Below are positions 1 to 38,884 of a DNA stretch of 38,884 nucleotides, in pieces. Position 1 is the first letter of the stretch. Each line of letters begins with the position of its first letter. The DNA is from a virus (taxonomy: Duplodnaviria > Caudoviricetes), in the IMG/VR virus record IMGVR_UViG_3300044728_000132, positions 1 through 38,884 of that record, one strand, 5' to 3'. Below the pieces are notes generated by a model. It saw only the letters and a program-made list of their open reading frames with translations, made no database searches and was not told the origin of the DNA. The translations under genes and the position numbers were made by a program.

Positions 1-11
1 ACTCGGGCTGG

Positions 12-1130
12 GTGCCCGGACAGAACGGCGCGTCCTCGACGGTGAGCGCGTGGAAGGGGGACCACGACCTCGGCTGCTCTCCTCCGACGATCCTGCGCGA
101 CGTCGCGGTGTCCGGGTCGAAAGACGCGTTCGACTTCGCTCAGACGTTCTGGTGGTGCGCTCCCGGCAACGACCCGACGAAGGGTCACGTCATGACGGGC
201 CTCGACACGACCGGGTACAACATCGTCTGGTTCGCGCCCAAGGACTATTTCTCGAACGTGAGCAAAGTGTGCTGGGACATCAACGAGACGCGGATGTCGC
301 GGCGGAAGTGGACGCAGGTCGTGTTCGTGTCACAGGCCGACGCGATCCGTTTCCCGTCGGGAGGCCCGACGCTGCCAGGTCTCAACGAGAACGTCGCCCG
401 CGGCACGGGCGGCTTTGACCTCGGCTACGTCAACCCCGACTTCCGCGAGAACAACGGGGTCACCGACGGCATCATCAGTCAGGGCGACACGGCCGGGTTC
501 CGCGATCTCGACGGGTCCGCCAACTGGTTCCAAGGTGACCACTGGACCGCGCAGTTCGTCGGGCCGAGCAACGACACCGACCGCGAGCAGACGACCGACA
601 AGGCGACCCGCTACAAGCACTGCCTGGAGAACGGCCCGAACAACTCGGTGATCTACACGAAGGACACGCCGGTCGGCTCGTTCGTGCGGACGTTGGCCAA
701 CTCGCACATTCCCCAAGGCGTCATCAAAGTCGTGTTCGAGGACGACGAGTACGACGGCCGCAAGGATGACCGGTTCGACCCGAACGTGCTGACGTGGCAC
801 TGGGACAACATCCAGGTGTTCTCCCCGGCGTCACCGCCGCCTCCGACCTCGACGACGTCTGGGCCGACGACGACCGTTCAGCCGACCACGACGACCGCAG
901 CGCCTACGACAACGGCTCCGACGACGACCCAACCGTCCACGACGACCTCGACGACGCAGCCCACCACGACGAGCTCGACGACAACGACCACGACCACGAC
1001 GGTTCCCGGCTCGACGACAACGACCATCGTCCCGATCCCCGCGTGTCCTGCCGGGTTCACGACGGCGCAGCGGAACTGGTGCCTTGCCGTCAACGCTCAC
1101 ATCGCAGCGTTGGAGGCGAAGGTCCACTGA
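12..1130 (+). CDS. Probable virion or secreted protein: beta-rich (lectin/glycoside hydrolase-like) domain, Thr/Pro-rich linker, short C-terminal coiled coil; probably 5'-truncated
   Basis: Frame is open back to the window start. Trp/Gly/Asp-rich domain ends ...WHWDNIQV, followed by ~70 aa of T/P/S and AVNAHIAALEAKVH. Confidence 0.6.
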   Translation: MPGQNGASSTVSAWKGDHDLGCSPPTILRDVAVSGSKDAFDFAQTFWWCAPGNDPTKGHVMTGLDTTGYNIVWFAPKDYFSNVSKVCWDINETRMSRRKWTQVVFVSQADAIRFPSGGPTLPGLNENVARGTGGFDLGYVNPDFRENNGVTDGIISQGDTAGFRDLDGSANWFQGDHWTAQFVGPSNDTDREQTTDKATRYKHCLENGPNNSVIYTKDTPVGSFVRTLANSHIPQGVIKVVFEDDEYDGRKDDRFDPNVLTWHWDNIQVFSPASPPPPTSTTSGPTTTVQPTTTTAAPTTTAPTTTQPSTTTSTTQPTTTSSTTTTTTTTVPGSTTTTIVPIPACPAGFTTAQRNWCLAVNAHIAALEAKVH

Positions 1131-1582
1131 CGGTCGACGCGGATCGGCTCTCCTTCGCTCGTCGAGGAGCACGCTCGGTCGTCCGGTTCGGATGGATGGC
1201 GGAGGAGTGCGAGCAGGCGGCGGTCGAGGCGTGCGTCCGACGTGAGCCGCTCTCGTGCTTCGGGGCGTACCGCGCCGGACGGTACGCGGCGATCGACGAA
1301 CTGCGCCGCCTGACCCAGCGGAGGCGGAGGCGACCGTTGACGCACGTCTCATGGCCGGTCGACGACGACGGCTGCGCTCTCGACTTCCCGGAAGAAGATG
1401 GTGGCGTGCTCGAACGGGTCGACGACCGCCAGACGCTGACCGCCTGGGCCAGTAAGCGGAGCGTCAACACGCAACGCGCGGTCGCGCTCGTCCTCTCGGG
1501 TCTTACCTTCGAGCAGGCCGCGGCGGAGATCGGCGTGAGTCCGTCGAGGCTCTCCCAGTACTGGCGGAGCGGTCCCGCGTAG
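1127..1582 (+). CDS. Sigma-70/ECF-like RNA polymerase sigma factor or HTH regulator (start uncertain: CTG 1127 or ATG 1196)
   Basis: Region 2-like AEECEQAAVEA...GRYAAIDELRR and region 4-like HTH GLTFEQAAAEIGVSPSRLSQ. GGAGG at 1112-1116 precedes CTG 1127, which overlaps the upstream stop. Confidence 0.6.
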   Translation: MTVDADRLSFARRGARSVVRFGWMAEECEQAAVEACVRREPLSCFGAYRAGRYAAIDELRRLTQRRRRRPLTHVSWPVDDDGCALDFPEEDGGVLERVDDRQTLTAWASKRSVNTQRAVALVLSGLTFEQAAAEIGVSPSRLSQYWRSGPA

Positions 1583-1591
1583 GATGCGCGG

Positions 1592-2122
1592 GTGACGACC
1601 GGCTACGTGTCTCTCCCGATCCCTGGGGGGATTGCCCCTGACGGCTCGGGCACCGTGAACAACCCGGCGACCCCCGAGGTGATGATTTCGTCGGGTACGC
1701 AGACAACGAACTCACCCAAGGTGACGCGGGTCTGGCTGCTGATGGATCCGACGACGGACGAGGCGTGGATGTGGTCGTTCACCTTGCCTGGCGACTACGC
1801 GTCGGGCGGGACTCTGCGCTGCACCTGGTCGACGAAGGGGACCAGCACGAACGGCATCACGTTGAAGGCCGCGGCCGCGATTCAGGTGGTGGGCACGACC
1901 GACTCGGACGCAGCGGTGTTCGACACGGTGGTGACGGCGAACGGGACGCCGTCCGCGACGCAGGGGGTGCAGACCCAGACGACGCTCGCGTTGACGATGA
2001 CGAACGCGGCGGCGAACCGCCCGTGCGTCATCATGGTCGGCCGCGATCCCGACAACGCGTCCGACACGAACGCCAACGATCTCTGCCTCCAGGAGGTCAT
2101 GTTCGAGTACACGACGACGTAG
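1592..2122 (+). CDS. Virion appendage protein (jelly-roll/tail-fibre head-like domain)
   Basis: Thr/Ala/Gly-rich beta protein with DPTTDE-W-FTLPGDY and RDPDNASDT...L..V.FEYTT, a pattern typical of phage fibre C-terminal domains; lies in the structural region. Confidence 0.6.
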   Translation: MTTGYVSLPIPGGIAPDGSGTVNNPATPEVMISSGTQTTNSPKVTRVWLLMDPTTDEAWMWSFTLPGDYASGGTLRCTWSTKGTSTNGITLKAAAAIQVVGTTDSDAAVFDTVVTANGTPSATQGVQTQTTLALTMTNAAANRPCVIMVGRDPDNASDTNANDLCLQEVMFEYTTT

Positions 2123-2129
2123 GCCCGCG

Positions 2130-2930
2130 ATGGCTCGGGTCTTCACCGGCAGCACGAACACGACTCGCCTCGACCGGACCGTCACCGCTCCAGCGTCCGT
2201 CTACTCCATCGGATGCTGGGCGAAGTTCGCGTCGTACGTCACGAACCGCGTCCTCCTCGGGACCGGAACGACGGTCGCTCTGTGGAGCGGACTGAAGACT
2301 GGCAACGCGACCGCACAGCGAATCGCGCTGGTGACCAACTGCGCGACGACCGACATGCAGGTCGAGGTTGCCGCTCCCGCGACGGGCGGATGGTATTGCG
2401 CCGTCGGTGTCCATGCGGGGCTTACGGCCACAGCGAATCCGGTCTACCTCGGGGACATCGCGACGCCGATGGCTGCGGCCGCTCACGTCGCGGATGCGAA
2501 CGGCGCTGGAGCGGTGGCGGTGCAGACGGCGGGATCGATCGGCAAGAACGCAGCGGTGTCCACGGCGATCGACGGGACGCTTGCGTTCCCGTTCATGGTG
2601 CCGTGGGTGATGACAGCCGACGAAGTCGAGCGCTACCGGGAGGGTGACTGGTCCGTCCTGTTCCGTGGCGGAACGCCGACCTTCTTCGTGCCTATGGAGG
2701 GTGGAGGCGCTGCGGCGTATGACCTCGCTGTTCCGGGCAACTGGACGGTCACGAGCGCTCCGGCGATCGTCGAGGACCCGCCGATCTCGTTCGGATTCGA
2801 TCCGGTCGTGAGCAAGGTGATCCGGAAGCGCGTGGCGGTGACTACGAACAGCAGCCCTGGCGGCGGGATGACTCCGTCGGGCGCAGCGCCGAAGTTGATC
2901 GGCAAGCCGCTCTCCGGAGCGTTCACGTGA
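2130..2930 (+). CDS. Concanavalin A/LamG-like lectin domain virion protein
   Basis: SIGCWAK...GWYCAVGV...IG...IDGTLA...MTADEV pattern resembles LamG-like domains. Confidence 0.6.
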   Translation: MARVFTGSTNTTRLDRTVTAPASVYSIGCWAKFASYVTNRVLLGTGTTVALWSGLKTGNATAQRIALVTNCATTDMQVEVAAPATGGWYCAVGVHAGLTATANPVYLGDIATPMAAAAHVADANGAGAVAVQTAGSIGKNAAVSTAIDGTLAFPFMVPWVMTADEVERYREGDWSVLFRGGTPTFFVPMEGGGAAAYDLAVPGNWTVTSAPAIVEDPPISFGFDPVVSKVIRKRVAVTTNSSPGGGMTPSGAAPKLIGKPLSGAFT

Positions 2931-5329
2931 CGCTCGCCCTGCTGGAACACAACAATCAGAACTTCGGCGGCGGTCCCAACAACGTCGTGACCGCGTCGGT
3001 CACCGCGGCGACCGGGCCGTACCTGTTCTGTCTTGCGGGCGCTGGCGACAACACCGGCTTCACCGTCACCGGAGCGGGCCTCAGCTGGTCGCTCGTCTCG
3101 TTCAACAACCACGCCGGGGCCTACGAAGGCATCTGGCTCGGGACGGGCACACCGACGACGGGAGCGATCACCGCGACCCCGACGGGTGGCTCGTTCAACA
3201 ACCGCGCCGCCTGGTATGTGATCGACGCGCCGGGCGTCACGTCGGTCACGAACGCGTCGACGAACACGTCGTCGGACTGGGCGAGCATCGGCGTCACGAT
3301 CGGCGGCACTCCCGGCTCGGGTGACTACACGTTCGCGATCGCCAACTCGGGCCGTGACCTCTCGGGTGCGTTGTCGTCGTGGTCGGCGGGATGGGCGACG
3401 GTCGGCGCTGGCGAGGACAACCTCAACTCGGTTGGCGAGATCGTCGTCGGCGTAGCGACGAATCACAATCAGTCGCCGCTTGCGACGTTCGTCGGGTCGG
3501 GTGGGGCGAACGGCGGGATCATCGGCGTGATCCTCGTCGGCGCTGCTGGCGGAACGACGACACCGAAGTCTGTCGGCGGCGGGATCACGCCGACGGGATC
3601 GTTGACGCCGACGAAGATTCCGTTGGCCTCGACGAAACTCGTCGGGACCCTCGCGAAGCGGGGGAACAAGCCAGAAGCCGGAGGTCTCACGCCGACCGGC
3701 TCGTTGACGAAGGTCCTCTCGATCTTCCGGACCTTCACGGGAGGGATCACTCCGGCTGGAGCGATCGCGAAGCGGGTCAACAAGAGTCCGGCTGGAGGTC
3801 TGACTCCGTCGGGGACGGTGACCCGCGCGGTCATTCGGGCGAAGGCCGTTGGCGGGACGATCACTCCCGCGGGCACGATCGCGAAGCGGACGAACAAGAA
3901 CACCGCAGGATCGATCACACCGACGGGCACCGAGTCCGAGGGCGACGCGAAGTTGCTCACCGGCAGCATCACCCCGGCAGGCACGCTCGCCAAGCGCGTG
4001 ACGAAGGCGCTCGCCGGGACCATCGCACCGTCGGGCACACTCACCGTCTCGGACATCCGCGCCGCCCTGTCGGGGCAGATCACGTCAGCGGGCACGCTGA
4101 GCAAACTCGTCACGAAGGCGCTGGCTGCGGGCTCGACACCGACCGGCTCGCTGTCCACCTCGTTCATCGCGGGCTCCACCACGACGAACAAGTCAGTCGA
4201 CGGCGCGATCACTCCGACGGGCACGGTGGCCCGCCTGGTCATCACGGCCCGTGCTGGCGCCATCACCCCCACGGGGACCGTGGCCAAGGTCACCAGGAAG
4301 ACCCCCCAGGGCACCGTAGGGCCGACAGGATCACTGACGACGGGGGCCACACACCCCCGGACCCTCACGGGCTCCCTGACGCCTACAGGCTCGCTGTCCC
4401 GCCAGGTGCTGAAGACCCTCGGCGGTGGCCTCACCCCGACAGGCGCGGAGACCAGGCTCACCACGCGGACACTCACCGGCGGGCTCACTCCTACGGGCAC
4501 GGTCGGGCGTGTCTTCCCGCGCACCCTCACCGCCGCAATCGCGACGGCGGGCACGCTGGTCCGCTCGGTCCGGAAAGCCCTCGGCGGGACGCTCACGCCC
4601 GCTGGCACCGAGACGCGGCTCACGGCCCATCACACGAGCGGTGAGATCACACCGGCTGCGACGCTGAGCACGCAGTCGGGCAGCACCGTCAGCCTCTCGT
4701 CGAACATCACGCCGACCGGCTCACTGCACGTCCTCGTCTTCCGCAACCTGACCGCGGGCTCGACACCGACCGGCACGCTGGGCCACACACAACCGAAGGC
4801 GCTCACCGGGAGCATCACCCCGACCGGCGCGTTGACCCGTCTCACGGCGCGCACGCTGACGGGCACGATCAGTTCGACGGGTTCGCTGGTCACGCAGACC
4901 GGCAACAACATCACGCTGACGGGCTCGATCGGTGCGAGCGGCACCTTGCACGTGCTCGTGCTCCGCAACCTCAGCGGAACGGTCACGTCGAACGGCACTG
5001 TCCGGAAGCTGATCGGGTTCAACCTCGACGGCAGCGTGACATCAGACGGCGGGTTCGGTTCGTCGACGGTCGACACGCTCTTCCTCACCGGGACCGTCAC
5101 CTCGAGTGGCACTCGCTTCGCCGAAGTCGAGTTGCGGCTGGGCGGCACGCTGCTGCCTGTCGGCTCGCTAGCCGCGGTGAAGATTGCCGGTGTCGTCCCG
5201 ACGACGGTGGTCATCGAGGTCGAGTGCCGCGCGCAGGTGCCGATCGTGGCGAGGGTGTGCCCGCAGACGGTGATCGAGGTCGAGGTGCGCGACTCGTGGT
5301 CGATCGCTACGACGGCGCGGCGGGCATGA
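2927..5329 (+). CDS. Large repeat-rich structural (fibre/appendage) protein
   Basis: 800 aa: N-terminal beta domain followed by many ~17-20 aa repeats of (K/R)xLxGx(I/L)TPTG(T/S)(L/V); GTGA overlap with the previous gene. Confidence 0.7.
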   Translation: MTLALLEHNNQNFGGGPNNVVTASVTAATGPYLFCLAGAGDNTGFTVTGAGLSWSLVSFNNHAGAYEGIWLGTGTPTTGAITATPTGGSFNNRAAWYVIDAPGVTSVTNASTNTSSDWASIGVTIGGTPGSGDYTFAIANSGRDLSGALSSWSAGWATVGAGEDNLNSVGEIVVGVATNHNQSPLATFVGSGGANGGIIGVILVGAAGGTTTPKSVGGGITPTGSLTPTKIPLASTKLVGTLAKRGNKPEAGGLTPTGSLTKVLSIFRTFTGGITPAGAIAKRVNKSPAGGLTPSGTVTRAVIRAKAVGGTITPAGTIAKRTNKNTAGSITPTGTESEGDAKLLTGSITPAGTLAKRVTKALAGTIAPSGTLTVSDIRAALSGQITSAGTLSKLVTKALAAGSTPTGSLSTSFIAGSTTTNKSVDGAITPTGTVARLVITARAGAITPTGTVAKVTRKTPQGTVGPTGSLTTGATHPRTLTGSLTPTGSLSRQVLKTLGGGLTPTGAETRLTTRTLTGGLTPTGTVGRVFPRTLTAAIATAGTLVRSVRKALGGTLTPAGTETRLTAHHTSGEITPAATLSTQSGSTVSLSSNITPTGSLHVLVFRNLTAGSTPTGTLGHTQPKALTGSITPTGALTRLTARTLTGTISSTGSLVTQTGNNITLTGSIGASGTLHVLVLRNLSGTVTSNGTVRKLIGFNLDGSVTSDGGFGSSTVDTLFLTGTVTSSGTRFAEVELRLGGTLLPVGSLAAVKIAGVVPTTVVIEVECRAQVPIVARVCPQTVIEVEVRDSWSIATTARRA

Positions 5330-5342
5330 CAGACTGACGCAC

Positions 5343-5657
5343 GTGACGACGTGCTGCCTCGACGACATCGAGATCGGCGGGGCCGCTGAGATCGTCGGCC
5401 GGTTCTTCACCTACCCGGCTGGTGTGAAGACGCTGACGAACCCGCCCGCGGTGTCGTTCGAATACTTCAAGCCTGACGGCTCGCACATCGTCCTCCCGCC
5501 TGGCGACGCGTTGATCTTCCACGACGGCACGGGCATCTACCGCACGGTCGTCCCGGCTGACGACGATGGTGTGTGGCGTGGCCGGTGGATCGTGTCGGGC
5601 GGGGTGACGGGCGCGCAGTCGGTGACCTGGTGCGTGCTCGCTAGCGCGTTCGCGTAA
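5343..5657 (+). CDS. Small Ig-like/BppU-like virion adaptor protein
   Basis: TNP..V.F...KPDG...DGTGIY...GVWRGRW pattern, common in small phage structural proteins. Confidence 0.55.
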   Translation: MTTCCLDDIEIGGAAEIVGRFFTYPAGVKTLTNPPAVSFEYFKPDGSHIVLPPGDALIFHDGTGIYRTVVPADDDGVWRGRWIVSGGVTGAQSVTWCVLASAFA

Positions 5658-5677
5658 AGCGGGTACGGTGCCGCGGC

Positions 5678-5791
5678 GTGGGCGGCGTGATCCTGTTCGC
5701 GATCCTCGTGGCGGTCGGGTGTGTCGTGCTGTTCGTGGTGGCGATGCTGTTCCTCGGGTTCATCTCACGGCACAACGACGGCAGGGACTAG
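5678..5791 (+). CDS. 37-aa single-pass membrane protein (not in the ORF track)
   Basis: GTG...TAG encodes MGGVILFAILVAVGCVVLFVVAMLFLGFISRHNDGRD; fills the intergenic gap; TACGGT -10-like hexamer 8 nt upstream. Confidence 0.6.
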   Translation: MGGVILFAILVAVGCVVLFVVAMLFLGFISRHNDGRD

Positions 5792-5800
5792 CGTTCGGTC

Positions 5801-6559
5801 ATGCCCGCTGCACCGGCCTGGTCGCTCTGCACTGACTGGATCACAGACGAGCAGCTGACGGATGGGTGTGCTGCGTGTGAGACCGACCTGACGCATGTCT
5901 CCGAGACCGACCGCGCGTATGCGATCACCCTCGCGTCGCAGGTGCTGTTCGAGTTGACGGGGCGCCGGTGGCCTGGCCTTTGCACCACGACGAACGAGCG
6001 GCCCTGCGGACGGCACGTGGTCGGCTGCTGCGACTGCCCGCACCTGTCCGCTATCCGGTTGAGCAACGGGCCTGTCGACGCGTCGTCGATCGTCGTCACC
6101 GCTGACGGCGAGGTCGTGCCGACCGACGAGTACGCGCTGATCCGAGGGCGCATGGTGATCGGCCTGACGGACCCGCTGACGGGCATCCGTCGAGTGTGGC
6201 CGTGCTGCCAGCGGCTCGACCTGCCGCTCACCGAGGAGGGCACACTCGCCTTCACCTACCAGTGGGGGAACCTCCCGCCTGAAGGGTCGGTGCTCCCGGC
6301 GACGTTCCTCGCACGCGACTACGCGCTGGCTTGCGCGAGCGGTGGGCAGTGCTCGTCGTGCTCGATCCCCGAGGACGTTCAGAACCTCGTGCGGCAGGGC
6401 ATGTCGATGGCGATCCCCGACCCGAAGGTGCTCCTGTCTGACGGTTTCACTGGTGTCGGCATCACCGACGCCTGGCTTGCATCCCTTCGCTTCGGTGCGA
6501 AGGCTCGACGGGCGACCGCGTCCCGTCCCTCCGGTCGGCAGGCGCAGCGCGTGCAGTGA
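5801..6559 (+). CDS. Head-to-tail adaptor
   Basis: ASQVLFELTGRRWPG.C...RPC, WPCCQ, YQWG..PP, LA...AC...C.IP..V...RQG pattern of actinophage adaptors. Confidence 0.75.
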   Translation: MPAAPAWSLCTDWITDEQLTDGCAACETDLTHVSETDRAYAITLASQVLFELTGRRWPGLCTTTNERPCGRHVVGCCDCPHLSAIRLSNGPVDASSIVVTADGEVVPTDEYALIRGRMVIGLTDPLTGIRRVWPCCQRLDLPLTEEGTLAFTYQWGNLPPEGSVLPATFLARDYALACASGGQCSSCSIPEDVQNLVRQGMSMAIPDPKVLLSDGFTGVGITDAWLASLRFGAKARRATASRPSGRQAQRVQ

Positions 6560-7479
6560 CGCGGGTTGGGTACATCGGCAACTTCACTCGCCCGTGGTGC
6601 ACAGAGGTGCACGTCGCTGGGTCGCTCACGTCGCTGGGCCATGAGGTCGTGCAGCTTCAGGAGAACGCCGTCGACTTCGACCGGCTGCAGCCGCGCTTCG
6701 ACCTGCTGCTGTGGACGCGTACGTGGGAGGTCGAGCGCGACGCGGCTGAGCGGATGCTCGTGCGGTTCCGCGACGCGGGTGTCCCGTCGGTGTCGTTCCA
6801 CCTCGACCGCTTCCACGGCCTCGACCGCGAGTACCTGATCGCGCAGGAACCGTTCTTCAGGACCGACGTGCTGTTCTCACCTGATGACGGGCCGTGGGAG
6901 AAGTACGGCGTGCACCACGTGTGGATGCCGCCTGGCGTGTATCACGCCGAGTGTGTTGTGAAGCCTGCGCGCCCTGGCCGCTGGCCGTTCGACGTGGTGT
7001 TCGTTGGCTCGCACCCGTACCCGCACAAGGAGTGGGAGCCGGTGCGCACTCGTCTGATTGACACGTTCAAGCGCGCGTTCGGCAAGCGGTTCGCGATCCT
7101 GCCCGCGCCGAACCGGCCGCTGCGCGGCGCGGGATTGCAGTCGCTCTACTCGACGGTGCCCGTGGTGCTCGGTGACTCCTGCCTGGTCGGTGACCCGTAC
7201 CGCTACTGGTCGGACCGCATCCCCGAAACGCTCGGGCGTGGCGCTGCGCTGATCCATCCCGACGTCGACGGGATGGCGGACTGGTACGACGACTCCTACC
7301 ACCTCGTGAACTACTGCGTGAAGTACCCCGACGACGCGGTTGACTGCGCGTACCGCCTGCTCGCTGAGCCCGACCTGCGCGCACGGATCGCAACGCAAGG
7401 CCGCGAGACAGTGCTGGGCCGTGACACCTACCGGCACCGAATGCGGACCGTCCTCGAGTACGTGGGGGCAATGGTGTGA
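6556..7479 (+). CDS. Glycosyltransferase (CgeB/Glyco_trans_1_2-like)
   Basis: DVVFVGS, YWSDRIPETLGRG..LIHP, R..IA..G.E.V...DTY.HR motifs. Confidence 0.85.
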   Translation: MTRVGYIGNFTRPWCTEVHVAGSLTSLGHEVVQLQENAVDFDRLQPRFDLLLWTRTWEVERDAAERMLVRFRDAGVPSVSFHLDRFHGLDREYLIAQEPFFRTDVLFSPDDGPWEKYGVHHVWMPPGVYHAECVVKPARPGRWPFDVVFVGSHPYPHKEWEPVRTRLIDTFKRAFGKRFAILPAPNRPLRGAGLQSLYSTVPVVLGDSCLVGDPYRYWSDRIPETLGRGAALIHPDVDGMADWYDDSYHLVNYCVKYPDDAVDCAYRLLAEPDLRARIATQGRETVLGRDTYRHRMRTVLEYVGAMV

Positions 7480-8138
7480 GAGAGGCGCAACTCGGTGACT
7501 GGTCGGCCGTGTTCGACCCGCGCGACCTCGACATCGCGGGCGACGACTTCGTGGTCGTCGTCGAGGTGTGGGACCGCAACGACTATCGGGTCACCGGGTT
7601 CTCGGGCACGGTGATCGACGTCGGCGCGAACGTCGGCGCGTTCACCGTGCTGGCCGCGAAGGCGGGGGCTCGGCATGTGATCGCGGTCGAACCGACAGAC
7701 ACGAACCGTGAGCGCCTGCTCCACCACCTCGCGCTCAACGGTGTGGCCGACGAGGTGACGGTGCTCGACGTCGCGGTCACGGGACGGAGCGGGCAGTCGG
7801 TCGGGATGGTCGGTGATGGTGGCGGCGCGCAGGTCGCTGGCACGGGCGACGTGGAGACGGTCACGCTGGTCGAGCTCCTCGATAGGTACGGCCCGATCGA
7901 GATGCTGAAGGTCGACATCGAGGGCGGCGAGTTCGAGGCGTTCGCCGCGGTGCCTGTCGACGCGTTGCGTGGGGTGGAGCGCATCGCGATGGAGTGGCAC
8001 GGGCCCGCGTCGCCGCATCTCTCATGGCTTGAGGGCGACGAGTTGGCGCGGCTGTTCATGCTGCTCGCTGACGCGGGCCGAGTGGAAACTTTCGGGCATC
8101 CCGCGCGTGGTGGGCTGCTCTACTGGACGAGGTACTAA
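7476..8138 (+). CDS. FkbM-family SAM-dependent methyltransferase
   Basis: VIDVGANVGAFT, VIAVEP, LKVDIEGGEF, MEWH. Confidence 0.9.
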   Translation: MREAQLGDWSAVFDPRDLDIAGDDFVVVVEVWDRNDYRVTGFSGTVIDVGANVGAFTVLAAKAGARHVIAVEPTDTNRERLLHHLALNGVADEVTVLDVAVTGRSGQSVGMVGDGGGAQVAGTGDVETVTLVELLDRYGPIEMLKVDIEGGEFEAFAAVPVDALRGVERIAMEWHGPASPHLSWLEGDELARLFMLLADAGRVETFGHPARGGLLYWTRY

Positions 8139-8182
8139 GCGTGCGTTTAGCCCCCTAGTGCGGCACCCTATAAAGACCGACA

Positions 8183-8203
8183 ACCGAAGGAGAGAGACCA
8201 TGC
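8183..8203 (+). promoter_or_regulatory. Start-associated sequence copy 1 (ACCGAAGGA-GAGAGACCATGC)
   Basis: Read directly; spans the RBS and ATG 8200. Confidence 0.75.
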
Positions 8204-8739
8204 GGAAGATGTTGACGATCGTGGGGCTGCTGCTGGCAGTCTTCGCCGCGATCCTGATGATGGCTGGCCCTGCGTCAGCGTGCGGCGGGCCCTGTCCCAC
8301 CGTGCCGACAACTATCGCCACCACCACGACTGCACCATGCGATACCGAGAACGGGCGTGAGTGCCCGACCACGACCATCGCACCGACCACCACCGCGACG
8401 ACCATCGCGACCACCACGACCAAGCCGCAGGAGACGACCACGACTGGCAACGTGGGCATCTGCTGCTTGCAGGCCGGAACGACGGTCCCCTCGACCGCCA
8501 CGACGGGTGCGACCACGACCCTCGCACCGACCACTACCCCCGCACCGACCACGACGGCAGCACCCGTGGTGACCACCGCCGTCGACCAGACGGTCCCCGC
8601 TGAGGCGGCGGTCGTGCCCGCACCTGACAAGACGTTGCCCGTGACGGGGTTCGGCTGGCTCCCGTGGGTGATGGTCGCGATCGGGCTGATCGTGTTCTCG
8701 GTCCCGATGCTCATCGCTGCCCGTATCGGCAGGCGGTGA
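8200..8739 (+). CDS. Secreted Thr-rich (mucin-like) LPXTG cell-wall-anchored protein, 179 aa
   Basis: Strong RBS before ATG 8200; signal peptide MRKMLTIVGLLLAVFAAILMMAGPASA; Thr/Pro-rich body; LPVTG (8635-8649) followed by a TM helix and a basic tail (RIGRR). Confidence 0.85.
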   Translation: MRKMLTIVGLLLAVFAAILMMAGPASACGGPCPTVPTTIATTTTAPCDTENGRECPTTTIAPTTTATTIATTTTKPQETTTTGNVGICCLQAGTTVPSTATTGATTTLAPTTTPAPTTTAAPVVTTAVDQTVPAEAAVVPAPDKTLPVTGFGWLPWVMVAIGLIVFSVPMLIAARIGRR

Positions 8740-8951
8740 AGGGGCGGTACGTCCCTGAGGTGATGTTCGGCAGCGCCCTCGCAATGGGGGCGCTGTCGTT
8801 CGTCATCACAGCGGACAACATCGGCAGGCACGGCCTGAGCGCGTACGACCTGTTCGTGAGCGCGATCGCGGTGGGCACGATGATCGGGTCGGCCATCGCC
8901 CTGTACGTCCAACGGGACCGTCGTAGGGATCGGGTGTGGTGGACCCGGTAG
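8736..8951 (+). CDS. Small two-TM membrane protein
   Basis: GTGA overlap; two hydrophobic segments and an Arg-rich C-terminus. Confidence 0.6.
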   Translation: MKGRYVPEVMFGSALAMGALSFVITADNIGRHGLSAYDLFVSAIAVGTMIGSAIALYVQRDRRRDRVWWTR

Positions 8952-9622
8952 TCATCCTCTCCCCCCACCTCGACGACGCGGTGCTGTCGTGCGGGCAACT
9001 CATGGCAGGGCGGGCGGACTGCGTGGTGGTCACCATCTTCGCCGGGTACCCGCCTGCGCCGTTCCGCCTCACGACGCCGTACGACGAGCAGTGCGGGTTC
9101 CGCCATGCTGCTGAGGCGATCCGCTCCCGGCGTGACGAGGACCAGGCCGCGACCAGCGTCCTCAACGCGCGCCCGACGCACCTCGACTTCCTCGACGGCC
9201 AGTACGGCGCGCCGTTCGACTTGTACCAGGCGTGCGCCGCGGTCGAGAAGGTGATCGCAGACGTGCGACCCGAGTACGTGCTCGCGCCGCTGGGCCTGGA
9301 GCATCCCGACCATGCCCGAGCGTGCACGGTCGCGTGCCAGGTCGTCGACCCCGCGATGCTGCACTTCTACGAGGAGCTGCCTGGTCGGGTGCTGTGGCCG
9401 GAGCGCGTGCACTACCGCTACTCGATCATTCAGGCCGAGGTGGGTCGTCGAGTGCGGAACCCGTATCTCGAGCGCGCATTTCTCGGCACGGGGGAGTGGG
9501 AGGCGAAGCGGTCCGCGATCCTGAAGTACCGGTCGCAGATGGCGCAGATCGACGCGTTGGGGGACAACTCGGGGCTGACCTGTTGCATGGTGCCCGAACG
9601 ATTCTGGAAGGTGCAGTGGTGA
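8936..9622 (+). CDS. PIG-L/LmbE-family deacetylase
   Basis: LSPHLDDAVLSCG, R..ED, HPDH, K..AI..Y.SQ motifs. Confidence 0.9.
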   Translation: MVDPVVILSPHLDDAVLSCGQLMAGRADCVVVTIFAGYPPAPFRLTTPYDEQCGFRHAAEAIRSRRDEDQAATSVLNARPTHLDFLDGQYGAPFDLYQACAAVEKVIADVRPEYVLAPLGLEHPDHARACTVACQVVDPAMLHFYEELPGRVLWPERVHYRYSIIQAEVGRRVRNPYLERAFLGTGEWEAKRSAILKYRSQMAQIDALGDNSGLTCCMVPERFWKVQW

Positions 9623-10137
9623 GGCTCAACGTGGGGTGCGGGCTCGACGTCCGCGACGGCTGGGTCAACATCGACACGAACTGGAACCGGGAGGACAGCG
9701 ACATGCTCATCGCTGACGCCCGAGACCTGACCGCCTGGCATGGGCAGTGCGAGACGGTGCTGCTCAACCATGTGCTGCACCTGTTCGACTACACCGAAGC
9801 GGAGAAGGTTCTGGACGAGTGCGTCGCGTGTCTCGCTCCTGGCGGCGAGTTGGTCATCGTCGACGCCGACATCATGGGGGCCATCTACTGGGCACATGAG
9901 TGTCCGGGCTGCGACGACCATGTTGCCGACCTGGTTGCTGATGAGGTGGAGCCCACGTTCGAGGGCAAGGTGCTGCGGTGGGCAACATGGCACGGCACTC
10001 GGCGCAGCATGTGGTCGCTGGACTCTCTCGCTGATCGGCTCGAACGACGCGGCCTGGCTGTCATGCCGAGCGCGGCCGACAAGGAGTGGGCCGGTGCCCG
10101 TGAGTGGGAGTCGTTCGTCGTGGTCGGTAGGCGGTGA
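9619..10137 (+). CDS. Class I SAM-dependent methyltransferase
   Basis: RLNVGCG....GWVNID, HVLHLF, L.PGG.L.I; GTGA overlap. Confidence 0.85.
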   Translation: MRLNVGCGLDVRDGWVNIDTNWNREDSDMLIADARDLTAWHGQCETVLLNHVLHLFDYTEAEKVLDECVACLAPGGELVIVDADIMGAIYWAHECPGCDDHVADLVADEVEPTFEGKVLRWATWHGTRRSMWSLDSLADRLERRGLAVMPSAADKEWAGAREWESFVVVGRR

Positions 10138-10382
10138 TGTTCGGTCGAAGCAAGACCAGGCCGAGCCGCGGATGCGGCGCATGGTGGGCGAGCGCAGAGA
10201 ACGCGCCGCATCGTCGCTGCCGGTGCAAACTCGACGACGGGCACGATCACCCAGGCGACGACGAGCACCCGCACGGCACGTACCACGAGTGTGAGTGCGG
10301 CGAGGTGTGCACGCCTCGCGCGTTGCAGGAGAAGTGGGTTGACGGCCTCGCTGGCGGTAAGCACTGGTGGACGCCCGTATGA
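10134..10382 (+). CDS. Small Cys/His-rich putative metal-binding protein
   Basis: CG...HRRCRC...H...H.HECECG; overlaps both neighbours by 4 nt. Confidence 0.55.
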   Translation: MMFGRSKTRPSRGCGAWWASAENAPHRRCRCKLDDGHDHPGDDEHPHGTYHECECGEVCTPRALQEKWVDGLAGGKHWWTPV

Positions 10383-11395
10383 AGATCGGGCTGATCGCCC
10401 GCGCAGAGAACCGCGGGCTGGGCATCCTCACGTGGGAGATCGCACGGCACCTGGTCCCCGACCGTGTGCTGCTGATCGACATGGGTCCGCTGGCCCGCGG
10501 GTTCCCGATGCACCACGACCGTTACGACCTGTCACGCACGACCCTGGCTTTGTGGCGCGACGGCCGCGTCGCGGACCTAGCGGTGCGCGAGTGGATCGAC
10601 GGGCTCGACGTGATCTACACGGCCGAGACGTTCTACGACCCGCGCATCGTGGGGTGGGCGAACCTCGCCGGGGTGAAGACGGTCCTGCACGCGATGCCCG
10701 AGTTCCTCGGCCCTGACATCCCGAGGCCGACTGAGGTGTGGCTGCCGACACCGTGGCGCGCTGAGCACGCGGGCCCGCATCGGCTGATCCCGATCCCGAT
10801 CCCGCTCGACCGTTGGCGGTGGCCGAAGCTGAACCGGGATGGCCCGCTGCGTGTGCTTCACGTCGCGGGTCATCAGGCCGCGGCTGACCGCAACGGGACG
10901 GTGCCCTTCCTGCGTGCGTGCTCGATCCTGCACGAGGCCGTCGAGGTGACCGTCGTGGACCAGGACTGCCGCCCCTGGCAGAACGCGAAGGTGGGGCCGT
11001 ACTCGACGCTGAAGATCGAGCAGGCCCACGCTGACTACTGGACGATGTACGAAGACCAGGACGTGCTCGTCATGCCGCGCCGCTACGGCGGACTGTGCCT
11101 GCCCGTGCAAGAGGCGATCGGCGCGGGCCTCGTGCCAGTGCTGCCGCGCATCCCACCGAACGACTGGTATCCCGCGCTCCTCACGAAGACGTCGCTCAAC
11201 GGGCGACTGTTCACGCAGGCCGGACCGCTGCGCATCGGCACACCCGTCCCGTCGAGCATCGCCGCGGCGATCGACATGCTTGCGCGCGACCGCACGCAAC
11301 TCGCCGTGCACCGTGGCCGGGTGGCGGGCTGGGCCGAGGATCACTCGTGGGACGCGCTGCTCCCGACATGGCGCGCCGCGTTGGAGTCGGTGTGA
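10379..11395 (+). CDS. Glycosyltransferase (GT-B, GT4-like; actinophage type)
   Basis: MKIGLIARAENRGLG start; DRNGT; DVLVMPRRYGGLCLPVQEA.G.G; W....SW..L...W. Confidence 0.85.
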   Translation: MKIGLIARAENRGLGILTWEIARHLVPDRVLLIDMGPLARGFPMHHDRYDLSRTTLALWRDGRVADLAVREWIDGLDVIYTAETFYDPRIVGWANLAGVKTVLHAMPEFLGPDIPRPTEVWLPTPWRAEHAGPHRLIPIPIPLDRWRWPKLNRDGPLRVLHVAGHQAAADRNGTVPFLRACSILHEAVEVTVVDQDCRPWQNAKVGPYSTLKIEQAHADYWTMYEDQDVLVMPRRYGGLCLPVQEAIGAGLVPVLPRIPPNDWYPALLTKTSLNGRLFTQAGPLRIGTPVPSSIAAAIDMLARDRTQLAVHRGRVAGWAEDHSWDALLPTWRAALESV

Positions 11396-12357
11396 TCGAA
11401 CGGGTCGACGCGTACGCGTCGCACGCGCACTACGCCGAGCACATCCGTCCGGTGTGGGATGCGCTCCCCGCCGAGCGGCGCGGGACGTTCTTCGCTCCTC
11501 GCGGTACGACGTGGGGTGAGCGTGTCGGGCAGGCCAAGCCGCGGGCGCTCATCATCGCTGGCGCCGTCGACGCGTACCGCTGGCCGAGGGTGCCCCTCGT
11601 GATGGTCGAGCACGGCGCGGGGCAGACCTACCACGGCGACCCTCGCCTCGCGGACTCGCCGTCGTACTCGGGCGGCAAGGACCTCGATCAGGTCGGGTTG
11701 TTCCTCTGCCCGAACCGTGTGGTCGGTGAGAACTGGCTGGCCCGCTACCCGTCGGCGCGGGTCGCGGTTGTCGGCTGCCCGAAGTTGGACGCCGTACGCG
11801 CGATCGCGCGCACCGGCCGAGGACGTGTGGCGATGACGTTCCACTGGTCGTGCCCCACGATCCCCGAGACGATGCCCGCCCTGCCCCACTACCTCCCTGT
11901 CCTACGCCCCCTAGCGCAGGCCCTGGGCGCCGCTGGGGGCTCCCTGGTCGGGCATGCCCATCCCCGTGGGGTTCGGAGAGCCGCAGGCACCTGGGCCGCT
12001 GTAGGGGTGCCGTTCGAGCCTGACGGGCTGACGGTGCTGCGGCAGGCTGACGTGCTGGTCGCGGACAACACGTCGCTCATGTACGAAGCCGCCGCCCTCG
12101 GCATCCCCGTCGTCGCGCTCAACGCGCCGTGGTACCGACGCGACGTCGAGCACGGGCTGCGGTTCTGGTCGCACGTGCCCGGTCGACAGGTCGACGAGCC
12201 CGACGATCTGATCGACGCGGTGCTCGAAGCGGTCGAGGACCCTACGGCACACTGCGCACTACGCTCCGCGGCTGTGACCCGCGCGTACGAGTACCACGAC
12301 GACCGCGCTGCCGGTCGCGCCGCCCGCCAGATTCTCGACTGGCTCGACGATGCCTGA
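11392..12357 (+). CDS. GT-B fold transferase (CDP-glycerol glycerophosphotransferase/capsule biosynthesis-like)
   Basis: EHGAG, VGCPKLD, HAHP, ADVLVADNTSLMYEAAALGIPVV, D..AA.R.. Confidence 0.75.
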   Translation: MIERVDAYASHAHYAEHIRPVWDALPAERRGTFFAPRGTTWGERVGQAKPRALIIAGAVDAYRWPRVPLVMVEHGAGQTYHGDPRLADSPSYSGGKDLDQVGLFLCPNRVVGENWLARYPSARVAVVGCPKLDAVRAIARTGRGRVAMTFHWSCPTIPETMPALPHYLPVLRPLAQALGAAGGSLVGHAHPRGVRRAAGTWAAVGVPFEPDGLTVLRQADVLVADNTSLMYEAAALGIPVVALNAPWYRRDVEHGLRFWSHVPGRQVDEPDDLIDAVLEAVEDPTAHCALRSAAVTRAYEYHDDRAAGRAARQILDWLDDA

Positions 12358-12577
12358 CCCGTTCCGAGGGCAGGGCGCTGTGCGAGTCGCCAACGAGACG
12401 AGCGACATCTGGCTGACGTCGTTCGTGATGACGAACCGCGTCGAGGCGGTGTGCGCGTGGGTCGGCACGAACAGGCTGCGCGCCCAACGCGTCGCCGCAC
12501 TCGAGGAGCAGAGGCCCAAGCCGCGCGCTGCGCTGCTCACGAAGATGCGAGAGGTTGTCGATGGCACTTCCTCCTAG
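12350..12577 (+). CDS. Small hypothetical virion-region protein
   Basis: WVG...RA.....E....PR..L helical motif seen in small phage structural-region proteins; tightly packed between neighbours. Confidence 0.55.
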   Translation: MPDPFRGQGAVRVANETSDIWLTSFVMTNRVEAVCAWVGTNRLRAQRVAALEEQRPKPRAALLTKMREVVDGTSS

Positions 12578-13073
12578 CCGCCCGTTCGAGTTGGCCGAGC
12601 AGTTCCTCGACGTGATCGTCGCAGCGTACGACGCCGAGGGTGTCGACCTGCCCGACCGCCAGTATGTGTCGGTCGGCCCCGCCGTCGACGACTGCCCGAT
12701 CCTCGCGATCTGGCTTGAGTCCACGGCACCGTCGTCGCTCGACCCGACGATCGACGTCCTCGACCCGAACCCCACGTCGGCCCCGTTCGCTGGGCAGTCG
12801 GGCACCTACGTGATCCGCCTGATGCGATGCCAGGACGCGCAGGTGAGGGTGCGCAACAAGCGGTTCGTCGTGCCGACCGTGGGGCAGGAGCAGTCCGACG
12901 CCGAGGTGGTGACCGGCGACATGATCCGCGTGCACAACGCGCTCGCGCTCGCCGTGATGGGCGGGCTGGTCTCCTGCAACTCGTTCGTGTTCCTCAGCGC
13001 GGCCATCGTCGGCCCCAGCGGCAAGCACGTCGGCCACGACACGCGCATCAAGGTCGGCCTCGTCAGTGGCTAG
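12561..13073 (+). CDS. Tail terminator/neck protein
   Basis: LPDRQYV..G..VDDC..L, IRLMRC, GPSG pattern; position before the gp10-like gene; GAGAGG RBS. Confidence 0.6.
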   Translation: MALPPSRPFELAEQFLDVIVAAYDAEGVDLPDRQYVSVGPAVDDCPILAIWLESTAPSSLDPTIDVLDPNPTSAPFAGQSGTYVIRLMRCQDAQVRVRNKRFVVPTVGQEQSDAEVVTGDMIRVHNALALAVMGGLVSCNSFVFLSAAIVGPSGKHVGHDTRIKVGLVSG

Positions 13074-13545
13074 CACGTCATCGGCTGGCACGTTCGGTGT
13101 GCGCGTCGTCCTCGACCCTCGCAAGATGGCCGAACTCTTGCGCGGCCCGAACGGTCCCGTCACGCGTCGACTGATCGAAGACGCGGAGCTCGTCAAGGTG
13201 CGAGCGAAGGAAGAGTGCCCCGTGTACGCGCCGCCCGACGCGTACACGGCAGCGAACCGCAAGCGTCGGCCTGGCACGCTGCGCGACTCGATCGTGAAGC
13301 GCATCGTGCAGTCGGGCACGGGCGTGACCGCGCTCGTGGGGTCCGACGATCCCGTCTCGCTGTGGGTGCATGAGGGCACGGTCCCTCACACGATCACCGC
13401 GCGGAACAAGCCGATGCTCGTGTTCTACTGGCCGAACGGCCCCGACGGTGCTCGGGTGTATCGCATGAGGTCGGTGTCGCATCCCGGCTCTCCGCCCAAC
13501 CGCTTCCTGATCCGCGCGCTCGCCGTGCTGAGAGGTCGGTACTGA
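13066..13545 (+). CDS. HK97 gp10-like tail completion/neck protein
   Basis: PV...GTLRDSI, VHEGT.PH.I, V.HPG...NRFL.RAL. Confidence 0.8.
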   Translation: MASTSSAGTFGVRVVLDPRKMAELLRGPNGPVTRRLIEDAELVKVRAKEECPVYAPPDAYTAANRKRRPGTLRDSIVKRIVQSGTGVTALVGSDDPVSLWVHEGTVPHTITARNKPMLVFYWPNGPDGARVYRMRSVSHPGSPPNRFLIRALAVLRGRY

Positions 13546-13934
13546 TGCCCCGCAAAGTGTTCGTGCAGCCCCTGGTGCAGAACGACGACCCGCTCGTGTT
13601 CGTCATCGAGGGCAAGCAACGCGTCGTCGACGAGAACGGCGAGGCGAAGGAACTCGACTGGATCGAGGAGTTCACCGCGATCCCCGCCGTGCCCGCGGGC
13701 ATCGCCGCTGACTTCGTGGCGACCTTCTTCACCGACACTGCCGGGAATCAGATCTGGCCTGCGGACGCGTTGATGGCCTACCTCGAAGCTGTCGTGATCC
13801 CCGAGGACCTGGACCGGTTCCGTACGTTCTCGCACGACAAGACGAAGAGCGTGAGCGCGTCACTCCTCGGTGACGTCGTGCAGTGGCTGGCGCCGTTGCA
13901 GTCAGGCCACCCTTCGATGCCGCTCTCCACCTAG
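13545..13934 (+). CDS. Tail assembly chaperone (G-like)
   Basis: Lies two ORFs before the tape measure; ends L.DVVQWL....SGHPS, like actinophage chaperones. Confidence 0.7.
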   Translation: MPRKVFVQPLVQNDDPLVFVIEGKQRVVDENGEAKELDWIEEFTAIPAVPAGIAADFVATFFTDTAGNQIWPADALMAYLEAVVIPEDLDRFRTFSHDKTKSVSASLLGDVVQWLAPLQSGHPSMPLST

Positions 13935-14248
13935 CAACGTGGGCCCTGGCCCACACCCACTACGTGGAAGGGCGGCTGCTCCTCGCTGGGTACCGCCTCG
14001 ACGATCTGACGTTGCGCGAACTCCTCAACGTCACGCTCGCGTTGCGCGTCGACGGGCACCCGCTCGCCTCCCTCGACGAGCGGCTGAAGGCGTACGCGGA
14101 CCACTTCGCGAAGTCGGTCATCTCGGCACGTACGCGGTGGGGCATCACCGAGGACGAGTGGGCTGCAAGAATGGCGACGCTCCCGCCCGCCGCACCACGA
14201 GACCCCAACCTGAAGCGCCCGCAACGGAAGCAGACTGAGCAGGCCTGA
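13910..14248 (+). CDS. Tail assembly chaperone extension (T-like), probably made by -1 frameshift
   Basis: The -1 frame ORF overlaps the chaperone 3' end, has no good RBS or start, and ends at the tape measure start; CAC-CCT-TCG at 13908-13916. Confidence 0.55.
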   Translation, partial: PFDAALHLATWALAHTHYVEGRLLLAGYRLDDLTLRELLNVTLALRVDGHPLASLDERLKAYADHFAKSVISARTRWGITEDEWAARMATLPPAAPRDPNLKRPQRKQTEQA

Positions 14249-16221
14249 TGGCAGCGACGAACATCATCGGTGACGCGTTCATCGAGATCAAGCCGGACAC
14301 CAAGAACTTCGCGGCGGCGGCTGATCGGGACGTGACGAGCCAGGCGACGTCCCTCGCGAAGAAGGCCGCTGGCGCGTTCGCCGTCACGTTCGCCGCGCAA
14401 AAAATCTTCTCGTTCGGGAAGGACGCGGTGCGCGAGGCCGAGGAGGCCCGCAAGATCGCGGCGCAGACCGCTGCCGTCATCAAGTCCACGGGTGGTGTGG
14501 CGAAGGTCAGCGCGAAGGATGTCGACGCGCTGAGCAACGCCATCTCGAAGAAGACCGGCGTCGATGACGAGTCGATCGCCACGTTGGAGAACCTGCTCCT
14601 CACCTTCACGAACGTCCGCAACGAGGTGGGTGAGACCAACGACATCTTCAGCCAGGCGACGAAGATCGCGGTCGACATGGGCGCGGCGTTCGGGAAGGAC
14701 GCGGCCTCGCAAGCGATCCTGCTCGGCAAGGCACTGAACGACCCGACGAAGGGGCTCACCGCGCTGACGCGTGTCGGTGTCACGTTCACCGCCCAGCAGA
14801 AGGAGAACATCAAGGCGTTCCAGGCGAGCGGCGATCTGCTCGGCGCGCAGAAGATCATCCTCGCGGAACTCGCCACCGAGTTCGGTGGGAGCGCCGAGGC
14901 GCAGGCAACAGCGAGCGACAAACTCGGCGTCGTCATCGGCAACCTGAAGGAAGACCTTGGCGCGAAGCTGCTTCCGATCATCGACGCGGTCGCGACTGGC
15001 CTGTCGGTCGCGTTGCCGAAGGCACTCGACCTCGCTGAGTCAGCGGTCGGCGCGGCAGCCGATCTGTTCTCGCCGCTGATCGAGGGCGCGGAAAACGTGT
15101 TCCGCTTCATCTTCGATCCGAACGAGGGCGCGCTCGGCAAGAGCAACTTCCAACGCGGCCTCGAAGAGATCAACACCGCGTTCAACGACTTCCTCCTCGG
15201 GGCAGGCACGAACAACAGCGCGACCGCGCAGCAAGTCGCGAAGGCGTTCGGCATCGCGCCGCCGAAGTTGGGCACACCGGCAACGGGTGAGAGCGGGCTG
15301 CTCGGCATCACCCTGCAGCAGACCCAGCAGGACGCGGCGGTCATCGCGGCTGCCGACAAGAACGCGTCGAACCTCGACAAGTTGGGAGCGAAGGTCGAGC
15401 AGACCATCGCGGACGTGTTCGGCGTCGACATCACTGCGCACGCGTCGACGTTCAGCGAGGACCTGAAGACCGGCCTCGACATCATCAAACACGACTTCGA
15501 GATCGGCTCGATCGAGGTGTCGAACTTCATCAAGGACCACGGCGGTCGAGCGATCGGTGACGCGCTCGGCGCGGTCGGCCGGTTCCTCGGTGACAGTCCT
15601 TCGGACCTGGGCGGGAACATCGTCGACGGCATGTCGAAGATCGGGTTCCTTGCGATCGACGGGCTCGCCGCTGGCGCGCAGGCTGCTGTCGGTGGCGTGG
15701 TCACGAAGACGGTCGGCATCGTGGTGGGCGCGATCAACCTGATCGGTTCGGGGGTCGACGCCGTGCTCGGCATCCCGAAGTTCGCCATCAACCTCGGCGT
15801 GTCGATCGTGGACGGCATGGTCGAGGGGATCGGCGCGGCGGGCGGCGCGATCGCGAAGGAGATCCTGTCGTTCATCCCGAAACCGCAAGACCTACCGGGC
15901 CTCATCGTCAGAGGCGTCAAGGGGTTCGCCAATGCCGTTAACCCGTTCAACGCTGCGGGCGGCACGGTGCTGTCGGGCGGCATCGGCATCGTCGGTGAGC
16001 GCGGTCCCGAGGTCGTGCGTCTGCCTGCCGGTGCGACGATCACGCCGAACGACCGCATCGCTGACGTGTCGCGTGGCGGCGTGACTGCTGGCGTGGTGGC
16101 GGGCTCAACGTTCCACGTGGAACAACTCGTCGTGCCCGCACCGCCTGGCTCGACGCCACTCGAGGTCGCCGCTGCGATCAGCGAGCACTTCGCCTGGCGG
16201 TTCGGGATGGAGGCGGCGTGA
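14248..16221 (+). CDS. Tape measure protein
   Basis: 657 aa, Ala/Gly-rich and helical; IGDAFIEIKPD start, LGKALNDPTKGLTALTRVGVTFT, C-terminal VGERGPE. Confidence 0.92.
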   Translation: MAATNIIGDAFIEIKPDTKNFAAAADRDVTSQATSLAKKAAGAFAVTFAAQKIFSFGKDAVREAEEARKIAAQTAAVIKSTGGVAKVSAKDVDALSNAISKKTGVDDESIATLENLLLTFTNVRNEVGETNDIFSQATKIAVDMGAAFGKDAASQAILLGKALNDPTKGLTALTRVGVTFTAQQKENIKAFQASGDLLGAQKIILAELATEFGGSAEAQATASDKLGVVIGNLKEDLGAKLLPIIDAVATGLSVALPKALDLAESAVGAAADLFSPLIEGAENVFRFIFDPNEGALGKSNFQRGLEEINTAFNDFLLGAGTNNSATAQQVAKAFGIAPPKLGTPATGESGLLGITLQQTQQDAAVIAAADKNASNLDKLGAKVEQTIADVFGVDITAHASTFSEDLKTGLDIIKHDFEIGSIEVSNFIKDHGGRAIGDALGAVGRFLGDSPSDLGGNIVDGMSKIGFLAIDGLAAGAQAAVGGVVTKTVGIVVGAINLIGSGVDAVLGIPKFAINLGVSIVDGMVEGIGAAGGAIAKEILSFIPKPQDLPGLIVRGVKGFANAVNPFNAAGGTVLSGGIGIVGERGPEVVRLPAGATITPNDRIADVSRGGVTAGVVAGSTFHVEQLVVPAPPGSTPLEVAAAISEHFAWRFGMEAA

Positions 16222-16643
16222 CGGCCTGTCGCACCATCCTGATTCGAGGTCTGCTCCTCGGTGACGAGACGCCGTACCGGCTCGGGCCCGTGTCGGGGCT
16301 GGGCATCCCTGACGTGAAGGCGAACGACGTGGTGCGTGGCCACGCTGACGGTGACGTAGGGCAGAACGACCATTACCAGCCTCGCCAACTGTTCGTGCCG
16401 ATCACGATCGGCCCGCCGACGACCCAGACGATCGAGGAAGCGTGGGACAGGTGGGACGCGTTCGAGGTCGCGTGGGCGCTGTCACCGATCGATATCCCGA
16501 TCGTGGTCACCCTGCCAGGGCGGGTGTGGACGTTCGTGGGGCGCCCTCGGGGGGCGATCGTGGACGACTCCCGCCCAGCCCAGGGCGACGCGCTCCTCCG
16601 TATCCAGGCGGCGTTCCGGGCCCTCGACCCCACGCGCTACTAG
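16218..16643 (+). CDS. Distal tail (Dit)-like minor tail protein
   Basis: Directly after the tape measure; GLG.PDV..ND..R...DG, GRPR, F.A.DP..Y. Confidence 0.7.
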   Translation: MTACRTILIRGLLLGDETPYRLGPVSGLGIPDVKANDVVRGHADGDVGQNDHYQPRQLFVPITIGPPTTQTIEEAWDRWDAFEVAWALSPIDIPIVVTLPGRVWTFVGRPRGAIVDDSRPAQGDALLRIQAAFRALDPTRY

Positions 16644-16652
16644 CCTGCCGAC

Positions 16653-16841
16653 GTGCGTGAACCTCTGTTCGACGAGGACGGCAAGGTGAAGAACCGCGAG
16701 GACTTGCTGTCCATCACGACGGCGGTCGGCAAGGTGCGCGTGACGAAGCTGAGCGATGTCGCTGAGCGGCGCGTGTACGACAACGGCAAGAGCGAGGTGC
16801 ACGTGACCCTTCCGCCCGTCGACATCAACTCGCCGTCGTGA
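16653..16841 (+). CDS. Hypothetical protein, 62 aa
   Basis: Phage-like codon usage; fills the gap and overlaps the next gene (GTGA). Confidence 0.55.
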   Translation: MREPLFDEDGKVKNREDLLSITTAVGKVRVTKLSDVAERRVYDNGKSEVHVTLPPVDINSPS

Positions 16842-17260
16842 GCAGCAACCCGGCGCTGACAACCTGGGCCGACATCATCGACGCGACGCAACTCGCGATC
16901 GCGCCGTTGGCTGACACGATCAAGGTCGCGTGGTTCGACGCGACTCCCGTGCCGAACAAGAGCACCGACACCGCGTACGCGGTCGCGCCGTGGAACGCAG
17001 GCGAACTTGCGGGCGGCTCCTACTCGGCGGGCGGTGTGGCGCTCTCCTCGAAGACGATCACGATCGTCGACAACCGCATCGTGTTCGCTGGCCTCATGGC
17101 GACGATCACGGGCCTGACCGACACCGTGCGGTACGCGCTGGTCTACGACGACACGGTGAGCGATCGCATCCTCGTGTGGAACGACCTCGGCTCGCTGCTC
17201 ACACTGTCGGGTGAAGACCTCGTGGTGACCGCGCCCGACGGCTGGTTCCGCATCACGTAG
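16838..17260 (+). CDS. Minor tail/structural protein
   Basis: DTIKVA...EL.GG.YSAGGVAL..KT...RYALVYDDT pattern of small phage tail proteins. Confidence 0.7.
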   Translation: MSSNPALTTWADIIDATQLAIAPLADTIKVAWFDATPVPNKSTDTAYAVAPWNAGELAGGSYSAGGVALSSKTITIVDNRIVFAGLMATITGLTDTVRYALVYDDTVSDRILVWNDLGSLLTLSGEDLVVTAPDGWFRIT

Positions 17261-19008
17261 TGGAACTTCGCCTGGCGCCCGTCGACATCGGATTCGACGA
17301 GCCCGCGCTGCGCGGGAAGATGACGCCGAACTCGGTGCGCATTCAGCCCGTCGACATCGGATTCGACTTCCGTGCGAACGCGCAACCGTCGTACTCGGGC
17401 CCCGGCGCGGTCGTGCATGGCATCGTCCCGCCGCCACTCCCGCAGGTCGACGACTACGTGATCACTGTCGTCGACAGGCTCGGCGCGACACACGAGACGC
17501 TGACTCCCGACTTCACCGTCACGTCGCTGCGGTGGGAGCGCAACGGGCTGGGCGGCGCGACGATCACCGGGCCGATCACCTCGCCGCTGCTGCACCCGTT
17601 CTTCGACGCGCAGGGGAACTGGATCGACAACCGGCTGATCGCGATCTACCGAGGCGCGAACTTCATCAAGACATTCGTGCCGTCACCACGCGCGGACCAG
17701 CACGTCCTCGACGTTGACGGTGCTGGCCGTGCCTACGACCTGTCCCGTAAGTTCGTCGGGCGGAACAACCAGCAACCGAACCTCGCGACCAACGGCTCCT
17801 TCGACGAGGGTGTGGTCGGGTGGACGGAGAACGGCAGCGTCGACCTGGTGTGGTCACCGACCGAGGGTCACGCGAAGCCTGGCGCCGCGTCAGTGAGCGC
17901 ATCGTCGAGCGGCGACAACTTCTTCTCGCAGAACATCACGGTGCCCGACTCGCCGTTCGAGACGTTCGTGTGGATCGAGGGCTGGGCGAAGGTGCCCGCC
18001 ACGGTCGGCACGACCCACCTGCCCGGTGAGGAGCTCGGGATCAAGGTGCTCGCTTCGGTGTCGGGCACAAACGTGTTCATCGATGGCACGCAACTCGACT
18101 GGACTCGTGTCGGTGCGTGGCAGCGCGTCGTGCTGAAGGTCTACATCCCGGCGAACCAGACGTCGCAGTTGCAGGTGCAGTTCATGTCACCGACCGTGGA
18201 GAGCGTGCTGTGGGACGACGTCTACATCAGACGCGAGGAGCGGCTGTACGCGACGGGCGGGCCTGAAGACATCATCGCTGCGCTGGTGATCCACTCGCAG
18301 AACGAGAGCATCGGCAAGACCAACGTGGGTATCACGTTCGACGGGTCGAACTCCTCGGGTGAGGTGGCCCTGACCCGCGCCTACAAGTACGCGGAGCGGG
18401 CGAACATTCTCACGGCGATTCAAGAGGTCTCGCAGTTGAACCGCTCCGTCGACTGGCACCTCGAAGAGCCCAGCCTCGGTGACGCGATCGTGACGACGTA
18501 CCCGCGCACCGGGTTCGACACCGGCAATATGCAAACCCTCGAGTACGGCAAGAACGTCAACGACTTCTCGTGGGTGTGGGACACGCCGCGCCGCGCTGAC
18601 ATCGTCGCCTACCTCGGGCGTGGCTCGGGCGACCTCGTGAACGAGGCGTTCGCGAACGATCCCGACACCGACGTTGGGTGGGAGAAGGTGGTGTTCGCGA
18701 CGATCGAGGCGAGCATCGCAACGCAGGACGCGGCTGACGGTGTGCTCGCCGTGATCAAGCGGGCGCGTGTGCTGCGGCTGTTCTGTCACCGCGCCTGGGG
18801 TGACGACGGGTTCCCGTTCGACCCGATCGAGTCGTGCTGGATCGGTGACCTTCTTCCCTGTCGCCGGGTCAACGTCAAGATTCAGTTCGGCCCGATCAAG
18901 GTGAACGAGGTGTGTCTCATCGTCGCGTGCGAGGGCACGCCTGGACCTGAGACGTTGACGGTTGACTGCATTCCCGTAAGCGCGATCGAGGAGGCCGAGA
19001 GTGAGTGA
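17260..19008 (+). CDS. Minor tail (hub/Tal-like) protein with an inserted carbohydrate-binding module
   Basis: 582 aa; hub-like N- and C-terminal parts flank NLATNGSFDEG...W...WQRV...WDDVYI (CBM4/9-like). Confidence 0.7.
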   Translation: MELRLAPVDIGFDEPALRGKMTPNSVRIQPVDIGFDFRANAQPSYSGPGAVVHGIVPPPLPQVDDYVITVVDRLGATHETLTPDFTVTSLRWERNGLGGATITGPITSPLLHPFFDAQGNWIDNRLIAIYRGANFIKTFVPSPRADQHVLDVDGAGRAYDLSRKFVGRNNQQPNLATNGSFDEGVVGWTENGSVDLVWSPTEGHAKPGAASVSASSSGDNFFSQNITVPDSPFETFVWIEGWAKVPATVGTTHLPGEELGIKVLASVSGTNVFIDGTQLDWTRVGAWQRVVLKVYIPANQTSQLQVQFMSPTVESVLWDDVYIRREERLYATGGPEDIIAALVIHSQNESIGKTNVGITFDGSNSSGEVALTRAYKYAERANILTAIQEVSQLNRSVDWHLEEPSLGDAIVTTYPRTGFDTGNMQTLEYGKNVNDFSWVWDTPRRADIVAYLGRGSGDLVNEAFANDPDTDVGWEKVVFATIEASIATQDAADGVLAVIKRARVLRLFCHRAWGDDGFPFDPIESCWIGDLLPCRRVNVKIQFGPIKVNEVCLIVACEGTPGPETLTVDCIPVSAIEEAESE

Positions 19009-19543
19009 CCACCTGGGGATGCCGTCGCTGACGAAGGGACAGGCGAAGCAGGACGAGCGGCTGTACGAACTCGAACGGAAGGCGCGCCTTGACGAGGACG
19101 CCGACGTGCAGGACGGGTGCTGCATGACCTACTGCGCGTTCAAGTCGGGCACCTCGTCGCTGGCTGCGGGTGCGACGGGCTCGCTGACGTTCAACATCAA
19201 GCGAGAGAAGCGGGGGCGGGTGCTGGTGTGGGGCACGGCCTCCGCGCGGATCGACACTGGCACCGACCTCTTCTTCGGCGGGCGGATCAGTGTGGGCGGC
19301 ACGTTCTACGACCCGCGCATCACCGAACGGGAACAGGGAGCAACGGCGGGGGATCGTGTGAGCATCGCTCCGCTCCTCGCTGTCGACTTCACGATGGGCG
19401 CCGACATGGCCGTCGCGATGCAAGTCCAGAATCACGGCGGGTCCGGGCTGACCTGGCTGTCGGGCGCGCTGATCGCGCACGTGTTCTACACGCGGGCTGG
19501 GTCCCTCTCGTGCTCGCCGCCCATCGGTGGGACGGGTGTGTGA
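19001..19543 (+). CDS. Minor tail protein
   Basis: N-terminal ERLYELER coiled coil followed by a beta-sandwich; follows the hub gene. Confidence 0.6.
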   Translation: MSDHLGMPSLTKGQAKQDERLYELERKARLDEDADVQDGCCMTYCAFKSGTSSLAAGATGSLTFNIKREKRGRVLVWGTASARIDTGTDLFFGGRISVGGTFYDPRITEREQGATAGDRVSIAPLLAVDFTMGADMAVAMQVQNHGGSGLTWLSGALIAHVFYTRAGSLSCSPPIGGTGV

Positions 19544-20316
19544 TGCACGTCGTCTGGCTGGCCGAGGGGTACACGTGGGGGCCGTTGACGCGGGTGGTCG
19601 CGGTGCTCGGTGCGGCGCGGCTGCCGGGACACGTGCTCGCCCAGCGGAGCACCGACGACAACGCGCCGCTGATCGTGGAGAAGATTCCGTTCGCGCACGC
19701 CGAGTGCTGCGGCGAGCGGACGATGGGGCATCTACTCGACGAGTCGCTCGCGGCTGACGTCATCGTCGCGGACATGTGCTGGGCCGACCTCGCGAAGAAC
19801 GATGGCCGTCCGAGTGTGATCCTCGGGATGCACGGCGACGGTGATTGGGACCTCGACGACATGCCGATTCACCCGTGGGCGTGGCAGCCCTTCGCACGGC
19901 GCAAGGACATCCGTCTCTTCTACGACGTGGACGACGACACACCGCTTGTCGCGGTGATGTCGCCGGTGCGAATGGAGAACGTGCTGGAGAATCACGTGCG
20001 TGACGCGCTGCCCGCTGGTGCTCGGCTCGTGTCGCTGACGGGCGTCGACGCGTCGAGGCGCATGGTGGGCGCGGACCTCGTGGTCACCTCAGCGGGTTGG
20101 GGGTCGTCGTGGGAGGCGAGGTGGACAGGCGCGCCGTACTGCCTCGTCGACGTAGGCGGGCCCGACCAACCGCAGCGCGCGACGCACTCCTACGACGAGG
20201 CCCGCGAGGCCGTCGCGAACGTCAGGCTGGCCGACCTTCCCCCTGAGCACACCGCGACACGCGTCGATCACGTGACTGACTTCACCGATCTGCTCCACTT
20301 ACTCGTGGGGGACTGA
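19543..20316 (+). CDS. GT-B glycosyltransferase-like protein (GT28/SpsG-like)
   Basis: N-terminal EGYTWGPLTR resembles G.G.GH..R; C-terminal GADLVVTSAGWGSSWEA...G.P...V......Q..RA; TGATG overlap. Confidence 0.6.
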   Translation: MHVVWLAEGYTWGPLTRVVAVLGAARLPGHVLAQRSTDDNAPLIVEKIPFAHAECCGERTMGHLLDESLAADVIVADMCWADLAKNDGRPSVILGMHGDGDWDLDDMPIHPWAWQPFARRKDIRLFYDVDDDTPLVAVMSPVRMENVLENHVRDALPAGARLVSLTGVDASRRMVGADLVVTSAGWGSSWEARWTGAPYCLVDVGGPDQPQRATHSYDEAREAVANVRLADLPPEHTATRVDHVTDFTDLLHLLVGD

Positions 20317-20317
20317 C

Positions 20318-21013
20318 ATGGGTTGCTATGAGAAAGCGACGGCCTGCACACGCGAGCAGCCTGGCGCGCGTGCGCTGTACGACTACATCTTGCGGGACTC
20401 GCACGGTGTGCTCGCCGGGCTCGGCATCTACAACTGCCGTCCGCCTCGCTTGCAGGTTTCGGGCTACTCGACGCACGCCGAGGGACGCGCGCTCGACATC
20501 ACTGCGAACCCGGTCTCGTCGAACTCGATCCCGGTCGGCTCGTTGGCCGATGTGGCGGTTCGTTCGTGGCGAGCCCAACTCGTGCAGAACTACCGGGCGC
20601 TCGGCGTGCAACGCATCCTCTACAAGTCCGACGAGTGGAGATGCGACCTCGGGTGGCGCACGGTCTCGGTCTCGCTTGCGAAGCTGCATCAGAACCACAT
20701 GCACGTCGAACTCACGCGTGCCTCGGCGCGCTCACTGACCACGGCGCAGATCGACGCCGCTCTCAAGCCAGGAGACCAGGACATGACGCCAGCGCAGGAG
20801 AAGAAACTCGACGCCGTGCTCACATTCCTCAACGACACGTTCGGCGTGGACGCGGCAGGGCAGGCGAAGGACATCAGGTTGAAGATCGACAAGAACTACA
20901 TCGGTCTCTACGGCGACGACCATGCCGACATGGTGGCTGGCCGCGTGCTCGCCCTCGAACAGAAGATGGACGCGGTGCTCAACCACCTCGGCATCCCGGA
21001 CCCCACCACCTAG
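20318..21013 (+). CDS. Endolysin, M15-like Zn peptidase
   Basis: IYNCR...STHAEGRALD (HxxxxxxD) and HQNHMHVE Zn ligands; directly upstream of a membrane protein. Confidence 0.8.
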   Translation: MGCYEKATACTREQPGARALYDYILRDSHGVLAGLGIYNCRPPRLQVSGYSTHAEGRALDITANPVSSNSIPVGSLADVAVRSWRAQLVQNYRALGVQRILYKSDEWRCDLGWRTVSVSLAKLHQNHMHVELTRASARSLTTAQIDAALKPGDQDMTPAQEKKLDAVLTFLNDTFGVDAAGQAKDIRLKIDKNYIGLYGDDHADMVAGRVLALEQKMDAVLNHLGIPDPTT

Positions 21014-21036
21014 ACCACTACGAAAGGATTGTCCGC

Positions 21037-21384
21037 ATGGACCTCACCGGAATCATGGGTGTCGTCGGCCTCGCCGCATTGACGCTCACGTTCGTCGACT
21101 TCCTGAAGAACCTCACCCCGCCCGATCACGATTACAACGCGGCCATCACGCAGGTCGTCGCCTGGGTGTCGGGCCTCGTGGCCGTGTTCCTCTACGGCGA
21201 GTCGCAGTTGGGCGACACGATCACGATCGGCACCACGACCCTCGACCACGCCGACACAGCGACGAAGATCATCGTCGGCCTGTCGGTCTCGTCGATCGCG
21301 AGCACCTTCTACAAGTTCAGCAAGTCGGTCGACTCAAGCGACTCGAACAAGCAGCCACCGCTCCTCGGTCCTCCTGGCCCGTAG
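21037..21384 (+). CDS. Holin-like membrane protein
   Basis: GAAAGGA RBS; 115 aa with 2-3 TM segments; follows the endolysin. Confidence 0.7.
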   Translation: MDLTGIMGVVGLAALTLTFVDFLKNLTPPDHDYNAAITQVVAWVSGLVAVFLYGESQLGDTITIGTTTLDHADTATKIIVGLSVSSIASTFYKFSKSVDSSDSNKQPPLLGPPGP

Positions 21385-21396
21385 CGGCACCCGCGG

Positions 21397-21407
21397 TGCG
21401 GTACCGT
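21397..21407 (+). promoter_or_regulatory. Putative -10 element (TGCGG-TACCGT) for the downstream small RNA
   Basis: TAnnnT hexamer at 21402-21407 with the same TGCGG prefix as the 21551 promoter. Confidence 0.4.
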
Positions 21408-21413
21408 GGGCAC

Positions 21414-21513
21414 CGCCTTCCTTGGCCGGGGGGCACCTCACGGGCAGCCCCGTTCCCACGATCCTTCGGTGACTAGGCATGGTCTCTCGGGAGCGTGAGA
21501 GCGGGGCTGCCTC
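21414..21513 (+). ncRNA. Candidate trans-acting antisense small RNA (hairpin with anti-RBS/anti-start-codon loop)
   Basis: Arms 21443-21460 and 21494-21511 pair at 17 of 18 positions. The loop holds TCCTTCGGT and GGCATGGTCTCTC, reverse complements of the start-associated sequence. Confidence 0.6.
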
Positions 21514-21534
21514 GCGGTCCGCTTAAGGCGCCTG

Positions 21535-21556
21535 TGTCACACCCCTGCGGTAGGGT
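21535..21556 (+). promoter_or_regulatory. RecA-NDp/PafBC-type promoter (TGTCAC-N10-TAGGGT)
   Basis: Spacing matches the actinobacterial TGTCRG-N10-TAnnnT motif with one mismatch; heads the recombination/replication operon. Confidence 0.5.
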
Positions 21557-21589
21557 TCGTGTAGCCCCGCACAGTGCGAGGTGAGAACG

Positions 21590-21603
21590 GAGAGACCATG
21601 CCT
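21590..21603 (+). promoter_or_regulatory. Start-associated sequence copy 2 (GAGAGACCATGCCT)
   Basis: Read directly; ATG 21598. Confidence 0.75.
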
Positions 21604-22323
21604 GACATCGTTCCCCTACCACCCGAGTTGTGCGCGCCCGACGACGCGCCCGCGATGGCCGACGTGTTACGCGGTGACCTCGTCGAGGCGGGCACGGACC
21701 TGCCGAGCAAGTGGCACATCGGTGATGATCGGTCCGCCGAGTGGGCTATGCGGATGCTCGTGCAGATCGAGTTGAAGCGAAGCGAAGTCCGCGAGCAAGC
21801 GTCGAGGTGGATGCAAGAGATCGTCGACTGGCTCGAACGGCAGGACCGCTCGCTGGCTCGTGGCGTCAACTACTTCGATGGGCAGCTTCGCACTTACGCG
21901 CTGGCTCGCCGTGCGATCGACGAGGACGCGAAGACCTTGCGCCTCCCGTCGGGTGACGTGAACACGACGAAAACGCGCCCCAGGTTGGAGATCACCGACG
22001 GGGACGCGCTCCTCGGGTTCCTGAAGGCTGCGAACCGGACGGAACTGATCCGCACGAAGGAGGAGGTGCAGGTCTCCGCGTTGAAGGACGCGGTGAAGAT
22101 CGAGCACGGGCCCGCCCTGTTCAGCGTCAGCATGGACTGCGGCGACACGTTCGAGGCCGACTCCGACGACGTGCGGTTCTGTCGTGTGTGCGGGGCCGAG
22201 GGCGCGGTGATGGAGGTCGAGCAGATCGTGTTCGAGCAGTGGTGGCCCACGCTGTACGGCGTCGTGCTGCCTGGCGTCGAGGTGGTCCCACCGTCCGTCT
22301 CAGCAAAGGTGGTACCGAAGTGA
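21598..22323 (+). CDS. Mu Gam-like host-nuclease inhibitor / DNA end-binding protein
   Basis: SAEWAMR.L coiled coil, KTLRLPSG.V...K..P, LIRTKEE....ALK, C-terminal LPGVEV; inserted C..C cluster. Confidence 0.75.
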   Translation: MPDIVPLPPELCAPDDAPAMADVLRGDLVEAGTDLPSKWHIGDDRSAEWAMRMLVQIELKRSEVREQASRWMQEIVDWLERQDRSLARGVNYFDGQLRTYALARRAIDEDAKTLRLPSGDVNTTKTRPRLEITDGDALLGFLKAANRTELIRTKEEVQVSALKDAVKIEHGPALFSVSMDCGDTFEADSDDVRFCRVCGAEGAVMEVEQIVFEQWWPTLYGVVLPGVEVVPPSVSAKVVPK

Positions 22324-22520
22324 GCGCGCCCTTTGCGTGCTGCTTCTGCGATCAGGCGGTGAACGATCACTACCGCGAGGTCACCGGGTGGGAGGTCCGA
22401 CGCGCGGGTGGCGGTGCGAATCAGATCGTCGGCCGCAAGGAGACCGGGCGGTTCGCGTGCAACGCGTGCATCCGCCAGATCCGAGACGGGCTGCCGCCCG
22501 CCTCCCCGACCCTGCTGTGA
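22320..22520 (+). CDS. Small zinc-finger protein
   Basis: CCFC...GWE..R..GGAN.I...ACNAC; GTGA overlaps. Confidence 0.65.
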   Translation: MSAPFACCFCDQAVNDHYREVTGWEVRRAGGGANQIVGRKETGRFACNACIRQIRDGLPPASPTLL

Positions 22521-22912
22521 GCGAGGACCGATGGATCGAGCAGGCCGAGGTGCGGTCGTTCGACGTGATCGCGCCGTTCTCCCCCTACGTCGAGACGTAC
22601 TGGCTCCCGACGATCGGGCCGTCCGCGACGTGGCTCTACCGGCGCCTCGTGCAGTGGCTGGCAGCCGAGCCTGACGGGCTGACGATCGACCTTGAAGAGA
22701 CGGGCCGGATGATCGGCCTGTACGGCGGGGTCGGCAAGAACGCGAGCGTCGTGAAGACCGGCAATCGTCTCGTGCAGTTCCACATCGTCGAGGAGGAGGG
22801 CCGGAAGCTGCGTGTGCGCATGATGCTCCCGTGCCTCACCGACCGACAGGTGGAGCACCTGCCCGAGCGTCTGCGCCGTGCGCACACCACACCCACACCC
22901 GCAGTAAGTTGA
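22517..22912 (+). CDS. Winged-helix protein resembling the N-terminus of DnaB/DnaD-type replication initiation proteins
   Basis: YVETYWLPTIGPSATWLYRRL...IDL...G..IGL...RLVQF. Confidence 0.55.
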   Translation: MSEDRWIEQAEVRSFDVIAPFSPYVETYWLPTIGPSATWLYRRLVQWLAAEPDGLTIDLEETGRMIGLYGGVGKNASVVKTGNRLVQFHIVEEEGRKLRVRMMLPCLTDRQVEHLPERLRRAHTTPTPAVS

Positions 22913-22939
22913 GCCCCCTGTAACACCCACCTCAAGAAG

Positions 22940-22952
22940 GAGAGACCATGCC
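22940..22952 (+). promoter_or_regulatory. Start-associated sequence copy 3 (GAGAGACCATGCC)
   Basis: Read directly; ATG 22948. Confidence 0.75.
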
Positions 22953-24327
22953 GAATCAACAAGACACCACGACGGGCACCGCGACGAGCCGTGCCCGTCA
23001 ACCCCGTCGTGCAGTCCGCAAGCAAGGGTCCGCGCGGTTGGCCCTGTCAGGGCCGTCCGGTTCGGGGAAGACCTGGACCGCGTTGAGCATCGCTGAGCAG
23101 TTGGGCCAGCGGGTGATCTTCATCGACACCGAGCCTGGCGACGCGGGGCAGACGGCCTCGTCGTACTACTCGGACGCGTTCCGGTTCGACGTGATCGAGT
23201 GGGCCGCGCCGTACAACCCTCGTGACCTGACGTTGACGATCCAGGAGTTGGCGACGTTGCCGTGCCCCGCCGATGGGTTCTGGCCCGGTGAGCCTGGCTA
23301 CCAGGTGTGCGTCGTCGACAGTGGCTCGCATTTCTGGACGGGTGACGGTGGCACCCTCGACATCGCGGACCAGCGGTTCTCAGGGTGGAAGGTCGCGAGC
23401 CCGGTGCAGCAGGACTTGATCGACGCGATCCTGCGCTCACCGATGCACATGATCTTCTGCACCCGAGCGAAGCAGGCCTACGAAGTGAACGAGGTCGTCA
23501 AGGACGGGCGCACGAGGCAAGAGGTCGTGAAGTTGGGCATGGCCCCGATCCAACGCGCCGACCTCGAGTACGAGTTCCAGGTCGTGGTGATGATGGACCA
23601 GGACCACGTGATGTCGATCGGCAAGACACGGTGCCAGCAGTTGGCGGGCCTCTCGTTCAAGGCTGACCATCAGGGCGACTTCGCCGCGATCTACAAGAGC
23701 TGGCTGGAAGCGGGCGAGGTGCTGATCCGGCAGGCCGACGCGGACCTGATCCGTGATGCGCTCAACACGGTGCCGGGGGAGTCGAGGGCCGCAGCGAAGA
23801 AACAGTGGCTCGACGAGTTCGGGCATCCGTCGTACCTCGTCGAGGACCGCCTGCCCGCTGCCTGGTCGTGGCTGAGCGGGACGGTCGGCGTGGACCCGCA
23901 CCAGTACGCGCCTGACGGGACCACGCTCGACGAGCCGGTGGTCGCGTGCATCACCTGCGGGCTCCCCCTGGCCGCGCGGTGGCATGACGGGGGAACCCTC
24001 GTGGTGCCTCCCAGGGAGGCGCCCCAGGAGGCCCCAGGGGGCGAGCCCGAGGAGACCCCTACCCCAACCCCCGAACCGGACCCCAGCCCCCCAGGCGAGC
24101 CCCAGGGGGCCGCTCCTGCCGATCCCCAGGGGGCTGACGGTGAGGACCCCCAGGGGGAGCCCGTCGAGGACGTCCCGACTGACGTGCGTGCCGCGTACGT
24201 GGCCACGTTGCGAGACCTCTCCGCGGACGATCTGTCGGCCGCGCTAAAGGAGGCGGGGCTCGCGGTGAACGGGTCGAAGGACGTGCGGATCACGCGCCTG
24301 GCGAACCACGTGCTGGGCGACTCGTGA
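22948..24327 (+). CDS. Sak4-like AAA ATPase/recombinase with C-terminal SAP domain
   Basis: Walker A GPSGSGKT, IDTE, VVDSGSHFW, KLGMAPIQR..LEYEF, KTR; C-terminal LSADDLSAALKEAGLAVNGSK...ITRL. Confidence 0.85.
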   Translation: MPNQQDTTTGTATSRARQPRRAVRKQGSARLALSGPSGSGKTWTALSIAEQLGQRVIFIDTEPGDAGQTASSYYSDAFRFDVIEWAAPYNPRDLTLTIQELATLPCPADGFWPGEPGYQVCVVDSGSHFWTGDGGTLDIADQRFSGWKVASPVQQDLIDAILRSPMHMIFCTRAKQAYEVNEVVKDGRTRQEVVKLGMAPIQRADLEYEFQVVVMMDQDHVMSIGKTRCQQLAGLSFKADHQGDFAAIYKSWLEAGEVLIRQADADLIRDALNTVPGESRAAAKKQWLDEFGHPSYLVEDRLPAAWSWLSGTVGVDPHQYAPDGTTLDEPVVACITCGLPLAARWHDGGTLVVPPREAPQEAPGGEPEETPTPTPEPDPSPPGEPQGAAPADPQGADGEDPQGEPVEDVPTDVRAAYVATLRDLSADDLSAALKEAGLAVNGSKDVRITRLANHVLGDS

Positions 24328-24509
24328 TGGGCAACCTGCGGATCATTCGCGCCGGAGAGACCTTCCACTATCCCGAGGTCGAGGTCGTGCTTTACGACCC
24401 ACCTCACGAGCGCATGGTGCTCAGCGCGGACGACGTCGAAGTCGTCGTCCTTCGGGGAGCATGGGTCATCACGTTGATCGACCCGAAGATCACGGACCTC
24501 ACCTCGTGA
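24324..24509 (+). CDS. Hypothetical protein, 61 aa
   Basis: Coupled to both neighbours by 4-nt overlaps. Confidence 0.55.
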   Translation: MMGNLRIIRAGETFHYPEVEVVLYDPPHERMVLSADDVEVVVLRGAWVITLIDPKITDLTS

Positions 24510-25213
24510 GCGTCTACCCCCTGGGCGCCGTATGGCACGAGTCCCACGCCATCGGCGCCGCGTTCATCGTGCTCCTCGCTATCGCTGACGAGGCAAACGA
24601 CGACGGGCTGTGCTCGGCCTACAACCGAAGCCGAGCGCACCTCGCCAAGAAGTGCCGACTGTCCGAACGGTCGGTGCAGCGCGCCGTCCGCGACCTCGTC
24701 GAACTCGGCGAACTGCGCGTGCTCGAACGCGGCAAAGGCAACCAGCAGTCGTCGTATCAAGTGGTCCTGGCGGGGTTCCCGCGGGGAGACAGCGTGGCTC
24801 CTCGGGGGAGACAGCGTGGCTCCTCGGGGGAGACACTGAGTCTCCTCGGGGGAGACACTGTGGCTCCCCCTATTAAGGAACCCGTTATTACCCGTTCTTC
24901 CCGTTCTACCCGTGGCGCGAAGCGCGACAAGGCAGGACCCAACTTCGAGGCCGCACATGCTCTTGCTCGCGAGGAATGGGAGAGCAGGTCACGCAAACCC
25001 GTGTGCGGCTTTCCTGCGTTCGCGTTGCGCATCGAGGAGTCGCTAGACGCGGGCGCCACCGAGGAGCAGCTTCGCAAGGTGCTCCCGACCATGACTGTGT
25101 TCAGTCGCAACGCGTTCGACTTCGCACTCGGCGGTAGCGGCAAGCGGGTACGCAAGGCGCCGGTCGATGACAGTGCGCAGCGGGCCGCGCCTGCGGGCAA
25201 GGTTGAACTGTGA
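24506..25213 (+). CDS. HTH replication initiator (lambda O-like organisation)
   Basis: VLLAIADEANDDG.C...LAKKCRLSERSVQRAVRDLVELGEL; internal direct repeats; followed by a DnaC-like gene. Confidence 0.8.
   Translation: MSVYPLGAVWHESHAIGAAFIVLLAIADEANDDGLCSAYNRSRAHLAKKCRLSERSVQRAVRDLVELGELRVLERGKGNQQSSYQVVLAGFPRGDSVAPRGRQRGSSGETLSLLGGDTVAPPIKEPVITRSSRSTRGAKRDKAGPNFEAAHALAREEWESRSRKPVCGFPAFALRIEESLDAGATEEQLRKVLPTMTVFSRNAFDFALGGSGKRVRKAPVDDSAQRAAPAGKVEL
24781..24913. repeat. Iterons of the putative replication origin
   Basis: Four ~22-bp units CGGGGGAGACA(GC/CT)G(TG/AG)(G/T)CTCC(T/C) at 24781-24868, then AT-richer TATTAAGG and four CCCGT(T) repeats. Confidence 0.75.
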
Positions 25214-25866
25214 ACCCCACCGAACCGACCCGGCTCTCGAAGAACCTTGAACGGGTCGCAGCGAAGTATCACGCGCCCGCGTACGACGACCTGTTCCCCG
25301 ACGAGGTCGACACCCTCGACGTGCGCACACCGGAGTCGTACGCCGCGGCGAGGTGGGCGGCGAGCATCCCGCAACGCTTCAACCGGGCGACCCTCGACGA
25401 CTTCACCGACGAGGCCGTGCGCGTCCCGCTGACGGACTGGTCGGCATCGGCGGGCGGCACGAACCTGGTCCTGTTCGGCCCGACTGGCACCGGCAAGACC
25501 CACGCCGCGGTCGCGGTGTGCCGTCTTCCCCACGAGCGGGGTCTGTCGGTCGAGTTCGCGCCTGCCGTGGAGATGTTCGACCGCCTGCGACCAGGCGGAC
25601 CCGAGGACGCGCTCGACGAGTTGATCGACGTGGACCGGCTCATCATCGATGACCTCGGCGCGGAGAAGCCCACCGACTGGACAGCCGAACGGCTGTACCT
25701 CGTGGTGAACCGTCGCTGGCTCGACGAGCGGCCGACGATCTTCACGACGAACCTCGACCCGAAGCCGTTGGAGGTGGAGGTGGGCGCGCGGATGTTCAGT
25801 CGGATGGTGGGGTCGAGCGCGTTGTGTATCCGGATGACAGGACACGACCGAAGGAGGAAGCCGTGA
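25210..25866 (+). CDS. DnaC/IstB-like helicase-loader ATPase
   Basis: IPQRF..ATL, GPTGTGKTH, LIIDDLGAEK.TDW, PTIFTTN, R.FSRM, G.DRR. Confidence 0.9.
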   Translation: MNPTEPTRLSKNLERVAAKYHAPAYDDLFPDEVDTLDVRTPESYAAARWAASIPQRFNRATLDDFTDEAVRVPLTDWSASAGGTNLVLFGPTGTGKTHAAVAVCRLPHERGLSVEFAPAVEMFDRLRPGGPEDALDELIDVDRLIIDDLGAEKPTDWTAERLYLVVNRRWLDERPTIFTTNLDPKPLEVEVGARMFSRMVGSSALCIRMTGHDRRRKP

Positions 25867-26033
25867 GTGTCTGGACCGACGATCACGAACTGTGTCAACG
25901 CGAAGCCGAGGGACTGAGGATGGCGGGACGCGAACTTCGGTCCCTGCTGCTGATGTTCCACTCGTGCGACCACGAGGAGGACTGCGACGTGTACCAGGCC
26001 GTGAAGCAATGGGAGAAGGTGGACCCGTTCTGA
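25863..26033 (+). CDS. Hypothetical protein, 56 aa
   Basis: GTGA overlap and GGAGG RBS; H.C.H...C.V pattern. Confidence 0.5.
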   Translation: MSVWTDDHELCQREAEGLRMAGRELRSLLLMFHSCDHEEDCDVYQAVKQWEKVDPF

Positions 26034-26365
26034 TGGAACCCAAGCGAGACGAACTCGACGACCCGCCCAAGCCGAGCGAGTGCAGATGCGAGGGCACCGG
26101 CTGGATCTTCGTACTCGAGGGTTACGTGCGTGCCCACGCGAAGAACCTCGACGACGCGCCGTTGACGGGCGCGCTCCGCAACTCGGTGTACCCCTGCAAG
26201 TTCCACAACCCGCGCAGGTTCCACCGGTGGGCTGAGGGCCACTACGCGAAAGACCACGACGAGGCCGAGTGCGACGAGTGCCGGATGGCCCGACCCCGCT
26301 CGTCGTTCACGCGACGACGCAAGCGGGCGGTCCCTGTCGAGACGACGAGGAAGGACTTCGAGTGA
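26033..26365 (+). CDS. Cys/His-rich hypothetical protein
   Basis: CRCEGTGW...YPC...H...C.EC; TGATG overlap. Confidence 0.6.
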   Translation: MEPKRDELDDPPKPSECRCEGTGWIFVLEGYVRAHAKNLDDAPLTGALRNSVYPCKFHNPRRFHRWAEGHYAKDHDEAECDECRMARPRSSFTRRRKRAVPVETTRKDFE

Positions 26366-26721
26366 GCGAACTAGGAATGCAACTCCGACGCGAGCACCGG
26401 CAGCTGCCGGACGGGCCGAACGTCCTGACTGACGTGTACGCGGTGGTCGGTGAGGAGGGCGCGGCGACGATCTGGTGGTCGGACACGCGGGCGATCCTCG
26501 GGCACCGTGTCTGCGCTGGCGTGTCGTTGCACAGCGTCACCCCACGCGACGACTGGACGTTCAGCGGTGAGAAGGTATGCGAGTTCACGGGCGGCGCGTG
26601 CTGGTCGATCCTCGGCTCGACGATGGGTGTGCACACCTTCTTCGAGGAGTTGGCCGACAAGGGTGACGAGGCGATCTACTCCTACCTTGCCGCCGAGTAC
26701 CTCGCTGGGCTCGTCGAGTGA
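26362..26721 (+). CDS. Hypothetical protein
   Basis: GTGA overlap; H...C...GG.CW motif. Confidence 0.6.
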   Translation: MSELGMQLRREHRQLPDGPNVLTDVYAVVGEEGAATIWWSDTRAILGHRVCAGVSLHSVTPRDDWTFSGEKVCEFTGGACWSILGSTMGVHTFFEELADKGDEAIYSYLAAEYLAGLVE

Positions 26722-27065
26722 AGCGGTCACCGTTGCCGAGGCGTAAGACCCCGTTGCGACGGCAGTCGGTGAAAGCACGCAGCCAGGTCGCGCAGCGGCG
26801 TAAAGTCGTGGCGCTGGTGGTCGAGCGTGACGGCCTCGTGTGCTACGGGCACACGGTGCTGCCGGTGCTCGGGTGCTTCGGTCCTCTGGACCCCCATGAG
26901 ATCGTGCCGCGCGGTCGTCGACCAGGCGGGCACCTCGATCCCGACAACGTCCGCATGGTCTGCCGTGCTCATCACGAATGGGCGCATAGCAACCCGTGGC
27001 TGGCCGAGACAGTCGGGCTACTCAAGAAGGAGACAGTGCATGGTGAAGATGGCGAACCTCGGTGA
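26718..27065 (+). CDS. HNH endonuclease-like protein
   Basis: KR.PL.R.TPL basic N-terminus; ERDG..C...C.G..D.HEI..R...GG...PDN...VCR.HH...H. Confidence 0.8.
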   Translation: MKRSPLPRRKTPLRRQSVKARSQVAQRRKVVALVVERDGLVCYGHTVLPVLGCFGPLDPHEIVPRGRRPGGHLDPDNVRMVCRAHHEWAHSNPWLAETVGLLKKETVHGEDGEPR

Positions 27066-27465
27066 CTTCGAGGGTGCGAAGGTCACGACCTCGACGGTGA
27101 AGGTGACCAACGCGGGCGACGGGTTGTCGCAGGCAATGAAGATCGAGCCGACCGCGTTCAAGCGCCACGAGCGCCTAGTCCTGGTGCTCGATTGTGTAGT
27201 CGACAAGGTGACGTTCGCAGACGGGGTGCTGAGCGGCGAGGTGACCCGAGTCCACGTGCTGAAGGCGGGCACCGCGATCGTGGTCGAGCGTGACCTCGTG
27301 GCGGCGATGCTGGACGAGCAGGCCGAACGGATCAAGCAAGCGAAGGAGGACGCGGCCGGTCTGCTCCACCTCGACGGCACCGTGGCGAAGCTGCCGAAGA
27401 AGCCGACGAAGGCGCCCGCGAAGAAGACCGCCAAGCGAGCCCCGCTCAAGGCCGTGAAGGAGTGA
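27040..27465 (+). CDS. Hypothetical protein with a Lys-rich C-terminus
   Basis: AAGGAG RBS; FEG..V......TNAGDGLS.AM...P. Confidence 0.65.
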   Translation: MVKMANLGDFEGAKVTTSTVKVTNAGDGLSQAMKIEPTAFKRHERLVLVLDCVVDKVTFADGVLSGEVTRVHVLKAGTAIVVERDLVAAMLDEQAERIKQAKEDAAGLLHLDGTVAKLPKKPTKAPAKKTAKRAPLKAVKE

Positions 27466-27662
27466 AGACCACCGCGTCGATCCGCAGCGAGGACGATCGG
27501 CTCCGGATCATCATCGGCCCCGACGACGTGATCGTCCGCGCCGTCGAGGGCGGCACGATGGTCGAGTTGGCGATTGAGCACGGCGAGGCGGTCGACATGT
27601 TCAGCGCGGCTTACTCTCTCCTCGCCCTACCCCGTCAAGCGCCCAGCATTCAGCGACGATGA
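27462..27662 (+). CDS. Hypothetical protein, 66 aa
   Basis: 4-nt overlaps on both sides. Confidence 0.55.
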   Translation: MKTTASIRSEDDRLRIIIGPDDVIVRAVEGGTMVELAIEHGEAVDMFSAAYSLLALPRQAPSIQRR

Positions 27663-28060
27663 CCGACGTGAAGATGACGCACGCCGACTTGCAAGAGCAG
27701 GTCGTCGCGCTGCTCCACATCTTCTCGTGGCGGCACCTCCACGTGCGCACCACGCTCGGCAAGGTCGGGGGGCACTACCGCCATACCACCTCGACGAACG
27801 TCATCGGCTGGCCCGACCTCGCACCATGCTGGAACCCGAGTCAGCCGGGACGTGTCCTCGCGTTGGAACTGAAAGTGCCACCCGACAAGCCGCGTCCTGA
27901 GCAGGCTGCTGTGCTCCGAGAACTGGCGGCGAGCGGGATCGAGTGTCACGTGATCCGACCTGCCGATATCCCCGTGCGGCTGCCGCGGCTGCTTGACCGC
28001 GCGGCCTACGGCCACCTCACCCACACCACGTTCGTCGAACTGATCGAGGAGGAACTGTGA
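27659..28060 (+). CDS. VRR-NUC (PD-(D/E)XK) nuclease
   Basis: GWPDL...LELK....P.PEQ...L..L...G....V.RP.D. Confidence 0.85.
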   Translation: MTDVKMTHADLQEQVVALLHIFSWRHLHVRTTLGKVGGHYRHTTSTNVIGWPDLAPCWNPSQPGRVLALELKVPPDKPRPEQAAVLRELAASGIECHVIRPADIPVRLPRLLDRAAYGHLTHTTFVELIEEEL

Positions 28061-28284
28061 CCGATCCCGTGCTCGGCAAGATCAGAGAGTCCAAGCGGCG
28101 CCTTGCGCAGATCGAGCGTGCGCAACGCGCCGAGTTCACCGTGCGACGGAAGTTGTACGCGCAGGCCCGTGCGAAGGGCATCCCGCTCCGGCTGATCGCG
28201 CAGGCTGCCGGTGTGTCCGAGGGTGCCGTCTCACTGGCACTGCGCCCCGACCGCGACACCCCCCTGAAGGAGTCCACCGCATGA
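28057..28284 (+). CDS. Small HTH DNA-binding protein
   Basis: AR.KGIPLRLIAQAAGVSEGAV. Confidence 0.75.
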   Translation: MTDPVLGKIRESKRRLAQIERAQRAEFTVRRKLYAQARAKGIPLRLIAQAAGVSEGAVSLALRPDRDTPLKESTA

Positions 28285-28490
28285 CCGAGTTCCACCCGAC
28301 AGGTGATGTGACCACCGAAGCCGAGTTCGTGCAGTCGATCCGCGACGGCAAGGGCACGCGACTCGCGCAGGCCGACGTCGACATCCTCGGGGACTGCAAG
28401 ATTCACGGCTGCACGATTCTCTACGTGTACGACCCGGACACGGGACAGCGGGTCGGGCAGCAGTGGACGTTGAACGTGGACCGAACGTGA
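28281..28490 (+). CDS. Hypothetical protein, 69 aa
   Basis: AAGGAG RBS; overlaps both neighbours. Confidence 0.6.
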   Translation: MTEFHPTGDVTTEAEFVQSIRDGKGTRLAQADVDILGDCKIHGCTILYVYDPDTGQRVGQQWTLNVDRT

Positions 28491-30124
28491 GCACGCTGAC
28501 CTATGGGCCGCACGTGCGGTTCGAGTTGCGCGAGTACCAGGTCGAAGCCCTCAACCGAGTCGCGCAGGCAATGGATCGAGGAGTGCGCAGACAGTTGCTC
28601 GTCGCCGCGACGGGCCTCGGCAAGACGATCATCTTCGCGGCGCTGGCGGAGAGGATGGGAGGACGCACGCTGATCCTCGCTCACCGCGACGAGTTGGTCG
28701 CGCAGGCCGCGGCGAAGGTCCGCGAGGTGTGGCCCGGTGTCGATGTCGGCATCGTGAAGGCGGACCTGGACTACGTGCATAGCCAGGTCGTGGTCGCCTC
28801 GGTGCAGACCCTCGCCCGTGCCCGACGCCTCGCGCGGCTCGCGGCCACACCACTGTTCAACCTCGTCGTCGTCGACGAGGCCCACCACACCGCAGCCGAC
28901 ACCTACCGCCGAGTCCTCGACGCGGTCGGCGCCGGGAAGCAGAACGGCCCGCTCCTCCTCGGCGTCACGGCGACACCCGATCGAGGCGACGGCAAAGGGC
29001 TCGACGACCTGTTCGACGAGATCACATTCACGGCCGACATGGTGTGGGGCATCCGCGCTGGCTACCTCGCTGACGTGCGCGGGTTGCGCGTCCACATGGA
29101 CAGCCTCGACCTCGGCAGCATCCGTACTCGCCACGGTGACTACGACCAAGGGCAGGTCGGTGCCGCACTCGAGGCGGGCGCCGTCGAGGAGCTCGTCTAC
29201 CGGGCGTGGCGTGAGCACGCGTCGGATCGGCAGACCCTCGTGTTCACGCCGACCGTCGCGACGGCGGCGATCGTGGCGAACTACTTCGTTCGGGCAGGTG
29301 TGCGCGCCGAGTGGGTGTCGGGTGACACACCCCTCGACCAGCGGCGTGCCTTGCTCCGTCAGTACAAGAACGGCGAGGTGCAGGTGCTCGCCAACTGCGC
29401 GGTGCTCACCGAGGGCTACGACGACCCGCGCACGGACTGCATCGTCGTGGCCCGCCCGACCAAGAGCCGAGCGTTGTACGCGCAGATGGTCGGCCGGGGT
29501 ACACGCCGTCATCCGGAGAAGACCGACCTGCTCGTGCTCGACGTGGTGGGTGCCACGCTCGCTCACTCACTCGTCACGGTGCCCTCGCTGTTCGGCATCG
29601 AGGAGGAGGAGGATCGGCGCAAGGCCGAGACCACACCGTTGAGCGTTGTGCTCCAGGAACGCGACGACAGACTGGTCGCGCTGGGGAGGCTCACGGCAGT
29701 CGAGGCCGACATGTTCAGGCAGATGCGGGGCAGCGGGATCGCGTGGGTGCGGATCACCGACCGGCGCACCGGCAACGTCGTCGCGTACGAGCGAGCCCTC
29801 GGCGGGAAGAACCGCCCGCGGGTCGCGGTGCGCCACGACATCAGAGGCTGGATCGCGGAGGTCCGCCCAGCTGAGGGCAGAGCCAAGACACTGATCGCGG
29901 ACGTCACGCTCGACCTGGCGCAGGGTGTGGCCGAGGACTTCATCCGCAAGCAGGGGATCGACGCGCTCGTGAACCTCGACGCGCCGTGGCGGCAGCGGGA
30001 GCCCACAGCGAAGCAGGTCGAGGCGGCGAGGAAGTGGCGCCTGCGTATCGACCCGAACTGGACGGCCGGTGAGTTGAGCGACGCGCTCGACCGCCACATA
30101 GCCCAACGCAAGCGTCGGGGCTAG
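28487..30124 (+). CDS. SF2 DEAD/DEAH-box helicase (type III Res/Irc3-like)
   Basis: LREYQ, ATGLGKT, AHR.EL, DEAHH, GVTATP.R.D, LTEGYD.P, QMVGRGTR. Confidence 0.93.
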   Translation: MSTLTYGPHVRFELREYQVEALNRVAQAMDRGVRRQLLVAATGLGKTIIFAALAERMGGRTLILAHRDELVAQAAAKVREVWPGVDVGIVKADLDYVHSQVVVASVQTLARARRLARLAATPLFNLVVVDEAHHTAADTYRRVLDAVGAGKQNGPLLLGVTATPDRGDGKGLDDLFDEITFTADMVWGIRAGYLADVRGLRVHMDSLDLGSIRTRHGDYDQGQVGAALEAGAVEELVYRAWREHASDRQTLVFTPTVATAAIVANYFVRAGVRAEWVSGDTPLDQRRALLRQYKNGEVQVLANCAVLTEGYDDPRTDCIVVARPTKSRALYAQMVGRGTRRHPEKTDLLVLDVVGATLAHSLVTVPSLFGIEEEEDRRKAETTPLSVVLQERDDRLVALGRLTAVEADMFRQMRGSGIAWVRITDRRTGNVVAYERALGGKNRPRVAVRHDIRGWIAEVRPAEGRAKTLIADVTLDLAQGVAEDFIRKQGIDALVNLDAPWRQREPTAKQVEAARKWRLRIDPNWTAGELSDALDRHIAQRKRRG

Positions 30125-30135
30125 GGTCTCGCCCA

Positions 30136-30768
30136 ATGGCCGAACGGCGGATCGTCTACATGCCCGTCGCTGAGTTGGTCTCCGCGCCGCGCAACGCGAA
30201 GGGCCACGACACCGAGGCCATGATGAAGTCCGTCGACGCGTTCGGATGGATCGAACCGATCGTCCTCGACGGGCGCACGGGCATGATCGTGAGCGGCCAC
30301 GGTCGACGTGACTACCTGGCCGACGCTGAACTTCACGACCGCGAAGCTGCCGACTGGATCGGTGACGACGGGCTCCGCATCGACGAGCAGGGCCGCTGGT
30401 GTACCCCTGTCGTGGTCGGATGGGAGTCGACCGACGACGCGCACGCCGAGGCTGCTGGCATCGCGCTGAACCGTGTCGGTGAGGGAGTGTGGGATCGGGG
30501 CACGTTGGCCGACGCGCTCGACGACCTCGTGACGAAGTACGGCGATGCGATCGGGTTCACACCGATGGACCTCGACGACCTGCGCCTGTCGATCGCACCA
30601 CCGATCCTCGACGACCTCGCGGACCAGGTGGGCAAGCACGACCCGCAGGACGCGTGGCCAGCGTTCCGTGTCCGCCTCCCACCGCCGCTCGTCGAGCGGA
30701 TGGGGAAATGGTGGGCCGCACTCGAGGGTGAGACCGACATCGATAAGGCCGAGGCCCTCACCTCGTGA
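30136..30768 (+). CDS. ParB/Srx-like N-terminal domain protein (DNA-modification associated)
   Basis: L...PRNAK.H......SV..FGW.EPIVLD..TG.IVSGHGR; A.IA.NR..E..WD...L. Confidence 0.85.
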   Translation: MAERRIVYMPVAELVSAPRNAKGHDTEAMMKSVDAFGWIEPIVLDGRTGMIVSGHGRRDYLADAELHDREAADWIGDDGLRIDEQGRWCTPVVVGWESTDDAHAEAAGIALNRVGEGVWDRGTLADALDDLVTKYGDAIGFTPMDLDDLRLSIAPPILDDLADQVGKHDPQDAWPAFRVRLPPPLVERMGKWWAALEGETDIDKAEALTS

Positions 30769-31652
30769 GGGTGCGGCTGCTGCTCTCGTACTGGTACTAC
30801 CGAGACGCCGACCTCGACGAGTTCGCGCGCCGCTGCTCGATCGACGGTGTGGCACCGGACATGTGGGCCGACTCGGGCGCGTACTCCGCGATGACGAGGG
30901 ACGCGGTGATCACTGTCGACGAGTACGCGGCGTGGCTCCACAAGTGGGACCACCTGTTCAGCGCGGCGTGCAACCTCGACGTGATTGGCAACGCGAAGGG
31001 GACGATGGAGAATCAGCACGCGCTCGAACGGCTGGGGTGCGCGGTGCTGCCCGTCTACCACATGCGCGACGAGGACCCGCGTGTGCTGAAGAAGATCGCG
31101 GCGTCCTACCCCTACGGGTGTCTCGGTGGGATGGCGGGCACGGGTGTCCCGCCGTCCGTGTGTATGCGATGGATGGTCGACACGATGATGCGCGTGAAGG
31201 GCAGCGAGATCGTGTGGCACGGGCTCGGCGCGACAAGCAACGCGGTGCTCGGCGGGCTCCCGCTCTACAGCGTCGACTCGTCGTCGTGGCTGGCCGGTCG
31301 ACGGTGGGGCTACTACTCGCTCTTCGACTCGACGACGGGACGGAGCGAGCAGGTCCACATCGGGGACCACGAGGGCCTGGCGCGTAACGGTCGTCTGCTG
31401 CGTCGCCTGGGATTCGAGCCACGCGAACTGTTCTCGGCAGACCCGAAGGGTGGCCCGCCCTGGCCGGTGCGCGACGCGCTCGGGATCGCGACCTACAGCG
31501 AGGTGGAGGCGTGGTGTCAGCGACGGCACGGGCCGGTGCTGCGTGCCGACCGTCCCGACGAGGAGCCGGGTTTACGGATGTACGCGGTGACCGGGCCGGG
31601 TGTCAAGACTGACGAGGTCGTGCAGATGCTGGCCGAACGGAGAGCAGCGTGA
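30765..31652 (+). CDS. DpdA-like / tRNA-guanine transglycosylase-fold base-exchange enzyme
   Basis: ADSGAYSA, NLDVIG, PVYH, LGGM, WHGLG, YSVDSSSW motifs of phage TGT/DpdA proteins; in an operon with folE. Confidence 0.8.
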   Translation: MRVRLLLSYWYYRDADLDEFARRCSIDGVAPDMWADSGAYSAMTRDAVITVDEYAAWLHKWDHLFSAACNLDVIGNAKGTMENQHALERLGCAVLPVYHMRDEDPRVLKKIAASYPYGCLGGMAGTGVPPSVCMRWMVDTMMRVKGSEIVWHGLGATSNAVLGGLPLYSVDSSSWLAGRRWGYYSLFDSTTGRSEQVHIGDHEGLARNGRLLRRLGFEPRELFSADPKGGPPWPVRDALGIATYSEVEAWCQRRHGPVLRADRPDEEPGLRMYAVTGPGVKTDEVVQMLAERRAA

Positions 31653-32422
31653 CATTCGACGACCTCGTGCTCGCGATCGGCCCGACTCGCGGCGAGGTGG
31701 TCGCGCACCCGATCTACTTCCACCTGACGTCAGTGCCGAGGCTGCGCGTGTTCATGGAGCACCACGTGTGGGCGGTGTGGGACTTCATGTCTCTGCTCAC
31801 CGCGCTGCAACGGGAGTGCACCTCGACGACGTTGCCGTGGGTGCCATCCCACAACACGACCGCGGCGCGGTTCGTGAACGAGATCAAGGTGGCCGAGGAG
31901 TCCGACGTCGACGGGGACGACGGGTTCGTCAGTCACGTCGACCTGTACCTGAAGGCGATGGGCGAGGCGGGTGCCGACACCGGCCCGCTCGAACGGACCA
32001 TGCGCTACTTCGATTCCCCGTCGTCGGCGTTCCACCTCGACCACGTGTGGGAGGTCGCACGGAAGTACGGCGCACCCGAGGGCGCGGTCCGCTTCCTCGC
32101 CACGACGTTCTCGATCCTCGAGCAAGGCTCGCTCCCCCACATCGCTGCCGCGTTCACACTCGGACGCGAGCAGCTGATCCCCGCGATGTTCGAGCCGTTG
32201 CTCCATCACCTCGACGCGGGCGGTAAGACCCTGCGTTACTACCTCGACCGACACATCGAGATCGATGGCGACTCGCACGGCCCGCTGGCCCGCGCTCTCG
32301 TCGAGTCGGTGTGCGACACCGAGGACGCGTGGGCTGCCGCCCGCCACGGTGCAGTCACGGCAGTGATGGCCCGCCGTCGACTGTGGGATGACACCCTCGA
32401 CGCAATGCTGAAAGGAACCTGA
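31649..32422 (+). CDS. DUF3050 heme-oxygenase-like diiron protein
   Basis: FMEHHVWAVWDFMSLL..LQ, NEI...EESD, SH..LYL.AM, GRE.LIP.MF, YYL.RHIE.DG..HGP. Confidence 0.85.
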   Translation: MTFDDLVLAIGPTRGEVVAHPIYFHLTSVPRLRVFMEHHVWAVWDFMSLLTALQRECTSTTLPWVPSHNTTAARFVNEIKVAEESDVDGDDGFVSHVDLYLKAMGEAGADTGPLERTMRYFDSPSSAFHLDHVWEVARKYGAPEGAVRFLATTFSILEQGSLPHIAAAFTLGREQLIPAMFEPLLHHLDAGGKTLRYYLDRHIEIDGDSHGPLARALVESVCDTEDAWAAARHGAVTAVMARRRLWDDTLDAMLKGT

Positions 32423-33057
32423 TGACCACCGTCACGAACAACGACCACGCCCCTGTCGGCGCGCCGCTCCCGCCGAAGCCGGTCGACCTCGACACCCTCG
32501 AACGCGGAGTCACGCTGCTCCTTCAGGGGCTCGGCCAGTCCGACAAGACGGAGGTGATGGCGAACACTCCTCGACGCATCGCGGAGATGTACGGCGACAT
32601 CATCAACGCGGCGTGGTGCGACATCGAGATCCCGTGGAAGACGTTCCCGAACCCAGCGAAGGACGACGTCCTCATCACGGTGACGGACTGCCACTACGTG
32701 TCGCTGTGCGAGCATCACCTCATGCCCGCCCTCGGCGTGGCCCACTTCGCGTACGTGCCCGACCAGAAGATCACGGGCTACTCGAAGGTGAAGAAGGGAC
32801 TGAACTACCTGGCGCGTCAGCCGCAGTTGAACGAGCGGCTGCTCGTCGAAACCCTCGACGCGTTGGAGTCGGTGCTCGAACCCCGAGGCGTGGCGCTCTC
32901 GCTCGCGTCGATCCACATGTGTCTGATCTGCAAGAGCAACGCGCCGAGTCAGGAGGTCGTCGTCGTGACGGGCTACCGCGGCTGCCTGCGCGAAGACCCG
33001 TGGCGCCGGGAGTTCCAGTCGCTCGCCACCTCGAAGCCTCACGTGTTCGGTGCCTGA
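32422..33057 (+). CDS. folE: GTP cyclohydrolase I (FolE), divergent
   Basis: TPRRIA, SLCEHHLMP..G..H.AYVP, G.SK, AR.PQ..ERL, GVA.....HMC. Confidence 0.9.
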   Translation: MTTVTNNDHAPVGAPLPPKPVDLDTLERGVTLLLQGLGQSDKTEVMANTPRRIAEMYGDIINAAWCDIEIPWKTFPNPAKDDVLITVTDCHYVSLCEHHLMPALGVAHFAYVPDQKITGYSKVKKGLNYLARQPQLNERLLVETLDALESVLEPRGVALSLASIHMCLICKSNAPSQEVVVVTGYRGCLREDPWRREFQSLATSKPHVFGA

Positions 33058-33316
33058 CGTCGAGGCCCTTGCCGATCGGCTCCGCATCGCGGTGCAGGGA
33101 TGCACGCTCCACATTCACGGGCCGGTGCAGGCGTGGGCCGCAATCGATGACGCTGGCGTGGAGGCAGAGGTTCTCCGCATCGTCACCGATAAGTCGCGGG
33201 AGAAGATGCGAAGCATGGCGGCTGACGGTGTGAGCGAGGGCGACCCTCGCATGGTGAAGGAGTTCCTGACGATCGGGTTCTGCCGCGCCCTGCTCGACTC
33301 CGGGCAATACGACTGA
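33050..33316 (+). CDS. Hypothetical protein, 88 aa, within the modification operon
   Basis: Overlaps folE and abuts the LOG gene (TGATG). Confidence 0.6.
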   Translation: MPDVEALADRLRIAVQGCTLHIHGPVQAWAAIDDAGVEAEVLRIVTDKSREKMRSMAADGVSEGDPRMVKEFLTIGFCRALLDSGQYD

Positions 33317-33798
33317 TGCGCCGTGTCGTCTGCGTCATCGGCAAGGGGAAGGCGTGTCCCCCCGAGGTGGAGCTCGACGCGTACGACGTCGGCCGAGTGG
33401 TCGGTGAGCGTGACGACCTGGTGCTCGTCTGCGGGGGGCTCGGTGGGGTGATGGACGCGGCCGCGCGAGGAGCGACGGACGTCGGTGGGTTCGCGGTCGG
33501 GCTGATCCCCGCGTCCCCGTATCAGCCCCCATCGAGTGGGCTGTCCGTCGCGCTCCGCACGGGCCTGACGATCCCGTTCCGGAACGCGCTGGTCGGGTCG
33601 GTGGCCGAGGTGGGCATCGTGCTCCCCGGCAGCGACGGCACCATGCAAGAGGCGAGCGTGATGGTGGAGCGTGACGTGCCGATCATCGGTTACGGGAAGC
33701 ACGACGCCTGGCCGACGTCGGCGCTGTCGTGCGCGGCCTGGGCCGTCGACACGGACGCGCTGCGCGGGCTCCTCGTGGCGGCGCTCGCGCCCGTCTGA
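33316..33798 (+). CDS. LOG/SLOG-family (TIGR00725-like) Rossmann-fold nucleotide-binding protein
   Basis: VCVIG, LVCGGLGGVMDAAARGA...GG..VG.IP, TG....RN.LV, LPG..GT..E. Confidence 0.85.
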   Translation: MRRVVCVIGKGKACPPEVELDAYDVGRVVGERDDLVLVCGGLGGVMDAAARGATDVGGFAVGLIPASPYQPPSSGLSVALRTGLTIPFRNALVGSVAEVGIVLPGSDGTMQEASVMVERDVPIIGYGKHDAWPTSALSCAAWAVDTDALRGLLVAALAPV

Positions 33799-33807
33799 TT
33801 ACTGACA

Positions 33808-33856
33808 GTCGGACCTATCCGCTCCGCTCTTTCCCCCGCTGGGGGAGGCGTCCGAC
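33808..33856 (+). terminator. Hairpin after the modification operon (possible terminator)
   Basis: GTCGGAC/GTCCGAC encloses TCCCCC-GCT-GGGGGA; no U-tract. Confidence 0.35.
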
Positions 33857-33929
33857 GAGCGCGCCCGAGAACCTTGTCGGAAACAAGTCTGTGGGCTGGG
33901 ACAACGTGACCGGATTGGGGGCTGGGCGA

Positions 33930-33959
33930 GTCGCACCCCTATCCCCCAGGCCCTATCGT
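33930..33959 (+). promoter_or_regulatory. Putative sigma-A-type early promoter (GTCGCA-N18-TATCGT)
   Basis: TAnnnT hexamer just upstream of the non-coding leader; the -35 match is weak. Confidence 0.35.
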
Positions 33960-33964
33960 TAGGG

Positions 33965-34330
33965 GGGTAAAGAACCGGGTGAGCAAGTGGAGGCCCCGGT
34001 GTTAGTTCCTTGAAAACCGAGCGGAGGAAGTGGAACCCCTGAAGGGGTGGCCAGCCTCCGGTGATCTGAGCCACGCGGTGAGTCAACCCGGTGGAGTCGG
34101 ACGAGAGGTCGAGCGGGTGAGCGGTGAGAGTTCCGAACCCAGACGACAGAGTGGGGTGGTACCTGCGAAGTGTGAGCGAGCAAGGGCTGAGACGAAGAGC
34201 AGGAGCCCCAGGGATGTGCAGCCGAGGGATGGGGTGCACGTGATACCGAACCCGTAGTGATGCGGTGAGTCCGTCAAGTCAGAGCGAGTGGCTCGAACCC
34301 ACGACGCCTGATGCAACACGAGTGAAGCCC
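33965..34330 (+). ncRNA. Candidate large structured non-coding RNA or leader
   Basis: No credible ORF; purine-rich; several helices, a GNRA-capped hairpin, a long-range GAGCCAC/GTGGCTC pairing and three CGAACCC copies. Confidence 0.45.
33974..34017 (+). promoter_or_regulatory. boxB-like hairpin plus boxA-like antitermination element
   Basis: ACCGGG/CCCGGT stem (33974-34000), then GTTCCTTGAAAAC (34005-34017), similar to Gram-positive/actinobacterial rrn boxA. Confidence 0.55.
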
Positions 34331-34385
34331 TGCACCTCGGGGCATCGGCCAACGTCGGTGCCTCGCATGGAGTGCTTCACACTCC
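34331..34385 (+). promoter_or_regulatory. Two-hairpin RNA motif, copy A
   Basis: TGCACCT, 12-bp stem, CAT, then GGAGTG-CTTCA-CACTCC. Confidence 0.65.
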
Positions 34386-34389
34386 GACA

Positions 34390-34413
34390 GACCACGACCA
34401 CGACCACGACCAC
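34390..34413. repeat. (GACCAC)4 tandem repeat
   Basis: Read directly. Confidence 0.8.
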
Positions 34414-34432
34414 CCGATGGGAGCAGACCGAA

Positions 34433-34510
34433 ATGTTCCGATGCGTTCTGCACCGCCTAGCCCTGACCGTCCACCTCGTCCACCACATCGTGGTGGGCAA
34501 CCTGATCTGA
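34433..34510 (+). CDS. Possible 25-aa His-rich hydrophobic peptide
   Basis: GGGAG RBS; MFRCVLHRLALTVHLVHHIVVGNLI. Confidence 0.35.
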   Translation: MFRCVLHRLALTVHLVHHIVVGNLI

Positions 34511-34523
34511 GAGGACCACAACC

Positions 34524-34871
34524 ATGACGAACACCTACCGACTGATTGCCGAGCGAATCACCGATGTCGAGCACGACATCCGCGATAACGACCAGAACCT
34601 GCGAGCCACGCTGGCAGGCATCGTGGACTACGCCAGGAAGAACATCAGCGAGATCGACGACGGACTGCACCTGTCGACGAGCGGGGCACATCTGGCCCGT
34701 CTCGCTGCCGAGGCCGAAGGGCTGATGGCGAAGCGGATGGGGATGCACCGCGAGGTGAAGGCACTTCAGCACCTCGTCGGGCGGGCGGGGGCTCTCGATG
34801 ACGCGTTCACGGCAGAGGCCGAGGATGCCCATCGGATGATCGAGAACCGCAAGGCCGAGGAGGCACGGTGA
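34524..34871 (+). CDS. Hypothetical helical protein (early region)
   Basis: GAGAGGA RBS; 115 aa. Confidence 0.7.
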   Translation: MTNTYRLIAERITDVEHDIRDNDQNLRATLAGIVDYARKNISEIDDGLHLSTSGAHLARLAAEAEGLMAKRMGMHREVKALQHLVGRAGALDDAFTAEAEDAHRMIENRKAEEAR

Positions 34872-35035
34872 AGACCCCCCGCAAGGTGACCGCTGTACGC
34901 GGCATCGACGGCCGGTGGTACGCGAGCGGAATGCTCAGCGACGACATGGCCGTGTGGCGGGCGCTCCCCCTTCAGTCCACCGTTGACCAGCAGCGGGCCG
35001 ACGAAGAGGTCGCCCGCCTCTACCCCAACGTTTGA
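34868..35035 (+). CDS. Hypothetical protein, 55 aa (not in the ORF track)
   Basis: GGAGG RBS and GTGA overlap; MKTPRKVTAVRGIDGRWY... Confidence 0.6.
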   Translation: MKTPRKVTAVRGIDGRWYASGMLSDDMAVWRALPLQSTVDQQRADEEVARLYPNV

Positions 35036-35039
35036 GTGA

Positions 35040-35095
35040 TGCGCCTCGTGGCACGGGCCCTCGGGTCCGCGCCACGCACGGAGCACTCAGGCTCC
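35040..35095 (+). promoter_or_regulatory. Two-hairpin RNA motif, copy B
   Basis: TGCGCCT, CGTGGC...GCCACG stem, CAC, then GGAGC-ACTCAG-GCTCC. Confidence 0.7.
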
Positions 35096-35123
35096 AACCG
35101 TCACACCGACGGGATACGAAAGA

Positions 35124-35136
35124 GAGAGACCATGCC
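35124..35136 (+). promoter_or_regulatory. Start-associated sequence copy 4 (GAGAGACCATGCC)
   Basis: Read directly; ATG 35132. Confidence 0.75.
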
Positions 35137-35707
35137 CACCTACCGATTCACCATGACGTGTGGCCATATCCGCGAGGTCGAGGGCGACGAGCCCCCGTCG
35201 AGCCGAACCCCCCACTGCTACGACTGCCGCGCCGCCACGGGCAAGAAGGTCCAGAAGGCAATGCAGCTGCTCGAGGTGAGGGACGGGAAGAAGTGGACGG
35301 CGATCGACATCCCCAACCCGGCGCCCCGAGGTGAGGGACGCAAGGGTGGTGGCAAGAAGCGGGCGAGCCGCGCCGAGCGCGTGCCCACCGTCATTGCCGC
35401 GATGGACGAAGCCCGAGCACTGAAGGCCGCGAAGAAGAACGGCGGTCCGATCCCGGCAACCCCGAACCTGGACGCGGTGAACGCGGCCCACGGCATCAGC
35501 ACCGTCAACGGCGTGAAGACCGAGGAGGAGACCACCGACGAGTCAGTGTCGGTGGAGACCACCGAAGTCAAGAAGGTGACCCGGAAGCCTGCGTCGAAGC
35601 AGGCGAGCAAGGCCCCGGCGAAGGCCCCGGCCGCGAAGAAGAACGTCACCCCCATCCCGAAGGGCTCGACCCGCAAGCCTGCGAAGGCGACGGCGAAGTC
35701 CGCGTGA
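35132..35707 (+). CDS. Zn-ribbon protein with a Lys/Ala/Pro-rich (histone H1-like) tail
   Basis: CGH...CYDC; C-terminal KKVTRKPASKQASKAPAKAPAAKK... Confidence 0.7.
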   Translation: MPTYRFTMTCGHIREVEGDEPPSSRTPHCYDCRAATGKKVQKAMQLLEVRDGKKWTAIDIPNPAPRGEGRKGGGKKRASRAERVPTVIAAMDEARALKAAKKNGGPIPATPNLDAVNAAHGISTVNGVKTEEETTDESVSVETTEVKKVTRKPASKQASKAPAKAPAAKKNVTPIPKGSTRKPAKATAKSA

Positions 35708-35711
35708 TTGT

Positions 35712-35770
35712 TGCGCCTCGTGGCACCGACTCCTCGCGGGTCGGTGCCACGCACGGAGCAATCAGGCTCC
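35712..35770 (+). promoter_or_regulatory. Two-hairpin RNA motif, copy C
   Basis: TGCGCCT, 14-bp stem, CAC, then GGAGC-AATCAG-GCTCC, immediately before the RBS. Confidence 0.7.
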
Positions 35771-35781
35771 ACCGAAAAGGA

Positions 35782-35794
35782 GAGAGACCATGCC
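35782..35794 (+). promoter_or_regulatory. Start-associated sequence copy 5 (GAGAGACCATGCC, preceded by ACCGAAAAGGA)
   Basis: Read directly; ATG 35790. Confidence 0.75.
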
Positions 35795-36746
35795 CGCATA
35801 TTTCGATACCGGATTCTCAGTACGTCAGCCGATGTGGCACGGCGAAGGGCTCGTGCTCGACGACTACCCCACCGACTGGAACGACGCGCGAGTCAAGGCC
35901 GGTCTGACATGGGAGCCGGAACTCCGGCCCCTGTACCACAAGATCGGGGACGACTTCGTTGCCCTCACCGACCACCAGGTCGTCGTGCGTGACGACACGC
36001 AAGCGCCCCTCGGCCCCGTGTCCGACACGTTCGGTCTGGTCCCCAACAAAGTGATGGGCGAAGTGATCGAGGTCATCCTCGGCCTCGGCGCGAAGTTCGA
36101 GACCGCTGGCTCATGCAAGGGCGGGGCGCAGGTGTGGGCCGTTGCTTACCTCGACGAACCCGAGACCATCTGCGGTGACGACACCGAGACCTATCCGTTC
36201 ATCGCGTTCCTCAACTCCCACAACGGAGAGGGTGCGTGCAAGGTCCTCCCGACCTCAGTGCGGGTGGTGTGCTGGAACACCTACCAGGCGGCGAGCATGG
36301 AGGGTGACCGCACGGGCCGTCAGTTCGTGTTCCGCCACACCGGCGACGTCCTCGGCCGGATCGAGGAAGCGAAAGCCGCGATGGCCGGAGTGCGGGACGA
36401 GTTCAAGGCGTGGCAGGCACTGGCCGAAGAGTTGTTCGGCATGAAGATCGACGACGTGAAGTTCAACCACTTCGTTAGCGACTTCATCCCGAGCCCGCCC
36501 GAGGGCACGTACTCGGATCGGGTCCGCGACAACATCGAGGAGGCCCGCTCGATCTTCAAGCACATCTACCTCGACAGCCTGACGACCGATGGGCACCGCG
36601 GCACCGGCCTCGGCCTGGTCGACGCGGCGGTCGAGTACCTGGACCACGCCCGCGGCTATCGGAACTCCGACACCTACCTCGGCCGGACCCTCCTGCGCCC
36701 CGAGCCCCTGAAGGCGAAGGCAGTGGCACTGGTACGTGGCCTGTAG
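35790..36746 (+). CDS. DUF932 / TIGR03299-like phage protein
   Basis: WHG.G, AGL.W, VVR.D....LG.V, ETAGS..GG..VW, NSH.G, VRVVC.NT, RHT, AV.EY.DH. Confidence 0.88.
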   Translation: MPAYFDTGFSVRQPMWHGEGLVLDDYPTDWNDARVKAGLTWEPELRPLYHKIGDDFVALTDHQVVVRDDTQAPLGPVSDTFGLVPNKVMGEVIEVILGLGAKFETAGSCKGGAQVWAVAYLDEPETICGDDTETYPFIAFLNSHNGEGACKVLPTSVRVVCWNTYQAASMEGDRTGRQFVFRHTGDVLGRIEEAKAAMAGVRDEFKAWQALAEELFGMKIDDVKFNHFVSDFIPSPPEGTYSDRVRDNIEEARSIFKHIYLDSLTTDGHRGTGLGLVDAAVEYLDHARGYRNSDTYLGRTLLRPEPLKAKAVALVRGL

Positions 36747-36753
36747 TTGAGCG

Positions 36754-36786
36754 GCCCAGGGAGCGCCCCAGCGGTGCTCCCTGGGC
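36754..36786 (+). other. 14-bp intergenic hairpin
   Basis: GCCCAGGGAGCGCC-CCAGC-GGTGCTCCCTGGGC between DUF932 and the next gene. Confidence 0.65.
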
Positions 36787-36798
36787 ACCCACCATCGA

Positions 36799-36818
36799 AC
36801 CGAAGGAGAGACCATGCC
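36799..36818 (+). promoter_or_regulatory. Start-associated sequence copy 6 (ACCGAAGGAGAGACCATGCC)
   Basis: Read directly; ATG 36814. Confidence 0.75.
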
Positions 36819-36981
36819 GACACCGACCATCACCCCACCCGAGCGCGCCGTCGAACAGGTCGAACCGCTCGTGAAGTCCACCCGTCCCCCTCACCCGCTG
36901 GTCGTAGCTGCCGACGCGTTCCTCGCGGCGTGCGACCACATCATCACCGAGAACACGATCACGACCGAGCCAGGAGACTGA
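36814..36981 (+). CDS. Hypothetical protein, 55 aa (not in the ORF track)
   Basis: Begins at start-associated sequence copy 6; MPTPTITPPERAVEQ... Confidence 0.65.
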   Translation: MPTPTITPPERAVEQVEPLVKSTRPPHPLVVAADAFLAACDHIITENTITTEPGD

Positions 36982-36983
36982 CC

Positions 36984-37205
36984 ATGAGAGTGATCGTCTC
37001 GTTCGACACCGAGGATTGCCACCACGACCCGCACGACTCGACGTACGTCACGGCGTGGTTCCACTCCGCCCTCACCGACGCACTCCTGATGACGCCGACC
37101 CTGATCGACGACATCGACATCGTCTCCTTCAGTGGAGGCGAGCAAGTCTCAGCAACCGAACTCGTTGAGCAGTGGCTCACCGACCAGAAAGGACCACGAT
37201 CATGA
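36984..37205 (+). CDS. Hypothetical acidic protein, 73 aa
   Basis: AGGAG RBS before ATG 36984. Confidence 0.65.
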   Translation: MRVIVSFDTEDCHHDPHDSTYVTAWFHSALTDALLMTPTLIDDIDIVSFSGGEQVSATELVEQWLTDQKGPRS

Positions 37206-37363
37206 CCAACCTCACATCACTGGCCGACCTCCTCCTCGCCCTCCTCGCGGGCGTCGAGTGTCCGTTCGACAACAGCAAGCCCGTGCGGATGCTGCCCGCC
37301 CGCCATCCGTTCTCCGTCACCTGCGACTGCGCGGAGTGCGAGCACGTGTGGGCAGACCGATGA
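37202..37363 (+). CDS. Small zinc-ribbon protein
   Basis: GAAAGGA RBS; CP...CAECEHVW. Confidence 0.6.
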   Translation: MTNLTSLADLLLALLAGVECPFDNSKPVRMLPARHPFSVTCDCAECEHVWADR

Positions 37364-37518
37364 GCGGATGGTGGTCAGAGCGAGGCGCCCCGCACACCAC
37401 GCTGCGCCTCGTCCCCGATGTCCCCGCGCCGTACGACTGGCAGGACGACCCCGAACTCCGACGCACGGACCCCCCGCTTGAGGGATGGGCAGAGACGAGG
37501 GACGGTGACCCGTTCTAA
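37360..37518 (+). CDS. Hypothetical protein, 52 aa
   Basis: ATGA overlap; P.PYDW.DD motif. Confidence 0.5.
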   Translation: MSGWWSERGAPHTTLRLVPDVPAPYDWQDDPELRRTDPPLEGWAETRDGDPF

Positions 37519-37703
37519 TGAGCATCTGGCGTCCCACCATCAAGAAGACGATCAGCGGGCACGCGACCAGCGTGAACGTCACCGACGTCATGGGCCAGAA
37601 GTGGCTGCACGTCGCGGTGCTCTGCGACGACGACACGGCCGATCTGCTCGCTGGCGACAACGAGTCGCGAGTCACCATCCGAGTCGATGAGCGAATCGAA
37701 TGA
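37518..37703 (+). CDS. Hypothetical protein, 61 aa
   Basis: TAATG overlap. Confidence 0.55.
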   Translation: MSIWRPTIKKTISGHATSVNVTDVMGQKWLHVAVLCDDDTADLLAGDNESRVTIRVDERIE

Positions 37704-37927
37704 TCGATGTCCGCACCACCGAGGAGATCCTCTGGGGGTCCGTCGTGGGCGACCTCGCCGTGGTCCGCGATCCCCGCGACTCCATGTGGCGAGTGATCGC
37801 CTACTGCCCGACCCTCGTCCCCACCATCCGCGTCGTGTGGGAGCCCAACCTGTTCCACCTCGACGAGACCAACACCCACGCCGCCGCCCACGCGGCGAGC
37901 GTCCGACTAGAAGGGACCAGACCATGA
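37700..37927 (+). CDS. Hypothetical protein, 75 aa
   Basis: ATGA overlaps. Confidence 0.55.
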   Translation: MIDVRTTEEILWGSVVGDLAVVRDPRDSMWRVIAYCPTLVPTIRVVWEPNLFHLDETNTHAAAHAASVRLEGTRP

Positions 37928-38379
37928 CCACGCTCAACGACTGGCTCGAAGTCCGCAACGGCTATGTAGCCGTCCGGCACATCGTCGCCCTCACCCCGAT
38001 CCAAGTCGCGGGAGGGTGGCAGGTCCGAGTGACCACCGTCGACGGGACCCAACATCACCTGTTCGACACCGAGGCAACCCGCGAGGAGGCACGAGCAACC
38101 GCCCTCCGGACGGCACGCATCATCGCCGGGGAAGCACTCGAGAAGTCCGACCGACTCCGCGAAGCCGAAGCACGATTCGAGGCGGACCGCCTCCCGAACG
38201 GGATGCGCCCATCCGAGTACGCGATGACCCTCGCCGCCGAAGCCCGCGACCTCCGCAAGGTCCACGCCCTCGCGGCGGACGGCAAGACACCCCGTCAGAT
38301 CATCAAAGCGACGGGCCTCTCACCCGCGAAGGTCACCGAATACCTGGCCATCCCCACCGACGAGGAGGTCACGTCATGA
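37924..38379 (+). CDS. Hypothetical protein with a C-terminal HTH
   Basis: AAGGGA RBS; L.ADGKTPRQIIKATGLS..KV.EYL. Confidence 0.65.
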   Translation: MTTLNDWLEVRNGYVAVRHIVALTPIQVAGGWQVRVTTVDGTQHHLFDTEATREEARATALRTARIIAGEALEKSDRLREAEARFEADRLPNGMRPSEYAMTLAAEARDLRKVHALAADGKTPRQIIKATGLSPAKVTEYLAIPTDEEVTS

Positions 38380-38398
38380 CAACGAAGGCGGGTCTCTC

Positions 38399-38716
38399 AT
38401 GAGAATCAGATTCGGTCCCGCCGCTCGGCTAATGGTCATCGAGTCGGGCTGGCGCGACGACCAGCCCGACTTCTTCGAGGAGTACGTCCGAGGGAACCTC
38501 TCCGCTCGCGGAGCCGTCGACCTCCTCTGGTATCTCGACTCACGCGTCGAGGTCCTCGAATCCATGAGTTACGAAGAGCGAGGAGGAAGCGCGGGTTACT
38601 CGGAACTTCAGGTCGCTCGACGCGCTCGTCGAGCCGTCGCCCGCGCCCTCGTCGCCGCTGATCTTCAGTACCTCCCCGCGACGACCGCGAGGTCCTGTCA
38701 GGAGTGGTCAGCATGA
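38399..38716 (+). CDS. Hypothetical protein, 105 aa
   Basis: ORF in line with the operon; codon usage somewhat atypical. Confidence 0.5.
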   Translation: MRIRFGPAARLMVIESGWRDDQPDFFEEYVRGNLSARGAVDLLWYLDSRVEVLESMSYEERGGSAGYSELQVARRARRAVARALVAADLQYLPATTARSCQEWSA

Positions 38717-38783
38717 TCGACGCAGCACGAGCCACCCACACCACCTAAGAACCCCCACTCACCCACCCGCTCGACGCGAACCC

Positions 38784-38829
38784 GATGCCCCGCCCGCCAG
38801 GCCCCCACCGGCCCAGCGGGCGGGGCATC
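38784..38829 (+). terminator. Strong GC-rich hairpin (possible terminator or processing site)
   Basis: Perfect 14-bp GATGCCCCGCCCGC/GCGGGCGGGGCATC after the last ORF; no U-tract. Confidence 0.5.
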
Positions 38830-38884
38830 CTCGCGTCCCCAGCCAGCCCCACGAGCCGCCCAGGCGCCCCCCCTCCGCCCCCGC

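Follow-up and report, generated by a model that had tools for sequence, protein, structure and literature searches.

A conserved phage hairpin whose loop is complementary to a start-codon tag: a candidate trans-acting regulator of translation

Start-associated sequences (SAS) and ESAS have been described in cluster K mycobacteriophages and in cluster EF Microbacterium phages (PMC3203893, PMC7302621, PMC11373665). In its passages on SAS, the 2011 paper records that four K1 phages have one reverse SAS each, away from starts, and does not decide between an RNA and a protein as the reader (PMC3203893); the role of SAS is still called unknown in the corresponding passages of a 2024 paper (PMC11373665). 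The mycobacterial sRNA 6C/B11 uses a loop segment to repress many mRNAs, with whose ribosome sites this segment pairs, according to the sections consulted of PMC10470900, whose reference list includes a title reporting this RNA to be chaperone-independent. The c4 antisense RNA of P1 and P7 is structured, encoded by the phage, and base-pairs in trans with a message of that same phage (PMC8546580, PMC2864571). A 2025 review on small RNAs in phages gives, in the part that we drew on, sar, OOP, aQ, 24B_1 and sas as single-target cases (PMC12197685). Cluster A stoperators are DNA sites of a repressor protein that acts on transcription (PMC3203893, PMC4351075). Our search of the openly available literature turned up no description of an RNA cognate to start tags.

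The locus described here lies in a 38.9-kb linear virus record from an uncultured soil phage (38,884 nucleotides, 67% complete, ca. 67% G+C), the whole of which we call the window. Like SAS, it has a 13-nt asymmetric tag that occurs in one orientation at ATG starts (6/6 copies in the window and 8/8 in a relative, G001) and that appears mostly to mark non-structural genes with their own leaders; as in K1, the only reverse copy is not at a gene start, and in K1 and K5 too such a copy occupies the loop of a hairpin. Unlike SAS, the tag is unrelated in sequence to GGGATAGGAGCCC or GGGAAAGGACCCC. It also includes the AUG and the first codon, whereas SAS ends 3-7 bp before the start and contains AGGAG or AGGAC. 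The loop in the window covers all 13 tag bases, whereas the cluster K loop covers 10, and where ESAS has, upstream of some sites, a 17-bp inverted repeat with a promoter, the modules upstream of tags here appear to be RNA-like hairpins. In contrast to the SAS phages, no integrase was found here. The tag is SAS-like without the position or sequence features of SAS.

The resemblance to 6C/B11 lies in a predicted loop-to-RBS pairing in an actinobacterial setting. That RNA, however, is host-encoded and uses two C-rich loops on generic G-rich sites, whereas here there is one 13-nt guide with no C run, directed at a private phage tag and without an Rfam match. Similarly, the control exerted by c4 is confined to one operon, that of the antirepressor ant in the immunity circuit of temperate phages, whereas the tag here marks six to eight separate genes, among them Gam, Sak4-like and DUF932 genes, in genomes with no integrase found and no RF01695 match at the hairpin. 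In our analysis, the candidate RNA would be akin in action to B11/6C and c4 but a member of neither.

A tag across start codons in two genomes

The plus strand carries all window genes named here. Genes for the tail, glycosylation and lysis run up to a holin-like gene (21037..21384; phrog_1299, E 3e-4, a weak match; 88% identical in G001), which is the last of the virion/lysis block and lies directly upstream of the hairpin. It is followed by Gam, Sak4-like, replication, 7-deazaguanine-type and small genes. From the G+C content, the LPVTG protein, the leaderless TAnnnT sites and the DUF932 relatives in actinophages we infer an actinobacterial host. Scans of viral contigs, metagenomes and genomes yielded one true relative, G001, whose genome is complete and whose blocks are 69-88% identical to the window. 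Because the complete G001 has no match to PF00589 (tyrosine integrase), PF07508 (serine recombinase) or PF01381 (HTH_3), a lytic life is likely.

Several other features of the gene order were recorded. Glycosyltransferases, an FkbM methyltransferase, a PIG-L deacetylase and a glycerophosphotransferase occupy 6556-12357 in the virion block, and the tagged LPVTG gene is inserted among these genes. Consecutive ParB-like, queuine tRNA-ribosyltransferase-like, DUF3050 and GTP cyclohydrolase genes at 30136-33057 probably form a cluster for 7-deazaguanine DNA modification, in which the DUF3050 gene is an unusual member. Tandem 22-nt repeats at 24770-24857, within the replication-initiator gene, have the look of an iteron-like origin, and TAGnnT sites of the leaderless-transcript type stand 6-8 nt before the starts at 5801, 16653 and 30136 in both genomes.

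The preliminary description of this DNA had reported a 13-mer at five gene starts, a near-copy at a sixth and one antisense copy, and our two-strand search of the window agrees. The tag, GAGAGACCATGCC, spans five start codons exactly, on the plus strand: those of the Mu Gam-like gene (tag at 21590..21602, gene 21598-22323, PF07352), the AAA_24/Sak4-like gene (22940..22952, gene 22948-24327), a 191-aa gene without known family (35124..35136, gene 35132-35707; no ESM Atlas match above the search thresholds), the DUF932 gene (35782..35794, gene 35790-36746) and a 55-aa gene conserved in G001 (36806..36818, gene 36814-36981). The sixth copy matches at 12/13 (8192..8204), with the same variant in G001, and starts the gene at 8200-8739, whose 179-aa, Thr-rich product has a signal peptide and an LPVTG anchor; the earlier labels of these genes, and of the weakly matched holin, hold. 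Every plus copy contains the ATG of an open reading frame (241, 459, 191, 318, 55 or 179 aa). Allowing up to two mismatches gave 9 matches, against a mean of 1.49 in shuffled sequence, with 0/100 shuffles reaching 9; the two 2-mismatch matches are not at gene starts. The sole antisense copy lies at 21476-21488. Markov models predict 0.0004-0.001 antisense copies, against one observed in each genome. Among repeated 13-mers associated with starts, the tag ranks first in the window and also in G001.

G001 carries eight sense tags, all at ATG starts, and its counterpart of the hairpin contains a single reversed copy. Across the six orthologous tags, 78/78 bases match, compared with 81/120 upstream and 93/120 downstream, and two of the G001 tags are on genes absent from the window. 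Altogether, 180/182 bases are identical at the 14 sites of the two genomes, with no G-U-tolerant variants. Conservation of the tag ends, on both sides, where complementarity to the loop ends. The tag is kept even where no GGAG ribosome site results, and AGGAG arises in its context only where the flank supplies bases. By inspection, gaps of more than 50 bp precede the genes at 8200, 21598, 35132, 35790 and 36814, with 35 bp before 22948; the gene at 8200 is located inside the virion block.

The preliminary description had also argued from the Met-Pro start of most tagged proteins, an argument that survives for Sak4 and Gam but not for DUF932. Among Sak4 homologues that start with M, 4/5 of the nearest begin Met-Pro, against 7/109 of those farther away, and among Gam homologues the counts are 3/3 for full-length near ones and 0/4 for far ones, hinting that the tag persists in further lineages. 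For DUF932, where 89/118 homologues begin Met-Pro, the dipeptide is family-wide and so uninformative on the tag. Fifteen distant Sak4-carrying loci, and the whole records of four further genomes (G002, G004, G005 and G006), had no such tag system. Eleven contigs containing the 16-nt guide were rejected as chance matches with neither a tag nor such a stem.

The leaders themselves are structured at some sites. A repeated two-hairpin module, whose arms pair as RNA, precedes two tags in the window (35048..35095, upstream of the 35132 tag, and 35720..35770, upstream of the 35790 tag; both on the plus strand) and three in G001. Its order is a long hairpin, a GGAGC-nnTCAG-GCTCC hairpin, a spacer and the tag; the arms vary while the pairing holds. 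The module also occurs at 36754-36786, and G001 has a third full copy. Three of the tagged genes are preceded in both genomes by a loose TnA(G/C)CCCCCT(A/G)-type stretch (ca. 8140-8175, 21535-21556 and 22905-22930), a possible operator or promoter element.

The hairpin, its loop and the flanking promoter-like sites

The reverse copy of the tag lies in a hairpin with a fold z-score of -4.3. The 18-bp stem of the preliminary description (21443-21460 with 21494-21511) is present and, resolved with the help of G001, extends to 23 pairs (5' arm 21442..21464, 3' arm 21490..21512, plus strand). It closes a 25-nt terminal loop (21465..21489), in which the guide GGCATGGTCTCTC (21476..21488) is the exact complement of the tag. 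The guide is predicted to be partly folded within the loop through GAC/GUC pairs, leaving about GGCA exposed. A small 5' hairpin of the predicted RNA (21415..21434) is predicted in both genomes with differing sequence. Neither Rfam nor ARAGORN gave a match at the hairpin, Rfam returned only a sub-threshold P10 match elsewhere in the window, and cultured phages yielded no match to the hairpin. No clear U-tract terminator follows the stem. In two DNA runs of the possible source sample the hairpin appears without sequence differences.

Comparison with G001 shows the loop to be invariant, with 25/25 bases kept plus one inserted base, against a background of ca. 80% (p about 0.004-0.017). The stem differs at 9/46 positions with pairing kept at 93.5%, through two compensatory pairs, two C-G/U-G moves and three pair/mismatch toggles, whereas slid registers pair at 41-52%. 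The covariation itself is not significant against a shuffle control (129/500), because only two genomes, 69-88% alike, are compared. The feature, comprising tag, single mirror copy and stem, is real and conserved. These data bear on the idea that the reverse copy is a relic, a functionless inverted duplication of the Gam start caught in an ordinary terminator or stabiliser hairpin; it does adjoin the best-matching site, and the comparison involves two genomes only, but the conservation of the loop above background and a 25-nt loop unlike that of a terminator make this a scarcely credible reading.

The flanks of the hairpin carry two extended -10-like elements. The one reported previously, TGCGG-TACCGT (TGCGGTACCGT), is indeed present at 21397..21407 and is the predicted promoter of the RNA, with a start near 21414; as a pattern alone it is not above chance, and it is absent from our sigma-70 scan list. 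The second, TGCGG-TAGGGT (21546..21556), is the predicted Gam promoter and lies downstream of the hairpin. Sites of the form TGnGRTAnnnT number only two per genome, both on the plus strand and both flanking the hairpin, and G001 is identical to the window over 16 nt at the 21397 site and 23 nt at the 21546 site. This arrangement suggests separate transcripts for the hairpin RNA and for Gam, and a possible early synthesis of the RNA, as for Gam. A late supply could come in addition from transcription that continues through the holin gene. The earlier proposal that the RNA is made at the end of the late operon is not supported, since the promoter-like site of the hairpin resembles that before the early Gam gene.

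Strand is central to a second alternative, in which a protein reads the tag, be it a regulator that activates or represses translation or a DNA binder of the stoperator kind, and the reverse copy serves either as a decoy on the minus strand or as an opposite-facing operator. The tags are near-exact and without wobble variants, as a protein site might be, and the minus strand folds well too; the z-scores in the window are equal (-4.39 plus, -4.37 minus), with -4.84 and -3.19, respectively, in G001. The 2011 paper's passages on SAS likewise left both kinds of reader open (PMC3203893). Like the tag, stoperators are 13-bp asymmetric repeats with an orientation bias. Yet the sense copies here straddle the ATG and the reverse copy lies in a covarying stem-loop, which a DNA operator does not need; the G-U pairs point to plus (6 cells vs 1), no minus-strand site of the TGnGRTAnnnT form was found, and a search of the complete G001 for HTH_3 repressors and integrases found neither. 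We regard a protein site as unlikely, and the minus-strand decoy that the preliminary description offered is specifically disfavoured, with G-U pairs and promoter-like sites both favouring plus.

Anti-tag loops in cluster K phages

In the K1 phage Anaya, the SAS complement CTCCTATCCC forms the 10-nt loop of a long hairpin (L040:34874-34883) in a non-coding gap at the genome's right end; the gap hairpin was matched in 215 records and the 40-nt hairpin top in 154. Eight further genomes were compared at this gap. Niklas and Biglebops, which like Anaya are K1 phages, keep the loop, and Amgine and Krueger have a drifted pyrimidine loop while their SAS is unchanged, with no SAS covariation with the drifted loops. 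At the K1-type gap of Edugator and of Yuna, Scarlett and Keshu (these three genomes partly read) the loop is absent. As a region, the K1-type gap (L040:34690-35060, L043-L050) is ca. 300 nt long, conserved and strongly structured, with a TAGACT -10-like site that is invariant across cluster K and no Rfam match, and is probably the late leader.

The same ten bases recur, unpaired on a stem of 15-17 pairs, in all three K5 genomes read (Paola, L078:612-621; Rando14, L079:612-621; Edugator, L085:1077-1086). Here the site is at the left end, between the tRNA-Trp and small terminase genes, thousands of bases from the SAS block, and no tagged gene lies directly downstream. In Paola, 8 SAS fall in the 16.5 kb of right arm read. 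If the gene gaps are taken as equivalent, both loop sites are within the span described as late-transcribed in Adephagia in the relevant part of PMC11373665. Part of cluster K thus carries the anti-tag loop as a portable module, and this favours action in trans and at a late stage.

The loop is not the sole reason for SAS, since it is absent elsewhere and leaves the conserved CCC uncovered. The whole genomes of TM4 and Pixie have no SAS-complement loop (the best runs are 7-8 nt and lie in genes), and the Microbacterium phage AnnaSerena has SAS but no loop copy of its own motif; SAS without a mirror loop in these three phages counts in favour of a protein reader. With the loop missing in TM4 and Pixie and eroded in two further phages, the tag probably has some other reader besides. 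Neither between the window and G001 nor in cluster K did we find a case of loop and tag changing together.

Predicted pairing and its possible consequences

The 13-pair duplex of guide and tag has a predicted energy of -24.8 kcal/mol (-23.1 for the 12/13 site), and all 14 sites retain a net -9.6 to -15.5 kcal/mol after opening of guide and target, with loop topology ignored. Opening the GGCAUG tip is predicted to cost 3.2 kcal/mol. The CUAG just before this tip fits the YUNR U-turn, a motif of antisense loops, although such a match is common by chance. When the whole loop was set against every possible start triplet (1536 and 2113), the top four were targets in each genome; non-target sites, however, reach -29.2 and outrank two window targets by duplex energy alone.

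A second guide segment had been proposed at 21462-21470, with pairing bipartite across the top of the stem. Only its TTCGGT portion (21465..21470, plus strand) is in the loop, because TCC (21462-21464) is stem; T21462 and its partner A21492 change together in G001. TTCGGT is complementary to ACCGA(A), found in about half of the target leaders: it lies within 28 nt of 8/14 target starts, compared with 2/64 other conserved starts (Fisher p 5e-6, for orthologues that are not independent and with many controls lacking free leaders). ACCGA(A) also occurs in 4/49 SAS leaders (20-nt window) and is gained and lost between orthologues. For c4, considered here together with the P4 CI RNA, two separate segments are both required on the target; the second segment here fits 8/14 targets and varies between orthologues. 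To judge by the geometry, joining both helices would require 5-6 nt to pass ca. 19 stacked pairs; without a bend in the junction this is improbable. With the turnover of ACCGA and a linker that is probably too short, full bipartite pairing is not supported, and TTCGGT is at best an optional toehold.

The best single partner of the loop is the Gam start, with 15 pairs (one G-U) in both genomes, at a distance fixed at 100-101 nt. This pairing speaks for a switch in cis for Gam only, the other tags being a shared strong start read in some other way. Transcripts from the upstream promoter, or late read-through, would fold the loop onto the Gam start as a pseudoknot and be silent, whereas transcripts from the downstream promoter would be translated, a scheme that the tandem promoter-like sites flanking the hairpin and the lack of a clear U-tract terminator would suit. 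It gives no reason, however, why the other 12/14 tags match exactly the 13 loop bases, in K5 no tagged gene directly follows the loop, and the hairpin persists when the long transcript is folded in nested form (pseudoknots being outside that model). We consider a Gam-only switch rather unlikely. Since Gam's predicted promoter lies downstream of the hairpin, even the contact with Gam would be in trans; the adjacency of this best partner fits an origin in cis.

A plus-strand RNA might instead serve as a guide or activator that delivers a nuclease, a modifier or an initiation factor, or that stabilises messages. The strict Watson-Crick match would suit such a role, as would the promoter form held in common with early Gam, which suggests co-expression with the targets, and the second conserved loop segment and structured leaders, which could bind a protein. 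Pairing that covers the AUG is nevertheless hard to square with activation, given the established behaviour of sRNAs, and gene family searches of the window found no candidate protein. This reading seems to us quite improbable.

The reading that we favour, at somewhat better than even confidence, is repression of translation by a plus-strand RNA that acts in trans through base pairing at start sites. The lone antisense copy per genome, placed in a loop where ca. 0.001 copies are expected, argues for reading in trans. The preliminary proposal of a trans-acting anti-start RNA is supported by the invariant loop, the covarying stem, the extra tags of G001 and the cluster K loops, but full bipartite pairing and late timing are not supported. 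In the mechanism we envisage, the hairpin after the holin would be transcribed as a stable plus-strand RNA of ca. 100 nt that covers, by pairing, the AUG and ribosome site of tagged messages, shutting down their translation jointly. The exposed GGCAU tip would make the first contact, with AUGCC, and the duplex would then extend to 13 pairs, with no need of an RNA chaperone. The tagged genes (Gam, Sak4-like, DUF932, the surface protein and small unknowns) would be separately led early or host-facing genes whose products are needed in a burst. Supplied by its own promoter and by late read-through, the RNA would accumulate with time and genome copy number and so act as a shut-off timer.

A broader proposal, which we advance tentatively and hold at somewhat less than even odds, is that many phages run an RNA-addressed regulon composed of a private start tag and one portable reader hairpin, with the window and cluster K as independent cases and the RNA as the missing reader of SAS. 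A gene could therefore join such a regulon by gaining 10-13 bases. The mirror copy displayed in a loop gives the SAS question, open since 2011, a specific reader that is directly testable. If the proposal is true, scattered early and often toxic genes would be switched off by one 100-nt RNA with no repressor protein, actinobacteria would gain a compact programmable translation switch, and such regulons would be readable from phage sequence alone.
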